Source: a virus (taxonomy: Duplodnaviria; Heunggongvirae; Uroviricota; Caudoviricetes). Taken from it: DNA of 30,565 bases. The number at the start of each line of letters is the position of its first letter. Position 1 is the first letter of the stretch. The DNA is taken from the IMG/VR virus record IMGVR_UViG_2778261446_000008, positions 1 to 30,565 of that record, one strand, 5' to 3'. The position numbers were made by a program, and so were the translations under genes. Shown here one piece after another: positions 1 through 30,565 of the stretch. The notes below the pieces were generated by a model. That model saw only the letters and a list, made by a program, of their open reading frames with translations, made no database searches and had not been told where the DNA came from.

Positions 1-21
1 GCAATCAGCCGTCACCCACTA

Positions 22-381
22 ATGGGAATCCCCCTCCTGAGTCACGAAGTGCGAAGGTGGGGGAGGATGTCAATAAGCCCCGGTGAACGCCTGAATGGAC
101 TTAATCACATTGCGGAGTTAAGGGCGAAAGTATTTGGCCTGAATATTGAGTCAGAGCTTGAGCGGTTTATTAAAGATATGCGTGATCCACGGGATATCAA
201 TAACGAACAAAATAAACGAGCACTGGCTGCCATATTCTTTATGGCAAAAATTCCAGCTGAACGTCATAGCATCAGCATTAATGAGCTGACCACTGACGAA
301 AAGCGGGAGTTGATTAAAGCAATGAATCATTTTCGTGCAGTGGTGAGCTTATTTCCCAGACGGCTAACCATGCCGAATTAA
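22..381 (+). CDS. hypothetical phage early-region protein (119 aa from the first ATG; possibly 5'-truncated by the window edge)
   Basis: ORF in the six-frame track; the reading frame is open upstream of nt 22 to the window start, so the true start may lie outside. Position upstream of the TraR-like/Dam/A cluster fits a P2/186 early-operon ORF. No recognisable motif. Confidence 0.45.
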   Translation: MGIPLLSHEVRRWGRMSISPGERLNGLNHIAELRAKVFGLNIESELERFIKDMRDPRDINNEQNKRALAAIFFMAKIPAERHSISINELTTDEKRELIKAMNHFRAVVSLFPRRLTMPN

Positions 382-448
382 GCAACTAATGAAATTAATG
401 GCGTAAACCCGCCGGGCATCCCTTTATCTAAATTCAGGAGAATTGATT

Positions 449-682
449 ATGCGTAATATTGAAACCCTCACGACTAAAACCGGACCGGATGATGCAGGGC
501 TTAATATTTTACTGACAGAGGCTCGTCTGGAAGAACGCCGGGCAAGGGCTGAAGCAATGGCAGCTCGCCTTGATAGCCTGGCGTGTCATATCACATCCCG
601 CCAGCTAAACCACGTCGAAGCGGCAGAACTGCTGCGTGTGACTGCTGAAGCAATCCAGAACGAAGCGCAGGAGATCCACTAA
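449..682 (+). CDS. hypothetical small early protein (77 aa from ATG 449; the track ORF starts at TTG 443)
   Basis: ORF with an AGGAG-like RBS (caggag, 435-440) 8 nt upstream of ATG 449; the stop is immediately followed by the ATG of the next gene at 682. Charged, helical-looking sequence with no identifiable domain. Confidence 0.5.
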   Translation: MRNIETLTTKTGPDDAGLNILLTEARLEERRARAEAMAARLDSLACHITSRQLNHVEAAELLRVTAEAIQNEAQEIH

Positions 683-909
683 TGGCAGATGCAATGGATC
701 TCGTACAGCAGCGCGTTGAAGAAGAACGCCAGCGCTATATCCGTGCTGCCCGTGCCAAAACACCGGGCGTGTCTCGTGTGCTTTGTATTGAATGTGAAGC
801 GCCAATTCCGCCAGCACGACGCCGCGCCATTCCTGGAGTGCAGCTTTGCATTACCTGTCAGGAAATCGCAGAGCTGAAAGGCAAACATTACAACGGAGGT
901 GTTGTATGA
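682..909 (+). CDS. TraR/DksA-family C4 zinc-finger protein
   Basis: 75-aa ORF with two CxxC pairs (CIEC ... CITC) in the spacing typical of TraR/DksA C4 zinc fingers; the P2/186 early region carries such a gene upstream of A. Its stop overlaps the Dam start (ATGA at 906-909). Confidence 0.7.
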   Translation: MADAMDLVQQRVEEERQRYIRAARAKTPGVSRVLCIECEAPIPPARRRAIPGVQLCITCQEIAELKGKHYNGGVV

Positions 910-1763
910 GCACCATCCTGAAATGGGCGGGAAATAAAACCGCCATTATGTCCGAACTGAAAAAACATCTTCCTGCTGGCCCGCGACTGGTTGAACCTTT
1001 CGCGGGTTCCTGTGCTGTGATGATGGAGACGGATTACCCCAGCTATCTTGTTGCGGATATTAATCCTGATTTAATCAACCTCTATAAAAAGATTGTCGCT
1101 GATTGCGAAGCGTTTATATCTCGTGCCAGAGCTTTATTTGAGGAAGCAAACAGGGATGTGGCTTATTACAACATAAGGCAGGAGTTTAATTACTCCACTG
1201 AAATTACTGATTTCATGAAAGCGGTATATTTCCTGTATCTCAATCGTCATGGTTACCGTGGGTTATGTCGCTATAACAAGAGCGGGCATTTCAACATTCC
1301 GTACGGTAATTATAAAAATCCGTATTTCCCTGAAAAAGAAATTCGCGCATTTGCAGAGAAAGCCCAGCGGGCAACGTTTATCTGCGCAAGCTTTGATGAA
1401 ACGCTGGCGATGCTGCAGGTGGGGGATGTGGTGTATTGCGATCCGCCGTATGACGGTACGTTTTCCGGCTATCACACTGATGGTTTCACTGAAGATGACC
1501 AGTATCACCTGGCATCCGTTCTTGAACATCGGTCATCAGAAGGACATCCGGTCATTGTTTCTAACAGTGACACATCCCTGATCCGTTCGCTGTATCGCAA
1601 TTTTACTCACCACTACATCAAGGCAAAACGCAGCATCGGTGTGGCAGCTGGTGAGAGTAAATCTGCAACAGAAATCATCGCTGTTTCCGGGCCGCGCTGC
1701 TGGGTGGGATTTGATCCTTCGCGTGGCGTGGATAGTTCAGCCGTGTACGGAGTACGTGCATGA
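906..1763 (+). CDS. DNA adenine methyltransferase (Dam-like, N6-adenine MTase)
   Basis: N-terminus [11 protein letters not shown]... resembles the Dam AdoMet-binding region, and the catalytic DPPY motif is present (VYCDPPYDG). The track ORF begins at 846, but ATG 906 overlapping the upstream stop is the likely start. Its stop overlaps the start of A (ATGA at 1760-1763). Confidence 0.85.
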
Positions 1764-4174
1764 GTCATGCCGATATGAACAACTGCTGCGGCTTTAACGA
1801 GGCTGCCGCAGCGTTCTCATGGAACAGCCCGAAAAAGGCCATTAACCCTTATCTGGACCCGGCGGAAGTTGCGCCGGTTTCTGCGCTTTCAAACCTGATC
1901 ACTCTGTACGCTGCCGATAACGAGCAGGAACAACTGCGCCGCGAGGCACTGAGTGATCAGGTCTGGGAGCGTTATTTTTTTAATGAATCACGTGATCCTG
2001 TCCAGCGCGAAATGGAGCAGGATAAGCTCATTAGCCGGGCAAAGCTGGCGCATGAGCAGCAGCGTTTTAATCCGGATATGGTCATTCTGGCGGACGTCAA
2101 CGCCCAGCCTTCCCATATCAGCAAGCCGCTGATGCAACGTATTGAATACTTTAGCAGCCTGGGCAGGCCAAAGGCTTATTCCCGCTATTTACGTGAGACG
2201 ATTAAGCCATGTCTGGAACGACTGGAGCATGTACGCGACAGCCAGCTATCTGCATCTTTTCGTTTTATGGCAAGCCATGAAGGGCTGGACGGCCTGCTTA
2301 TCCTGCCTGAAATGAGTCAGGATCAGGTGAAGCGCCTGTCTACCCTTGTCGCTGCGCATATGAGCATGTGCCTTGATGCCGCTTGTGGTGATTTGTATGC
2401 CACCGATGACGTTAAGCCAGAAGAAATCCGCAAAACATGGGAAAAGGTGGCAGCGGAAACCCTGCGTCTGGATGTTATTCCGCCTGCGTTTGAGCAACTC
2501 CGTCGGAAAAGAAACCGCCGTAAACCCGTGCCCTATGAACTCATTCCGGGTTCGCTTGCGCGTATGTTGTGTGCCGACTGGTGGTATCGGAAATTATGGA
2601 AGATGCGTTGCGAATGGCGGGAAGAGCAGTTGCGTGCTGTCTGCCTGGTCAGCAAAAAAGCATCTCCCTATGTCAGCTATGAAGCCGTGATGCATAAACG
2701 TGAGCAGCGCCGCAAGTCACTGGAGTTTTTCCGTTCTCATGAACTGGTGAACGAAGAGGGCGACACGCTGGATATGGAAGACGTGGTAAACGCCAGCAGC
2801 AGCAACCCGGCGCACCGCCGCAATGAGATGATGGCCTGTGTTAAAGGTCTGGAGCTTATCGCGGAAATGCGTGGTGATTGCGCCGTTTTCTACACCATTA
2901 CCTGTCCGTCACGTTTCCATTCCACGCTCAATAACGGCAGACCAAACCCAACCTGGACAAATGCGACGGTAAGACAAAGCAGCGATTATCTGGTCGGCAT
3001 GTTTGCTGCATTTCGTAAGGCGATGCACAAAGCCGGGTTGCGCTGGTATGGCGTGCGGGTGGCTGAGCCGCATCATGACGGTACGGTTCACTGGCACCTG
3101 TTGTGTTTCATGCGCAAAAAAGACCGCCGTGCCATTACTGCATTGTTGCGTAAGTTTGCCATCCGTGAAGACCGCGAGGAACTGGGTAATAACACTGGTC
3201 CACGCTTTAAATCTGAGCTGATAAACCCGCGCAAAGGAACACCGACAAGCTACATCGCGAAATACATTAGTAAGAACATTGACGGGCGTGGTCTGGCTGG
3301 CGAGATCAGCAAGGAAACGGGTAAATCCCTGCGTGATAACGCTGAATACGTTAATGCCTGGGCGTCTCTGCATCGTGTTCAGCAATTCCGCTTCTTTGGT
3401 ATTCCGGGGCGTCAGGCTTACCGTGAACTGCGATTGCTGGCTGGTCAGGCGGCAAGGCAACAGGGCGACAAAAAAGCAGGTGCGCCGGTACTGGATAACC
3501 CGCGCCTTGATGCCATCCTGGCTGCTGCTGATGCTGGTTGTTTTGCCACTTACATCATGAAGCAGGGTGGCGTACTGGTTCCCCGCAAATATCACCTCAT
3601 CAGAACTGCTTATGAAATTAACGAAGAGCCGACCGCCTATGGCGATCACGGCATTCGTATTTATGGCATCTGGTCACCCATTGCAGAGGGCAAGATCTGC
3701 ACTCATGCAGTGAAGTGGAAAATGGTCCGTAAAGCCGTTGACGTTCAGGAGGCGGTAGCCGACCAGGGCGCTTGCGCCCCTTGGACTCGTGGCAATAACT
3801 GTCCCCTTGCTGAAAATTTGAACCAACAAGGGAAAGACAAATCAGCTGATGGGGATACCAGAACGGATATCACCCGCATGGATGACAAGGAGTTGCACGA
3901 TTACCTGCACAGTATGAGCAAAAAAGAACGCCGGGAACTGGCAGCAAGGTTACACCTGGTTAAACCGAAACGGCGTAAAGACTACAAACAGCGAATTACA
4001 GACCATCAGCGACAGCAGCTCGTGTATGAGCTGAAGTCCAGAGGGTTTGATGGTAGCGAGAAAGAGGTCGATTTACTCCTTCGCGGCGGCAGTATTCCGT
4101 CAGGAGCAGGCCTGCGTATCTTCTATCGGAACCAGCGTTTGCAGGAAGATGATAAGTGGCGAAACCTGTATTAA
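1760..4174 (+). CDS. A: replication initiation protein A (rolling-circle replication endonuclease, P2 gpA-like)
   Basis: 804-aa ORF at the position of P2 gene A; contains the active-site tyrosine motif [12 protein letters not shown] typical of P2 A / phiX A-family initiators. Confidence 0.85.
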
Positions 4175-4266
4175 TTACGATGGTTAACCATTCGTGCTCT
4201 TAATAATACCAGGCATATCAGGCTGATAAACGTAAAAAAACGTTTTACATCAGTAAGATTATTATA

Positions 4267-4286
4267 TACTGTAAATATAAACAGTG
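4267..4286. promoter_or_regulatory. LexA box (SOS operator) in the promoter region of the Tum/DinI-like operon
   Basis: Sequence tactgtaaatataaacagtg has CTGT (4269-4272), an 8-nt AT-rich spacer and ACAG (4281-4284), matching the consensus TACTGT-(AT)4-ACAGTA. It lies in an AT-rich intergenic region about 40 nt upstream of a strong RBS and ATG at 4328. Confidence 0.65.
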
Positions 4287-4327
4287 GTTATACATACAGT
4301 ATTGCGTGTGGTGTCATAGGAGGAAAG

Positions 4328-4516
4328 ATGCAGGACTATTTTTTGGAGTCTTTGAAGCTCCAGCGCATTGATTTTTTTCTTAAGCTTGTAGCGGCCAGTG
4401 AGTGTAGTGATGAAGAGAAGGGACTGGCTCTGCAGTGGGTTTCTGAATTGACTGATGAACTCATGGCAAAAATCAGAAGCCACGAATACAACCGCTCAAT
4501 GGATGTCATCAGCTGA
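4328..4516 (+). CDS. hypothetical protein; candidate N-terminal part of a Tum-like SOS-inducible antirepressor
   Basis: 62-aa ORF with a strong RBS (aggagg, 4318-4323) directly downstream of the LexA box; its 3' end overlaps the open frame of the DinI-like gene (4455-4516) in a +1 relationship. Confidence 0.5.
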   Translation: MQDYFLESLKLQRIDFFLKLVAASECSDEEKGLALQWVSELTDELMAKIRSHEYNRSMDVIS

Positions 4517-4526
4517 GGTGACTTTT

Positions 4527-4760
4527 ATGCGCATTGAAATAATGATCGATAAAGAGCAGAAGATTAGCCAGTCTACCCTGGACGCCCTTGAATCCGAGCT
4601 TTACCGTAATCTGCGCCCCCTGTATCCCAAAACGGTAATTCGTATCCGCAAAGGTAGCTCTAACGGTGTGGAACTGACCGGACTGCAACTGGACGAAGAA
4701 AGGAAGCAAGTGATGAAAATTATGCAGAAGGTGTGGGAAGACGACAGCTGGCTGCATTAA
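4527..4760 (+). CDS. DinI-like protein (DinI family, SOS-regulated)
   Basis: 77-aa product from ATG 4527 (RBS gaggtg 4515-4520): MRIEIMIDKEQKIS...VWEDDSWLH aligns by eye with E. coli DinI (MRIEVTIAK...TWESADDWF). The track ORF starts at 4455, but the DinI homology begins at 4527. Confidence 0.75.
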   Translation: MRIEIMIDKEQKISQSTLDALESELYRNLRPLYPKTVIRIRKGSSNGVELTGLQLDEERKQVMKIMQKVWEDDSWLH

Positions 4761-4964
4761 GAAACGTTGCTGGCGTCTGAACTTGTTTCTGGCGTCAGCA
4801 AGGTTGAACAACGAGCCCTTGCGAGGCGTTAGCTCTGTAGTGCATGTCTATGCCGCATGAGATCGCATGATCGTTTGAGGATCGTTTTTGCTAAGGCCCG
4901 CCAGAACTGGTGGGCTTTTGCGTAGATCATGCAGGTGCATGAAAACCACTACATAAAGCGGGCA

Positions 4965-4983
4965 GGCGTGGCGGGGATACGAG
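4965..4983. other. cos-like site (putative cohesive-end / terminase cleavage sequence)
   Basis: GGCGTGGCGGGGATACGAG followed by GCGCGC closely resembles the 19-nt cohesive ends of P2 (GGCGAGGCGGGGAAAGCAC) and 186 as I recall them; it sits in the A-to-Q interval where cos is expected in a P2 prophage. Confidence 0.5.
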
Positions 4984-5085
4984 CGCGCGCTAACTCATAA
5001 ATCCTAGATTATTAGTGGATTTATCTCATTGAAATGTGCACTATTCCCAGCATTGAGTTGTACCAGATGTCTTTATGGAGGGACT

Positions 5086-6852
5086 GTGGCTTTTGTAACT
5101 GATATTCGGCTTGAAGATAATGCTATTGCTGCACCTGCGACAGCACAGGTTATGGCTCAGAGGCTAGGATCTGTATTACGTAAGAGATATGAAGAATTCA
5201 TCCATAAAAGAGAGTGTGCACCAGGCCAAGCAGACTATGATGTAAAAATGGCTAGCAGGGCTTTAGCCGCATTCACTATGTATCAGTTAGGATGTGTGGA
5301 TGATAAGTATGCAGGGGAGTCTGTATGTGATAGTAGTGAAGATGGTGGTATAGATGGAATAGCAATCAACCATAACGAAAAAATCGTTGTTGTTGTTCAA
5401 TCAAAATTTCACCAATCGGGAAACGGCACTTGGACAAGAGCCGATTTTATGTGTTTTAAGGATGCTTGTGAGAAGCTACAAAGTGAAAGATACGAATTAT
5501 TTGATTCCATATTGCAAAATAAAAGCGGGGAAATAAGTGCGGCTTTAAGTAGTTTTGAATACAAGTTCATCTTTGCGATGGCGCATACAGGTAAAAAAGG
5601 TGCTGCAGAGGAAATATTAAATGATATGCGGGAATGGCAATATCAATTAAACGCTGCAGCTTTTACACCTGAGGATGAGCCTAAAGAGAACTGGGGATTT
5701 CAGGTTCATTTAATATCCTCTGAAGATATGATGCATTGGTTACAGAATGGCTCTCGAAATCAAATTGATCTTAACAGGGTTGAAATTGAGCGTTTTGGAT
5801 TTTTGAATGAACCATATCAAGCTTTTTACGGGGCTATTAGTGGTGATCAAGTTGCAGAATGGTGGGAAGAGCATGGTGCTCGATTATTTACAAAAAACAT
5901 AAGGAATATGCTTGGTAAAACAGAAGTGAATGAGGAAATAAAAAAGACAGCTATAGATAATCCTGATATGTTTTGGTTTTATAATAATGGGATTACTGTA
6001 CTGGTTAAGGAAGTTGTTCCTCATAGACGAAACGCAGCTCCTAATATAGAGAGAGGGATTTTTGATTTTCGTGATGTAAGTGTCATTAATGGTGCACAAA
6101 CAGTCAGTAGTATTGGCGCATGTAAAGATGCGCTTGGTGAAAACATATATAGACTCAAAGTGCCAGCTAGATTCATTGTTATAGATGATGATACTGATAA
6201 TTTAACTGCAAATGCAATTACAAAAGCTAACAATTTCCAAAATAGAGTATTGGGAAGAGATTTTGCATCGCAGCAGGCAGATCAACATAGATTGGCAAGG
6301 GAGTTAGTGCTTGAAGGATATCAATATCAGTTACTAAGAACAGATGAAGATCATTCACAGACAAATACGAAAGTCATTGACTTGGATGAGGCGCTCAATG
6401 CACTCGCATGTTTAAGTAAAAATAATACGGTTGTATCGACACTAAAATCAAATCGCGGTAGGTTTTTTGAAAATTTTGAAGGCTCTCTATATAAAACTAT
6501 TTTCAATCCAAGATTAAGTGGTTTAAAACTTATCAATACTGTTCTACATTTTAGAGTTATAGATAAGTTGATCGGTAAAACATTACTATCAGTAGATAAA
6601 ACGACCCATAGTCGCAAGCATTTAATTATTACGCATGGTAATAGATACTATGCGTCTGTACTATTGAGCAACGTTTCTGGGATACATAATAGCTCAGAAA
6701 TTCTTGTTCCAGATGAAAAAAATCTTTCCGAAGAATTAAGTGCATTAATTCAACGTGCTGAAGAGTACATTGAAGATAATTACCCGAATGCCTATCCGGC
6801 AAGATTTTTTGCAAATCCAACGAAAATACAAGAGTTATACGATAATGTTTAA
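5086..6852 (+). CDS. AIPR-like putative abortive-infection protein with an N-terminal PD-(D/E)xK-like nuclease motif (candidate anti-phage cargo gene)
   Basis: Long ORF (track 5029..6852 from a TTG, 607 codons); plausible starts are GTG 5086 (RBS ggaggg 5077-5082) or ATG 5152. Markedly AT-rich relative to flanking phage DNA. Motifs: SEDGGIDGIAI...VVVQSKF (D...QxK nuclease-like) and a central FWFYNNGITVL / INGAQT block that I recall as AIPR-like. Lies between cos and Q and ends at a strong terminator. Confidence 0.6.
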   Translation: MAFVTDIRLEDNAIAAPATAQVMAQRLGSVLRKRYEEFIHKRECAPGQADYDVKMASRALAAFTMYQLGCVDDKYAGESVCDSSEDGGIDGIAINHNEKIVVVVQSKFHQSGNGTWTRADFMCFKDACEKLQSERYELFDSILQNKSGEISAALSSFEYKFIFAMAHTGKKGAAEEILNDMREWQYQLNAAAFTPEDEPKENWGFQVHLISSEDMMHWLQNGSRNQIDLNRVEIERFGFLNEPYQAFYGAISGDQVAEWWEEHGARLFTKNIRNMLGKTEVNEEIKKTAIDNPDMFWFYNNGITVLVKEVVPHRRNAAPNIERGIFDFRDVSVINGAQTVSSIGACKDALGENIYRLKVPARFIVIDDDTDNLTANAITKANNFQNRVLGRDFASQQADQHRLARELVLEGYQYQLLRTDEDHSQTNTKVIDLDEALNALACLSKNNTVVSTLKSNRGRFFENFEGSLYKTIFNPRLSGLKLINTVLHFRVIDKLIGKTLLSVDKTTHSRKHLIITHGNRYYASVLLSNVSGIHNSSEILVPDEKNLSEELSALIQRAEEYIEDNYPNAYPARFFANPTKIQELYDNV

Positions 6853-6856
6853 ACTA

Positions 6857-6882
6857 AAGGGAGGTTGCCTCCCTTTTTTTTA
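6857..6882. terminator. bidirectional rho-independent terminator between the AIPR-like gene and Q
   Basis: aagggagg-ttg-cctccctt hairpin followed by TTTTTTT on the + strand and preceded by A-rich sequence; sits between two convergent stop codons (6852 and 6884). Confidence 0.7.
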
Positions 6883-6883
6883 A

Positions 6884-7912
6884 TTAGAAATGGTATTCTT
6901 GGAATTCAATAACACCTTCTTTTATGAAATTGTTTATTTCTTGTAATCTTTTTTGCAATGGCAATAATTCATTACGTACAAATACTTTACTCGCCTTCTC
7001 TACATCTCCAAAGCCCCCGACATTATTAGGCATTATCCCCATCATTTGTGGCGGCACACGATGCGCCGCCATCATGTCGTCCCGGCTCACGTTCTTGATA
7101 TTCAGGAACTCATCCTTCGCCGCCACTTCTGACAACGGGATAATCTGAAGCCCGTCCTTTTTACCGTTAGGCGAGTACATAAACAGGTTACGGAAGTTAC
7201 CAGGACCTTTGGCGCTTTTCATCGCATTGCGGAGGTTGTTCACATCCTCCTGGTTCTGCGCTGCATCGGTCATGTACATGATGAAGCCTGCATGACTGCC
7301 GTTAATGTAATACTTGCGGCGGAACAGCGTGGCGGACTCGTTGAGCAAAGCGGATGGGATGGCAGAAAGATAGCCGGGCAGGCCGTAGATCTCCTGATTA
7401 ATATCCGGTTCCATCAGATGAAAAATGCTGCCTTTCGTGAACTGATACGGCTGGGTTGTCATACCGTATTGCACAAACCAGTAGGTATCCAGGTCTAACC
7501 CGCGTCGGGTGTATTTTGCCAGAGCAGGCTCAAGGGCGATAACTTCACCGAAGCGGTTCGTGCGTTTCTCCAGGTAGGCGTTACCAAATACCAGATAGTC
7601 CTGCACAAAACGTGAAAAATCCTGCTGGCTGAGCAGCGGGTGAGGGATGTAGGTACTGGTCAGAATGTTGCATTTCACTGCAATCGGTGAACTGTGATGC
7701 ACGGCGGCGCGGAAGGTGCGCGCCAGCCCGTCAAAGCTTACTGGCGGCTCATACCAGCGATCTGTCTGTACGCATTCCACATAGTCCAGCAGTTCGCGGC
7801 GGTCCAGAACAGGAACGGGATCACCGAAGCTGAATGCTTCGGCTGAAGTCTGGCTTTTATGCTGGATCTGGTTCGTCGACGCAGCGCGGTTCTTCTTACT
7901 CTTTCCCATCAA
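6884..7912 (-). CDS. Q: portal protein (P2 gpQ-like)
   Basis: 342-aa ORF immediately downstream of the large terminase gene on the same strand with an ATGA start/stop overlap (7909-7912); P2 synteny and size. Confidence 0.85.
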   Translation of the reverse strand: MMGKSKKNRAASTNQIQHKSQTSAEAFSFGDPVPVLDRRELLDYVECVQTDRWYEPPVSFDGLARTFRAAVHHSSPIAVKCNILTSTYIPHPLLSQQDFSRFVQDYLVFGNAYLEKRTNRFGEVIALEPALAKYTRRGLDLDTYWFVQYGMTTQPYQFTKGSIFHLMEPDINQEIYGLPGYLSAIPSALLNESATLFRRKYYINGSHAGFIMYMTDAAQNQEDVNNLRNAMKSAKGPGNFRNLFMYSPNGKKDGLQIIPLSEVAAKDEFLNIKNVSRDDMMAAHRVPPQMMGIMPNNVGGFGDVEKASKVFVRNELLPLQKRLQEINNFIKEGVIEFQEYHF

Positions 7913-9675
7913 AAAATCTCCACAATATTGCTGGTATTGGCGGACTCGCCCTGCAGCGGTTCGTTAAACAGTGCGTGCATTGTTGCCCAGGCCAGATCCG
8001 CATGGCTGGCTTCTTCGCTGCGGCTGGCTTCATAGGTCGGGCGGTTGCCGCTGGCGGTGGTGGCGCGACGGATTGCCATAAATGACTGCGCTATGTCGGT
8101 GTGTCCGGCGTCAAACTCCAGACGGCGGTGACTGATAATGTCGTAGGCCTTGAGTACCAGGGCGTTTTTAACATTGGGGTTGTAGACAAACTCCCGGACG
8201 GCAGGAAAAAACGCTTTCACGTTCTCGTAAACCCCGTGACCGACGCCGGTTGAGTCGATACCGATATATGTCACGTTGTACTGTTCAGTCAGTTTTTTGA
8301 TGGCGTCAGCCTGGGCGCGGAAGTCCATCCCGCGCCACTGGTGACGCTCAAGAATGCGGAACTTACCACCCGGCACGGCTGGCGGAGCCACTACCACGCA
8401 TCCGGCACTGTCGCCGTTCTGCGTACCTTTTGCCGGGTCATAACCGATCCACACTTCGCGCCAGCCAAACGGGCGCAGCGCCAGTGCATGAAAGTCGGTC
8501 CAGACTTCCCAACTGTCCACCATGCACGCCTGCAGCTCGCTGAGCGGAAACACGGACGCGAGATCGTCCACAAACTCGCACATCAGCAGGTTCTGGTATT
8601 CGTCCGGGCTGTACTCCATGCGTAGTTGGTCGAGGTCGAACAGGTTACAGCCGCCGCGCACCGCATCTTCCACGGTGACTATCTGGCGGTATTGCCCGTC
8701 TGCGCACAGCAGGCCGGGGGCCAGATTGCTGTGGGACAGGTCGATGTCCACCTTATCGGCTTTGTTGCGCCCACGGTTGAACAGCGCACCGGACCAGAAC
8801 GGATAAGCACTGTGGGTCAGGCTGGATGGCGTGGAAAAATAGGTCTGTCGCCATTTCTTGTGAATAGCCATACCGGAAGCCACTTTGCGCAGCTCCTGGA
8901 ATTTCGGTATCCAGAAATATTCATCCAGATACAGGTTGCCGTGATAACTCTGGGCAGTGCGGGCATTGGTGCCGAGGAAATACAGTGTGGCCCCGTTGGG
9001 AAGCACCATCGGATCGCCTTTCAGCTCCACCTCCACTTCTTTGGCAAAGTCGATGATGTACTGTTTGAAGACGTGGGCCTGTGCCTTACTGGCAGAAAGG
9101 AAAATCTGGTTACGTCCGGTAAGCAGGGCGTCAATCAGGGCTTCACGGGCAAAATAGAAGGTCGCGCCGATCTGGCGTGACTTCAGCAGGTTGCGGATGC
9201 GGTTGGTTTTTCCGGCTTCCCACCAGTGGCGCTGGTAGTTGAACATGGAGGAATGGAAGATTTCTTCCAGCTTCTCAATCTGTTCATCGGTGAAGACATT
9301 CTTTTCCGGCTGACGGCGCGGGCCTTTGTTGCGGTTGGCGACGTTAGGGTTTAAGTCGGCTTCGTTGCCGCCATTGTTAAACTTGCCGATCCGCGCGTGG
9401 CGCTCAGACTGGCGCGCCAGCAGGTCAATCTCTTTGAAATCTTTCCCTTCTTTGTGCTCCTTCATGATGAGCTGGCAGTAGCGTGCGGCGGTGGTGAGCT
9501 GCATCTGATCCAGCGGCCCATATTCACTCCACTTGTCGCGTTTTTTCCAGCTGTGAACGGTTGCAACTTTCTCGCCCAGCATTTCAGCAATGCGGGCTAC
9601 GCGGTATCCCTGAAAGTACAGCAGCATGGCCTGCCGACGGGGATCGAGATCTGCGGGTGTCAGTGTGGTGTTCAT
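7909..9675 (-). CDS. P: terminase large (ATPase) subunit (P2 gpP-like)
   Basis: 588-aa ORF divergent from the O-N-M capsid operon; size and position match P2 P. Confidence 0.85.
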   Translation of the reverse strand: MNTTLTPADLDPRRQAMLLYFQGYRVARIAEMLGEKVATVHSWKKRDKWSEYGPLDQMQLTTAARYCQLIMKEHKEGKDFKEIDLLARQSERHARIGKFNNGGNEADLNPNVANRNKGPRRQPEKNVFTDEQIEKLEEIFHSSMFNYQRHWWEAGKTNRIRNLLKSRQIGATFYFAREALIDALLTGRNQIFLSASKAQAHVFKQYIIDFAKEVEVELKGDPMVLPNGATLYFLGTNARTAQSYHGNLYLDEYFWIPKFQELRKVASGMAIHKKWRQTYFSTPSSLTHSAYPFWSGALFNRGRNKADKVDIDLSHSNLAPGLLCADGQYRQIVTVEDAVRGGCNLFDLDQLRMEYSPDEYQNLLMCEFVDDLASVFPLSELQACMVDSWEVWTDFHALALRPFGWREVWIGYDPAKGTQNGDSAGCVVVAPPAVPGGKFRILERHQWRGMDFRAQADAIKKLTEQYNVTYIGIDSTGVGHGVYENVKAFFPAVREFVYNPNVKNALVLKAYDIISHRRLEFDAGHTDIAQSFMAIRRATTASGNRPTYEASRSEEASHADLAWATMHALFNEPLQGESANTSNIVEIF

Positions 9676-9721
9676 GGCACAAACCTACAGCCTTGAATGA
9701 AGGCTTTCCCCGCCTGCGGTT

Positions 9722-9739
9722 TGTGTGGTTATCGGTACA
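9722..9739. promoter_or_regulatory. TGT-N12-ACA dyad (Ogr/Delta-type late-promoter activator site) in the divergent P/O intergenic region
   Basis: TGTgtggttatcggtACA with exactly 12 nt between TGT and ACA; the centre lies about 55 nt upstream of a plausible O transcription start (O ATG at 9818). It shares TGTGTG...CGGTACA with the dyad upstream of FI. Confidence 0.55.
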
Positions 9740-9817
9740 AATACCGCGCATTGTTTCACTGCCCCCATCACCGCAACCATAAGGCTCCAGTAAGTTTTTT
9801 CTAACGGAGCACGGCTC

Positions 9818-10651
9818 ATGACAGTGAAAGCAAAGCGTTTTCGCATCGGGGTGGAAGGTGCCACTACCGACGGACGCGAAATCCAGCGTGAATGGCTGGA
9901 ACAGATGGCAGCCAGCTACAACCCGGCGGTGTATACCGCGCTGATTAACCTTGAGCATATCAAGTCTTATCTGCCGGACAGCACCTTTAACCGCTACGGC
10001 AAGGTGACGGCGCTGTTTGCTGAAGAAATCACGGAAGGTCCACTGGCAGGCAAGATGGCGCTGTATGCCGACGTTGAGCCAACGGAGTCCCTGGTGGAGC
10101 TGGTGAAAAAAGGCCAGAAATTATTCACCTCTATGGAAGTCAGCCCGAAGTTCGCTGATACGGGCAAAGCCTACCTGGTTGGCCTGGCTGCCACTGATGA
10201 CCCTGCCAGTCTGGGCACTGAAATGCTGACATTCAGCGCCAGTGCAGCTCATAACCCGCTGGCAAACCGCAAGCAGAATCCTGCAAATCTCTTTACCGCT
10301 GCAGAGGAAACGGTGATCGAACTGGAAGAAATCCAGGATGACAAACCGTCCCTGTTTGCCCGTGTCACGGCGTTGTTTACTAAAAAAGAGCAGTCCGATG
10401 ACGCCCGGTTCTCTGATGTGCATAAGGCCGTGGAGCTGGTCGCCACTGAGCAGCAGAACCTGAGCACACGCACCGAAAAATCCCTGTCTGAGCAGGAAGA
10501 ACGCCTGTCTGAACTGGAGACTGCTCTGCAGGAGCAGCAAACCGCCTTTAACGAACTGGTGAATAAGCTGAGTCATGAAGACAGCCGCCAGGACTACCGC
10601 CAGCGTGCAACAGGCGGTAACGCCCCCGCTGACACTCTGACCAATTGCTGA
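9818..10651 (+). CDS. O: capsid scaffolding protein (P2 gpO-like)
   Basis: 277-aa ORF, first gene of the rightward capsid operon; N-terminal FRIGVEG...LEH and the D/E-rich coiled C-terminus are typical of P2 O. Confidence 0.85.
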   Translation: MTVKAKRFRIGVEGATTDGREIQREWLEQMAASYNPAVYTALINLEHIKSYLPDSTFNRYGKVTALFAEEITEGPLAGKMALYADVEPTESLVELVKKGQKLFTSMEVSPKFADTGKAYLVGLAATDDPASLGTEMLTFSASAAHNPLANRKQNPANLFTAAEETVIELEEIQDDKPSLFARVTALFTKKEQSDDARFSDVHKAVELVATEQQNLSTRTEKSLSEQEERLSELETALQEQQTAFNELVNKLSHEDSRQDYRQRATGGNAPADTLTNC

Positions 10652-10667
10652 TGGAGCACAAAACCTG

Positions 10668-11726
10668 ATGAAGAAGAATACCCGCTTTGCTTTTAACGCT
10701 TACCTGCAGCAGCTGGCGCGTCTGAACGGTGTGGCAGTTGAAGAACTGTCCAGCAAGTTCACCGTGGAGCCGTCTGTACAGCAGACGCTGGAAGACCAGA
10801 TCCAGCAGTCCGCCGCTTTCCTGACGCTGATTAACGTCACGCCAGTGACTGAGCAATCCGGTCAGCTGCTGGGGTTGGGTGTTGGTAGCACCATTGCCGG
10901 AACCACTGACACCACCGCGAAAGAGCGTGAACCTGTCGATCCTACGCTGATGGTCGATGTGGAATACAAATGCGAGCAGACCAACTTTGACACGGTACTG
11001 ACCTACGCGAAGCTGGACCTGTGGGCGAAGTTTCAGGATTTCCAGGTGCGTATCCGTGACGCCATCGTGAAACGTCAGGCACTGGACCGCATCATGATCG
11101 GCTTTAACGGCGTGAAGCGTGCGAAAACCTCCAACCGTAGCGAAAACCCGCTGCTGCAGGATGTGAATAAAGGCTGGCTGCAGAAAATCCGTGAGGATGC
11201 ACCGGATCACGTCATGGGCAGCACCACCACGGGCGGTGAAACCACACCGGGTGCGGTGAAAGTCGGGAAAGGTGGCGAATATGCCAACCTGGACGCCGTG
11301 GTGATGGATGCCGTCAATGAGCTTATCGACGTGGTCTACCAGGACGATGACGATCTGGTGGTGATTTGCGGTCGTGAACTGTTGTCTGACAAGTACTTCC
11401 CGCTGGTCAACAAAGAGCAGGAGAACAGTGAAAAACTGGCTGCCGATATGATCATCAGCCAGAAACGCATGGGGGGCCTGCAGGCCGTGCGTGCGCCGTT
11501 CTTCCCGCCGAATGCACTGCTGATCACCCGTCTGGATAACCTGTCCATCTACTGGCAGGAAGACACCCGCCGCCGTTCAGTTATCGACAACCCGAAACGT
11601 GACCGGATTGAAAACTTTGAATCCGTTAATGAAGCCTATGTGGTTGAGGACTACCGCTGCGCCGCACTGGTGGAAAACATCCAGATTGGTGATTTCAGCG
11701 CCGCCGCAGCCGAAACCGGAGCGTAA
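10668..11726 (+). CDS. N: major capsid protein (P2 gpN-like)
   Basis: 352-aa ORF; N-terminal TRFAFNAYLQQLARLNGV...KFTVEPSVQQTL closely resembles P2 N as I recall it; synteny. Confidence 0.9.
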   Translation: MKKNTRFAFNAYLQQLARLNGVAVEELSSKFTVEPSVQQTLEDQIQQSAAFLTLINVTPVTEQSGQLLGLGVGSTIAGTTDTTAKEREPVDPTLMVDVEYKCEQTNFDTVLTYAKLDLWAKFQDFQVRIRDAIVKRQALDRIMIGFNGVKRAKTSNRSENPLLQDVNKGWLQKIREDAPDHVMGSTTTGGETTPGAVKVGKGGEYANLDAVVMDAVNELIDVVYQDDDDLVVICGRELLSDKYFPLVNKEQENSEKLAADMIISQKRMGGLQAVRAPFFPPNALLITRLDNLSIYWQEDTRRRSVIDNPKRDRIENFESVNEAYVVEDYRCAALVENIQIGDFSAAAAETGA

Positions 11727-11729
11727 TCC

Positions 11730-12380
11730 ATGAGCCTGAGTCCCGCACGGCAGCATCGCCTGCGCGTTCAGGCTGAACAGGCCGCCCGCGAGGGCGGCAG
11801 TGTTCGCCACGCATCGGGCTATGACCTGATGCTGCTGCAACTGGCGGAAGACCGCCGCCGTCTCAAGGGCGTTCAGTCCACGGTCAAAAAAGCGGAAATC
11901 AAGGTGGAGCTGCTGCCGAAATACGCCGCCTGGGCAGAGGGTGTTCTGGCTGCCGGAGGCGCTCAACAGGATGACGTGCTGATGTACGTGATGCTGTGGC
12001 GCATTGATGCCGGAGATTATGCCGGGGCGCTGGAGATCGGGCGTCATGCCCTGCGTCATGGCTGGGTGATGCCGCTGGGTAACCGCAATGTGCAAACCGT
12101 GCTGGCAGAGGAAATGGCAGACGCGGCACAGAGCGCAATGCTTGCCGCCACCGGCTTTGATGCCGATCTGTTGTTGCAGACGCTGGAGCTGACAGACGGT
12201 CTGGATATGCCGGACCAGTCACGGGCGCGTCTGCATAAAGCGATTGGCGCTGTCCTGAGTGAAAGCAATCCGGCTTCCGCCCTTAATCATCTCAACCATG
12301 CGTTACAGCTCGATCCCCGCTGTGGCGTGAAAAAAGACAAACAGCAGCTGGAGCGCAGACTGCGCAATGACAGCCGCTGA
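11730..12380 (+). CDS. M: terminase small/endonuclease subunit (P2 gpM-like)
   Basis: 216-aa ORF directly after N, as in P2. Confidence 0.8.
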   Translation: MSLSPARQHRLRVQAEQAAREGGSVRHASGYDLMLLQLAEDRRRLKGVQSTVKKAEIKVELLPKYAAWAEGVLAAGGAQQDDVLMYVMLWRIDAGDYAGALEIGRHALRHGWVMPLGNRNVQTVLAEEMADAAQSAMLAATGFDADLLLQTLELTDGLDMPDQSRARLHKAIGAVLSESNPASALNHLNHALQLDPRCGVKKDKQQLERRLRNDSR

Positions 12381-12475
12381 CAGAACGTGCCCCCGCGCAC
12401 GGGCGGCACGGGGTGGCGAAAGGCACCGCCACATCAAAACCCCGTCCACCGCCCTCTATTTCAGGAGAAAGCAGC

Positions 12476-12940
12476 ATGAAGTTTGTTGCGCCAGAACAGG
12501 CACCGGAACAGGCGGAAATCATCAGGAATACGCCGTTCTGGCCTGATGTGGACTTGTCGGAGTTTCGCAGTGTCATGCGCACTGACGGCACGGTGACGCA
12601 GCCGCGTTTAAAGCAGGTTGCGCTGTCGGCAATTTCGGAGGTCAACGCAGAGCTGTATGAGTTTCGCAGACGTCAGCAGATGCTGGGGTATGTGTCGCTG
12701 GCTGAGGTTCCGGCGGAACAGCTGGACGGCAAAAGTGAGCGCATTCAGCACTATTTCAACGCGGTTTACTGCTGGGCACGCGCCATGCTCAACGAACGAT
12801 ACCAGGACTATGACGCCACGGCATCCGGTGTGAAGCGAGGCGAGGAACTGGCGGAAGCCAGCGGTGATTTGTGGCGTGACGCCCGCTGGGCCATCAGCCG
12901 GGTGCAGGATGCGCCGCACTGCACAGTGGAGCTTATCTGA
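12476..12940 (+). CDS. L: head completion/stabilisation protein (P2 gpL-like)
   Basis: ATG 12476 with RBS aggaga (12462-12467); the track ORF 12413..12940 begins at an upstream GTG that is probably not used. Position after M as in P2. Confidence 0.8.
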   Translation: MKFVAPEQAPEQAEIIRNTPFWPDVDLSEFRSVMRTDGTVTQPRLKQVALSAISEVNAELYEFRRRQQMLGYVSLAEVPAEQLDGKSERIQHYFNAVYCWARAMLNERYQDYDATASGVKRGEELAEASGDLWRDARWAISRVQDAPHCTVELI

Positions 12941-13143
12941 TGAAAGTGCGTGCGTATCAGTATGACACGGTGGACGCGCTTTGCTGGCGTCATTACGGGC
13001 GCACGCAGGGTGTCACGGAGCAGGTACTGAAGGCAAATCCGGGGCTTGCCGAATACGGCCCCTTTTTACCTCACGGGCTGCAGGTGGAGCTGCCGGACAT
13101 ACCGACCACCACCACCGTGCAGACCGTCCAGCTATGGGACTGA
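12940..13143 (+). CDS. X: tail protein X (P2 gpX-like, LysM-like)
   Basis: 67-aa ORF, the same length as P2 X, at the conserved position; its start overlaps the L stop. Confidence 0.8.
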   Translation: MKVRAYQYDTVDALCWRHYGRTQGVTEQVLKANPGLAEYGPFLPHGLQVELPDIPTTTTVQTVQLWD

Positions 13144-13146
13144 ATT

Positions 13147-13362
13147 ATGACGCTTGAGCGAATCAGCGCCTTTATCACGTACTGCATCGCCGTTGTGCTG
13201 GCCTGGCTGGGCGATTTGTCCATCAAGGATGCCTCAACGCTGGGCGGCCTGATGATTGGTGTGCTGATGCTGGCTATCAACTGGTACTACAAACACAAAG
13301 CCTACCAGCTTCTGCGCGACGGGCAGATCTCGCGGGAGGACTATGAATCCATCAATCGTTAA
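13147..13362 (+). CDS. holin
   Basis: 71-aa ORF with two hydrophobic transmembrane stretches and a charged C-terminal tail; immediately precedes the endolysin gene. Confidence 0.75.
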   Translation: MTLERISAFITYCIAVVLAWLGDLSIKDASTLGGLMIGVLMLAINWYYKHKAYQLLRDGQISREDYESINR

Positions 13363-13855
13363 ACGCTGCCTTGTCGGGGCCGTGCTGGCTATTGCTGCCA
13401 CGCTGCCGGGTTTTCAGCAGCTTCACACCTCCGTGGAAGGGCTGAAACTGATTGCCGATTACGAAGGTTGTCGTCTGCAGCCGTATCAGTGCAGCGCGGG
13501 TGTCTGGACCGACGGCATTGGTAATACGTCGGGCGTCATTCCCGGCAAAACCATTACGGAACGACAGGCAGCAGAAGGACTGATTTCCAACGTGCTGCGT
13601 GTGGAGCGGGCGCTGGAAAGGTGTGTGAAACAACAGCCGCCGCAAAAGGTGTATGACTCGGTGGTGTCGTTTGCCTTCAACGTGGGGACGGGCAATGCCT
13701 GCAGTTCCACGTTGGTGAAATTGCTCAACCAGCGGCGCTGGGCGGATGCGTGCCGACAGTTGCCGCGCTGGGTGTATGTAAAAGGTGTTTTTAATCAGGG
13801 GCTGGATAACCGCCGTGCGCGGGAGATGGCCTGGTGTTTACAGGGAGCAAACTGA
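13343..13855 (+). CDS. endolysin (lysozyme-like, probable SAR endolysin)
   Basis: 170 aa; N-terminal hydrophobic signal-anchor-like segment (VGAVLAIAATLPG) followed by a lysozyme-like domain resembling P21 R-type SAR endolysins (YEGCRLQPYQCSAGVWTDGIGNT). Confidence 0.8.
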   Translation: MNPSIVKRCLVGAVLAIAATLPGFQQLHTSVEGLKLIADYEGCRLQPYQCSAGVWTDGIGNTSGVIPGKTITERQAAEGLISNVLRVERALERCVKQQPPQKVYDSVVSFAFNVGTGNACSSTLVKLLNQRRWADACRQLPRWVYVKGVFNQGLDNRRAREMAWCLQGAN

Positions 13856-13856
13856 A

Positions 13857-14234
13857 ATGAAAAAGAAATTAATCAGCGGACTGTTTCTGATGTTATGGAT
13901 GGCGCTGTTAATCGCAGCAATGGTGTATCCGCAGGGGATTTTTCCGGTACTGGCAGCGTCCGGTGTCTGGGTAGCCTGCCTGCTGACATGGGGGGCAATT
14001 CCGGTAGCACTGGTTGCGTTAATTAAGAACGGCCCGCTCTGGCAGGAGTTGAAGGCATCTTTGCTGAAGAGCATTACCCGAAAAGAAAACGTATTTATCA
14101 GCTGGGTGATGCGATTGCTGATTGTCGTAAGTCTCGCCTGGACGGGGTGGGCCATTACCCTGGTCTTTTATCTGCTGACCGTTATTGCCTTCTGGATCAC
14201 ACGTAACCAGATGGCGCAACAGGTAGCCGCATGA
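13857..14234 (+). CDS. lysA: LysA-like membrane protein (lysis timing)
   Basis: ATG 13857; 125-aa product with four hydrophobic helices at the P2 lysA position. The track ORF 13785 start overlaps the endolysin and is unlikely. Confidence 0.7.
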   Translation: MKKKLISGLFLMLWMALLIAAMVYPQGIFPVLAASGVWVACLLTWGAIPVALVALIKNGPLWQELKASLLKSITRKENVFISWVMRLLIVVSLAWTGWAITLVFYLLTVIAFWITRNQMAQQVAA

Positions 14235-14659
14235 ACCGGTTGCTGCTGGTTTTGCTGGCGTTATTACTGGTAGCGCTGGGCTGGCAGACGTGGCGGCTGG
14301 CTGATGCCAGCCAGACCATCAGCACGCAGGCAGACGAACTGCAGAGCAAAAGCCAGGCGCTGGCAAAGAGCAACAGCCAGCTTATCAGCCTGTCCATTCT
14401 GACTGAAACCAATAACCGGGAGCAGGCGCGGCTCTATGCCGAAGCAGAACAGACCAGCGTACTGCTGAGACAACGACAACGCCGGATTGAGGAACTGAAA
14501 CGTGAGAACGAGGATTTACGCCACTGGGCTGATACTCCTTTGCCTGCTGACATTATCCGGCTGCGGGAACGTCCGGCACTCACCGGAGGTGCAGCTTACC
14601 GTCAGTGGTTGTCCGCGAGTGACGCCGTGTCGGCTGGAGCAGGCAGCGCCACGCACTAA
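14231..14659 (+). CDS. lysB: LysB (Rz-like i-spanin)
   Basis: 142 aa with an N-terminal transmembrane anchor, then a coiled-coil periplasmic region rich in Q/E/R; P2 lysB position. Confidence 0.75.
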   Translation: MNRLLLVLLALLLVALGWQTWRLADASQTISTQADELQSKSQALAKSNSQLISLSILTETNNREQARLYAEAEQTSVLLRQRQRRIEELKRENEDLRHWADTPLPADIIRLRERPALTGGAAYRQWLSASDAVSAGAGSATH

Positions 14660-14792
14660 CGGTGGTCTGAACGCATTGCTGGATGAAACGGAGGCCGCCT
14701 GGGCGGTCTGTGCAGACAAAGTGGACATGATTATTGCGTGTCAGGAGCGAAACAGTGAACAAACCACAATCCCTGCGCCACGCCCTCAATAA
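14502..14792 (+). CDS. lysC: LysC (Rz1-like o-spanin lipoprotein), nested in the 3' part of lysB in another frame
   Basis: Signal peptide with lipobox LTLSGC (MRTRIYATGLILLCLLTLSGC); GTG start; embedded in lysB and running into R as in P2. The start codon is uncertain. Confidence 0.6.
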   Translation: MRTRIYATGLILLCLLTLSGCGNVRHSPEVQLTVSGCPRVTPCRLEQAAPRTNGGLNALLDETEAAWAVCADKVDMIIACQERNSEQTTIPAPRPQ

Positions 14793-15186
14793 AGCAGTGC
14801 CTTATGTCCGCAATAACCCGGACAAACTGCATCTGTTTGTGGATAACGGTTCGCTGGTTGCCACGGGGGCCAGCTCCATGTCATGGGAGTACCGCTATAC
14901 CCTGAACGTGGTGATAGAGGATTTCAGCGGCGACCAGAATCTGCTGATGGCCCCGGTTTTGCTGTGGCTGCGGGATAACCAGCCCGATGCCATCAATAAC
15001 CCGGCGTTACGGGAAAAGCTATTCACCTTTGAGGTGGATATTCTGCGCAACGATGTCTGTGATATCAGCCTTAACCTGCAACTGACGGAGCGTGTGCTGG
15101 TCAGCACTGACGGCAGTGTGTCGAACGTTGAAGCGGTAGCGGAACCTGATGAACCTGAAGAAATGTGGACGGTGAAACGTGGATGA
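14755..15186 (+). CDS. R: tail completion protein R (P2 gpR-like)
   Basis: GTG 14755 with RBS aggag (14743-14747); the product VNKPQSLRHALNKAV...FVDNGSL...RYTLNV matches the P2 R N-terminus as I recall it. The track ORF starts at 14734. Confidence 0.8.
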   Translation: MNKPQSLRHALNKAVPYVRNNPDKLHLFVDNGSLVATGASSMSWEYRYTLNVVIEDFSGDQNLLMAPVLLWLRDNQPDAINNPALREKLFTFEVDILRNDVCDISLNLQLTERVLVSTDGSVSNVEAVAEPDEPEEMWTVKRG

Positions 15187-15625
15187 ACTGCAGAAGGTGG
15201 ACAACTGGCTGAGTGCATTATTGGCGAATCTGGAGCCAGCCGCAAGAAGCCGCATGATGCGCCAGCTGGCGCAGGAACTGCGCCGGACACAGCAGCAGAA
15301 CATCAGGATGCAGCGCAATCCTGATGGCAGCAGTTATGAGCCGCGCAGGGTAACAGCACGCAGCAAAAAGGGGCGCATCAAACGTCAGATGTTTGCAAAG
15401 CTGCGCACCACAAAATACCTGAAAACTGCCGCCAGCACCGACTCTGCCAGCGTGCAGTTTGAAGGCAAGGTGCAGCGCATTGCCCGCGTTCACCATTACG
15501 GCCTGCGAGATCGCGTCAGTCGTAAGGGGCCGGAGGTGCGTTACGCAGAGCGTCGCCTTCTGGGTGTAAATGATGATGTTGAGGCAATGACCCGCGACAT
15601 GATTCTGCAATGGCTGGCGGGGTGA
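15179..15625 (+). CDS. S: tail completion / virion morphogenesis protein S (P2 gpS-like)
   Basis: 148-aa ORF overlapping the R stop; P2 synteny. Confidence 0.8.
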   Translation: MDELQKVDNWLSALLANLEPAARSRMMRQLAQELRRTQQQNIRMQRNPDGSSYEPRRVTARSKKGRIKRQMFAKLRTTKYLKTAASTDSASVQFEGKVQRIARVHHYGLRDRVSRKGPEVRYAERRLLGVNDDVEAMTRDMILQWLAG

Positions 15626-15629
15626 TCTT

Positions 15630-15647
15630 TGTATCAGCACTGATACA
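15630..15647. promoter_or_regulatory. perfect palindrome TGTATCAG-CA-CTGATACA (TGT-N12-ACA class) between S and V; candidate late-promoter activator site
   Basis: Fits TGT-N12-ACA with 8-bp perfect arms. It lies in the S-V intergenic region where the P2 V promoter is located, but its centre is only about 55 nt from the V ATG, so spacing to a transcription start is atypical. Confidence 0.4.
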
Positions 15648-15693
15648 AGTTGCAGCACTGCCGCCTTTCTTCCCCTGATGGCAACCTTTCCCT

Positions 15694-16272
15694 ATGAACG
15701 CACAATTAACCGAAATCATGCGCCTTATCACCAACCTGATCCGCACAGGGGTAGTCACCGAAGTGGACAGGGAAAACTGGCTTTGCCGGGTGAAAACGGG
15801 CGAGCTTGAAACCAACTGGATCAGCTGGCTGACGCTGCGTGCCGGGAATGCCCGTACATGGTGGCGACCATCGGAAGGTGAGCAGGTGGTGCTGCTGAGT
15901 CTGGGCGGCAATCTGGAAACCGCCTTTGCGCTGCCCGCTGTCTATTCGAATCAGTTCGCACCACCGTCGACGTCGGCGGACGCCTGCGTGACAGAACATC
16001 CTGACGGTGGCTGGTTTGAATACGAACCCGCCACCGGGCGCTGGTATGTCAGGGGCATCAAATCAATGGTCATTGAGGCTGCTGACAACATCACCATGAA
16101 AACCAGTGAGTTTGTACTGGAGGCTGACCGCACGCGCATTAACAGCGAAGTGGTGATCAATGGTGGCGTTACCCAGGGCGGCGGAGCGATGAGTTCTAAC
16201 GGGATCGTGGTTGATGCGCATCAGCATACTGGCGTCCTGAAAGGCGGCGATACAACCGGAGGCCCGGTATGA
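15694..16272 (+). CDS. V: baseplate spike/assembly protein V (P2 gpV-like)
   Basis: 192 aa; N-terminus MNAQLTEIMRLITNLIRTGVV...WLTLRAG...TWW resembles P2 V. Confidence 0.85.
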   Translation: MNAQLTEIMRLITNLIRTGVVTEVDRENWLCRVKTGELETNWISWLTLRAGNARTWWRPSEGEQVVLLSLGGNLETAFALPAVYSNQFAPPSTSADACVTEHPDGGWFEYEPATGRWYVRGIKSMVIEAADNITMKTSEFVLEADRTRINSEVVINGGVTQGGGAMSSNGIVVDAHQHTGVLKGGDTTGGPV

Positions 16273-16628
16273 CGCTTTATAGCGGGATGAACAATACCAG
16301 CGGCAAAGTCATTACTGATATTGATCATCTGCGCCAGTCGGTGCGGGACATTCTGCTGACACCGCAGGGTAGCCGTATTGCCCGCCGGGAATATGGTTCC
16401 CTGCTGTCGGCACTGATAGATCAGCCACAAAATCCGGCATTACGCCTGCAGGTCATGTCGGCAGTGTATGTGGCGCTGAGTCGCTGGGAGCCACGGTTGA
16501 CGCTGGATTCCATCACCATCAACAGCAATTTTGACGGTTCAATGGTGGTGGAGCTGACCGGGCGGCGGAATAACGGTGTGCCTGTGTCCCTTTCCGTATC
16601 AACAGGAGCAGAGAATGGCAGTGATTGA
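16269..16628 (+). CDS. W: baseplate assembly protein W (gp25/GPW-like)
   Basis: 119-aa ORF overlapping the V stop; P2 synteny. Confidence 0.85.
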   Translation: MTLYSGMNNTSGKVITDIDHLRQSVRDILLTPQGSRIARREYGSLLSALIDQPQNPALRLQVMSAVYVALSRWEPRLTLDSITINSNFDGSMVVELTGRRNNGVPVSLSVSTGAENGSD

Positions 16629-17523
16629 CCTTTCGCAGTTGCCTGCACCGCAGATTGTGGATGTGCCGGACTTTGAGACGCTGCTTGCCGAACGCAAGGC
16701 AGAATTTGTGGCGCTTCATCCGAAAGATGAGCAGGAAGCAGTGATCCGCACGCTGGAACTGGAATCTGAACCCGCCACTAAATTGTTGCAGGAGAACGCT
16801 TACCGTGAGTTGCTTCTGCGCCAGCGCATTAACGAAGCCGCGCAGGCGGTGATGGTGGCTTACGCGATGGGCGGCGATCTTGACCAGCTCGCTGCCAACT
16901 ACAACGTGACACGCCTGACGGTGACGCCTGCTGATAATGATGCTGTGCCGCCCGTTGCAGCTGTGATGGAAAGCGATGAAGCGTTGCGCCTGCGTGTGCC
17001 TGCAGCCTTTGAAGGGCTTTCTGTTGCGGGGCCAACTGCAGCTTATGAATTTCATGCCCGAAGCGCCGACGGTCGGGTGGCGGATGCCAGTGCAACCAGC
17101 CCGGCACCTGCAGAGGTGGTGCTGACTGTCCTTAGCCGCGAAGGCGATGGAACTGCAGAAAAAGACCTGCTGGACGTGGTGGAAAAAGCTCTGAACAGTG
17201 AGAACGTCCGCCCGGTGGCTGACCGTCTTACGGTTCGCAGCGCAGAAATCATCCCGTATCGCGTGGAAGCCACCATTTTTCTCTATCCGGGACCGGAAGC
17301 AGAGCCGGTAATGGCAGCGGCAAAAGCCAGTCTGCAGAAGTACATTGCCAGCCAGACGAGGCTTGGCCGGGATATTCGCCGTAGCGCCATCTTTGCTGCT
17401 CTGCATGTTGAGGGTGTTCAACGTGTGGAACTGGCTTCTCCGCTGGCGGATGTGGTCCTGAACAAAACACAGGCGGCATCATGTACGCAGTGGAGCGTAA
17501 CCAACGGAGGAACGGATGAATAG
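16615..17523 (+). CDS. J: baseplate assembly protein J (P2 gpJ-like)
   Basis: ATG 16615 with RBS aggag (16604-16608); the track ORF starts at 16576 inside W. 302-aa product. Confidence 0.85.
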   Translation: MAVIDLSQLPAPQIVDVPDFETLLAERKAEFVALHPKDEQEAVIRTLELESEPATKLLQENAYRELLLRQRINEAAQAVMVAYAMGGDLDQLAANYNVTRLTVTPADNDAVPPVAAVMESDEALRLRVPAAFEGLSVAGPTAAYEFHARSADGRVADASATSPAPAEVVLTVLSREGDGTAEKDLLDVVEKALNSENVRPVADRLTVRSAEIIPYRVEATIFLYPGPEAEPVMAAAKASLQKYIASQTRLGRDIRRSAIFAALHVEGVQRVELASPLADVVLNKTQAASCTQWSVTNGGTDE

Positions 17524-18121
17524 TCTGCTGCCACCGGGTTCAACTTCACTGGAGCGCCGACTGGCGCAAACCTGTAGCGGGATTTCTGATTTGCAGGTGC
17601 CGCTGCGTGACTTGTGGAATCCGGCTACCTGTCCGGTCAGCTTTCTGCCTTATCTCGCCTGGGCGTTCTCTGTGGATCGCTGGGACGAGGGCTGGACAGA
17701 AAGCGTCAAACGCCAGGTAGTGAAGGATGCTTTTTATATTCATCAGCACAAAGGAACCACCAGTGCCGTACGGCGGGTGGTGGAGCCGTTCGGCTTCCTG
17801 ATCCGCATTATTGAGTGGTGGCAGACCGGAGAAATACCGGGCACGTTTCGTCTGGACATTGGTGTGCAGGACCAGGGCATCACTGAAGATACCTATCTGG
17901 AACTTGAGCGACTGATAAGCGATGCCAAACCATGTAGCCGTCACATGATCGGCATGTCCATCAATCTGCAGACCAGCGGCCCGCATTGGGTGGGAGCCGC
18001 CAGCTATCTTGGCGAAGAAATCACGATCTATCCGTATATCAACGAAACGATTATTTCCGGTGGCACCGCGCATGAAGGCGGGGCGGTCCATGTTATTGAC
18101 ACAATGAGAGTGAATCCATGA
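17516..18121 (+). CDS. I: tail/baseplate protein I (P2 gpI-like)
   Basis: 201-aa ORF between J and the tail-fibre gene. Confidence 0.8.
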   Translation: MNSLLPPGSTSLERRLAQTCSGISDLQVPLRDLWNPATCPVSFLPYLAWAFSVDRWDEGWTESVKRQVVKDAFYIHQHKGTTSAVRRVVEPFGFLIRIIEWWQTGEIPGTFRLDIGVQDQGITEDTYLELERLISDAKPCSRHMIGMSINLQTSGPHWVGAASYLGEEITIYPYINETIISGGTAHEGGAVHVIDTMRVNP

Positions 18122-19695
18122 GCACAAAATTTTATACCCTGCTGACGGATATTGGCGCGGCGAAACTTGCCAGCGCCGCCGCGCTCGGTGTGCCGCTAAA
18201 AATTACCCATATGGCGGTGGGCGATGGCGGTGGAGTATTGCCAACGCCGGACGCAAAGCAGACGGCACTGGTAAATGAGAAACGCCGGGCTGCGCTGAAT
18301 ATGCTTTATATCGACCCGCAGAACAGCAGCCAGATTATTGCCGAACAGGTGATCCCTGAAAACGAGGGCGGTTGGTGGATACGTGAAGTGGGCTTGTTTG
18401 ATGAGTCCGGGGCATTGATTGCCGTGGGCAACTGCCCGGAAAGCTATAAGCCGCAACTGGCTGAAGGTAGCGGGCGCACTCAGACCGTGCGCATGGTGCT
18501 GATTACCAGCAGCACGGACAATATCACCCTGAACATCGACCCTGCCGTAGTGCTGGCAACCCGCAAGTATGTGGATGATAAGGTACTGGAGCTGAAGGTG
18601 TACGCGGATGATCAGATGGCAAAACATCTTGCCGCACCGGACCCGCATTCACAGTACGCGCCAAAAGCCAGCCCGACATTTACCGGAACCCCCAAAGCGC
18701 CAACGCCAGCGGCGGGGGATAATACCACGCAGGTTGCGACCACTGCGTTTGTACAGGCGGCACTGACGGCCCTTATTAATGGTGCGCCAGCCACGCTGGA
18801 CACGCTGAAAGAAATAGCCGCAGCCATTAACAATGATCCGAATTTCAGTACCACCATTAACAATGCGCTGGCACTAAAAGCACCGTTGTCGAGTCCGGCA
18901 CTCACCGGAACGCCAACAGCCCCCACGGCGGCGCAGTCGGTCAACAATACACAGATTGCCACTACGGCTTTTGTGAAATCGGCGATTGCAGGAATGGTGG
19001 GTTCTGCACCTGCTGCACTGGATACACTGAACGAACTGGCGGCGGCACTGGGGAATGATCCGAACTTTGCCACGACAATGCTTAATGCGCTGGCAGGTAA
19101 ACAACCGCTGGACAATACGCTTACCAATTTGAGTGGAAAGGATGTAGCTGGTCTTCTCGCATACCTTGGTTTGGGAGAAGCGGCAAAAAGCAGGGTTCTT
19201 CAGAGCGGAGGAGATTCAGTTAAAGACGTCATGAGCCAGAATGCCATTACTTACCTGCTTTCCTTGAAAGCAGGTGTTAACGGTGAAAGAGTAGAGGCTG
19301 AAAACTTCAGAGAAGCCCTGAATTTGGGTAACGCGGCATTAAAAAACACAGGAACCGGGCAAGGGCAATTGCCTGATATGTCTGCATTTTTATCTAATCA
19401 AGAAGTGAATGGCTATCAGTATCTTCCTGGTGGGCTAATTCTTCAATGGGGAAACACACCATGTGAAGACCGGCGTACAACCGTTTCAAAGTTCCCGATA
19501 CCCTTTCCAAACGAATGCTTAATGGTCATTGTGTGTGGTTTTCAGGTGGCAGGAACCTACCAGGCTTATACGGTGGTAAATGGGGAATGGAACGACCAAT
19601 TCTCATGGAACGCCTTTTACGCGCAGTCTGGAAATATTCCTGTCCTTGCCGCAGCGGGACAGGTTAACGCCCGGTTTTTAGCTATAGGGAGATAA
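18118..19695 (+). CDS. H: tail fibre protein H: constant N-terminal part plus currently expressed variable C-terminal (receptor-binding) part
   Basis: N-terminus MSTKFYTLLTDIGAAKLA...ITHMAVGDGGG is the conserved P2 H N-terminus; three tandem tail-fibre collar repeats (TGTPKAPT.../LDTLKEIAAAINNDPNF). The C-terminal ~170 aa lie inside the invertible segment. Confidence 0.9.
   Translation: MSTKFYTLLTDIGAAKLASAAALGVPLKITHMAVGDGGGVLPTPDAKQTALVNEKRRAALNMLYIDPQNSSQIIAEQVIPENEGGWWIREVGLFDESGALIAVGNCPESYKPQLAEGSGRTQTVRMVLITSSTDNITLNIDPAVVLATRKYVDDKVLELKVYADDQMAKHLAAPDPHSQYAPKASPTFTGTPKAPTPAAGDNTTQVATTAFVQAALTALINGAPATLDTLKEIAAAINNDPNFSTTINNALALKAPLSSPALTGTPTAPTAAQSVNNTQIATTAFVKSAIAGMVGSAPAALDTLNELAAALGNDPNFATTMLNALAGKQPLDNTLTNLSGKDVAGLLAYLGLGEAAKSRVLQSGGDSVKDVMSQNAITYLLSLKAGVNGERVEAENFREALNLGNAALKNTGTGQGQLPDMSAFLSNQEVNGYQYLPGGLILQWGNTPCEDRRTTVSKFPIPFPNECLMVIVCGFQVAGTYQAYTVVNGEWNDQFSWNAFYAQSGNIPVLAAAGQVNARFLAIGR
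19154..19179. repeat. candidate 26-bp invertase crossover site 1 (gix/hix/cix-like) inside gene H
   Basis: TTCTCGCATACC-TT-GGTTTGGGAGAA: near-palindromic 12-2-12 architecture resembling Hin/Gin/Cin crossover sites; located at the constant/variable junction of H. Confidence 0.5.
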
Positions 19696-19698
19696 TGT

Positions 19699-20121
19699 AT
19701 GTACATATTTGACAACAAAACGCAGTGTTTTTTCCCTCTCGCATTGAAAGACAGATATATTGCTGCCGGAACATGGCCGGAGAATGGCGTTGAGGTGGAT
19801 GACGATACTTTCTCCGAATTCCAGGTGCCGCCAGCAGGGAAAATGAGAGTTGCAGGCAGTGACGGCCTGCCTGCATGGGGTGATATCCCGCCGCCCACCC
19901 ATGAAGAATTGATCACCATTGCTGAACAGGTGCGCCAACAGCTGCTGACTCATGCTGACGCGGTAATGCTCGACTGGCGAACGGAACTAATGCTGGATGA
20001 AATCAGCGACACCAACAGAGCTAAACTGTCGGCATGGCTGGCGTATAAGAATGAAGTTAAGGCGGTTGATGTGACAACCAACCCTGAGCATATTAACTGG
20101 CCTGTTCCCCCGGAGGTGTAG
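19699..20121 (+). CDS. G: tail fibre assembly protein (P2 gpG-like)
   Basis: 140 aa; follows H after a 3-nt gap; C-terminal ...NWPVPPEV resembles the conserved tfa C-terminus. Confidence 0.8.
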   Translation: MYIFDNKTQCFFPLALKDRYIAAGTWPENGVEVDDDTFSEFQVPPAGKMRVAGSDGLPAWGDIPPPTHEELITIAEQVRQQLLTHADAVMLDWRTELMLDEISDTNRAKLSAWLAYKNEVKAVDVTTNPEHINWPVPPEV

Positions 20122-20509
20122 GCCATACGGGTTTTGCTGTATCAACCCGCATTAACAGTACCCGGTACTTCTTCCACTCAGACAACGCGGCGGTTTCCTC
20201 ATCCGTCGCGATATCCGCGTCAACAGCATCCTGTCGCCAGGCTATTTCAGAATCCGCCCGCGTACGTAAATCACGTCGTGTTTGCTCAGCCCGGGCAACT
20301 CGTTCTTCAGGCGACAGGGAGGGGATGTCAACCCACACAGGATAACCATTATTATCCGTTCCCAGCATTTTCCCTTCCGGTGGGTACTGGCTATAAACAG
20401 CCATTGCCTCATCACTCACATCGGCAGCATGTTCCGGCCACGTTCCGGCAGAAACATAGGCATCTTTAAGTGCTTCCGGATAAAAAACACCCTGATAAAA
20501 TTTATTCAT
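20093..20509 (-). CDS. alternative tail fibre assembly protein (tfa'), expressed after inversion
   Basis: 138-aa product from ATG 20509 (MNKFYQGVFYPEA...WPTPPGEQAS), homologous to G; the track ORF 20093..20650 reads through from the upstream alternative fibre segment. ATGA overlap with the alternative H segment. Confidence 0.7.
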   Translation of the reverse strand: MNKFYQGVFYPEALKDAYVSAGTWPEHAADVSDEAMAVYSQYPPEGKMLGTDNNGYPVWVDIPSLSPEERVARAEQTRRDLRTRADSEIAWRQDAVDADIATDEETAALSEWKKYRVLLMRVDTAKPVWPTPPGEQAS

Positions 20510-20958
20510 AAATACCCCACAGCGAAGAAACAGCAATCTTCCACCGCCCCTGCTGGCGCCCAGTTTTGGATCCTGATTTGAGACCGATTTTCTATACTGA
20601 CATTCATTGACTGGCTGTAGCCATTCGCTGCTCTGCATCCCATAGCCCACAGACCTGCGGTTGGAAATGCATAGGGCAGGTTGTAGATATTATTCTCTCC
20701 GCCGCGTGTCCGTATGGTTCCCCACTGCAGCATTATCTTTACCGGATTATCTGTGGTTGCAAGACAAGGAATATACAAATAGCCATTTCCACCGGCGAAG
20801 AAAGAGAAATCTGATGCACTCAATACCTGATTTTTTCCCACTCCCATAGAGGCCAGTGCCGCCGTACCAAGCTGAAGGGCATTTCTGAAAGCGGCCACAT
20901 TCTGAATATCACCACCGTTTGCACTTTTCTGCATCGCTCCAGCGGCCTGTTTTACCGT
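20506..20958 (-). CDS. alternative tail-fibre variable C-terminal segment (Hv'), promoterless and startless; fused in frame to constant H after inversion
   Basis: The minus-strand ORF (track 20506..21012) is homologous to the current H C-terminus (RNALQLGTAAL vs REALNLGNAAL; LQWGTI vs LQWGNT). The reading frame across crossover site 2 matches the H frame across site 1. Confidence 0.65.
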   Translation of the reverse strand, partial: TVKQAAGAMQKSANGGDIQNVAAFRNALQLGTAALASMGVGKNQVLSASDFSFFAGGNGYLYIPCLATTDNPVKIMLQWGTIRTRGGENNIYNLPYAFPTAGLWAMGCRAANGYSQSMNVSIENRSQIRIQNWAPAGAVEDCCFFAVGYL

Positions 20959-20984
20959 TTCTTCCAAATGAACGTTTAAGAAAA
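20959..20984. repeat. candidate 26-bp invertase crossover site 2 (inverted relative to site 1)
   Basis: TTCTTCCAAATG-AA-CGTTTAAGAAAA; its reverse complement matches site 1 at 17 of 26 positions with identical central TT; about 55 bp upstream of the invertase gene. Confidence 0.45.
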
Positions 20985-21039
20985 TGCAGAGATAACGGCT
21001 AACTGGCATCATCTCCGGTTTTTATTCAGGGGGATGATC

Positions 21040-21606
21040 ATGCTTATTGGCTATGTACGCGTGTCAACAAATGACCAGAACACCGATTTGCAACGCAATG
21101 CACTGAACTGTGCGGGATGTGAGCGGATTTTTGAGGATAAAATCAGTGGCACCAAGTCCGACAGACCGGGGCTGAAAAAGCTGCTCAGGACACTATCGGC
21201 AGGAGACACGCTGGTTGTCTGGAAGCTGGACAGACTGGGGCGCAGTATGCGGCATCTTGTTACGCTGATAGAAGAGCTGCGCCAGCGTGGCGTGAATTTC
21301 CGAAGCCTGACTGACAGTATTGATACCAGCACCCCAATGGGCCGTTTCTTTTTTCATGTCATGGGTGCCCTGGCTGAAATGGAACGCGAACTGATAGTTG
21401 AACGTACCAGGGCGGGGCTGGCTGCAGCTCGTGCTAAAGGCAGAGTAGGTGGACGCCGTCCTAAGTTGACCAGCGAACAGTGGGCACAGATTGGGCGTTT
21501 ACTCGAGGCCGGAGAATCAAGACAGCGTATTGCACTGATTTTTGATGTAGGCGTTTCTACCATTTATCGAAAATTTCCGGCAAATAAGAACAATAAATCT
21601 CCCTGA
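21040..21606 (+). CDS. site-specific DNA invertase, serine recombinase (Hin/Gin/Cin/Pin family)
   Basis: N-terminus MLIGYVRVSTNDQNTDLQ with catalytic serine context (YVRVST), resolvase core, and C-terminal HTH (GVSTIYRKF); 188 aa from ATG 21040. Confidence 0.9.
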   Translation: MLIGYVRVSTNDQNTDLQRNALNCAGCERIFEDKISGTKSDRPGLKKLLRTLSAGDTLVVWKLDRLGRSMRHLVTLIEELRQRGVNFRSLTDSIDTSTPMGRFFFHVMGALAEMERELIVERTRAGLAAARAKGRVGGRRPKLTSEQWAQIGRLLEAGESRQRIALIFDVGVSTIYRKFPANKNNKSP

Positions 21607-21654
21607 ATCAGCTTTATTTTGATTATCCCTGAAAGCAGACAAATACCGTCATTT

Positions 21655-21672
21655 TGTGTGAATAACGGTACA
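21655..21672. promoter_or_regulatory. TGT-N12-ACA dyad (Ogr-type late-promoter site) upstream of the tail sheath operon
   Basis: TGTgtgaataacggtACA; the centre is about 55 nt upstream of a plausible transcription start roughly 30 nt before the FI ATG; shares TGTGTG...CGGTACA with the P/O site. Confidence 0.55.
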
Positions 21673-21748
21673 ACTGCGCTTAGCTGTTTGTCAGGCACAA
21701 TCACTTCAACATAGGGCGAAGCCTAATCCAATCAGGAGGTTCGCCACT

Positions 21749-22921
21749 ATGGCTCAGGATTACCACCACGGGGTGCGCGTTGTTGAAGTCAACGAAGGCA
21801 CCCGATCCATTACCACGGTGAGCACCGCCATCGTGGGTATGGTCTGCACGGGCGATGATGCCGATGCAAAAATGTTTCCTCTTAATAAACCCGTGCTGAT
21901 CACTGATGTGCTGACTGCCAGCGGTAAAGCGGGTGAGTCAGGCACGCTGGCTCGTTCGCTGGATGCCATCGCTGACCAGGCAAAACCCGTGACCGTTGTT
22001 GTGCGTGTGCCGCAGGGTGAAACGGAAGAAGAAACCACGACCAATATCATCGGAGCAGTGACCGCTGAAGGTAAAAAAACAGGCATGAAAGCCCTGTTAT
22101 CTGCCCAGTCACAGCTCGGCGTTAAACCGCGCATTCTCGGCGTGCCAGGTCACGACACGAAGGCGGTAGCTACTGAGTTGCTGAGCGTGGCGCAAAGCCT
22201 GCGTGGATTTGCTTACCTGTCAGCGTATGGTTGCAAGACGGTGCAGGAAGCAATCACTTACCGTGAAAACTTCAGTCAGCGTGAAGGAATGCTGATCTGG
22301 CCCGACTTTACTGGCTGGGACACGGTGCTGAATGCCGAAGCAACGGCTTATGCCACCGCCCGTGCGCTTGGTCTGCGCGCCAAAATTGACGAGCAGACCG
22401 GATGGCACAAAAGCCTGTCCAACGTGGGCGTTAACGGTGTCACCGGAATTTCTGCTGATGTGTTCTGGGATCTGCAGGACCCGGCAACCGATGCGGGACT
22501 GCTGAACCAGAACGACGTCACCACCCTTATCCGCAAAGACGGTTTTCGCTTCTGGGGTTCCCGCTGCCTGAGTGATGACCCACTCTTTGCCTTCGAAAAC
22601 TACACCCGCACGGCGCAGGTGCTGACGGACACGATGGCAGAAGCGCACATGTGGGCGGTGGATAAACCGCTGAATCCGTCGCTGGCCCGCGACATTATCG
22701 AGGGTATCCGCGCCAAAATGCGCAGCCTGGTCAGTCAGGGCTATCTCATTGGTGGTGATTGCTGGCTGGATGAGTCGGTGAACGACAAAGACACGCTGAA
22801 AACCGGAAAACTCACCATCGACTACGACTACACGCCAGTGCCGCCACTTGAAAACCTGATGCTGCGTCAGCGCATCACCGATCAGTACCTGGTGAATTTC
22901 TCCAGCCAGGTCAGCGCGTAA
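21749..22921 (+). CDS. FI: tail sheath protein (P2 gpFI-like)
   Basis: 390-aa ORF followed by the tail tube gene; P2 FI is of similar size. Confidence 0.9.
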
Positions 22922-22930
22922 GGGGACAAC

Positions 22931-23446
22931 ATGGCTTTACCACGCAAATTAAAACACCTGAACCTGTTTAATGACGGGAACAACTGGCAGGGGATCGTTG
23001 AGTCGCTGACGCTGCCGAAATTTACCCGCAAATATGAGAAGTATCGCGGCGGCGGAATGCCGGGTGCAGTGGATGTGGATCTGGGGCTGGATGACGGCGC
23101 ACTGGATACGGAATTTTCCATTGGTGGTACTGAACTGCTGCTGTTTAAGCAGATGGGCAAAGCCACGGTGGATGGTATCCAGTTGCGCTTTACCGGCTCT
23201 ATCCAGCGTGACGATACCGGGGAAGTGCAGGCCGTGGAGCTTGTGGTGCGTGGACGTCACAAAGAAGTGGATTCCGGCGAGTGGAAGACGGGCGAAAGCA
23301 ACACCACCAAAGTGACCAGTACCAACAGCTACGCGAAGCTGACTATAAATGGTGAGGTGCTCTATGAAGTGGACCTTATCAACATGGTGGAAATTGTGGA
23401 CGGTGTGGACCTGATGGAAGCGCACCGCAACGCCCTCGGCCTCTGA
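22931..23446 (+). CDS. FII: tail tube protein (P2 gpFII-like)
   Basis: 171-aa ORF after the sheath gene; P2 synteny and size. Confidence 0.9.
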   Translation: MALPRKLKHLNLFNDGNNWQGIVESLTLPKFTRKYEKYRGGGMPGAVDVDLGLDDGALDTEFSIGGTELLLFKQMGKATVDGIQLRFTGSIQRDDTGEVQAVELVVRGRHKEVDSGEWKTGESNTTKVTSTNSYAKLTINGEVLYEVDLINMVEIVDGVDLMEAHRNALGL

Positions 23447-23500
23447 TGTATCTGAACGGCGCGGGATACCGCGCCAGAACCCAATTTACAGGACAGCAAA

Positions 23501-23803
23501 ATGAGCGATAAGCAGACTGAAAAGACTATTCAACTGGATACCCCCATCAAGCGCGGTAAAACAGAAATCACCGAAATTGTGCTGCGTAAACCGCAGTCCG
23601 GTGCGCTGCGCGGTACACGCCTGCAGGCCATTATGGATATGGATGTGAACGCGATGATGACCGTGATCCCCCGCATCTCCAGTCCGGCACTGACTGCACA
23701 GGAAATTGCAGAGATGGACCCGGCAGATCTCACTGCCATGTCGGTTGAGGTTGTCACTTTTTTGTTGAAGAAGTCGGTGCTTGCCGGTTTACCGACAGCC
23801 TGA
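23501..23803 (+). CDS. E: tail assembly chaperone E (P2 gpE-like)
   Basis: 100-aa ORF before the tape-measure gene; contains the slippery heptamer T-TTT-TTG in frame near its 3' end. Confidence 0.85.
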   Translation: MSDKQTEKTIQLDTPIKRGKTEITEIVLRKPQSGALRGTRLQAIMDMDVNAMMTVIPRISSPALTAQEIAEMDPADLTAMSVEVVTFLLKKSVLAGLPTA

Positions 23804-23937
23804 CGGTTGACGATCTGGTGGCTGATATCGCCACCATCTTTCACTGGCCGCCATCCGTTACTGACGTTATGCCGCTGACCGAAGTGCTGGAATGGCGGTA
23901 TAAAGCGATTCAGAGAAGCGGGGCCAACGATGAGTGA
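23501..23937 (+). CDS. E+E' frameshift product (programmed -1 frameshift at 23758..23764)
   Basis: Slippery sequence TTTTTTG at 23758-23764 in X-XXY-YYZ register; the -1 frame is open from there to TGA at 23935-23937, overlapping the T start, as in P2. Confidence 0.7.
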
Positions 23938-26900
23938 TAATAACCTGCGCCTGCAGGTCATTCTTAATGCGGTTGACAAACTCACCCGCCCATTCCGTGC
24001 TGCACAGGCCAGTTCGAAAGAGCTGGCTGGCGCAATTCAGAATACCCGAAACAGCCTCAAAGAACTGAATAAGCAGGCTGGCAGAATTGATGAATTTCGC
24101 AAGACGCGCTCGCAACTAGCCATAACAGCCAACAACCTGAACGCAGCCCGCGAAGAGGCGGCAAAACTCGCCACACAATTTGCTGCCACTAACAGGCCAA
24201 CCGCCGCGCAGGCAAAGTTATTCAGTCAGGCCAAAACACGAGTACAGGAACTTCAGCAGACCTATAACGGCTTGTTGGGGGCGGTCCAGAGACAACGTCA
24301 GGCACTTAAAGAATCAGGGATTGATACCAGACAACTCAGTAGTGCCCAGCGAGAACTTAAGAAAAATGCCGAAGAAACTCGTCAGGCACTAGAGGGCCAG
24401 CAAAAAGCACTTAAACGTCTGGGTGAACAACAGGCACGGATGAACGCTGCCAGAGAACAATACTCAAGACGGCTTGAAGTGCGCGATCGCATCGCAGGAG
24501 CCGGAGCCACCACCACGGCTGCAGGGCTGGCAATGGGCGCGCCAGTGATGGCGGCGGTAAAAAGCTATACCAGCATGGAAGATGCCATGAAAGGTGTGGC
24601 AAAGCAGGTCAATGGTCTGCGTGACGATAATGGCAACCGCACTGCGCGTTTTTACGAAATGCAGGATGCCATCAAAGCTGCCAGTGAACAGCTGCCAATG
24701 GAAAACGGTGCTGTGGACTTCGCCGCACTGGTTGAAGGTGGTGCGCGCATGAATGTGGCAAACCCTGACGACAGCTGGGAGGACCAGAAACGTGACCTGC
24801 TGGCCTTCGCCAGTACGGCAGCAAAGGCGGCAACAGCCTTTGAGCTGCCAGCGGATGAACTGTCAGAAAGTCTGGGGAAAATCGCCCAGCTCTACAAAAT
24901 ACCAACCCGCAATATTGAACAGCTCGGTGATGCGCTGAACTATCTGGATGATAACGCTATGTCGAAAGGGGCAGACATCATTGATGTCATGCAACGCCTG
25001 GGCGGTGTGGCTGATCGTCTGGATTATCGTAAAGCGGCGGCGCTGGGTTCCACCTTCCTGACACTGGGGGCTGCGCCGGAGGTCGCTGCCAGTGCTGCCA
25101 ACGCGATGGTGCGTGAATTGTCCATTGCGACCATGCAAAGCAAGAGTTTCTTTGAAGGAATGAATCTGCTGAAACTCAATCCTGAAGTGATTGAAAAGCA
25201 GATGACGAAGGATGCGATGGGAACTATCCAGCGCGTACTGGAGAAGGTGAACGCACTGCCGCAGGATAAGCGCTTGTCTGCCATGACCATGTTGTTTGGT
25301 AAAGAGTTTGGCGATGATGCGGCGAAACTGGCAAACAACCTGCCGGAACTGCAGCGCCAGCTAAAACTGACAGCGGGCAATGATGCGCTCGGTTCGATGC
25401 AGAAAGAATCCGACATTAACAAGGACTCACTTTCTGCGCAGTGGTTGTTGGTCAAAACCGGAGCGCAGAACACCTTCAGCAGCCTGGGCGAAACGCTGCG
25501 CCAGCCGCTGATGGATATTCTGTACACGGTGAAAAGCATCACGGGGGCGTTGCGTCGCTGGGTGGAAGCTAACCCTGAACTGACGGGCACACTGATGAAA
25601 GTAGCCGCGGTTGTGGCTGCTGTTACTGTGGGCCTCGGCACCCTGGCTGTGGTGTTGGCTGCTGTGCTGGGGCCGCTGGCAGTCATCCGTCTGGGATTCT
25701 CTGTGCTGGGTATCAAAACGTTACCTTCCGTTACGGCAGCAGTAACGCGAACCAGCAGCGCGTTGTCCTGGTTGGCTGGCGCACCACTTGCACTGCTGCG
25801 ACGCGGGCTTGCTTCATCGGGCAACGCCGCAGGTTTACTTACTGCACCGTTGTCGTCTTTGCGCCGCACGGCATCACTGACGGGAAATGTCCTGAAAACT
25901 GTAGCAGGTGCGCCGGTTGCACTTTTGCGGTCTGGATTATCCGGTTTACGTGCTGTTGCTGTGATGTTTATGAATCCTCTGGCGGTACTGCGCGGTGGAC
26001 TGGCCTCCGCAGGCACGGTGCTGCGAGTACTGGCATCTGGTCCACTGGCGATGCTGCGCGTTGCCCTGTATGCCGTATCTGGTCTGTTAGGTGCTCTGCT
26101 CAGTCCGATAGGTCTTGTGGTTACTGCACTGGCGGGCGTGGCGCTGGTTGTCTGGAAATACTGGCAACCCATCACCGCATTTCTTGGTGGCGTGGTGGAA
26201 GGATTCAAAGCGGCGGCAGGTCCCGTCAGTGCAGCATTCGAACCGCTTAAGCCCGTGTTCCAGTGGATTGGCGACAAAGTACAGGCGCTGTGGGGCTGGT
26301 TTACTGATCTGCTGACGCCCGTTAAGTCGACCTCTGCCGAACTGCAGAGTGCAGCGGCAATGGGGCGACGATTCGGGGAGGCACTGGCGGAAGGGCTGAA
26401 TATGGTCATGCATCCGCTGGACTCCCTGAAATCCGGCGTTTCCTGGTTGCTGGAGAAACTCGGCATTGTCAGTAAAGAGGCTGCAAAGGCGAAACTGCCG
26501 GAAAGAGTGACGCGTCAGCAACCTGCGACGGTGAATGCAGACGGTAAAGTGATGATGCCACCGGGTGGTTTTCCGTCATGGGGATATGGCTTTGCGGGGA
26601 TGTATGACAGCGGCGGCTATATCCCGCGCGGGCAGTTTGGCATCGTCGGTGAAAACGGGCCGGAAATTGTTAACGGCCCGGCAAATGTGACCAGCCGGAG
26701 AAATACAGCTGCACTGGCTGCCGTTGTTGCCGAAATGATGGGCGTTGCTGCCGCGCCTGCAGAGCTTCCACCGTTGCATCCTTTGGCACTTCCCGCGAAA
26801 GGCGGCGAAGCGATGGTGAGTCGTGCAGCCACTGTACCGCCCGTTCACCGGATTGAGGCACCGACGCAGATCATCATTCAGACGCAGCCAGGACAAAGTG

Positions 26901-27007
26901 CGCAGGATATTGCGCGGGAGGTGGCACGCCAGCTTGATGAACGTGAACGCAGGCTGAAGGCAAAAGCCAGGAGTAACTACAGCGATCAGGGGGGATACGA
27001 CGCATGA
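23930..27007 (+). CDS. T: tail tape measure protein (P2 gpT-like)
   Basis: 1025-aa ORF; N-terminal coiled-coil, central hydrophobic Gly/Ala/Leu-rich repeats (ALLRRGLASSG..., ALLRSGLSGL..., AVLRGGLASAG...); position between E/E' and U. Confidence 0.9.
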   Translation: MSDNNLRLQVILNAVDKLTRPFRAAQASSKELAGAIQNTRNSLKELNKQAGRIDEFRKTRSQLAITANNLNAAREEAAKLATQFAATNRPTAAQAKLFSQAKTRVQELQQTYNGLLGAVQRQRQALKESGIDTRQLSSAQRELKKNAEETRQALEGQQKALKRLGEQQARMNAAREQYSRRLEVRDRIAGAGATTTAAGLAMGAPVMAAVKSYTSMEDAMKGVAKQVNGLRDDNGNRTARFYEMQDAIKAASEQLPMENGAVDFAALVEGGARMNVANPDDSWEDQKRDLLAFASTAAKAATAFELPADELSESLGKIAQLYKIPTRNIEQLGDALNYLDDNAMSKGADIIDVMQRLGGVADRLDYRKAAALGSTFLTLGAAPEVAASAANAMVRELSIATMQSKSFFEGMNLLKLNPEVIEKQMTKDAMGTIQRVLEKVNALPQDKRLSAMTMLFGKEFGDDAAKLANNLPELQRQLKLTAGNDALGSMQKESDINKDSLSAQWLLVKTGAQNTFSSLGETLRQPLMDILYTVKSITGALRRWVEANPELTGTLMKVAAVVAAVTVGLGTLAVVLAAVLGPLAVIRLGFSVLGIKTLPSVTAAVTRTSSALSWLAGAPLALLRRGLASSGNAAGLLTAPLSSLRRTASLTGNVLKTVAGAPVALLRSGLSGLRAVAVMFMNPLAVLRGGLASAGTVLRVLASGPLAMLRVALYAVSGLLGALLSPIGLVVTALAGVALVVWKYWQPITAFLGGVVEGFKAAAGPVSAAFEPLKPVFQWIGDKVQALWGWFTDLLTPVKSTSAELQSAAAMGRRFGEALAEGLNMVMHPLDSLKSGVSWLLEKLGIVSKEAAKAKLPERVTRQQPATVNADGKVMMPPGGFPSWGYGFAGMYDSGGYIPRGQFGIVGENGPEIVNGPANVTSRRNTAALAAVVAEMMGVAAAPAELPPLHPLALPAKGGEAMVSRAATVPPVHRIEAPTQIIIQTQPGQSAQDIAREVARQLDERERRLKAKARSNYSDQGGYDA

Positions 27008-27489
27008 TGATGGTGCTGGGATTGTACGTGTTTATGCTGCGCACCGTTCCGTATCAGGAACTGCAGTATCAACGCAGCTGGCGACATGCGGCAAACAGCC
27101 GGGTAAACCGTCGTCCGTCCACGCAATTTCTGGGACCGGACAACGACATGCTGACGCTTTCTGGTGTTCTTATGCCGGAGATAACGGGCGGCAGGCTGTC
27201 GTTGCTGGCTCTGGAGCAGATGGCAGAACAGGGAAAAGCATGGCCCCTGATTGAAGGCAGCGGCACGATTTACGGCATGTATGTGATTGAGGGACTGAAT
27301 CAGACTAAAACGGAGTTTTTCCGCGATGGTATGCCGCGCCGGATTGAGTTTACCCTGTCGCTCAAACGGGTGGATGAATCCCTGTCCGATATGTTCGGTG
27401 ATCTCAGTGCACAGCTGAATAATTTGCAGGATACGGCAACGTCTGCCTTAAGCGATATCAGTAAAACGGTGGGAGGGCTGCTGTCGTGA
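27004..27489 (+). CDS. U: tail protein U (P2 gpU-like)
   Basis: 161-aa ORF overlapping the T stop; P2 U is of similar size. Confidence 0.85.
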   Translation: MMMVLGLYVFMLRTVPYQELQYQRSWRHAANSRVNRRPSTQFLGPDNDMLTLSGVLMPEITGGRLSLLALEQMAEQGKAWPLIEGSGTIYGMYVIEGLNQTKTEFFRDGMPRRIEFTLSLKRVDESLSDMFGDLSAQLNNLQDTATSALSDISKTVGGLLS

Positions 27490-28586
27490 ATTTCAGCTCT
27501 GAACTGCTTAACAAAGGCAACAAAACTCCCGCATTCAGCATCAGTATTGAGGGGAAGGATATCACCACTGTGCTGGACAAACGCCTGATGGGGCTTACGC
27601 TGACGGATAACCGGGGCTTTGAAGCGGACCAGCTTGATCTGGAGCTGGACGACGCCGACGGAAAAATCGTGCTGCCGCGCCGTGGTGCGGTCATTACGCT
27701 GGCGCTGGGCTGGAAGGGGCAGCCGCTTTTCCCGAAAGGGGCATTCACGGTGGACGAGATTGAACACACTGGTGCACCGGATCGCCTGACTATCCGGGCG
27801 CGAAGTGCGGATTTTAGGGAAACGCTGAATACCCGCCGTGAAAAATCGTGGCATAAGACCACCGTCGGGGAAGTGGTGAAGGAAATAGCCGCGCGGCACA
27901 AGCTGAAGATGGCACTGGGTAAAGACCTGTCGGATAAGCCCGTGGAGCATATAGACCAGACTAATGAGAGTGACGGCAGTTTTCTGATGCGGCTGGCGCG
28001 ACAGTACGGTGCCATCGCGTCGGTGAAAAATGGCAATCTGTTATTCATCCGGCAGGGGCAGGGCAAAAGCGCCACTGGTAAACCTCTGCCAGTGATCACT
28101 ATCACACGCAAGGACGGCGACAGTCACCGATTTACCCTGGCAGATCGCGGAGCCTACACGGGCGTAATTGCCAGCTGGTTGCATACCCGCGAACCTGCGA
28201 AGAAAGAAAGCACCACGGTGAAGCGTAAGCGCAGAACTAAGAAGCAGAAGAAAGAGCCAGAAGCGAAGCAGGGCGATTACCTGGTGGGTACGGATGAAAA
28301 CGTGCTGGTACTTAATCGCACTTATGCCAACCGGAGCAACGCCGAACGAGCGGCGAAAATGCAGTGGGAACGCCTGCAACGCGGCGTTGCGTCATTTTCT
28401 CTACAACTGGCAGAAGGGCGGGCAGATCTCTACACGGAAATGCCTGTGAAGGTCAGTGGTTTTAAACAGCCGATAGATGATGCGGAATGGACCATTACGA
28501 CTCTGACACATACCGTCAGCCCGGATAACGGTTTTACAACCAGTATTGAACTCGAAGTGAAGATTGATGATCTTGAAATGGAATAA
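27486..28586 (+). CDS. D: tail protein D (P2 gpD-like, late control gene D)
   Basis: 366-aa ORF between U and ogr; P2 synteny. Confidence 0.85.
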   Translation: MNFSSELLNKGNKTPAFSISIEGKDITTVLDKRLMGLTLTDNRGFEADQLDLELDDADGKIVLPRRGAVITLALGWKGQPLFPKGAFTVDEIEHTGAPDRLTIRARSADFRETLNTRREKSWHKTTVGEVVKEIAARHKLKMALGKDLSDKPVEHIDQTNESDGSFLMRLARQYGAIASVKNGNLLFIRQGQGKSATGKPLPVITITRKDGDSHRFTLADRGAYTGVIASWLHTREPAKKESTTVKRKRRTKKQKKEPEAKQGDYLVGTDENVLVLNRTYANRSNAERAAKMQWERLQRGVASFSLQLAEGRADLYTEMPVKVSGFKQPIDDAEWTITTLTHTVSPDNGFTTSIELEVKIDDLEME

Positions 28587-28654
28587 AGTGTTCTCAATAT
28601 TGATATTTTGTGTATCATTACAATGATTCTGATAGCAAAGGTAGGGATCTGGAT

Positions 28655-28873
28655 ATGATGAATTGTCCAAAGTGTGGTCATGCGGCACACACAAGGAGCA
28701 GTTTTCAAGTAACTGAAAGCACCAAAGAGCGTTACTGCCAGTGCCAAAATATTAACTGCGGGAGTACTTTTGTTACCCATGAAACAGTGGTCCGGTTTAT
28801 TGTGACACCCGCACTGATTGCTACTGCTCCTCCACATCCATTGCCAGGTGGTCAGGGGCATATGAATTTTTGA
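28655..28873 (+). CDS. ogr: Ogr/Delta-family zinc-finger late transcription activator
   Basis: MMNCPKCGHAAHTRSS...KERYCQCQNINCGSTFVTHETV matches the P2 Ogr zinc-finger pattern (CPxC...H...KERYHQCQNVNCSATF); 72 aa; RBS gtaggga upstream. Confidence 0.9.
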   Translation: MMNCPKCGHAAHTRSSFQVTESTKERYCQCQNINCGSTFVTHETVVRFIVTPALIATAPPHPLPGGQGHMNF

Positions 28874-28880
28874 GAAAGAG

Positions 28881-28904
28881 AACCTGCTACGGCAGGTTTT
28901 TATT
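28881..28904. terminator. bidirectional terminator between ogr and the WYL-BRCT gene
   Basis: aacctgc-tacg-gcaggtt hairpin followed by TTTTATT on the + strand; located between convergent stops (28873 and 28900). Confidence 0.65.
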
Positions 28905-29382
28905 CATCTGGGATCTCACCCGTTTCAAGAAAATGTATAAAGCCAGGCTCATCTATGATGATTGTGCCTTTCATCCTGGCTGCCGATACTTTTGATGGGC
29001 CTGCATTGTAACCGCAACAGAGCATCTGAAGGCTTTGGGTTACAGAGGTTCTTACCGTTAATCCTTGTTCATTCGCCTTATCAACCAATCTTTCTTTATC
29101 TGCTTTCTTAAATCCGGTGAAACACACATCGAATGTATTTTTTTTCGGACCAGACTGCTTGGTGAGATGTGAGTAGTTTTCGGGGAGGAATGACGCGCAC
29201 TCCTGAATGGCTTGTTCTGGTGAATCGTACTGTTTAAGAATGCGGTCTTTTCGGAAGGTTTTTATTCGATCGGTGTTCTTACAAATGCCCTGTATATGAT
29301 TTTCGCTATAACTGATGCTCTGTATAGAGTGAACACCGATACGACCATTTGCATTGATGTAAACAAAGTGAAGTTCTTCCAT
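28900..29382 (-). CDS. small WYL-domain plus BRCT-domain protein (cargo gene between ogr and the ssrA junction)
   Basis: 160 aa; N-terminal half has a WYL-like signature (FVY...G...R.FRKDRI); C-terminal half has a BRCT-like pattern (NTFDVCFTGF...LTVRTSVT...CCGYNAGPSKVSAARMKGTIIIDEPGFIHFLETG). RBS agagg 6 nt before the ATG; AT-rich composition. Confidence 0.6.
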   Translation of the reverse strand: MEELHFVYINANGRIGVHSIQSISYSENHIQGICKNTDRIKTFRKDRILKQYDSPEQAIQECASFLPENYSHLTKQSGPKKNTFDVCFTGFKKADKERLVDKANEQGLTVRTSVTQSLQMLCCGYNAGPSKVSAARMKGTIIIDEPGFIHFLETGEIPDE

Positions 29383-29462
29383 GTGAAACCTCTTTGCATG
29401 ATTTCAAGATGGCGACAGGCAAGATAGACGCAAAAGTCTGTCGCCATTTTGCCGCCACTACT

Positions 29463-29496
29463 AAAGAAAAAGGGGCTACGCTTTCACGTAACCCCT
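29463..29496 (-). terminator. rho-independent terminator downstream of ssrA
   Basis: On the minus strand: hairpin aggggUUacg / cgUagcccc (one G-U wobble) followed by a U-rich tract (UUUUUCUUU), immediately 3' of the tmRNA CCA end. Confidence 0.6.
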
Positions 29497-29505
29497 TGAT
29501 TTATT

Positions 29506-29868
29506 TGGTGGAGCTGGCGGGAGTTGAACCCGCGTCCGAAATTCCTACATCCTCGGTACTACATGCTTAGTCAGTCTTTACATTCGCTTGCCAGCTGCGG
29601 ACGGACACGCCACTAACAAACTAGCCTGATTAAGTTTTAACGCTTCAACCCCAGGCAGGGCTTCCACGCGATCTCTTTTGGGTTTGACCTCTCTTGATCC
29701 CCGTCCTAAGAGCGGAGGCTAGGGAGAGAGGGCTCTAAGCAGGTTATTAAGCTGCTAAAGCGTAGTTTTCGTCGTTTGCGACTATTTTTTGCGGCTTTTT
29801 ACGAGGCCAACCGCCCCTCGGCATGCACCTTGGGTTTCGCAAATCCCGTCGAATCCAGAATCAGCCCC
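29506..29868 (-). ncRNA. ssrA: tmRNA (SsrA, transfer-messenger RNA)
   Basis: The reverse complement reads GGGGCTGATTCTGGATTCGACGGGATTTGCGAAACCCAAGGTGCATGCC...GCAAACGACGAAAACTACGCTTTAGCAGCTTAA...GGTTCAACTCCCGCCAGCTCCACCA, i.e. the enterobacterial tmRNA including the tag-peptide reading frame (ANDENYALAA) and the tRNA-like 3' end. Confidence 0.95.
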
Positions 29869-30082
29869 AATGTGTAAAGGTAAGTATACCAGATTTATGA
29901 GCGCCATGACCAGCCTCAATGGCGTTATCGTTAAAGATTTAGCACCCATGTAGCCTGATTTTTATTCGATTAAGCAATGGGATGGCAACATTTGTGTCGG
30001 ATGTGATAGCCAATAAGATGTTCATTCGCGCCGCCGGAGAGGGAGGCGCGGTGAGGAACTGGTCAATAATTGGAGTGCAGGT

Positions 30083-30565
30083 TTAACGGTGGGCGTTTTT
30101 CATGATACGCGCTTTATCCACCTGCCATTCGCGCTCTTTGATATCTGAACGTTTATCGTGCTGTTTCTTACCTTTGGCGACGCCGATTTTCACTTTGCAC
30201 CAGGCATTTTTCCAGTACAGGGAGAGCGCCACTACGGTATAGCCTTCTCGATTGACGCGACCGTACAATGAGTCCAGTTCGCGCTGGTTGAGAAGTAACT
30301 TGCGGGTACGGGTAGGATCGCACACCACATGCGTGGAGGCCACTGCCATTGGCGTGATGTTTGCGCCAAACAGGAACGCTTCTCCGTCACGCAGAAGGAC
30401 ATAGCTGTCGCTGATATTGGCTTTTCCTGCGCGCAGGGATTTAACTTCCCAGCCTTGCAGGGCAAGTCCCGCTTCGAACTCTTCTTCGATAAAGTATTCG
30501 TGACGGGCGCGCTTGTTAAGCGCGATGGTCGCTGAACCAGGTTTATGTGCTTTTTTCTTCGTCAT
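30083..30565 (-). CDS. smpB: SsrA-binding protein SmpB
   Basis: 160-aa product [56 protein letters not shown]... matches E. coli/Salmonella SmpB as I recall it; located upstream of ssrA on the same strand. Confidence 0.95.

Follow-up and report, generated by a model that had tools for sequence, protein, structure and literature searches.

Downstream of a replication gene of P2/186 type, in a stretch of phage DNA, a LexA box precedes two small open reading frames, ORF1 and ORF2, and this locus raises two questions: whether the module is the switch that induces the prophage upon DNA damage, and why what is a single tum gene in phage 186 would here be divided between two reading frames. An initial inspection of the letters without database searches, referred to below as the sequence-only reading, had taken the module for the SOS induction switch of the prophage, and had left a real two-gene arrangement, a programmed frameshift, and an inactivating indel as competing explanations of the split. 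We analyzed the window, i.e., the whole 30.5-kb stretch of DNA that contains the locus, together with related loci from other phages. The module is very probably the SOS operon and induction switch of a Fels-2/186-type P2-family prophage, in a two-gene form composed of tumA and tumB, and the earlier identification of the switch as a split form of 186 tum is borne out by homology to both halves of Tum, near identity to Fels-2, the tumA/tumB pair of PsP3, and a published account (PMC3121763). Among the three explanations of the split, the real two-gene arrangement is the one that survived; the frameshift and the indel gave way to a variable frame and spacer, an unconserved A-run, intervening stops, and the lack of fusions among relatives.

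The replication protein gpA, of P2/186 type, is encoded directly upstream (1760-4174; Pfam Phage_GPA, E 1.4e-127), and the order of gpA followed by an SOS operon is common to the window, 186, Fels-2, and PsP3. P2-family portal, terminase, capsid, and tail genes fill the remainder of the window, so that, on the combination of these genes with the P2-type gene A, the window is identified by its gene content as a P2-family prophage. The tum module was matched in 1125 of 5426 complete E. coli genomes (about a fifth), and all 28 full-length matches among the 30 sampled were annotated as a 'hypothetical protein' and a 'DinI(-like) family protein'. The immunity region lies outside the window, and the cognate CI was looked at in a close relative: an E. 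coli prophage with a 99.8%-identical module encodes a CI repressor that aligns with 186 CI along its whole length at 32% identity (E 4e-36). The features of the module are collected in Table 1.

Table 1 Predicted features of the tum module and their positions in the window.
Feature	Position	Strand	Basis or remark
Probable -35, TTTACA	4244-4249	+	Inferred; invariant in 10 Fels-2-type loci with diverging flanks
LexA box 1, TACTGTAAATATAAACAGTG	4267-4286	+	Unique in window; 0/100 shuffles; kept in relatives
Probable -10, TACTGT, inside LexA box 1	4267-4272	+	Inferred; invariant in alignment; analogy with 186 p95
LexA-like box 2, CAGTGGTTATACATACAGTA	4282-4301	+	5-nt overlap with box 1; colicin-type dual SOS operator pattern
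RBS of ORF1, AGGAGG	4318-4323	+	Read from sequence; invariant in alignment
ORF1, tumA-like, 62-aa stand-alone antirepressor homologue	4328-4516	+	Counterpart of 186 Tum N-terminal half
RBS of ORF2, GAGGTGA	4515-4521	+	Overlaps TGA stop of ORF1; 5 nt from ATG 4527
ORF2, tumB-like, 77-aa DinI-family protein	4527-4760	+	Pfam DinI PF06183
Terminator-like G+C-rich hairpin followed by TTTT	4894-4919	+	Inferred; RNA fold: 11-bp GC-rich stem, then UUUU

Counterparts of the two halves of Tum

In phage 186, Tum is expressed from the LexA-regulated promoter p95 and inactivates CI (PMC7708051), and the second half of the protein is DinI-like (Lemire et al. 2011, PMC3121763). ORF2 corresponds to this second half. 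The DinI-like character that had been read from its translation was upheld by a Pfam match well above threshold (PF06183, 81.3 bits vs. a cut-off of 24.2, E 6.6e-23) spanning profile positions 1-63 of 63, and the earlier statement that the C-terminal part of Tum is DinI-like agrees with the 41% identity found between ORF2 and 186 Tum residues 71-145 (E 3e-24). ORF2 further shares 100% identity with Fels-2 STM2726.1 and 78% with PsP3 TumB, and its alignment to E. coli DinI (PDB 1GHH, E 2.7e-6) runs end to end, taking in the acidic W-E-D-D region at the C-terminus. Its score against the NCBIfam DinI equivalog (42.7 bits) lies below the cut-off of 111, which marks it as a phage paralogue and not as chromosomal dinI.

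For ORF1, a 62-aa frame that the sequence-only reading had correctly placed behind a strong RBS, the alignment to Fels-2 suggested there likewise gave near identity (97% at the protein level to STM2728), and recognition of the other half of Tum came from profile comparisons. A search of 1.84 billion representative proteins recovered 87 relatives of ORF1, nearly all of them stand-alone proteins of about 50-75 aa, and a broad ORF1-family profile was built from these representative-library relatives. This profile matched residues 5-43 of 186 Tum by hmmsearch (32 bits, E 2.8e-12 with Z=1, as a single comparison) and the 186-type N-terminal family by hhalign (probability 96.5%, E 7.5e-10). The PHROG families provide a second connection: ORF1 belongs to phrog_698 (E 5.9e-38), a family of 'unknown function', the N-terminal 60 residues of 186 Tum match both phrog_698 (E 2.4e-5) and phrog_1993 (E 1e-22), and PsP3 TumA is a member of phrog_1993. 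On the strength of the profile match to Tum 5-43 and the PHROG cross-matches, ORF1 is assigned by sequence comparison to the N-terminal half of Tum, the one without DinI similarity, of which it is a stand-alone counterpart.

Sensitive methods carry this assignment. Pairwise BLASTP between ORF1 and 186 Tum, ORF1 and PsP3 TumA, or PsP3 TumA and 186 Tum returned zero alignments because the sequences are too short and divergent; a narrow profile restricted to close ORF1 homologues received weak hhalign support (P 4.7e-4, probability 32%), and the match of the broad profile to PsP3 TumA was also weak (E 0.0066, Z=1). The proposed homology between ORF1 and 186 Tum consequently rests on profile methods and synteny, and the likely link between ORF1 and PsP3 TumA on PHROG cross-matches and synteny. 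A 1205-aa protein with eight matching stretches in the ORF1 search (P0295) was set aside as a spurious repeat match: it is an NTPase with HEAT-like repeats and was not matched by the broad profile.

Could ORF1 instead be an unrelated small SOS-induced protein with no antirepressor activity, with induction proceeding, for example, through RecA-stimulated CI cleavage or through the DinI-like protein? We consider this improbable. ORF1 is profile-homologous to the portion of 186 Tum preceding the DinI-like region, and the same genomic position and LexA control are seen family-wide, including in ESSI-2-type phages that carry no DinI gene. The 186 record, for its part, credits the truncated products that contain the DinI part alone with no more than 'modulating' SOS induction. 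What keeps the alternative alive is that databases give ORF1 no function (Pfam, NCBIfam, PADLOC, and PDB sequence searches had no match to ORF1, and its PHROG family is uncharacterized), that PsP3 TumA is very divergent from ORF1, and that the direct evidence for the activity of the upstream gene concerns PsP3, a phage of another type: the upstream gene of the split tum of PSP3 carries antirepressor activity, cited as a personal communication (PMC3121763). An antirepressor is the probable identity of this gene, which is routinely annotated as a 'hypothetical protein'.

Taken as the tumA/tumB operon, the module would work as follows, with LexA binding, CI antirepressor activity, and the DinI-like role all extrapolated from work on 186, PsP3, and Fels-2. 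In an undamaged lysogen, host LexA would sit on an operator spanning the -10 region and the early transcript, and so keep the promoter shut. Upon DNA damage, RecA-stimulated self-cleavage of LexA would free the promoter, and the 62-aa TumA-like protein would be made and would bind the 186-type CI repressor of the prophage; with CI sequestered and off its operators, the lytic promoter would fire and the prophage would be induced. The 77-aa DinI-like protein would be an independent translation product of the same mRNA, initiated at its own RBS, and would probably modulate the RecA filament and hence the strength or duration of the SOS signal, before the transcript is ended, probably, by the G+C-rich hairpin with a U-run at about 4894-4919. 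The two-gene LexA-controlled tum switch is an already known, textbook arrangement, and its identification here, in a very common enterobacterial prophage type, adds no new biology; its use lies in annotation and in predicting which P2-family prophages respond to DNA-damaging antibiotics.

The split between the two genes

The sequence-only reading had described the two ORFs as overlapping over 4455-4516 in a +1 frame relation. The frame relation is right for the window, but the genes themselves do not overlap: the ATG of ORF2 lies 10 nt past the ORF1 stop, and the overlap belongs solely to a mechanical 101-aa ORF that begins at an upstream ATG (4455) in the ORF2 frame. The A-run reported in the overlap stretch is present (AAAAA, 4468-4472), and a one-nucleotide shift does join the frames, although the fusion computed at the A-run is of 143 aa and not of the suggested 145 aa or so. 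The spacing of the genes as annotated here, with an RBS 5 nt from the ATG of ORF2, suggests that translation of ORF1 and ORF2 may be coupled.

The same two-gene layout is found in closely related phages. According to Lemire et al. 2011, the tum genes of Fels-2 and PSP3 are split in two by a stop codon (PMC3121763). The pairs STM2728/STM2726.1 of Fels-2 (NC_010463) and orf10/orf11 of SopEPhi occupy the same site after gene A, with the same promoter and LexA operator, and the Fels-2 pair shares the 10-nt spacer and the +1 frame relation of the window. The module of Fels-2 is in fact essentially without difference from ours, whereas the downstream cargo differs (STM2726 and STM2723.1, vs. an AIPR/AbiU-like gene in the window). 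Bunny et al. 2002 is given as the primary source for the split tum of Fels-2. In PsP3 (NC_005340), too, gene A is followed by a LexA box and a pair of separate genes, described in the PsP3 record as tumA, 'similar to 5' end 186 tum; UV induction of prophage', and tumB, 'similar to dinI and 3' end of 186 tum'. PsP3 differs from the window in that its TumA is very divergent from ORF1 (about 14% identity, other PHROG family), that its two genes are in the same frame with TAG and 3 nt between them, and that it has a single LexA box.

To place these observations in a broader context, we compared 12 loci, comprising the window, Fels-2, SopEPhi, SEN8, PsP3, Cartapus, a Yersinia phage, and several Klebsiella phages. 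In 11 of the 12, both ORFs are intact and each has a start of its own, the exception being phage 500465-1. A Tum-like fusion of ORF1 to DinI was sought among the ORF1 relatives in the 1.84 billion representative proteins and none was found. The spacer between the genes measures 3, 10, 11, 12, or 13 nt, and the frame of the second gene relative to the first is 0, +1, or +2. Likewise, a DinI domain was sought in the 120 close ORF1 homologues listed and was present in none (0/120), the longer of these homologues being upstream start-codon miscalls through the promoter. The fused 186-type proteins, of about 146 aa, form a separate family. Based on the variable frame and spacer, the unconserved A-run, an ORF1 tail that evolves in its own frame, and the absence of fused relatives, both the frameshift and the inactivating indel were rejected, and a conserved two-gene arrangement is, on this comparative evidence, the correct reading of the split.

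A programmed +1 ribosomal frameshift at the A-run (GCA AAA ATC, 4466-4474), which would yield a 143-aa, 186-like fused Tum beside the two separate proteins, is the better of the two rejected explanations and is nonetheless very hard to credit. Across relatives we observed neither a conserved slippery site nor a fixed frame relation nor a conserved open overlap: the genes stand in any of the three frames with spacers of 3-13 nt, the A-run is broken in SopEPhi and ST13phi12.1 (GCG AAA AT), and the frames needed for a fusion run into stops soon after the A-run in four lineages (SopEPhi, SEN8, ST437phi4.1, and Yp_MLG42), even if the ORF2 frame is open back to 4452 in the window and its closest relatives and a +1 slip on AAA-A would give a product near the 146 aa of 186 Tum. 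The ORF1 tail is moreover conserved as protein (KIRxHEYxRSMD across 48 distinct homologues), and in its own frame the variable columns number 6 at each of the first two codon positions and 11 at the third, an excess of third-position change. ORF2 has its own strong RBS, and none of the elements that typically stimulate a +1 shift (e.g., a rare codon or a stop codon in the A site) is evident. A lineage-restricted +1 frameshift yielding a fused Tum would be at least as improbable. Least credible of all is an inactivating single-base indel or sequencing error in a once-fused tum, which would make the module a decaying pseudogene of a defective prophage: a homopolymer is a plausible indel site and one metagenome assembly has a frame-shifted product from the A-run (P0248), but the same 62-aa and 77-aa layout occurs in viable phages such as Fels-2, SopEPhi, PsP3, and Cartapus, the module is matched in the E. 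coli genomes counted above with a two-gene annotation in all sampled full-length matches, the start codons, RBSs, and protein-level conservation are kept in both genes, and there was no recent fused ancestor, as the 186-type family is separate, unalignable to ORF1 by BLASTP, and just 41% identical to ORF2 in its C-terminal half.

With the two-gene arrangement retained, the fused gene of 186 can be compared directly. As in the window, 186 tum has a LexA-repressed promoter with its -10 inside the LexA box, an N-terminal region similar to ORF1, and a C-terminal DinI-like region similar to ORF2, but its two parts make up one continuous 146-aa frame behind a single LexA box, and the operon continues with orf97; no orf97 homologue was seen directly downstream of the tum pair of the window. 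The first methionine of ORF2 aligns exactly with an internal GTG from which, in the 186 annotation, a truncated Tum product with the DinI part alone is initiated; this suggests that 186 tum may be a fusion that kept the tumB start. This GTG, the start of Tum95.5 (5293 in our locus L001, i.e., 29292 in the 186 record), is preceded by AAGGAGGG. ESSI-2-type phages represent a further arrangement, with a LexA-boxed tumA-like gene after gene A and no DinI-like gene (loci L004, 1501-1700, and L005, 1501-1713), followed by a convergent regulator and the portal gene. These DinI-less loci fit a scheme of two separable modules that would have been fused in 186 with the internal start kept.

The one exception among the 12 loci carries a small lesion of its own. 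In Escherichia phage 500465-1 (L009, about 914-1231), the DinI-like gene lacks one A (GAAATAATG to GAATAATG), which breaks the usual start region, and the record of this phage annotates a longer, shifted CDS for the gene. This 1-nt deletion is either a sequencing error or a pseudogene.

Predicted operator and promoter of the tum operon

The near-consensus LexA box noted in the sequence-only reading was recovered as the sole CTGT-N8-ACAG within the window. It has three mismatches to the 20-nt LexA consensus TACTGTATATATATACAGTA, a match of a quality obtained in 0 of 100 dinucleotide-preserving shuffles. Of 15 related loci, 14 have a TACTGT-N9-CAG box at the corresponding site 5' of their tumA-like or tum gene, 186, PsP3, and ESSI-2 among them, and the sole locus without it is a point mutant.

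The promoter was placed by comparison, as a strict sigma-70 consensus scan did not report one for the tum region. TTTACA (4244-4249) and TATACTGTA (4265-4273) are invariant across the ten Fels-2-type loci despite their diverging flanks, and the 17-nt spacer between TTTACA and TACTGT matches the annotated layout of 186 p95, whose -10 is recorded as the first 6 nt of the LexA box (TACTGT). By this analogy, TTTACA and TACTGT probably constitute the tum promoter, which the scan would have missed because TACTGT fits just 3 of 6 consensus positions of a -10. The predicted LexA operator thus overlaps the promoter of the tum operon.

A second LexA-like box, absent from the sequence-only reading, overlaps the first. 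Together the two form the pattern CTG-N10-CAGTG-N10-CAG (4269-4299), which occurs once in the window and was also present in 4 of 100 shuffles. The dual-box pattern is kept in 10 Fels-2-type loci, the sole exception among those examined having a CAG-to-CAT change, and is absent from the 186, PsP3, and ESSI-2-type loci, each of which has one box. The same CTG-N10-CAGTG-N10-CAG is found in the ColE1 cea operator, at or after the -10 region and 47 nt upstream of the cea ATG, with 26 of 31 positions identical to the window and 28 of 31 to Fels-2; the flanking promoter sequence and downstream genes of the colicin operon are unrelated to those of the window.

This colicin-type dual LexA operator of the Fels-2 lineage is the only point of the locus that we consider new, and it is mildly so. 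That both boxes are functional in Fels-2-type phages and that the feature has not already been described is a proposal we put forward tentatively, with the balance tilting against it. If both boxes bind LexA, the SOS threshold for induction would be raised or delayed in the Fels-2 lineage, comparable to that of colicin operons with a lethal product, and evolution would be able to tune the rate of spontaneous induction in P2-family prophages through the number of operator boxes. The dual operator, a small refinement in itself, could then be a reason why Fels-2-type and 186-type phages differ in induction threshold.

The point mutant is Klebsiella phage ST15-OXA48phi14.1 (L013, upstream of 701), in which the CAG common to both LexA boxes is changed to CAT (aaacattgg). 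Weaker LexA repression of tum would be expected in this phage.

Downstream end of the operon and adjacent cargo

Downstream of ORF2, the segment 4758-4935 folds with z = -3.4, and the G+C-rich hairpin with a U-run that it contains probably ends the tum transcript; a consensus scan for terminators did not flag this hairpin. Two further hairpins were seen in the vicinity. The first, a strong 17-bp imperfect hairpin without a U-run, lies directly 3' of the ORF2 stop (4763-4805). The second, small and terminator-like (4505-4522), spans the ORF1 stop and the ORF2 RBS, at a junction that reads differently in SopEPhi, SEN8, and other relatives. Rfam gave zero matches at E <= 1 over the interval 4100-5100.

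Between the tum module and the portal gene, the window carries a low-GC (about 35%) cargo gene on the plus strand (5029-6852) that encodes an AIPR-family protein (Pfam AIPR, E 7e-35; PADLOC AbiU, E 7e-25). The same site holds other genes in relatives, including a TIR-domain protein, a member of the TIGR04255 family, and STM2726. The interval from tum to portal thereby has the look of a hotspot for anti-phage defence genes in P2-family prophages.

Follow-up and report, generated by a model that had tools for sequence, protein, structure and literature searches.

We posit that the region at positions 4965–4983 of the analysed stretch (hereafter the window, 30,565 nucleotides) is very probably the cos packaging site of an apparently complete P2-like prophage of the Fels-2/186 type, with an AIPR cargo gene occupying one of the two slots that flank it. 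This assignment draws on sequence homology and gene order, which are set out below together with the limits of the conserved cos block and the DNA that is exchanged on either side of it.

The window represents a P2-like (Peduoviridae) prophage of Fels-2/186 type that is integrated beside ssrA and apparently complete. In the early (A) arm, a D12-class Dam methyltransferase gene (846–1763, + strand) lies directly upstream of replication gene A (1760–4174), and a Dam methyltransferase gene is likewise found upstream of A in Fels-2, SEN8 and the retron-Ec67 element. An ORF of 62 aa (4328–4516, + strand) that is conserved in relatives and matches PHROG 698 (unknown function; 5.9e-38) is located upstream of a DinI/Tum-type gene (4527–4760, + strand; Pfam DinI 1.2e-22, PHROG 189 1.5e-29). 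The position of this small ORF matches that of PSP3 tumA; a homology to TumA was rejected as the two proteins gave no alignment. The DinI/Tum gene, whose homologous 234-nt CDS is listed in RefSeq as a DinI-like family protein, is the last conserved gene of the early arm before cos, and its presence hints that the prophage responds to SOS induction. Packaging and capsid genes follow in the order Q, P, then O, N, M, comprising the portal gene Q (6884–7912, − strand; Pfam Phage_portal, 83–95% protein identity to Q of relatives), the large terminase gene P (7909–9675, − strand; Pfam Terminase_6N, Terminase_6C and Terminase_5) and the small terminase gene M (11730–12380, + strand; Pfam Phage_term_smal 2.2e-40). 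P is expected to be the enzyme that would nick cos, and M the predicted subunit that recognises it.

Genes for head completion, lysozyme, baseplate, tail fibre, sheath, tape measure and D are also present, and there is no sign of a dead prophage because all late genes examined are full length. Just beyond tail gene D lie a full-length tmRNA gene, ssrA (29506–29868, − strand; Rfam 295.8 bits), and smpB (30083–30565, − strand), so that the prophage borders directly on ssrA at its 3' end. The tmRNA was the only Rfam match in the whole window, with none at cos. The integrase and repressor end of the prophage falls outside the window. Among the tail genes, a Hin/Gin-type serine invertase gene (21034–21606) is found beside an inverted alternative tail-fibre C-terminus (20506–21012, − strand), and a second tail-fibre assembly gene (20093–20650, − strand) opposes the forward pair at 18118–19695 and 19699–20121; the region 19699–21606 looks like an invertible host-range switch.

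Reference circular cos junctions were assembled from the GenBank ends of P2, 186, PSP3 and P4, using the annotated cosL and cosR of P2 and the cos features of 186 and PSP3, which carry the remark 'top strand cut at 5' end; bottom strand cut at 3' end'. The window aligned to all four junctions without gaps. Its letters are GGCGTGGCGGGGATACGAG at 4965–4983 followed by CGCGCGC at 4984–4990, and with the cut positions marked by slashes the junctions read ...TGCATGAAAACCACTACATAAAGCGGGCA / GGCGTGGCGGGGATACGAG / CGCGCGC in the window, ...TGCATTAAAACCGACCCATAAAGTGGGCA / GGCGTGGCGGGGAAAGCAT / TGCGCGC in 186 and ...TGCATTAAAACCGCCCCGTGAAGCGGGCG / GGCGAGGCGGGGAAAGCAC / TGCGCGC in P2. The aligned block constitutes a P2/P4-type cos core of 55 bp (4936–4990, + strand) made up of 29 bp, a 19-nt cohesive end and the heptamer YGCGCGC. 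Over this core the window is identical to Fels-2 (55/55) and matches, again ungapped, SEN8 and Cartapus at 54/55 each, PSP3 at 45/55, 186 at 44/55, P4 at 43/55 and P2 at 42/55, which bears out the resemblance to P2/186 cos that a sequence-only reading of this DNA had noted at 4965–4989. The sequence quoted in that reading is indeed present, except that it dropped the C at 4984 and ended at 4989, one base short of the conserved heptamer. The extent of the core is also apparent from a comparison of P2 with P4, which are near-identical (52/55) over exactly 29 + 19 + 7 = 55 bp and divergent beyond. A '55-bp core' is credited to Ziermann & Calendar 1990 in passages of PMC5694545 and PMC9594776.

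Base-for-base alignment with the annotated cosL of P2, 186 and PSP3 identifies 4965–4983 (+ strand) as the predicted 19-nt 5' cohesive end, from which we infer a top-strand nick between 4964 and 4965 and a bottom-strand nick between 4983 and 4984. The 19-mer is homologous to GGCG(A/T)GGCGGGGA... and is 14/19 identical to P2, 15/19 to 186 and 19/19 to both Fels-2 and SEN8; the differences from the mapped 186 end fall at 4 of the 19 positions (14, 16, 17 and 19). In common with P2, 186, PSP3 and P4, the window has the upstream ATGCAnnTGCATnAAAACC, the downstream YGCGCGC, the same 19-nt register and the same placement between the A arm and the Q-P operon; the A/DinI genes lie on one side of the site and the packaging genes Q and P on the other, an order also found in P2 and 186. 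It differs from P2 and 186 at the 3' end of the 19-mer, which is ATACGAG as opposed to AAAGCAT (186) and AAAGCAC (P2), and in the first base of the heptamer, which is C in the window and P4 and T in P2 and 186. The plaque-forming phage SEN8 has an identical 19-mer labelled as cos; its annotation and that of Cartapus both describe the site as 'putative', from homology only. A literature search for the exact 19-mer returned the SEN8 genome announcement (PMC5427200) as its sole match. By its 19-mer, its 55-bp core and its location, 4965–4983 is a predicted member of the P2-family cos sites.

The gene to the right of this site encodes an AIPR/AbiU-like abortive-infection protein of 588 aa (5086–6852, + strand), as assigned by Pfam, PADLOC, PHROG and RefSeq. 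The protein is 100% identical to RefSeq WP_021542068.1 and matches Pfam AIPR (PF10592) at 7.3e-35 over profile positions 1–305 of 308 (121.5 bits vs a gathering cutoff of 25), PADLOC AbiU at 7.4e-25 (86 bits) and, over its full length, PHROG 1841 'Abi alpha-like' at 7e-173. Membership in MzaE was rejected (58.3 bits vs an NCBIfam equivalog cutoff of 1050), and the cargo is a single-gene cassette with no MzaA-D partner genes beside it. RefSeq starts the gene at GTG 5086, with GGAGG at 5078–5082, which is 102 bp past the 19-mer; the mechanical ORF start, TTG 5029, is 45 bp past it and probably not the real one. The earlier description of the cargo ORF as beginning a few tens of bp to the right of cos therefore fits the TTG codon but not the RefSeq start. 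No sigma-70 promoter was found in a scan of 4991–5085; the nearest + strand match lies inside the cargo gene (5093–5121), and matches in total were not above those of shuffled sequence. The most likely role of the cargo is in abortive infection or exclusion, with expression in the lysogen.

Composition and breakpoints define a low-GC Q-side cargo cassette at 4991–6883 (+ strand; 36.6% vs 52.5% GC for the window), with variable DNA extending further into the last 3–22 codons of Q, to ~6891–6948. The AIPR cassette is present in just 12/5426 complete E. coli genomes, all at ≥99.5% identity. In E. coli E423 (NZ_CM173464.1, 3503133–3508490), a decayed prophage retains cos, the AIPR gene and a truncated portal pseudogene, with DarT/macro-domain (DarTG-like) genes and an IS5 fragment alongside; there, the AIPR cassette has outlived the phage.

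The convergent cargo and Q genes are separated by 31 bp (6853–6883, cargo stop to Q stop) that read AAAGGGAGG-TTG-CCTCCCTTT followed by T8 and contain a hairpin terminator (6856–6876) with a 9-bp stem preceding the T run. Stable folding is predicted for either strand (z-scores -3.4 and -4.2). This gap was considered as a possible cos and rejected, being a terminator hairpin without cos similarity. With the sole cos at 4965–4983 and a terminator at 6853–6883, the cargo therefore lies between cos and Q, as the sequence-only reading had proposed.

In the Fels-2-type lineage, cargo in the cos-to-Q interval is the usual arrangement and one that has been described before. Fels-2, SEN8, RE-2010 and Cartapus all show the gene order DinI - cos - cargo - Q, the Q-side slot containing two genes in SEN8 and one in Cartapus. 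Fels-2 itself encodes a 565-aa AIPR protein between cos and Q (STM2723.1; Pfam 8.8e-43), which is 23% identical to the window cargo protein (E = 4e-11). The window differs from Fels-2 in this cargo allele and in its empty A-side slot, which in Fels-2 holds an orf97-like gene. Passages of Dodd & Egan 1996 describe retrons (Ec67, Ec86) that replace the spacer between cos and terminator in 186-related prophages, and a defence hotspot between gpA and gpQ of P2-like phages has been reported (Rousset et al. 2022; NAR 2026 gkag898), comprising 1,650 gene arrangements 'adjacent to the cos site' (Rousset et al. 2022). AbiU is named among the P2 and P4 hotspot systems. The window resembles the 186-type retron slot and the gpA-gpQ hotspot in having one slot that receives many alternative cargos across genomes, and differs from the retron slot in carrying an AIPR/AbiU-like cargo instead of a retron. 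Consistent with a hotspot, its flanks are conserved and enclose alternative gene sets in relatives. The cargo has a GC content of 36.6% vs 52.5% for the window and is assigned to a family (AIPR/AbiU/PHROG 1841) with a putative anti-phage role. A similar case is the P4 hotspot (gop-beta-cII, right of cos), in which cargo starts exactly after YGCGCGC (+26 from the nick) on the same side of cos; P4 differs in that it has no Q gene and its cargo slot is bounded by int.

Breakpoints were mapped in 33 independent IMG/VR loci with an identical 19-mer, among the matches listed. Homology is lost directly past YGCGCGC in Fels-2, SEN8, Cartapus, P4, three E. coli prophages with other cargo and the IMG/VR loci; among the matches listed, the cos-containing HSP ends at 4989–4994 in 28/33 loci. 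It resumes at 6891–6948, within the last 3–22 Q codons. These comparisons show that DNA to the right of +26 is freely replaceable, and the Q-side slot contains AIPR, DUF4145, TIR, HNH or hypothetical genes in relatives. The 3' end of Q (6884–6948, ~20 codons) is low in GC and differs among cargo types, with the variable tails keeping the pattern N-W-L..E-V-I.F..Y. Since prophages with the same DUF4145 cargo (Cartapus and our locus L136) have identical Q tails, the portal C-terminus seems to travel with the cassette.

A second cargo slot is found on the A side of cos, between DinI and cos, in relatives. The left breakpoint falls at 4837–4842 in 19/33 loci among the matches listed, with an overall range of 4832–4842. 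In relatives this slot carries DUF2971, ComF plus a hypothetical gene, an HNH endonuclease, two hypothetical genes or, in Fels-2, the orf97-like gene (A-side cargo coordinates: 1067–2185 in locus L013, 651–1792 in L014, 484–1203 in L136 and 3636–4367 in L009), and P2 old and tin likewise occupy the A side. The slot is empty in the window and variously filled in relatives, and the AIPR cassette therefore occurs with at least three A-side states.

The distance between cos and Q varied with the type of 19-mer in the IMG/VR loci, a non-random sample consisting of the matches listed. Among these matches, 19 of the 21 loci with Q and the Fels-2-type 19-mer (that of the window) have a cos-to-Q distance above 250 bp (median 1759 bp; 1900 bp in the window), as opposed to ~169 bp in 17 of 20 loci with the P2-type 19-mer and ~177 bp in 4 of 7 with the 186-type. 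Listed loci with the identical 19-mer span 160–3380 bp, and two cargo-free Fels-2-type loci among them have a GC-rich spacer of 160–182 bp with a terminator directly before Q. This answers the check proposed in the sequence-only reading, whether Q comes immediately after cos in relatives without cargo: Q is ~160–180 bp past cos.

Between the two variable slots, a cos module of 150 bp (4841–4990, + strand; 55.7% GC) is always kept, as defined by breakpoints in relatives. It was found in 1277/5426 complete E. coli genomes and additionally on eight plasmid-class records; one of these, an E. coli record of 36,172 bp (NZ_CP019257.1) with cos at 70–219, is possibly an extrachromosomal P2-like phage. 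At its left end the module carries distal GCAT repeats at 4842–4845, 4855–4858 and 4865–4868 (4842–4868, + strand), the first of which adjoins the A-side breakpoint, and which we propose as a terminase recognition element. To examine the spacing, 85 cos junctions were superimposed at the nick, without shifts, and thinned to a set of 55 divergent representatives with pairwise identities of <80% in the interval -150 to -31. GCAT starts at -123 in 47% of the representatives, at -110 in 73% (89% within ±1 bp) and at -100 in 78% (95% within ±1 bp), vs a background of 0.4% per position at control positions. This fixed-register pattern is seen in P2, P4, 186 and PSP3 alike, at the same distance from the nick as in the window. 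The junction set was chosen with a 23-nt pattern inside the core, so conservation of the core is partly by construction; conservation of the distal repeats is independent of that selection. The motif CATGC/GCATG occurs five times in 4842–4964 vs 0.24 expected.

The stretch from -97 to -37 is conserved in length but not in sequence. In the window it includes a stable hairpin with a T run (4893–4918, + strand; -25.7 kcal/mol, z-score -4.1) that resembles a terminator, the CCAG..CTGG palindrome of which is partly conserved across lineages, with conserved columns at about -63 to -51. To the left of the module, 4761–4840 contains a hairpin downstream of dinI and a block in common with 186, and in relatives this stretch can be separated from cos; the common block, GGTTGAACAACGAGCCCTTGCGAGGCGTTAGC at 4805–4835, lies outside the cos module and in 186 is located ~240 bp before the right end, after orf97. 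The suggestion that 4761–4964 may hold terminase recognition elements accordingly finds support for 4841–4964, with its fixed-register GCAT repeats and part of the core, and none for 4761–4840.

The GCAT repeats are plausible candidates for terminase recognition sites, judging from their conserved spacing. In phage lambda, cos (cosQ-cosN-cosB) combines a nicking site with a nearby cluster of short repeats presumed to be bound by the small terminase subunit. The window may be alike in its working, having a predicted nicking site with a short-repeat cluster close by, although it shares no sequence homology with lambda cos and its predicted overhang is 19 nt as opposed to 12 nt. No literature match was obtained for TGCAT in combination with cos and terminase. 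We suggest tentatively, and with doubts that outweigh our confidence, that throughout the P2/P4/186/Fels-2 family a bipartite module of ~150 bp, and not just the 55-bp core, may make up the functional cos. It would consist of the core and two to three GCAT repeats at -123, -110 and -100, which would act as a cosB-like small-terminase array and are present even in P4. The limits of such a module, at -124 and +26, would be exact anchors for swaps of defence cassettes on both sides, with Q-side cassettes bringing their own last ~20 portal codons.

Three other readings of the site were weighed. That its likeness to P2/186 cos is a coincidence within a GC-rich intergenic region is exceedingly improbable: nothing beyond the four mismatches to the 186 19-mer speaks for it, and against it stand ungapped matches of 42–45/55 to four reference junctions, whereas at every other ungapped position on the two strands of the window the P2, P4 and 186 cores reach at best 28–31/55. 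The synteny is also conserved, with 93 phage records and 1277 E. coli genomes carrying the same block in the same place. The stretch 4761–4964, described as GC-rich in the sequence-only reading, has 51.5% GC, close to the 52.5% of the window, and seems GC-rich only beside the cargo at 36.6%. A functional cos elsewhere, for example at 6853–6883, would put the cargo at the right end of the genome in the manner of P2 old and tin, which lie on the A side of a cos that is only 167 bp from Q. We consider this very improbable as well, given that 6853–6883 is a 9-bp hairpin with T8 and no cos similarity, that no second site in the window exceeds 31/55 to any reference core and that GGCGWGGCGGGGA has a single exact match in the window (zero mismatches).

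Unlikely, if less so than either of these, is a true cos by descent that has become inactive, either through a defect of the prophage or through removal of a right-hand packaging element by the cargo insertion, such that no linear genome would be made. The cargo-free phages P2, 186 and PSP3 do share a loose GGTGGTGC and an A/T-rich stretch past +26 that are missing in the window, but SEN8, and P4 via P2, package without that stretch. The window does not reach the early and integrase end of the prophage, and the related E. coli E423 locus keeps cos and AIPR in a clearly decayed prophage; set against this, every late gene examined in the window is full length, other E. coli genomes contain copies of the module at 100% identity and the core is identical to that of Fels-2. 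Viable elements with unrelated DNA right after +26 include SEN8, with a near-identical core, and P4, with a 43/55 core. SEN8 was grown from a single plaque and CsCl-purified (PMC5427200), and the P2 terminase packages P4 (PMC9122126).

Returning to the preferred reading of 4965–4983 as the cos of this prophage, a sequence of packaging events can be outlined from its relatives. The substrate of P2-type terminase is monomeric circles. After induction, the prophage terminase (small subunit M, large subunit P) would recognise the ~150-bp module at 4841–4990 on circular DNA, with M probably binding at the GCAT array. It would then cut the top strand after 4964 and the bottom strand 19 nt further on, after 4983, leaving 19-nt 5' overhangs, and virion DNA would start with single-stranded 5'-GGCGTGGCGGGGATACGAG and end in ...AAAGCGGGCA. 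The linear genome would then open with the 19-mer, seven conserved bases, an AT-rich leader of ~95 bp and the AIPR gene. The proposal that a functional site would put the cargo at the left end of the packaged genome is likewise backed by homology to P2/186 cos, and the AIPR gene, followed by a terminator of its own, would occupy the far left end, as do gop/beta/cII in P4 and AIPR in Fels-2.

The current understanding of P2-like phages is unchanged by these observations, the window being a routine instance of a known layout with a cargo protein that is already in RefSeq. For annotation, the predicted site fixes the genome ends of the prophage and marks 4991–6883, within a well-known hotspot, as an exchangeable cassette with a putative defence role. 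The edges of the module and the fixed-register GCAT repeats could aid the design of minimal P2/P4-type cosmids. They could also help to probe whether cassette exchange is driven by cos ends, in line with the published speculation of Rousset et al. 2022 that these ends seed recombination.

Follow-up and report, generated by a model that had tools for sequence, protein, structure and literature searches.

A stand-alone AbiU/AIPR-family gene between cos and Q of a P2-like prophage as a putative defense moron

An AT-rich gene lies between the cos-like site and the portal gene Q of an E. coli prophage. What is this gene, how did it reach this position and what could it do for the element that carries it? 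The window, which is the whole stretch of 30,565 nucleotides analyzed here, comes from an E. coli prophage of the P2-like (Fels-2/186) type that is inserted at ssrA. The genes around the site are ordered A, a 62-aa ORF, a DinI-like gene, cos, the AIPR gene, Q, P, O, N and M. Coordinates of the features discussed below are collected in Table 1.

The gene, its cassette and the cos region

The initial annotation had described an ORF at 5029..6852 on the + strand and had left its start ambiguous between TTG 5029, GTG 5086 and ATG 5152. The ORF is present and the start is now settled as GTG 5086; the ribosome binding site reported before the GTG was found. An intact gene of 588 codons runs from this start to the stop codon at 6852. 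TTG 5029 and ATG 5152 were dropped on the basis of the N-termini and lengths of the homologues, which are mostly 588-610 aa long and start with MAFV.DIR.EDNA (M1 is invariant in A1). The RefSeq annotation of the same protein, also 588 aa, agrees with GTG 5086. No sigma-70 consensus promoter was detected between cos and the start codon, and the only + strand sigma-70 site near the start lies within the ORF, at 5093-5121. Since the region upstream of the AIPR gene lacks a promoter consensus, expression in the lysogen is an assumption.

Table 1. Positions of the AIPR gene, its cassette, its protein domains and the neighboring features in the window.
Feature	Position	Strand	Remarks
Empty A-side (tin/old-equivalent) cargo slot	4833..4841		Left of cos; similarity of relatives breaks here
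Conserved cos block	4842..4991		In all seven relatives; contains the cos-like site
Exchangeable AT-rich cassette (Q-side slot)	4992..6932	+	Boundaries from blastn against L001-L007
Inverted repeat ATAAATCC-N12-GGATTTAT	4997..5024		In the leader
Shine-Dalgarno GGAGG	5077..5081	+	4 nt upstream of GTG 5086; read from sequence
AIPR/AbiU-family gene	5086..6852	+	588 aa; matches to Pfam AIPR, PADLOC AbiU and PHROG 1841
N-terminal PD-(D/E)xK (Mrr/MspJI/FokI-like) nuclease domain, putative nuclease	5233..5751	+	Residues ~50-222
Putative catalytic motif D82-x3-D86-G-G-I-D90 ... Q105-S-K107	5329..5406	+	From residue conservation
Pfam AIPR domain	5887..6774	+	Residues 268-563
C-terminal all-helical domain	6382..6849	+	Residues ~433-588
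Hairpin terminator	6856..6876		Separates AIPR and Q, which are convergent; corresponds in position to P2 tQ
Portal gene Q	6884..7912	-	342 aa; last ~16 codons (6884-6932) within the cassette

The gene is part of a 1,941-bp cassette that also comprises the upstream leader, the terminator and the 3' end (~16 codons) of the portal gene. Similarity to relatives with other cargo restarts at 6932/6933, inside Q, and the C-terminal tails of the portal proteins vary by cargo type yet retain a common pattern. The terminator is a 9-bp hairpin, five of its pairs GC, followed by a T run. It had been called a strong bidirectional terminator; the hairpin is indeed strong, but bidirectionality holds only in part because the T run is good on the + strand alone. 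A hairpin of its own is found here in every cassette type (in P2, tQ is annotated at 160-181).

Upstream of the cassette, the expected cos-like site just before the AT-rich gene was found and is conserved in all the relatives examined. The site, GGCGTGGCGGGGATACGAG at 4965-4983, is followed by CGCGCGC to 4991, and the AT-rich DNA begins directly after it. Variable DNA likewise begins straight after ...GCGCGCGC in 7/7 relatives. The site resembles the P2/P4 cos core GGCGAGGCGGGGAAAGCAC, taken from cloned P4 sequences, with five mismatches; a search with the P2 cos 19-mer at up to 3 mismatches gave no match. The window site is a lineage variant, and positions 4965-4983 probably act as cos.

A different situation is seen to the left of cos. 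In five of the relatives (L001-L003, L005 and L007) the A-side point is occupied by 0.7-2.2 kb of other cargo, namely DUF2971, ComF with a hypothetical gene, DarT/DarG, HNH and a hypothetical gene, whereas L004 and L006 are contiguous there, as is the window. The gene had been assigned to the P2 A-to-Q (tin/old) hotspot. Its location in the gpA-gpQ region holds; a location on the same side as tin/old does not, as the gene sits across cos from these, toward Q. Like P2 old and tin, it is a prophage-borne, cos-proximal gene between gpA and gpQ, and those are exclusion genes; they encode unrelated proteins and lie on the A side. In P2 itself only 167 bp separate cosL from the Q stop codon. As a variable, non-core gene beside cos in a P2-like prophage, the AIPR gene belongs to the cargo of the gpA-gpQ region, a defense hotspot with experimental support (Rousset et al. 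2022, PMC9122126). The layout of two slots around cos and the swap of portal tails are small refinements of this hotspot picture.

Acquisition and single-gene status

The composition of the cassette was compared with that of its surroundings. GC content is 0.363 in the cassette vs 0.536 in the rest of the window, where the lowest value of any other 1,941-bp window is 0.464. The ORF has a GC of 0.366 and a GC3 of 0.256; the corresponding ranges for the flanking phage genes A, Q, P, O, N and M are 0.50-0.61 and 0.56-0.69. Both measures bear out the early impression that the gene is more AT-rich than its flanks.

Across 13 related loci the cassette is 99.4-99.9% identical while the flanks are 82-97.5% identical. 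Twelve of 5,426 complete E. coli genomes carry it, with the portal gene adjacent in every case; the flanks match in about 1,290 of these genomes, so that only about 1% of related prophages have the cassette. In relatives, the Q-side slot is occupied by DUF262, Hypoth_Ymh or divergent AIPR genes instead. The gene is not part of the conserved P2-like core, as carriage in 12 of the 5,426 genomes and the other genes filling the slot in relatives attest. The foreign composition and the near-identical cassette within diverged flanks argue for the horizontal acquisition proposed earlier. Judged from sequence comparison, the gene is a horizontally acquired, mobile accessory cassette. An index of the assembly collection lists the exact protein in 2,292 blocks, and 4,026 clusters at 50% identity give matches at E<=1e-3, mostly over the full length.

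The initial annotation saw no partner gene, and the space in the cassette is indeed too small for a second gene. A hidden RNA partner or ToxI-like repeats were also considered; a scan of 4700-7000 gave no Rfam match and no tandem repeat, which rules them out in this interval. On the far side of cos, the identical protein is accompanied by no fewer than six different A-side cargos. Pseudomonas, Vibrio and cyanobacteria have solitary orthologues that are not in phage surroundings; those of Pseudomonas and Synechococcus have no neighbor in common and no methyltransferase. Three Vibrio loci have a common downstream ORF of 301 aa, which is absent from the other genera. This genomic evidence suggests that the AIPR/AbiU cassette gene functions without an obligatory partner.

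Protein family, domains and proposed function

Profile searches confirmed that the protein is AIPR-like. Pfam AIPR (PF10592) matches residues 268-563 over profile positions 1-305 of 308 (E=6.7e-35, 121.7 bits vs a cutoff of 25), and all 46 aligned homologues (46/46) match it as well. The PADLOC AbiU model PDLC02357 aligns almost along its full length (residues 77-563, profile positions 45-512 of 537, E=6.3e-25), and PHROG 1841 ('Abi alpha-like', category moron) gives E=7e-173. Membership in an MZA system was rejected: the NCBIfam MzaE match is partial (residues 248-396) and reaches 58.3 bits vs a cutoff of 1050, and no MzaA-D partner genes were found in the window or its relatives. An N-terminal HEPN domain has been claimed for AIPR proteins (PMC3506569); a HEPN assignment, with its helical fold and Rx4-6H motif, is not supported for the window protein.

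The AF2 model of the protein has a pLDDT of 85 and a pTM of 0.76. All the motifs quoted initially are present, D86-G-G-I-D90-G, V-V-V-Q105-S-K107, FWFYNNGITVL and INGAQT (residues are numbered from GTG 5086). In 58 homologues, down to 24% identity, D82, D86, G88 and D90 are invariant and Q105 and K107 are at least 90% conserved; a divergent Klebsiella AIPR has Y aligned to K107. The N-terminal domain has the alpha-beta-beta-beta-alpha-beta core fold of PD-(D/E)xK enzymes, with a D at the beginning of strand two and (D/E/Q)xK on strand three. Enzymes of the Mrr family have the motif (D/E)...(D/E/Q)xK, and the substitutions D334A and Q355A abolish the activity of MspJI (PMC2938202). The earlier proposal of a Mrr-like PD-(D/E)xK core holds at the level of the fold but not of the Pfam profile: Mrr_cat stayed below threshold (E=0.17, 12.5 bits vs a cutoff of 21), and among the 46 homologues Mrr_cat and Mrr_cat_2 gave just 3 and 4 sub-threshold matches. 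The N-terminal domain is of the FokI/MspJI-type PD-(D/E)xK fold and is a putative nuclease.

The AIPR core contains the motifs NIR (271-273), NNG (300-302), NGAQT (335-339) and NxQN (383-386). It has a weak resemblance to the ParB/sulfiredoxin fold, including a weak ParB-fold match to BrxU. Alignment of the family profile by hhalign with the DUF262 protein in the same slot of L004 revealed no relationship. The C-terminal helical domain gave no specific fold match. phmmer and profile hmmsearch against PDB sequences returned chance matches only, and therefore no solved relative was found by sequence. No solved structure is known for the AbiU/AIPR family.

Taken together, the gene is probably a stand-alone AbiU/AIPR defense moron in the cos-to-Q slot, encoding a putative sensor-nuclease that protects the lysogen. 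We infer the anti-phage phenotype, and likewise the substrate, the trigger and the choice between abortive and direct immunity. In the mechanism proposed, the Mrr/MspJI-type PD-QxK endonuclease at the N-terminus of the single polypeptide is taken as the effector, and the AIPR core, weakly like ParB/sulfiredoxin-fold NTP-/DNA-binding domains, would form with the helical domain the presumed sensor or regulator. The prophage would express the protein in an inactive state. When a heterologous phage infects the cell, a phage cue would be sensed by the AIPR/helical module; DNA or a DNA modification, a nucleotide and a phage protein are among the candidates. The nuclease domain would then be licensed to cleave nucleic acid, DNA being the most likely target. 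This would block gene expression and replication of the phage and protect the lysogen, and thereby the prophage.

A broader reading, which we put forward tentatively, is that AIPR proteins are nucleotide- or DNA-gated nucleases, in which a degenerate ParB/Srx-like switch (NIR, NNG, NGAQT, NxQN) controls the Mrr/MspJI-type PD-QxK domain, and that the P2 hotspot consists of two independent slots flanking cos, the Q-side cassettes bringing a terminator and the last ~16 portal codons. If true, the gated nuclease would be the mechanistic equivalent of GmrSD/BrxU/SspE, its domains being in the opposite order, and would provide a testable mechanism for the family, and with two slots the exchange of cargo would diversify the portal C-terminal tail too.

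Other explanations of the gene were weighed against the defense moron. The protein could act as a type IV-like restriction enzyme that recognizes modified or non-self phage DNA and cuts it directly, so that the cell survives; it would then be an analogue of GmrSD/BrxU/SspE (a ParB-like NTPase plus a nuclease, the domain order being reversed) or of MspJI/AspBHI. We regard this as rather unlikely, as no SRA/PUA-type or other recognizable modification reader is present, the ParB-like match is weak, the hhalign comparison with the neighboring-slot DUF262 protein was empty, and the reported action of lactococcal AbiU is a delay of transcription whose effects on EOP are modest.

Readings in which the gene serves something other than defense are less probable still. 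The near-identity of the cassette (99.4-99.9%) across prophages whose flanks are 3-18% diverged would also be expected of a selfish cassette of little defense value, whose putative nuclease serves mainly to spread or retain itself, either by cutting empty cos-Q sites as in homing or through addiction, and a relative, the P4 AIPR, is without reported protection. Solitary orthologues outside phages in Pseudomonas, Vibrio and cyanobacteria speak against it, as does the use of the slot as a general hotspot in which unrelated cassettes exchange likewise; there is no homing-endonuclease family signature, and the large, conserved AIPR and helical domains go beyond the needs of homing. A selfish cassette is thus very improbable. 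Least credible of all is a phage DNA-handling accessory that modulates cos cleavage, packaging or interference with P4-type satellites. The position directly between cos and the portal/terminase operon and the weak ParB-fold resemblance would suit such a role, but it is difficult to reconcile with a gene that is found in only about 1% of related prophages, can be replaced by unrelated genes, has a foreign composition and has orthologues away from phages.

The locus is a clean example of a prophage with a single-gene defense candidate in the cos-proximal hotspot. The AbiU/AIPR family is large, with about 4,000 clusters at 50% identity, and the E. coli allele, a compact stand-alone gene in a tractable native host, offers an experimental handle on it. 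The conserved residues D82, D86, D90, Q105 and K107, together with those of NNG and NGAQT, are the obvious mutants.

Comparison with known systems

The defense moron reading can be set against systems that are related in function or in sequence. The nuclease fold with a D...QxK motif is also that of MspJI/AspBHI, the Mrr-like type IV enzymes, and with these and GmrSD/BrxU/SspE the window protein would share a single-chain logic of sensor plus nuclease. In contrast to them, it has no detected DUF262, DUF1524, HNH or SRA domain and no relationship at the sequence level, and the domain order of GmrSD is the opposite of its own.

P2 and P4 elements are among the reported carriers of AbiU, which PADLOC and DefenseFinder treat as a single-gene type. 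Lactococcus AbiU is described as a single-gene system that delays phage transcription, with an EOP of 0.1-0.01 (PMC13064643). The L. lactis proteins (AbiUi/AbiU1) resemble the window protein as single polypeptides of ~570-590 aa with a nearly full-length HMM match and an N-terminal domain like FokI-type PD-(D/E)xK nucleases. The relationship is seen only at the profile level, and the host contexts differ, lactococcal vs an enterobacterial P2-like prophage.

In a Vibrio study, AbiU was among ten cloned system types, nine of which were validated; the tests were carried out under native promoters, and Surt is named as a phage inhibitor of AbiU (bioRxiv 10.1101/2024.06.14.598830). The Vibrio AbiU (DS34, V. 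breoganii) belongs to the AIPR family and has a D...QxK-type motif (IQTK), NNGVT and VNGCQT, but the sequence in the study's supplement aligns to the window protein over 123 central residues only, at 33% identity. As that sequence is from isolate 10N.261.52.F1 and the cloned DS34 is from 10N.261.52.F10, the protein that was tested may have been another one.

Among E. coli relatives that have been tested, the nearest is pFR77 (WP_032211572), an AIPR carried by P4 and 33% identical over 401 aligned positions. It is in Table S2B among the 'additional tested systems' and not among the validated systems of the text (Rousset 2022, PMC9122126). pFR77 has the same architecture and corresponding motifs (DDNGIDAI...VQSKW, FWYYNNGIT, VNGAQT) and is also single-gene cargo near cos; it differs in belonging to another clade and in being carried by a satellite instead of the helper phage.

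The closest counterparts are the loci of the protein itself. RefSeq lists WP_021542068.1, an 'AIPR family protein' of 588 aa, at the same locus in relatives, and it appears 12 times in hotspot table S5A of Rousset et al. 2022 (PMC9122126). The protein, its family and its locus are not novel but already part of public annotation and the hotspot literature; because the same protein at the same locus has been annotated and catalogued, the present finding is correct but ordinary. In these P2-like prophages of E. coli, as in the window, the gene adjoins the portal gene, and their cassettes are 99.4-99.9% identical to that of the window. They differ on the other side of cos, where the A-side slot holds another system in all those inspected (12 complete genomes and 10 contigs); in the window this slot is empty, so that the AIPR gene is the sole cargo there.

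The AIPR gene and its prophage

The window is a P2-like (Fels-2/186-type) E. coli prophage. Here gpA is followed by a 62-aa ORF, a DinI-like gene, cos, the AbiU/AIPR-family gene (AIPR gene), Q and P on the minus strand, O, N, M and the tail genes. The ORF 5029..6852 (+) reported in the initial annotation exists, and the motifs quoted from it were found in its translation. Its start, earlier ambiguous, is assigned on sequence evidence to GTG 5086. This codon is preceded by GGAGG (5077-5081). The N-terminus MAFV.DIR.EDNA is common to homologues from Enterobacterales, Vibrio, Pseudomonas and cyanobacteria (mostly 588-610 aa), M1 is invariant in their alignment (A1), and the same 588-aa product is annotated in RefSeq. 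The search for a sigma-70 consensus promoter upstream of the gene gave no match. Directly after cos, the cassette leader contains a perfect 8-bp inverted repeat, ATAAATCC-N12-GGATTTAT (4997-5024), that might act as an operator or form an RNA hairpin.

The AT-richness noticed by eye held on calculation. GC and GC3 of the AIPR gene are 0.366 and 0.256, versus 0.50-0.61 and 0.56-0.69 in the neighbouring phage genes A, Q, P, O, N and M, and GC is at least 0.464 in every other 1,941-bp segment of the 30.5-kb sequence.

Features of the prophage and of the cos-proximal locus
Feature	Coordinates	Strand	Remark
Dam-type methyltransferase	846..1763	+	D12-class (Dam-like) N6-adenine; upstream of gpA
gpA	1760..4174		
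A-side flank	up to ~4833		conserved
cos block, 150 bp	4842-4991		in 7/7 related loci
cos-like sequence GGCGTGGCGGGGATACGAG	4965-4983		then CGCGCGC to 4991, start of AT-rich DNA
Variable segment	4992-6932		
Hairpin terminator	6856-6876		9 bp (5 G-C pairs) then T run; between AIPR gene and convergent portal gene
Conservation resumes	6932/6933		inside portal ORF 6884..7912
Tail-fibre C-terminus / assembly genes, opposed	20093..21012 and 19699..20121	- and +	adjoin invertase
Hin/Cin-type serine invertase	21034..21606	+	Resolvase E=2e-53
Host ssrA	29506..29868	-	tmRNA, tag ANDENYALAA

Elsewhere, 19699-21606 looks like an invertible tail-fibre segment. The right end carries gene D, ogr and a BRCT-like ORF, then host ssrA and smpB, which lie within 29506-30565 (- strand). 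This right end of the prophage adjoins the 3' end of ssrA, a junction common to 164 complete E. coli genomes. Two ORFs occupy a low-GC stretch (0.40-0.43; 28430-29382, - strand) that separates gene D/ogr from ssrA; the stretch may represent a second, small site for cargo at that end of the prophage. Its 143-aa ORF gave no hit; the 160-aa ORF is a RefSeq 'BRCT domain-containing protein' with a weak match to the PADLOC PDC-S48 C-terminus (E=1.8e-7). The phage D12-class methyltransferase has no linkage to the AIPR cassette; it would be relevant if the AIPR nuclease turns out to be modification-sensitive.

Two slots around cos and a mobile cassette

The window was compared with seven related loci (L001-L007) by blastn, which divided the region into four segments. 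In the window the slot on the gpA side of cos (A side, ~4833-4841) is empty and only that on the portal side (Q side) is filled. A-side cargo in relatives comprises DUF2971, ComF with a hypothetical protein, DarT/DarG, HNH, an AAA_15/21 ATPase with 248 aa, and DUF4145; relatives with the same AIPR gene have this slot filled too. The Q-side slot holds the window's AIPR gene in L001-L003, a DUF262 protein in L004, a Hypoth_Ymh protein in L006, and divergent AIPR genes in L005 (77% nucleotide identity) and in L007, Klebsiella phage ST11-OXA48phi15.3 (2929-4671; 26% identical in profile alignment). Each Q-side cassette has a terminator hairpin of its own. The last ~16 portal codons (6884-6932, - strand) fall inside the exchangeable cassette, and the portal C-terminal tail varies with cargo type, a common pattern being kept (L001-L007 and a further relative, L008). 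As read from these alignments, the P2 gpA-gpQ hotspot appears to consist of two independent slots flanking the 150-bp cos block. An extra 235-aa 'terminase large subunit domain' ORF lies between Q and P in L001 (6565-7272) and in two other relatives, L011 and L014 (6824-7531); the window is without it.

The gene had been placed exactly at the position of the P2 accessory genes. This is right only at the level of the hotspot, because tin and old of P2 are A-side genes whereas the AIPR gene is on the Q side of cos; in P2 the distance from cosL to the Q stop codon is only 167 bp, with terminator tQ within.

Of 5,426 complete E. coli genomes, 12 carry the 1,941-bp cassette (4992-6932), in every case on the chromosome beside a portal gene, while its flanks match in ~1,290 genomes. 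In 13 loci compared with the window, cassette identity is 99.4-99.9%, against 82-97.5% for the left flank, 83-95% for the cos block, 93-94% for Q and mostly 96-97% for P. An assembly collection has 2,292 indexed blocks with this exact protein. By its distribution, its identity contrast with the flanks and its foreign composition, the cassette shows itself to be a recently spreading accessory and not a core phage gene.

The cassette has no space for a second gene, and its region gave no Rfam match and no tandem repeat. At least six different cargos were seen on the A side, across cos from the identical protein. Pseudomonas and Synechococcus orthologues (54-58% identity) are solitary, with no common neighbour and no methyltransferase. 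In Vibrio, one copy follows gpD at the end of another P2-like prophage; a 301-aa downstream ORF common to the three Vibrio loci is absent from the loci of other genera. The one-ORF cassette, varied A-side cargos and solitary orthologues agree with the earlier view of a single gene without a partner.

Nuclease fold and proposed mechanism

The AIPR assignment proposed earlier is upheld by Pfam AIPR (PF10592; residues 268-563, E=6.7e-35) and PADLOC AbiU (nearly full length, E=6.3e-25). PHROGs phrog_1841, 'Abi alpha-like abortive infection mechanism' (category moron), also matches (E=7e-173). The NCBIfam MzaE match was partial (58 bits against a cutoff of 1050) and was rejected. AIPR is a large family, with 4,026 clusters (50% identity) matching at E<=1e-3 and 425 doing so at E<=1e-30; most clusters are 550-590 aa and matched over nearly the whole length.

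An AlphaFold2 model from 46 homologues was confident (pLDDT 85, pTM 0.76), and Foldseek of this model against the PDB gave no significant match. In the predicted secondary structure D90 opens a strand and Q105-S-K107 lies in the next, which matches the canonical PD-(D/E)xK arrangement. Mrr-family enzymes carry (D/E)...(D/E/Q)xK, and MspJI D334A and Q355A are inactive (PMC2938202). Among 58 homologues, down to 24% identity, D82, D86, G88 and D90 are invariant and Q105/K107 at least 90% conserved. Thus the nuclease guess is confirmed at the level of fold and motif, though Pfam Mrr_cat stayed below threshold (E=0.17). In the L007 protein the residue aligned to the putative catalytic K107 is Y (QCY against QSK), so some AIPR clades may use a shifted lysine or differ catalytically. 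Equally conserved in the AIPR core, in the alignment of the 58 homologues, are N271, R273, N300-N301-G302, N335-G336-x-Q338 and N383-x-Q385-N386; a ParB-superfamily link of this core is suggestive only, though it would agree with Makarova et al. 2013, who described such a domain in AbiU1/AIPR. The C-terminal ~155 residues are helical and gave no specific match.

The AIPR protein is best explained as a sensor-nuclease that acts on its own. Its N-terminal PD-QxK domain would be the effector, and the AIPR core and helical domain would sense a phage cue as trigger and gate the effector. The substrate cut would be nucleic acid, probably DNA, and phage development in the lysogen would be blocked. 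The analysis establishes the family, folds, residue conservation, single-gene status and mobility; from these we infer the phenotype, substrate and trigger, and the outcome could be abortive or restrictive.

Three other readings were weighed. A type IV-like restriction mode is the likeliest of them and is plausible because of the resemblances to MspJI, AspBHI and BrxU and the absence of a methyltransferase. That the cassette is a selfish, homing-like element ranks behind it, and a packaging-related accessory function is the least likely. The initial observation is confirmed and its interpretation as an anti-phage moron supported.

Comparison with known AbiU systems

The finding is already known: RefSeq has a name for the protein, both PADLOC and PHROGs recognise it, and it is catalogued at the very same locus. 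New but minor are the start-codon assignment, the explicit map of nuclease fold and conserved residues, and the arrangement of two slots flanking cos, together with exchange of the portal tail.

AbiU-1 is classed with single-gene PD-(D/E)XK defence systems. According to one report (PMC13064643), lactococcal AbiU works as a single gene (AbiUi), delays phage transcription, reduces EOP modestly (0.1-0.01) and has a predicted structure that superimposes on FokI. Ten defence system types, including Vibrio breoganii AbiU (DS34), were cloned under native promoters; nine of the ten were protective, and a phage inhibitor of AbiU was named Surt (bioRxiv 10.1101/2024.06.14.598830). A Vibrio AbiU from that study's supplement, from an isolate other than the cloned one, shares 33% identity with the window protein over 123 central residues only. 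The gpA-gpQ region was defined as a defence hotspot by Rousset et al. 2022 (PMC9122126), where WP_021542068 is entered twelve times in Table S5A, and a 2026 preprint places AbiU in both P2 and P4 elements. The P4-borne AIPR pFR77, cloned by Rousset et al. and listed only in Table S2B, 'additional tested systems', outside the validated systems, is 33% identical to the window protein and has the same architecture.

Follow-up and report, generated by a model that had tools for sequence, protein, structure and literature searches.

Can the tail fibre of a P2-like prophage be fitted with either of two tips by DNA inversion, and does the interval between its fibre gene H and its sheath gene FI hold such a switch? 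The window (the whole stretch of DNA analysed, 30,565 nucleotides) is a P2-like prophage of E. coli with its integration point beside ssrA. It has the P2 late gene order V-W-J-I-H-(G)...FI-FII-E-T-U-D-ogr together with a gpA replication protein, gives Pfam matches to Tail_P2_I, sheath domains, GPD, Ogr_Delta and Phage_GPA, and has its nearest phages in the Peduoviridae. With its full set of P2 late genes, the prophage appears complete; its cargo includes a protein of defence type, AIPR/AbiU-like, encoded at 5029-6852. The interval between H and FI, where canonical P2 has fun(Z) (as the first-pass annotation of this DNA stated, in agreement with record NC_001895), houses an invertible segment of 1803 bp. 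That annotation had read the interval as an invertible tail-fibre cassette, an interpretation that our analysis confirmed as real and correct, but that is not new: the device is of an ordinary, well-known phage type, in which a small enzyme flips a 1.8-kb segment and the fibre gets one or the other of two tips, and the arrangement already figures in annotations of P2-like phages and in published work (PMC4272514; bioRxiv 10.1101/2024.10.15.618418).

As now assembled, H (18118..19695, + strand) is an open reading frame of 525 aa with a Phage_tail_fib N-terminal domain and a Gp53-like_C domain. Its constant part, codons 1-350, ends at the crossover point (19166-19167) and is followed by the currently fused variable tip Hv1 (19168..19695, + strand), a stretch of 175 aa with a Gp53-like_C match. 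Next comes tfa1 (19699..20121, + strand), encoding the 140-aa assembly chaperone that partners Hv1, with a Caudo_TAP match (2.2e-30) and a weak match to Mu U (PDB 5yvq). The second fibre-assembly gene that had been noticed on the opposite strand is tfa2 (20093..20509, - strand), which is silent in the present orientation and encodes the 138-aa Caudo_TAP chaperone (2.8e-32) partnering the alternative tip Hv2. The two chaperones are 41% identical, and the 3' end of tfa2 shares 29 bp with tfa1. Hv2 itself (20506..20970, - strand; 154 codons including the stop, whose sequence overlaps the tfa2 start as ATGA) is the silent fibre segment that had been proposed as a homologue of the H C-terminus; indeed, both have Gp53-like_C domains, and Hv2 is 31% identical to the C-terminus of H over 98 aa. 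Its frame stays open further upstream, to an ATG at 21012, and public annotations of this ORF call it a 167-168-aa "hypothetical" or "gp53-like" protein. The two pairs, Hv1-tfa1 (+) and Hv2-tfa2 (-), thus converge, each with a tip followed by its own Caudo_TAP chaperone. Sequence comparison found no close characterised relative of either tip: among deposited phages Hv1 has no relative above about 51% identity and neither tip has one above about 57%, and sequence searches returned no solved homologue. Since the tips are only 31% identical, it is plausible that they recognise different receptors.

The segment is bounded by two 26-bp hix/gix-like sites. The left site (19154..19179), identified from its sequence, the consensus, its matrix score and relatives, lies within the H reading frame and reads TTCTCGCATACC-TT-GGTTTGGGAGAA, with the central TT at 19166-19167. 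The right site (20959..20984), identified from its sequence, the second-best matrix score and relatives, reads TTCTTCCAAATG-AA-CGTTTAAGAAAA, with the central AA at 20971-20972, or TTTTCTTAAACG-TT-CATTTGGAAGAA as its reverse complement. Because the + strand has TT at the centre of the left site and AA at the centre of the right one, the sites are inverted, with 18 of 26 bases in common, and because TT occupies codon positions 2-3 in both, the reading frames match across them. The inverted orientation, matching core and compatible frames claimed for these sites can therefore be read directly from the sequence. The left site departs from the hix/gix consensus at one position, where 0.01 such matches are expected by chance. 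A matrix derived from Mu gix and P1 cix half-sites alone, applied to all 26-mers of the window, ranked the two sites first and second, at 25.8 (left) and 13.3 (right), against a median best score of 10.3 and a maximum of 17.4 in shuffled sequences. The left site is thus far beyond chance, whereas the score by itself does not make the right site significant; its position, the comparative data and the observed inversion validate it. Neither the consensus scan nor the matrix scan revealed a third crossover site above background score in the window.

Related loci conserve this pattern. In 55 of 61 of them there are two strong sites and no more, the left one with a TT core and the right one with AA, so that the sites are conserved in related invertible segments. 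Across about 60 related loci the outer half of the right site is conserved, and the distance down to the invertase ATG is 67-69 bp from its first base and 80-82 bp from its central AA. The inner half of our right site (TTCTTCCAAATG) differs at three positions from TTCTCCCAAACC, the usual sequence of the family, and inversion of this cassette may therefore be slow.

The gene that adjoins the right site (21040..21606, + strand) encodes, as had been proposed, a serine DNA invertase of the Gin/Cin/Pin/Hin type. The 188-aa product has Resolvase (PF00239, 2.3e-53) and HTH_7 (PF02796, 5.8e-16) domains, and its residues 1-183 align with the Mu Gin structures 3uj3/4m6f (E=1e-92). The longest ORF reaches an ATG at 21034, and the gene calls of relatives, which give 188 aa, place the start at 21040. 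The catalytic serine region is intact: Ser9 aligns with the catalytic position of Gin, and Y5, R7, D64, R65 and R68 are all present.

The first-pass annotation had also suggested that a Fis-dependent enhancer would be located inside the invertase gene. A candidate recombinational enhancer of the Fis type lies at its 5' end (21058..21129), as the positional homologue of the P1 cin enhancer: this stretch aligns with nt 19-90 of cin, which the P1 annotation marks as enhancer. Within it are two candidate Fis cores, TGTCAACAAATGACC (21062-21076, centre 21069) and GTGCGGGATGTGAGC (21110-21124, centre 21117), whose centres are 48 bp apart; in the hin enhancer, two Fis sites are likewise separated by about 48 bp and lie some 100 bp away from the nearer crossover site (PMC3798978). 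In the two Fis blocks, synonymous differences amount to 0.215; the spacer has 0.458 and the remainder of the invertase gene 0.456. Of 128 block pairs of the same shape taken from other parts of the gene, not one reaches so low a value. Such constraint is enhancer-like; synonymous divergence may, however, be low at the 5' end of a gene for other reasons, and the sequences behind the comparison are phylogenetically related. DNA invertases of this family need supercoiled DNA and the host's Fis for inversion, and here too inversion probably depends on Fis.

The limits of the segment (19168..20970, 1803 bp between the central dinucleotides) follow from inverted copies and from in-silico inversion. 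Five related P2-like phages are homologous to the window up to 19180-19188 and again from 20949-20959 onward, and with an unrelated E. coli prophage, that of strain ET846, homology begins exactly at 19154. Public E. coli assemblies carry the cassette (99.9% identical) in both orientations in the same backbone, and the possibility that only one orientation would ever be detected does not hold. The window's orientation is found in loci L007, L012 and L013, of which L012 and L013 are nearly identical to the window (99.9%); the inverted one is found in L008 (and six similar places), L009 and L014, whose flanks are 95-99% identical to those of the window. Among the eight recurrent cassette types, four were seen in both orientations. 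This evidence is comparative, gathered across public assemblies; in this exact clone, whose two nearly identical assemblies (L012 and L013) share the window's orientation, switching is predicted.

If the window is inverted computationally with its breakpoints at the central TT, a gapless alignment of 7994 nt with L008, L014 and L009 results. After inversion H would be 504 aa long, and its Hv2 part is without difference from the H of L008, L009 and L014; the in-frame swap that the first-pass annotation predicted is thus found in nature as the alternative fibre gene of these three loci. The same loci allow the exact crossover to be mapped. The bases flanking TT differ between the sites (C-TT-G versus G-TT-C), and the inverted loci bear reciprocal hybrid sites, which puts strand exchange within the 2-bp core.

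Expression of the fibre would be set from outside the segment. A TGT-N12-ACA dyad before gene V (15630..15647, + strand) is likely the Ogr-dependent late promoter of V-W-J-I-H-tfa, a role that we presume from P2 late promoters for a motif that alone occurs at chance frequency in the window. The V promoter would therefore drive whichever tip is joined to H. A second such dyad (21655..21672, + strand), 77-94 bp before the FI start, is likely the late promoter pF, the annotated P2 pF activator site being 69-97 bp before FI; it also marks the right edge of the G-to-FI hotspot. We found no sigma-70-like promoter before H or, in the sense direction, within the cassette.

We consider it highly probable that at this locus a site-specific inversion system of the Gin/Cin/Pin type switches the tail-fibre tip of this P2-like E. 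coli prophage. In the proposed mechanism, the late promoter upstream of gene V would transcribe H, whose first 350 codons stay constant and which, at the 26-bp site inside its frame, would run on into the invertible segment, the supplier of two convergent, promoterless sets of tip and cognate chaperone (Hv1-tfa1 and Hv2-tfa2). The 188-aa invertase would bind both inverted sites and, with Fis bound at the enhancer in the 5' coding region of its gene, cut at the central TT/AA and rotate the strands, so that constant H would be joined either to Hv1 (525 aa, the state of the window) or to Hv2 (504 aa). In either state the matching chaperone would be directly downstream of the tip. The virions from a population of lysogens would then carry one or the other of two different receptor-binding tips, which would hedge the host range. 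The need for Fis, the rate of switching in the present prophage and the difference in receptors between the tips are the parts of this scheme that we infer.

Could the cassette instead be a relic that once inverted and is now effectively locked by its degenerate right site, leaving the phage with the Hv1 fibre only? We regard this as improbable. It would fit the three departures from the family consensus in the inner half of the right site, the score of 13.3 within the shuffled range, and the window-like orientation of the closest relatives, L012 and L013, and locked or decayed relatives are known (L005 with a frameshifted invertase, L009 with a truncated one, L011 with a deletion). However, the same degenerate half-site travels with the cassette, which occurs in both orientations in at least three backbones; the invertase, both chaperones and the silent tip are intact ORFs; and the silent Hv2 protein is identical to copies expressed elsewhere. 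It is very unlikely, in turn, that independent horizontal acquisition, by homologous or illegitimate recombination, made the two orientations in place of in-situ inversion by the invertase. The cassette is clearly mobile, being 99.6-99.9% identical in four different backbones, and in their flanks the inverted relatives match the window at only 95-99%. Yet the inverted loci show exact reciprocal hybrid junctions at the 2-bp core of sites that match the invertase-family consensus, a single in-silico inversion makes the whole region collinear with no gaps, and half of the recurrent cassette types (4/8) occur both ways. Moreover, inverted repeats with only 18 of 26 bases in common share too little sequence for RecA-mediated exchange. 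In clonal cultures of EPEC carrying P2-like prophages, both orientations have been found experimentally to coexist (PMC4272514).

We give next to no weight to the idea that the switch serves mainly the host, with inversion in the lysogen yielding a chimeric fibre protein that keeps other phages from adsorbing. There is a report of such an adsorption-blocking chimeric fibre from the cryptic prophage e14, with PinQ and StfE2 (PMC12529663), and the defence-type AIPR/AbiU-like cargo at 5029-6852 would suit a host-serving element. Yet the prophage looks complete, with full P2 late genes, and each tip has a dedicated chaperone, as virion assembly needs. H is also part of a late operon that follows an Ogr-type promoter dyad, and the search for a sigma-70-like promoter in front of it or, in the sense direction, inside the cassette gave none, so its expression in an uninduced lysogen is not expected.

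Taken as a Gin/Cin/Pin-type switch of the fibre tip, the locus follows the strategy of the Mu G segment and the P1 C segment, as first recognised; anatomy, sites, frames and mechanism all hold. Its order matches that of Mu (S-gix-Sv-U-U'-Sv'-gix-gin), with the invertase on the same strand, 26-bp sites with a 2-bp core, and an enhancer within the 5' part of the invertase coding sequence. In Mu, 67 bp separate the segment boundary from the start of gin, and here the distance from centre to ATG is about 68 bp; over the aligned residues 1-183, about four-fifths of positions are identical to Mu Gin by a by-eye reading of the alignment. Unlike Mu, the backbone is P2-like, the segment is 1.8 kb long against 3 kb, the core reads TT/AA in place of TC/GA, and the tips are of the Gp53-like_C type, with marginal similarity to Mu S/S' (E=0.033). 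With the P1/P7 C segment the locus shares the TT/AA core, the use of a constant part with one of two variable parts, and the enhancer position (nt 19-90 of cin, aligned with 21058-21129), whereas the P1 segment is 4.2 kb long and its invertase gene lies on the segment's other side, with cixL at its 3' end. Salmonella Hin/hix resembles it in recombinase family, 26-bp sites and an enhancer with Fis sites about 48 bp apart, but Hin flips a promoter and the present system a coding-sequence junction. The e14 P segment (Pin) and p15B Min have invertases of the same family and a similar cargo of fibre tips and chaperones; Min, in contrast to the two-site arrangement here, uses six sites and many permutations. 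The family invertases (Gin/Cin/Pin/Hin) can substitute for each other. Other P2-like loci (the EPEC E2348/69 prophages, phages 500465-1, Cartapus and KP12, and Fels-2 with Fin) share the backbone, the position between fibre gene and FI, the outer half-sites and invertases that are 95-98% identical at the DNA level, and differ in cargo only. An invertase and gene inversion have been noted at the Z/fun hotspot (bioRxiv 10.1101/2024.10.15.618418).

The cargo is indeed diverse, with 53 cassette types among 71 loci, and an identical cassette (99.6-99.9%) occurs in four backbones: two P2-like types, a Mu-like phage and the ET846 prophage near tonB. Both observations support the earlier view of the region as a hot spot for host-range evolution. 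The breaks in homology fall no more than a few bases from the central dinucleotide. Tentatively, the 26-bp crossover sites may also act as docking points at which unrelated myoviruses exchange whole cassettes horizontally. Such a cross-phage pattern would be expected if the invertases of co-resident prophages occasionally performed an intermolecular double exchange at the sites, and would be expected also from ordinary homologous recombination in conserved flanks followed by selection. The cassette of the window, Hv1-tfa1 / tfa2-Hv2, is absent from deposited phage genomes and from the 80 closest IMG/VR loci, and it is present in many E. coli assemblies.

The invertible tail-fibre cassette proposed in the first-pass annotation is real: every element of such a switch was found in the window, both orientations occur in public assemblies, and we assign a site-specific inversion mechanism with high confidence. 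The fibre gene H (525 aa, 18118-19695, + strand) encodes an N-terminal tail-collar fibre domain and ends in a Gp53-like_C domain, the fibre tip Hv1, and is directly followed by tfa1 (19699-20121, +), encoding a fibre-assembly chaperone. The strand opposite to H carries another chaperone gene, tfa2 (20093-20509, -), immediately preceded by another Gp53-like_C segment, Hv2 (20506-20970, -), whose stop codon overlaps the tfa2 start in the sequence ATGA. Identity is 31% between the two tips (over 98 aa) and 41% between the two chaperones. Next to this segment, a gene for a 188-aa serine recombinase (21040-21606, +) encodes Resolvase and HTH_7 domains and matches the structures of Mu Gin (E=1e-92); its catalytic serine region is intact, with S9 kept along with Y5, R7, D64, R65 and R68. 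The Hv2 frame stays open past the crossover site up to an ATG (20506-21012, -), and the separate 167-168-aa protein called 'hypothetical', 'gp53-like' or 'tail fiber' in public annotations is this silent fibre tip and not a gene of its own, a recurrent artefact in which the silent tip is called as a separate ORF beside the invertase and which applies to invertible fibre loci generally.

The left crossover site, inside H at 19154-19179, reads TTCTCGCATACC-TT-GGTTTGGGAGAA, and the right site, in front of the invertase gene at 20959-20984, reads TTTTCTTAAACG-TT-CATTTGGAAGAA as its reverse complement. The cores are thus TT (left) and AA (right) on the + strand, which places the two sites in inverted orientation. 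Since the core TT occupies codon positions 2-3 at both sites (ctt in H, gtt in the silent ORF), an exchange there preserves the reading frame. The left site has one mismatch to the hix/gix consensus (chance expectation 0.01), and a matrix built from Mu gix and P1 cix half-sites only ranked the two sites as the best two 26-mers of the window, with scores of 25.8 and 13.3. Given that the best score in shuffled sequence had a median of 10.3 and never exceeded 17.4, the left site is convincing by itself, while the right site depends on comparative support; its inner half, TTCTTCCAAATG, deviates at three positions from the family's usual TTCTCCCAAACC. A third or quasi site, as in Min- or shufflon-like multiple inversion, was sought by a consensus search allowing up to three mismatches and by the matrix scan, and none emerged beyond the two. 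The crossover sites were absent from the list of a generic inverted-repeat search, because only 18 of the 26 bases are common to both; the top pairs of that search reflect the weak homology between Hv1 and Hv2 and between tfa1 and tfa2.

Comparative support for the boundaries came from several sides. Homology with five related P2-like phages and prophages runs through H to 19180-19188, is lost across the segment and returns at 20949-20959. In E. coli ET846, the segment is present at 99.7% identity in an unrelated prophage beside tonB, and homology begins exactly at 19154. The outer half-sites are part of the backbone and the inner half-sites move with the cassette. The sites are also conserved in related invertible segments. 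IMG/VR loci with the closest invertases were used for statistics on sites, enhancer and cassette diversity, and of 61 loci with closely related invertases, 55 carry two strong sites and no more, the left one with a TT core and the right one with AA; the first base of the right site lies 67-69 bp before the invertase ATG, and the segments measure 1.2-2.2 kb. Other arrangements were seen in six loci: three sites are present in L023, where the constant H part is inverted with respect to the invertase; L024, L036 and L092 carry the invertase-side outer half on the distal site, L024 also having a second, opposite invertase match; both sites of L047 have AA polarity; and L025 has the H-side outer half on the proximal site. 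They may represent multi-site systems, inversions of larger extent or assembly artefacts at the repeats.

Exact-sequence look-up of the tfa2 protein found the cassette in many assemblies and was the source of both orientations. Three loci (L007, L012 and L013) have the window's arrangement, with an H of 525 aa; two of these, L012 and L013, are near-identical relatives of the window. L008 (and six similar places), L009 and L014 have flanks collinear with those of the window but carry 19166-20975 in the opposite orientation, at 99.9% identity, and their H measures 504 aa. With its segment flipped in silico at the central dinucleotide, the window aligned without gaps to L008, L009 and L014 over 7994 nt and predicted a 504-aa H whose Hv2 part showed no difference from theirs. 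The bases flanking the core are C-TT-G at one site versus G-TT-C at the other, and the inverted loci are reciprocal hybrids of the two, which therefore maps the exchange to the 2-bp core, the expectation for the serine invertase family. Across the family, both orientations were represented in four of the eight cassette types seen more than once. Prophage assemblies of such loci each record just one of two coexisting states. A whole-locus search for both orientations in complete E. coli genomes returned none with at least 80% query coverage. Flanks that are related were present in 1946 of the 5426 genomes, and only ET846 carries the cassette, in a different prophage. Three relatives are decayed: L011 has a deletion from inside tfa1 to the FII region that removed Hv1, the invertase, FI and much of FII and left Hv2 fixed; the invertase of L009 is truncated to 119 aa; and that of L005 is frameshifted, the inner half of both its sites being CAATTGGGAGAA.

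The first-pass annotation had proposed, as a check, locating a Fis-dependent enhancer inside the invertase gene, and a candidate was located there. The Cin enhancer is annotated at nt 19-90 of cin in the P1 GenBank record, and the aligned region here, 21058-21129, contains two candidate Fis-like 15-mers at 21062-21076 and 21110-21124, the latter a complete fit to the Fis consensus GNNYRNNWNNYRNNC. A distance of 48 bp separates their centres, and the one closer to the right-site core is ~97 bp away from it. This agrees with the geometry of the hin enhancer, a 65-bp element with a Fis site at each end, centres ~47 bp apart, ~100 bp from a hix site (PMC3798978). Among 18 invertase genes that differ by >3% and are related to one another, synonymous differences amounted to 0.215 in the codons over the two Fis-like cores, as against 0.458 for the spacer and 0.456 for the remainder of the gene; 128 block pairs of equal shape from its other parts all gave values above 0.215. 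Such a pattern suggests that exactly the two Fis-like blocks are under a non-coding constraint, although 5' effects and the relatedness of the genes may contribute; a role for Fis is putative.

TGT-N12-ACA dyads are the activator sites of P2 late promoters, and such dyads lie at 15630 (before V), 21655 (before FI) and 9722 (in the divergent region). The annotated pF activator site of P2 has a distance from FI that matches the window's. A promoter scan of 18000-21800 gave nothing above shuffled expectation and no sigma-70-like promoter for the silent set, so the tip and chaperone facing the constant part of H would be transcribed in the late operon and the other set would be silent. Further TGT-N12-ACA matches inside the cassette, at 19462 and 19700, were rejected as promoters, being at chance frequency. 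When H, Hv2 and tfa1 were searched against PDB sequences, the matches were marginal only (a collar-fibre repeat; Mu S/S', E=0.033; Mu U, E=0.006), and the best tblastn identities to deposited phages were ~51% for Hv1 and ~57% for Hv2; with no informative solved or characterised homologue in these searches, we dropped receptor assignment for both tips.

Four different phage backbones carry the same cassette, and homology ends at the crossover sites. Besides the window, it is present at 99.6-99.8% identity in three other, unrelated fibre/invertase backbones: the ET846 prophage beside tonB-yciI (L001/L010), a Mu-like prophage (L016) and a second P2-like type (L015). The cassette thus moves between phages as a unit; the pattern is compatible with cassette exchange at the sites, site-specific and homologous routes fitting alike. 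The cassette was absent from all 80 IMG/VR loci with the closest invertases. Across the family, 71 loci hold 53 cassette types, and this extreme variability, with cassettes common to unrelated phages, is relevant to host-range prediction or engineering.

The window's switch follows the strategy known from Mu G, P1 C and e14 P. Its genes are ordered and oriented as in the Mu G region, and the right-site centre lies about 68 bp before the invertase ATG, compared with 67 bp between the segment boundary and the gin start in Mu. Canonical P2 has fun(Z) at this hotspot, between the fibre genes and pF, as the first-pass annotation had it. Nothing here is new: the strategy is textbook, P2-like phages have already been annotated with an invertase and duplicated fibre/chaperone genes (Cartapus carries the label 'Mu phage Gin invertase homolog'), invertases and inverted genes have been noted at the Z/fun hotspot (bioRxiv 10.1101/2024.10.15.618418), and P2-like prophages of EPEC E2348/69 have been shown to hold both orientations side by side (PMC4272514). 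The locus thus has little weight as a discovery, its practical use being in annotation and phage host-range work. Such inversions have also been reported to play a host-side anti-phage role, in e14 with PinQ (PMC12529663), and the window's switch might by the same token serve the defence of the lysogen; however, the prophage is apparently intact and its fibre gene lies in the late operon, which makes this unlikely as the main role.

The window is a P2-like prophage of Escherichia coli, with P2-type genes for replication (gpA), baseplate (V, W, J, I), fibre (H), sheath (FI) and tube (FII), as well as E, a tape-measure gene, U, D and ogr. Its closest deposited phages are Peduoviridae: 500465-1 (Wadgaonvirus), Cartapus (Elveevirus) and a set of Klebsiella phages. 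The prophage end adjoins ssrA (tmRNA, tag ANDENYALAA, 29506-29868, -) and smpB, flanks that match E. coli chromosomes at 99.6% identity. The features at this end lie at 28900-29382, 29506-29868 and 30083-30565 (all -). A 160-aa ORF between ogr and ssrA has no Pfam match and a weak PADLOC match only (PDC-S48, 2e-7), and in some E. coli records the matched stretch, from ogr to smpB, is annotated with a 'BRCT domain-containing protein'. The gene of a 607-aa AIPR-domain protein (5029-6852, +; Pfam 7e-35; PADLOC AbiU model 7e-25) has gpA on one side and the portal and terminase genes on the other, the place of old/tin in P2, and the protein is therefore probably anti-phage cargo of the prophage. 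Upstream of gpA, the early region encodes a D12-class (Dam-type) adenine methyltransferase and a DUF5347 protein (846-1763 and 22-381, respectively, both +).

What the first reader, a model, noticed from the sequence alone, without database searches (positions are those of the whole stretch)
28900..29382. WYL-BRCT fusion protein encoded between ogr and the ssrA junction
Seen in sequence: an AT-rich, independently transcribed 160-aa gene on the strand opposite to ogr, with its own RBS and a bidirectional terminator downstream, occupying the extreme right end of the prophage next to the ssrA 3' end. The N-terminal half carries a WYL-like signature (aromatic beta strands and R.FRKDRI); the C-terminal half looks like a BRCT domain (VCFTGF...GTIIIDEPGF). 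Established knowledge: WYL domains are ligand- or nucleic-acid-sensing modules that regulate defence loci (BREX BrxR, CRISPR-associated) and DNA-damage responses; BRCT domains bind phosphopeptides or DNA ends. Inference: this could be a small sensor or regulator, or a single-protein defence or anti-defence factor carried as prophage cargo. I do not recall this architecture as a described system.
Basis: partly seen in the sequence, partly recalled or inferred. Interest (0 to 1): 0.7.

Follow-up and report, generated by a model that had tools for sequence, protein, structure and literature searches.

The report
Prophage WYL-BRCT protein, function unknown
A small, uncharacterised phage protein joins a single-stranded-DNA-sensing domain (WYL) to a phosphate/DNA-end-binding domain (BRCT). 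P2-like prophages carry it as optional cargo downstream of their immunity genes, so it is a reasonable but untested candidate for a new phage-exclusion or DNA-damage-sensing factor.

Summary
Window 28900-29382 (-) is a real 160-aa gene under purifying selection, more AT-rich than the prophage (41.8% vs 52.8% GC), with a good RBS. It sits between ogr and the phage-supplied 3' end of ssrA.

It is phage cargo, not a host remnant. It lies in the deposited genomes of phages Cartapus and MLG42. About 15% of E. coli genomes with a closely related P2-like prophage carry it.

The main new result is its position. In 13 P2-like phage contexts from five bacterial orders it lies downstream of, and co-oriented with, the immunity repressor, often as the next gene. 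The cI-int interval is a documented defence hotspot.

Function is untested. My best guess is a lysogen-expressed, effector-less binder of ssDNA/5'-phosphate junctions that excludes other phages. The architecture was listed in 2014 but never studied. "Independently transcribed" is not supported.

The parts
28900..29382 (-). Complete CDS (160 aa plus TAA stop) of the WYL-BRCT protein
   Evidence: ORF list. phrog_2561 full-length match, 2.2e-77. 122 homologues. dN 0.23-0.31 with saturated dS.
29221..29382 (-). WYL domain, residues 1-54: five-stranded Sm/SH3-like barrel with the conserved motif T42-F43-R44-K45-D46-R47
29131..29220 (-). Linker, residues 55-84: two short helices (55-62, 67-73) and a lower-confidence basic stretch
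   Evidence: AF2 secondary structure. pLDDT falls to about 69 for residues 71-80. This is the most variable part of the family alignment, in length and sequence.
28903..29130 (-). Single BRCT domain, residues 85-160, with phosphate-pocket residues T89, G90, K96, K131 and a conserved C-terminal LETGEIP tail
29389..29395 (-). Ribosome-binding site AAAGAGG, 6 nt upstream of the ATG
   Evidence: Read directly from the sequence. A purine-rich AAAG/AAAA tract sits at the aligned position in the Citrobacter and Pantoea leaders, but the GAGG core is not conserved.
28881..28898 (.). Hairpin between the convergent ogr and WYL-BRCT genes; likely a shared terminator
   Evidence: Terminator-like site on the - strand. 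The + strand tail TTTTATTC was read.
29410..29457 (.). attP arm: tandem direct repeat TGGCGGCAAAATGGCGACA (29439-29457, -) plus an inverted third copy TGGCGACA (29410-29417, +). Inferred integrase arm-type binding sites lying in the gene's leader.
   Evidence: Conserved in Citrobacter and in a Pantoea prophage integrated elsewhere. Present on both sides of the core in Cartapus attP, same orientation.
29470..29497 (-). Phage-supplied ssrA terminator (12-bp stem plus T-run), directly upstream of the WYL-BRCT gene on the same strand
   Evidence: Terminator scan. Identical in Cartapus attP.
29506..29550 (-). att core region: the ssrA 3' end shared between this attR and the free-phage attP
   Evidence: Alignment with Cartapus attP is near-identical up to about 29550 and then diverges. 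tmRNA gene at 29506-29868.
28655..28873 (+). ogr (late-gene activator), the convergent neighbour
   Evidence: PF04606 Ogr_Delta, 1.5e-20. Annotated as such in Cartapus and RefSeq.

Best explanation
What it is (shown, confidence above 0.9):
- An accessory gene of P2-like temperate phages (Peduoviridae).
- It encodes a 160-aa non-catalytic protein: an N-terminal WYL domain, a two-helix linker, and one C-terminal BRCT of the LigA/RFC1 sequence type.
- It has no DNA-binding HTH and no enzyme domain.

Where it sits (shown):
- It always lies on the lysogeny side of the phage genome, downstream of and co-oriented with the immunity repressor.
- It is either the next gene after CI (or CI plus one gene), before int, or lies just beyond int and attP.
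- In this E. coli lineage attP falls between int and the gene. Integration into ssrA therefore carries the gene to the far end of the prophage. There it lies 88 nt downstream of the phage-supplied ssrA terminator, on the ssrA strand.

How it most likely works (inferred, about 0.35-0.4):
- It is made in lysogens, by co-transcription with CI in most lineages. Here it would be made by terminator read-through from ssrA or from an unrecognised promoter.
- It acts stoichiometrically as a DNA-structure binder.
- The WYL domain would hold single-stranded DNA, as in DriD, PafBC and CapW.
- The BRCT phosphate pocket would hold a 5'-phosphate at a nick, gap or recessed or cohesive end, as reported for the isolated RFC1 BRCT.
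- By capping such junctions on incoming or replicating foreign phage DNA it would block their ligation, circularisation or processing.
- That would make it an effector-less superinfection-exclusion or defence factor carried in a known prophage defence hotspot.
For: Domains:
- WYL fold and WYL HMM hits in homologues.
- BRCT HMM, profile and fold.
- T89, G90 and K131 invariant, K96 at least 90% conserved. They align with the T-G and G-x-S-K motifs of LigA and RFC1, the S/T-G...K phosphate pocket described in PMC10386641.
- WYL domains of CapW, DriD and PafBC bind ssDNA (PMC11662680; abstracts).
- The isolated RFC1 BRCT binds recessed 5'-P DNA with Kd about 10 nM (PMC9293004).

Accessory phage cargo:
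- Present in the deposited genomes of phages Cartapus and MLG42.
- 170 of 5426 E. coli genomes carry it, against 1102 with a near-identical gpD.
- Relatives integrated at ybjL have ogr directly at attR.
- GC is 11 points below the prophage.

Lysogeny-side position:
- CI then the gene in Y. ruckeri, Xenorhabdus, Pectobacterium, two metagenomic prophages, Mannheimia PHL101 and Vibrio PV94.
- Repressor, one gene, then the gene in Serratia and Burkholderia.
- cI, int, attP, then the gene in Cartapus and MLG42.

Known hotspots:
- The cI-int interval of K139-like P2 relatives is a described defence hotspot (PMC9122126).
- int-att and int-primase are minor P2 defence hotspots (PMC13586616).

No conserved partner gene appears across the contexts, so it looks like a single-gene module.
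Against: - No experiment exists and no paper on its function was found.
- No full-length match to any PADLOC defence model. The PDC-S48 match covers only the BRCT.
- The protein is not basic: pI 6.95 overall and 5.3 for the BRCT half. That is weak support for general DNA binding, so the pocket could bind a phosphoprotein or a nucleotide instead.
- The arginines that flank the WYL motif and contact ssDNA in CapW (R164, R168) align with E27 and Q31 here. Only the FRxDR arginines are kept.
- WYL regulators build the ssDNA crevice together with a WCX domain, which is absent here.
- An effector-less defence mechanism is unusual.
- No promoter was found for the gene in this lineage, and a strong terminator lies upstream. 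Expression in this lysogen is therefore assumed, not shown.
Confidence: 0.38

Rival explanations
1. A DNA-damage or induction sensor serving the phage's own lysis-lysogeny decision. The WYL domain senses ssDNA produced by DNA damage, as in DriD, PafBC and CapW. The BRCT then engages a phage or host protein such as CI, Int, Apl/Cox or a repair factor. That would tune derepression, excision or lysogenisation independently of, or in addition to, the SOS/Tum route.
For: - The gene is the next one after the CI repressor, often with only 2-35 nt between them and an RBS overlapping the end of CI.
- Otherwise it hugs attP or int.
- Every characterised WYL sensor responds to ssDNA or DNA damage.
- BRCT domains are classic protein-protein adaptors of damage responses (PMC10386641).
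- The acidic BRCT half (pI 5.3) fits protein or ligand binding better than DNA binding.
Against: - The gene is dispensable. Most closely related E. coli P2-like prophages lack it.
- In this lineage integration separates it from cI and int, so stoichiometric co-expression with CI is not conserved.
- The phage already carries a DinI/Tum-like gene at 4455-4760, which by analogy with phage 186 Tum (from memory) could supply an SOS-linked induction route.
- No partner has been identified.
Confidence: 0.18
2. An anti-defence factor. It would act as a small sponge or decoy that sequesters ssDNA fragments or a phosphorylated nucleotide signal, or that competes with host BRCT proteins such as LigA. Host ssDNA-sensing regulators (CapW, BrxR) or signalling defences would then not be triggered when the phage infects or is induced.
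For: - It is small and non-catalytic, with two ligand-binding domains, like known phage sponge proteins (from memory: Tad1/2, Acb2).
- CapW-controlled CBASS restricts prophage induction through ssDNA sensing (PMC11662680), so a competing WYL domain could in principle blunt that signal.
- The conserved phosphate pocket would also suit a nucleotide ligand.
Against: - Its position in the lysogeny operon, co-transcribed with CI, is typical of lysogenic-conversion or exclusion genes rather than early lytic anti-defence genes.
- No similarity to any known anti-defence protein was seen in PHROG, Pfam or PDB searches.
- This is pure inference.
Confidence: 0.1
3. A DNA ligase fragment or exonuclease, as annotated in the phage records: an enzyme of phage DNA metabolism.
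For: - Database labels: 'DNA ligase' (NC_049342, PHL101 and phrog_2561) and 'putative exonuclease' (Cartapus).
- NCBIfam hits to LigA and the DEDDh exonuclease PRK06063.
Against: - All those hits cover only the C-terminal 70-80 residues, the BRCT, of 650-aa ligase or 331-aa exonuclease models. Scores are 11-26 bits against cut-offs of 369-1051.
- The 160-aa protein has no adenylation, OB, Zn, HhH or DEDDh domain.
- Its other half is a WYL barrel.
Confidence: 0.01

Closest known systems
wHTH-WYL-WCX regulators (CapW, BrxR, DriD, PafBC)
   Different: - There is no wHTH DNA-binding domain and no WCX dimerisation/crevice domain, so it cannot work as a transcription factor of that type.
- The output domain is a BRCT.
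- The WYL triplet is N-H-I.
- The CapW ssDNA-contacting arginines that flank the triplet are not conserved.
DNA-binding single BRCT domains of bacterial NAD+-ligase LigA and eukaryotic RFC1 (p140)
   Same: They are the closest sequence relatives of residues 85-155 (family profile E 4e-5). The T-G and G-x-S-K phosphate-pocket motifs are kept, with K96 in the place of RFC1 R423 (numbering re-derived from the aligned sequence; the role of these residues is from memory of Kobayashi 2006/2010). The isolated RFC1 BRCT binds recessed 5'-P DNA, and the LigA BRCT aids nick sealing.
   Different: - Here the BRCT is not attached to a ligase or clamp-loader body.
- It is acidic (pI 5.3).
- It carries a family-specific C-terminal LETGEIP tail.
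- DNA binding is untested.
Lysogeny-operon exclusion genes: lambda rexAB (after cI), K139 glo (between cI and int), P2 old/tin/fun
   Same: Optional prophage genes expressed with, or next to, the immunity repressor that exclude other phages (from memory). The cI-int interval of K139-like P2 relatives is a documented defence hotspot (PMC9122126). Vibrio phage PV94 carries a WYL-BRCT homologue in the interval between its HTH repressor and int.
   Different: There is no sequence or fold relationship to any of them. No exclusion phenotype has been shown. Those proteins are membrane proteins, nucleases or ATPases, not WYL-BRCT.
PADLOC candidate system PDC-S48
   Same: It is the best PADLOC hit (1.8e-7), and it is a single-gene candidate with a C-terminal BRCT.
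   Different: The match covers only profile positions 335-406 of 411, the BRCT. The remaining 330 positions have no counterpart. Fused homologues behave the same way. It is not a member.
phrog_2561 / NCBI 'BRCT domain-containing protein'
   Same: Full-length membership (2.2e-77, positions 2-167 of 167). RefSeq gives the same label in several E. coli genomes.
   Different: These are catalogue entries without a function. The PHROG label 'DNA ligase' is an over-annotation based on the BRCT.

Membership tests
WYL domain (PF13280) | Five-stranded Sm/SH3-like beta-barrel fold | tested here: met
WYL domain (PF13280) | Profile match at Pfam's gathering score, on this protein itself | tested here: not met
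   No PF13280 hit even at E<=10 for the window protein. At family level, 12 of 51 homologues hit at E<=1 (best 1.5e-5). Fused homologues P0139, P0157, P0195 and P0211 score 22.8-28.5 bits against a cut-off of 21.8.
WYL domain (PF13280) | Conserved F-R-x-D-R-(I/V) motif on the last strands | tested here: met
   F43-R44-K45-D46-R47-I48. T42 is invariant and F43 and R44 are at least 90% conserved. The motif aligns with NFRLDRV of PafBC.
WYL domain (PF13280) | W-Y-L triplet and flanking ssDNA-contacting arginines (RWHVR in CapW/BrxR) | tested here: not met
   By the PafBC alignment the triplet position reads N28-H29-I30, with E27 and Q31 flanking it (CapW residues from PMC11662680). The alignment is short (E=2 for the whole-sequence match; 10 for the aligned stretch), so this is indicative only.
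WYL domain (PF13280) | Binds ssDNA or another nucleic-acid ligand | not testable with these tools
   Needs EMSA, fluorescence polarisation or a co-crystal structure.
BRCT domain (PF00533) | beta-alpha-beta-beta-alpha-beta-alpha fold of about 80-90 residues | tested here: met
BRCT domain (PF00533) | Profile match at Pfam's gathering score | tested here: inconclusive
   19.5 bits against a cut-off of 21.3 for this protein. 45 of 51 homologues hit at E<=1, best 2.1e-6. Several homologues carry a precomputed PF00533.
BRCT domain (PF00533) | Phosphate-binding pocket: S/T-G after beta1 and a Lys at the start of alpha2 | tested here: met
   T89, G90 and K131 are invariant in 51 sequences. They align to the T-G of LigA and to the K of GQSK in RFC1. 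Pocket definition from PMC10386641.
NAD+-dependent DNA ligase LigA (the 'DNA ligase' annotation) | Adenylation (NTase), OB, Zn-finger and HhH domains | tested here: not met
   NCBIfam LigA models match only their last 70-100 positions at 11-20 bits, against cut-offs of 369-1051. The protein is 160 aa and its other half is a WYL barrel.
DEDDh exonuclease PRK06063 (the 'exonuclease' annotation) | DnaQ-like DEDDh exonuclease domain | tested here: not met
   The match is to profile positions 229-307 of 331 only, at 26 bits against a cut-off of 389. There is no RNase_T or DNA_pol3_exo hit in Pfam.
wHTH-WYL-WCX transcription regulators (BrxR/CapW/DriD/PafBC) | N-terminal winged HTH and C-terminal WCX domain around the WYL | tested here: not met
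   The WYL domain starts at residue 3. No HTH family was hit. The C-terminal part is a BRCT.
PADLOC PDC-S48 candidate defence protein | Full-length match to the 411-position model | tested here: not met
   Only positions 335-406 are matched.
Prophage lysogeny-module accessory (defence-hotspot) cargo | Variable presence at a fixed position next to cI, int or att in otherwise syntenic phages | tested here: met
   - 170 against 1102 E. coli genomes.
- Absent from relatives integrated at ybjL.
- Positions after CI or after attP in 13 phage contexts.
- Hotspots described in PMC9122126 and PMC13586616.
Prophage lysogeny-module accessory (defence-hotspot) cargo | Protects the lysogen against other phages | not testable with these tools
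   Needs plaque assays with and without the gene.

The most novel reading that the evidence does not exclude
WYL-BRCT would be a new class of stand-alone nucleic-acid-structure sensor with no enzymatic or transcriptional output. It is made together with the prophage immunity repressor across Peduoviridae. Under this reading it recognises ssDNA/5'-phosphate junctions such as gaps, nicks or cohesive ends. It would then either physically cap invading phage DNA (an effector-less exclusion mechanism) or serve as an SOS-independent damage sensor feeding into prophage induction. In this ssrA-integrating lineage the attP site lies between the lysogeny operon and the gene. Integration therefore rewires its transcription, placing it downstream of the highly expressed tmRNA gene.
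Probability: 0.3. Interest if true: 0.7.

Novelty: new variant of a known kind. Interest (0 to 1): 0.5.

Why it matters
WYL domains have recently emerged as the ssDNA sensors that switch on bacterial DNA-damage responses and phage-defence operons. In every studied case they act through an attached HTH or an enzyme. Here the only partner is a BRCT, the archetypal eukaryotic damage-response adaptor, which in bacteria has mostly been studied as part of LigA.

The family is large: 887 representatives of 50%-identity clusters at E<=1e-10. It is carried in the immunity operon of P2-like phages from Enterobacterales, Vibrionales, Pasteurellales and Burkholderiales, and it is mis-annotated as ligase or exonuclease.

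Showing what it binds and whether it excludes phages would do several things:
- It would add a new single-gene prophage function, or a new induction sensor.
- It would give a first function for a stand-alone bacterial or phage BRCT.
- It would correct a widespread annotation error.

If the gene has no phenotype, it remains an ordinary moron of unknown function.

Tried and rejected
1. Host-gene remnant next to ssrA: rejected.
   - The gene and its leader, including the ssrA 3' end and terminator, are part of Cartapus attP.
   - MLG42 carries the gene just beyond int, as in Cartapus.

2. Sigma-54 promoter: rejected.
   - TGGCGGCAAAATGGCG in the leader resembles TGGCAC-N5-TTGC.
   - However, the same tandem repeat occurs on both arms of Cartapus attP, in the same orientation. 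It also lies just downstream of the gene, before an integrase-family gene, in Y. ruckeri. It therefore reads as an integrase arm-type site.

3. Sigma-70 promoter for the gene: none found by the scan or by eye.

4. Membership of PADLOC PDC-S48, LigA or the DEDDh exonuclease family: rejected, because only the BRCT matches.

5. Functional clues from fused homologues: none.
   - The extra 110-330 aa give no Pfam hits and only unknown-function PHROGs 36782, 31886 and 6785.
   - By eye, some have TM segments, a TerB-like stretch, or extra WYL or BRCT repeats.

6. Sequence search of the N-domain profile against PDB: nothing significant, with PafBC at only E=2. The fold search was needed.

7. dN/dS could not be given as a ratio because dS is saturated.

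8. The AlphaFold-database fold search (afdb50) was unavailable. The BFVD search returned mainly ligase BRCTs and a few small phage BRCT or WYL proteins.

9. Five literature searches found no functional study of a WYL-BRCT or phage BRCT protein.

10. The IMG/VR scan added numbers (189 contigs) but little diversity. All of the best 80 loci have the ogr-convergent arrangement.
Full report
**1. The observation**

- A Shine-Dalgarno AAAGAGG lies 6 nt upstream, at 29389-29395.
- The gene has 41.8% GC against 52.8% for the prophage part of the window (profile).
- It converges on ogr (28655-28873; PF04606 1.5e-20). A GC-rich hairpin at 28881-28898 lies between them, with T-rich tracts on both strands.
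- ARAGORN finds the tmRNA gene at 29506-29868 on the minus strand, and smpB follows. This is therefore the last prophage gene before the ssrA 3' end.
- The ORF is a real gene. There are 122 homologues in the word-indexed search. The exhaustive profile search found 2673 cluster representatives at E<=1e-3 and 887 at E<=1e-10.
- Against the Citrobacter and Pantoea orthologues, dN is 0.23-0.31 while synonymous sites are saturated.

**2. Domains**

*The BRCT half.*
- On its own the protein gives only a sub-threshold Pfam BRCT hit: 19.5 bits against a cut-off of 21.3, residues 84-145.
- Family evidence is much stronger. In an alignment of 51 full-length homologues (A1), 45 hit BRCT.
- A profile of A1 finds the BRCT domains of Thermus LigA (3.8e-5) and human and yeast RFC1 (4e-5 to 8e-5) in the PDB.
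- AlphaFold2 on A1 gives a confident model (mean pLDDT 92). Its pTM is only 0.53, meaning two well-folded domains with an undefined mutual orientation.

*The WYL half.*
- 12 of the 51 homologues hit WYL (PF13280) at E<=1.
- Fused homologues from the exhaustive search pass the WYL gathering score (P0139, P0157, P0195, P0211). They also hit PADLOC's CRISPR-associated WYL models.

There is no HTH and no catalytic domain.

*Conserved residues.*
- Invariant or near-invariant in the family are Y8, T42, F43 and R44 in the WYL domain, and T89, G90, F91, K96, L121, G124, N126-P129 and K131 in the BRCT.
- T89-G90 and K131 correspond to the S/T-G and Lys of the BRCT phosphate pocket (definition in PMC10386641). 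They align with the T-G of LigA and the GQSK of RFC1.
- K96 aligns with the RFC1 arginine in IERDE. This is R423 by my count from the aligned sequence. Its role in 5'-phosphate binding is from my memory of Kobayashi et al. 2006/2010, which I could not open.
- In the WYL half the FRxDR motif is kept. The W-Y-L triplet reads N-H-I, and the arginines that flank it and touch ssDNA in CapW are not conserved.
- The protein is not basic: pI 6.95 overall, 8.9 for the WYL part and 5.3 for the BRCT part.

**3. The database annotations are wrong**

Phage records call the gene 'DNA ligase' (500465-1, PHL101 and phrog_2561) or 'putative exonuclease' (Cartapus). Those labels derive from the BRCT alone.
- NCBIfam LigA and DEDDh-exonuclease models match only their C-terminal 70-100 positions, at 11-26 bits against cut-offs of 369-1051.
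- The best PADLOC hit, candidate PDC-S48, is likewise BRCT-only, covering positions 335-406 of 411.

**4. It is phage cargo, and where it sits**

*Phage-borne, not a host remnant.*
- The gene is present at 97-99% nucleotide identity in the deposited genomes of phage Cartapus. A 73%-identical protein is encoded by Yersinia phage MLG42.
- Aligning this window with Cartapus attP shows near-identity from inside the gene to about 29550.
- The phage therefore supplies the last ~45 nt of ssrA, the ssrA terminator (29470-29497) and the gene's whole leader.

*The leader is an attP arm.*
- It contains a tandem repeat TGGCGGCAAAATGGCGACA (29439-29457) and an inverted third copy (29410-29417).
- The same tandem repeat lies on the other side of the core in Cartapus attP, in the same orientation. 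It is also conserved in a Pantoea prophage integrated at a different site.
- I read these repeats as integrase arm-type sites, and I dropped my initial idea of a sigma-54 promoter.
- No sigma-70-like promoter is detectable on the gene's strand.
- In the lysogen the gene lies 88 nt downstream of a strong terminator of the highly transcribed ssrA, on the same strand.

*It is optional.*
- 1102 of 5426 complete E. coli genomes carry a P2-like prophage with a near-identical gpD, but only 170 carry this gene.
- Four sampled relatives integrated next to ybjL have ogr directly at attR, with nothing in between.
- IMG/VR holds 189 viral contigs with a relative. All 80 best ones (59-100% identity) have ogr convergent downstream, and 46 have smpB upstream.

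*Position relative to the immunity repressor.* I looked at 15 different contexts, and 13 are P2-like phages. In all 10 where the repressor lay in the stretch examined, the gene is co-oriented with it and downstream of it.
- It is the very next gene after the 186-type CI, separated by 2-35 nt, in Yersinia ruckeri, Xenorhabdus bovienii, Pectobacterium, two metagenomic prophages and Mannheimia phage PHL101. In PHL101 the annotated RBS overlaps the end of CI.
- In Vibrio phage PV94 it is the next gene after an HTH-domain protein at the repressor position.
- It follows the repressor plus one gene in Serratia ficaria and Burkholderia phages.
- In Cartapus and MLG42 the order is cI, int, (a RES-like gene in Cartapus), attP, then the gene.
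- The Citrobacter contexts repeat the arrangement seen in this window. In Pantoea the gene also lies at the prophage end, separated from ogr by a YcaO gene and a 68-aa ORF.
- The two non-P2 contexts are a marine integrative island next to an Mrr-like nuclease and a methylase, and a short uninformative contig.

Two arrangements therefore exist, but they are one topology on the circular phage genome. The gene sits at the distal end of the lysogeny transcription unit. The lineages differ in whether int and attP come before or after it.

**5. What is known about these positions**

- Rousset et al. 2022 describe the cI-int interval of K139-like P2 relatives as a defence hotspot (PMC9122126).
- A 2026 survey lists int-att (3% of the P2 systems) and int-primase (8%) as minor P2 defence hotspots (PMC13586616). 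Neither paper mentions WYL-BRCT or the ogr-att interval.
- Makarova et al. 2014 list BRCT among the domains found fused to WYL (PMC4012209). That is the only mention of the architecture I found.
- Five further searches found no functional work.

**6. Mechanism**

*Shown:*
- A non-catalytic protein with two ligand-binding domains.
- Optional phage cargo.
- A position on the lysogeny side of the genome.
- A conserved phosphate pocket and FRxDR motif.

*Inferred:*
- It is made in lysogens.
- The WYL domain binds ssDNA, as in CapW, DriD and PafBC.
- The BRCT binds a 5'-phosphate at a nick, gap or recessed end, as the isolated RFC1 BRCT does with Kd about 10 nM, and as the LigA BRCT assists nick sealing.

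A protein holding both features of an ss/ds junction could cap cohesive ends, or replication and recombination intermediates, of incoming phage DNA. That would block their processing. Functionally it would resemble lambda rexAB or K139 glo, which are exclusion genes expressed with the repressor (from memory).

I put this at about 0.35-0.4. The arguments against it are these:
- The BRCT half is acidic.
- The ssDNA-binding residues are only partly conserved, and there is no WCX domain.
- There is no effector.
- It matches no known defence model.
- Expression in this lineage is unproven.

*Rivals:*
- A DNA-damage sensor feeding into the phage's own induction or integration decisions (about 0.18). 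Its place right after CI favours this. Its dispensability disfavours it, as does a DinI/Tum-like gene at 4455-4760.
- An anti-defence sponge or decoy (about 0.1).
- The annotated enzyme functions (about 0.01, effectively refuted).
- The remaining probability is 'something else'.

**7. Novelty and score**

- The architecture and the family are catalogued, but they are functionally blank and mis-annotated.
- The consistent placement behind the immunity repressor across Peduoviridae from five bacterial orders appears not to have been reported.
- I rate this a new variant of a known kind: a WYL sensor with an unprecedented, non-enzymatic, non-HTH partner, sitting in a known cargo slot.
- Interest is 0.5. 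It is a well-defined and cheap-to-test candidate. It is not yet a surprise, because no phenotype or ligand is known.

Noticed in passing
window 5029-6852 (+): A 607-aa ORF with an AIPR domain (PF10592, abortive-infection phage-resistance protein, 7.3e-35). It sits between the replication gene gpA (1760-4174) and the portal gene Q (6884-7912, -). That interval is the classic P2 old/tin defence hotspot, so this prophage probably carries a second, recognisable defence cargo.
   Followed up: partly
window 4455-4760 (+): A DinI-family ORF (PF06183, 1.2e-22), annotated as a DinI-like RecA-filament binder in Cartapus. By analogy with phage 186 Tum (from memory) it may be an SOS-controlled antirepressor. 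That bears on the 'induction sensor' rival.
   Followed up: no
window 29410-29457; L002 12811-12858 and 13046-13064: Tandem TGGCGRCA repeats spaced 11 bp apart flank the ssrA-derived core of attP on both arms, and they lie in the leader of the WYL-BRCT gene. They superficially resemble a sigma-54 -24/-12 element. Integrase bound here could influence the gene's transcription.
   Followed up: partly
window 29444-29500: The ssrA terminator region downstream of tmRNA matches at 94-97% in about 630 other E. coli genomes that lack this prophage's ogr and WYL-BRCT gene. The same terminator sequence therefore follows ssrA natively or is supplied by other ssrA-integrating elements.
   Followed up: no
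L002 13071-14276 (Cartapus; beyond the left end of this window): In the free phage a 401-aa 'RES protein, NAD+ binding domain' gene lies between int and attP. That is the other flank of the attachment site, so both sides of attP carry optional cargo. The int-att interval is a reported minor P2 defence hotspot.
   Followed up: no
L003 8843-10345 (Pantoea sp. At-9b prophage): In Pantoea a YcaO-domain gene (417 aa) and a 68-aa ORF lie between ogr and the WYL-BRCT gene. The ogr-att interval can therefore accumulate further cargo.
   Followed up: no
proteins P0154, P0180, P0183, P0170, P0122 (homologues, not in the window): The WYL-BRCT module is fused, at either end, to an unknown domain of 180-240 aa (phrog_36782 / phrog_31886; a recurring W-T-Q-G...F..GD motif by eye). 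Other homologues add TM segments, a TerB-like stretch, a second WYL, or up to five BRCT repeats. None has a recognisable enzyme domain.
   Followed up: partly
NC_049342.1 (L001 11484-20024): The RefSeq record 'Escherichia phage 500465-1' includes about 9 kb of host chromosome (smpB, ratA, bamE, recN, nadK, grpE, ffh) annotated as phage genes. It is a mis-delimited prophage.
   Followed up: no
window 846-1763 (+) and 21034-21606 (+): A Dam-type N6-adenine methyltransferase (PF02086, 2e-77). Also, by synteny with Cartapus, a Gin-like DNA invertase next to duplicated tail-fibre and assembly genes, which would be a host-range switching shufflon. Both are ordinary for this phage group.
   Followed up: no

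Follow-up and report, generated by a model that had tools for sequence, protein, structure and literature searches.

A prophage that directly adjoins an intact bacterial RNA gene raises the question of how much of that gene, and of the sequence flanking it, belongs to the host and how much was supplied by the phage. Here, the question is posed by a stretch of DNA of 30,565 nt (the window), whose right-hand part leads from the late genes of a P2-like prophage into the tmRNA gene ssrA. The role of ssrA as a busy attachment site, the regeneration of its 3′ end and the provision of terminators by the integrated elements are all established. The analysis described below indicates that the locus is very probably the ssrA-proximal junction of a P2-like prophage (Peduoviridae), nearest to Escherichia phage Cartapus and equipped with an integration module of the SopEPhi/Fels-2 type.

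The prophage end and its host neighbours

On the host side, ssrA occupies 29506-29868 on the minus strand and is recognised as an intact tmRNA gene by both ARAGORN and Rfam RF00023. The Rfam match scores 295.8 bits (gathering score, 47) and covers model positions 1-374 without truncation, and the encoded tag peptide is ANDENYALAA (ARAGORN). The gene is identical to that of E. coli K-12 over its entire length (363/363 nt), and the 241 nt upstream of it are likewise identical in K-12 and the window. A consensus scan predicts a sigma-70-like promoter in this upstream host DNA (29883-29912, minus strand), composed of TGGTCA-18-TATACT with an extended TG. The host gene smpB, the partner of tmRNA, is found at 30083-30565 on the same strand (Pfam SmpB, E 1.5e-57) and is also annotated at the locus in K-12 and in E. 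coli E308.

On the phage side, the P2-family late-gene activator ogr lies at 28655-28873 on the plus strand (Pfam Ogr_Delta, E 9e-21), and the original prediction of an intact ssrA abutted by the ogr end of a prophage is therefore borne out by ARAGORN, by the full-length Rfam match and by the Pfam assignment. Immediately to its left, a gene for a gpD-like late control/tail protein (27486-28586, plus strand) is colinear with gene D of E308 and Cartapus and forms part of a P2-like late operon that runs to ogr. More generally, the order of portal/terminase genes, tail genes, gpD, ogr and att is of the P2 type and colinear with both E308 and Cartapus. The late genes in the window are all full-length open reading frames and are colinear with those of the functional phage Cartapus, and the early region shows mosaicism with P2-like phages that have different att sites. 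To the right of ogr, a hairpin terminator predicted by scan and by sequence to act in both directions (28881-28898) separates it from a convergent gene of 160 codons, the last phage gene before attP.

Colinearity with E308 is interrupted in two places, at 19180-20959 in the tail-fibre/invertase region, presumably the usual variation of the host-range cassette, and at 24042-24472 inside the tape-measure gene. Another variable position is marked by a low-GC (34-38%) cargo gene at 5029-6852 on the plus strand, which encodes an AIPR-family protein (Pfam E 7e-35) and is located between the replication and portal genes, a known cos-adjacent defence hotspot of P2-like phages; the same slot of E308 holds a P-loop NTPase instead.

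The attachment core inside ssrA

The host/phage boundary is defined by comparison with related phages. Cartapus (Elveevirus cartapus, NC_070909) is a free phage in which attP is unintegrated and int lies on the other side. It matches the window at 96.5% identity over 23400-29550, a segment that includes ogr, the 160-aa gene, the P arm and the core, with zero extension beyond its right-hand limit. The match to the window also ends at 29550 in the free Yersinia phage vB_YpM_MLG42 (MLG42) and in the prophage-derived records of SopEPhi, RE2010 and SEN8, and the boundary is therefore placed 45 nt inside ssrA. Approached from the host side, the identity between K-12 and the window ends 2 nt past the CCA of ssrA, the two sequences differing from the third base. 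The interval 29502-29550 is the sole block common to host and phage, and it represents an att core of 47-49 nt, as defined by the direct repeat of E308 and by phage comparison, made up of the last 45 nt of ssrA and the 4 nt that follow the CCA. Its 47 nt at 29504-29550 are invariant in all phages compared (Cartapus, MLG42, SopEPhi and RE2010), and the SopEPhi record both starts and terminates with a copy of this 47-nt core, whereas the RE2010 record terminates with one. The 5′ 318 nt of ssrA (29551-29868, minus strand) are surely host-derived, since the Cartapus attP diverges right after 29550, and the terminator and trailer at 29460-29501 are phage-arm DNA that falls outside the repeat.

The position initially proposed for the core, at or near 29480-29520, overlaps the actual one but is displaced by about 20-30 nt into the phage arm. 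Two accompanying proposals hold: the sequence 3′ of ssrA is phage-derived, as judged from its identity to Cartapus and its departure from K-12, and the 3′ end of the gene is regenerated from phage DNA in the Fels-2 manner, the attP of the free phage holding the last 45 nt. The strand-exchange point would lie somewhere within 29502-29550, and its position inside the core cannot be specified because all core copies are identical.

These observations can be assembled into a mechanism that starts from the attP of the phage, in which 47-49 bp duplicating the ssrA 3′ end are set between two arms. One arm bears a pair of TGYCGCCA repeats and the terminator; the other bears a second repeat pair, with a cargo gene and int beyond it. 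Strand exchange by the phage tyrosine integrase would take place within the block that is identical in attP and in the 3′ end of ssrA. After integration, the first 318 nt of the gene would be host DNA; the phage would have contributed the trailer, the terminator and as many as 45 nt of the 3′ end, without any change in the tmRNA sequence. The original 3′ end, displaced along with its old terminator, would then be found next to the cargo gene and int at a distance of ~34-36 kb.

The phage arm and the 160-aa gene

The phage arm beside the core supplies ssrA with a predicted intrinsic terminator (29460-29497, minus strand). The hairpin and U tract run from 29497 to 29470 on the minus strand, with a tail to about 29460, and begin 9 nt past the CCA of ssrA. 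The scan describes a hairpin of 12 G+C-rich pairs with a loop of 4 and the tail TTTCTTT, and the fold z-score is -5.3; both agree with the terminator originally placed at 29463-29496. The hairpin is kept in Cartapus, MLG42 and SopEPhi and is absent from K-12, and CTGTCGCCATTTTGCCGCCAC, which accompanies it next to the core, is conserved together with it in the same three phages. A C/T difference among the phages within the hairpin produces a G-U or an A-U pair on the minus strand and a C-A mismatch on the plus strand; only minus-strand pairing is thus preserved, which fits a function in the direction of ssrA. In the circular phage, as seen in Cartapus, the hairpin is located downstream of cI-int-cargo-attP on the same strand and would therefore be able to serve both forms. 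Terminators supplied to ssrA by integrated elements have been described earlier.

The same arm carries candidate arm-type integrase sites, namely the direct pair TGTCGCCA / TGCCGCCA, 11 bp apart, at 29439-29457 on the plus strand. This pair is kept in 4/4 phages, and a similar pair is present on the P′ arm of Cartapus, MLG42 and SopEPhi and on that of the E308 attL. Arm-type sites of this integrase family look like paired direct repeats on both arms, and the TGYCGCCA pairs are putative sites of this kind. Since the 8-mer by itself is unspecific, the motif search counting 13 occurrences over the window where 3.7 are expected, the assignment draws its support solely from the paired and conserved placement on both arms. 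A third copy, inverted, is found at 29410-29417 (minus strand; motif search and fold), where it forms with 29438-29447 a 10-bp inverted repeat that closely precedes the ribosome-binding site of the 160-aa gene on the upstream side. Cartapus has this inverted copy, and SopEPhi, in which the 160-aa gene is itself missing, does not.

The 160-aa gene (28900-29382, minus strand) was described in the original prediction as WYL-BRCT. Its product belongs to PHROG 2561, labelled 'DNA ligase', and the database labels 'DNA ligase' and 'exonuclease' attached to this gene are explained by the BRCT domain alone. A BRCT fold is indeed found in the C-terminal part (Pfam PF00533), and the predicted model is confident (pLDDT 91), with an N-terminal half that forms a five-stranded barrel. 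The protein of the window has no direct WYL match in Pfam, NCBIfam or PDB sequence searches; Pfam WYL (PF13280) is matched by 4 of its 49 homologues. The combined name thus appears reasonable, its BRCT half being confirmed and its WYL half tentatively suggested by the modelled barrel and by these four homologues. Further copies of the gene occur at 4001-4486 of locus L011, at 4001-4483 of locus L013 and at 5501-5983 of the Cartapus locus (L002).

The location of this gene relative to the integration module differs among P2-like elements. In P2-like prophages of Yersinia ruckeri and Pectobacterium, a homologue lies directly after cI and before int on the same strand, and P2-related Vibrio phages have a diversity hotspot at the post-cI position (PMC9122126). 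In Cartapus, the 160-aa gene is on the strand of cI, int and the cargo gene, but across attP, and integration therefore moves it behind the ssrA terminator. Indeed, in the prophage it is found 124 bp (29383-29505) downstream of ssrA, behind the phage terminator, and the inverted pair of putative Int arm sites extends over its upstream region. ssrA is very strongly transcribed. It is conceivable, if rather improbable, that integration rewires the 160-aa gene, so that its expression in the lysogen would depend on read-through of the ssrA terminator or on Int occupancy. If so, Int occupancy would constitute a switch specific to the form of the phage, prophage or circular, following a logic analogous to that of lambda sib. 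Read-through from ssrA into a prophage gene, speA, has been reported in S. pyogenes M1UK (PMC9951164).

The distal junction and competing readings

The other end of such a prophage can be examined in relatives of the window. The right junction recurs in E. coli E308, which is 99.6% identical to the window over 28600-30565 and has TATTTGGTGGAGCTGGCGGGAGTTGAACCCGCGTCCGAAATTCCTACAT as its core. Two exact copies of this 49-nt sequence, in direct orientation, delimit the E308 prophage at a distance of 34,484 bp, and next to the distal copy come, in this order, the P′ arm, the cargo gene gapS1, the site-specific integrase gene and cI. The E308 integrase is 96% identical to that of Cartapus, 95% to that of MLG42 and 93% to that of SopEPhi, which identifies the integration module as that of SopEPhi/Fels-2. 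Of the complete E. coli genomes, 5426 in number, 180 contain the P arm, core and ssrA junction and 208 the core with P′ arm. Pairing was judged from positions in the genomes found in both lists, and paired junctions 23-36 kb apart are seen in XJW9B263, ETEC4089, A37, M2, CFSAN061761 and 33-6. An integrase at the ssrA-distal end, as originally proposed, is thus supported by the core repeat and int of E308, 34.5 kb away, and by these six further genomes. We infer that a distal junction exists in the window's own strain as well.

The region between int and attP constitutes another slot with variable cargo, occupied by GapS1 in E308 (L001 6878-8398), a RES-domain protein in Cartapus (L002 6271-7476) and orfY in SopEPhi (L007 161-1372). 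Beyond the distal junction of E308, a CP4-57-like terminator and int are encountered, and the elements at ssrA therefore form a tandem array. Many E. coli genomes also retain a fossil of this phage arm where the ssrA island array ends on the side away from ssrA. It consists of an arm repeat, the terminator hairpin and ~17 nt from the start of the core, beyond which the sequence diverges, and in E308 (L001 2575-2650) and E300010 (L009 4001-4076) it lies between ypjC and a pin-like recombinase fragment. It resembles the right end of a SopEPhi-type prophage of earlier date that a CP4-57-type insertion nearer the ssrA 3′ end would have displaced.

The left end of the window bears on the integrity of the prophage. 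Positions 1-73 contain the last 22 nt of tnpB/insQ and the right end, finishing in TCAA, of an IS200/IS605 element inserted at the fil/DUF5347 overlap of the prophage, where E308 reads ...gttccat|taagcccc... The insertion gives the open reading frame at 22-381 a chimeric N-terminus. An exact-protein look-up of this IS/phage fusion found no match for the 119-aa form, and the 104-aa form matches one short-read contig, the sole public contig with this IS/phage joint, which begins at window position 48. The IS end itself matches at 100% in more than 190 E. coli records, many of them plasmids, and in the filamentous phage If1. Positions 1-70 have no match among P2-like phages, which might suggest a mosaic or truncation boundary, but they correspond to the IS200/IS605 right end. 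The best E. coli match to the left 9 kb of the window, MSB1_9D, is a related prophage at rcdA with another integrase, and it is therefore uninformative on the left junction.

Because the window starts within the IS element, the prophage is at least interrupted and could be left-truncated. It is on this observation that the most serious alternative is built, according to which the junction is genuine and the prophage a defective remnant, its int, cI and attL having been lost or separated by an IS-mediated rearrangement, so that a fixed scar incapable of excision would be left. The insertion of tnpA/tnpB-type IS200/IS605 DNA in the fil/DUF5347 region speaks for such a history, as does the fact that no complete E. 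coli genome carries the IS at this prophage position; in addition, the junctions of strain 33-6 are just ~23 kb apart, and shortened versions therefore exist. Against it, the late genes described above are full-length and colinear with those of functional Cartapus, no direct sign of truncation is seen, and IS200/IS605 insertion as a rule occurs without large deletions. A defective remnant is therefore unlikely, and the prophage may merely be interrupted, left truncation being the less likely outcome; in either case the right junction is of the same nature.

Less probable still is a hybrid in which homologous recombination or inversion joined the right end of an ssrA prophage to another P2-like prophage, leaving no matching distal att. 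Raw material for such an event is available, since P2-like prophages whose early and late genes are 97% identical occupy other sites, for example beside rcdA, with a different integrase, and many E. coli genomes hold more than one of them. However, colinearity between the window and the E308 ssrA prophage extends throughout, except for the cargo and tail-fibre cassettes, no breakpoint is seen near the right end, and both junctions are present in the sister genomes found in both lists. Finally, integration downstream of ssrA rather than inside it, with the whole gene host-derived and a purely intergenic att site, has a negligible probability: ssrA is unchanged relative to K-12, so that the gene alone reveals no phage contribution, but the idea is refuted by the attP of Cartapus and MLG42, which hold the last 45 nt of the gene, and by the distal junction of E308, which repeats them.

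The reading as an ssrA-proximal junction of a P2-like prophage is best appreciated by comparison with known systems. SopEPhi and Fels-2 (Felsduovirus, Salmonella) use ssrA as their integration site (PMC3448106), and the biology of this junction is already known from them. The window shares with them the identical 47-nt core and the P-arm terminator and TGYCGCCA repeats, and its sister prophages share the P′-arm repeats and a 93% identical integrase; ogr is ssrA-proximal and int distal in both cases (PMC3448106). In contrast, the host here is E. coli, the 160-aa WYL-like/BRCT gene is intercalated between ogr and the P arm, which follow each other directly in SopEPhi, and the remaining genome is just ~79% identical to SopEPhi at the DNA level. 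Cartapus and E308 differ from each other in their int-side cargo, a RES-domain protein versus GapS1. The cryptic CP4-57 element of K-12, with its P4-family integrase IntA, likewise uses ssrA as its attachment site and brings its own downstream sequence and terminator; unlike the present prophage, it encodes an integrase of a different family, its int lies directly beside ssrA rather than distally, and its overlap with ssrA is much shorter, the annotated start being 15 nt before the end of the gene. P2-like phages of the 186/HP1 type, which target tRNA genes, resemble the present prophage in having a long core that reaches the 3′ end of an RNA gene, in regenerating that gene and in possessing an integrase of the same family (PMC3448106). 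In the present case, however, the target is the tmRNA gene, and the 5′ limit of the core falls in the stem that pairs the tmRNA ends, not in the anticodon loop.

The junction adds no new principle to what has been established for elements integrated at ssrA. It delimits the prophage and leaves the tmRNA gene intact, and the last 45 nt of ssrA, together with the terminator, may be phage DNA, which is useful to know when strains are compared, genes annotated or prophage boundaries called.
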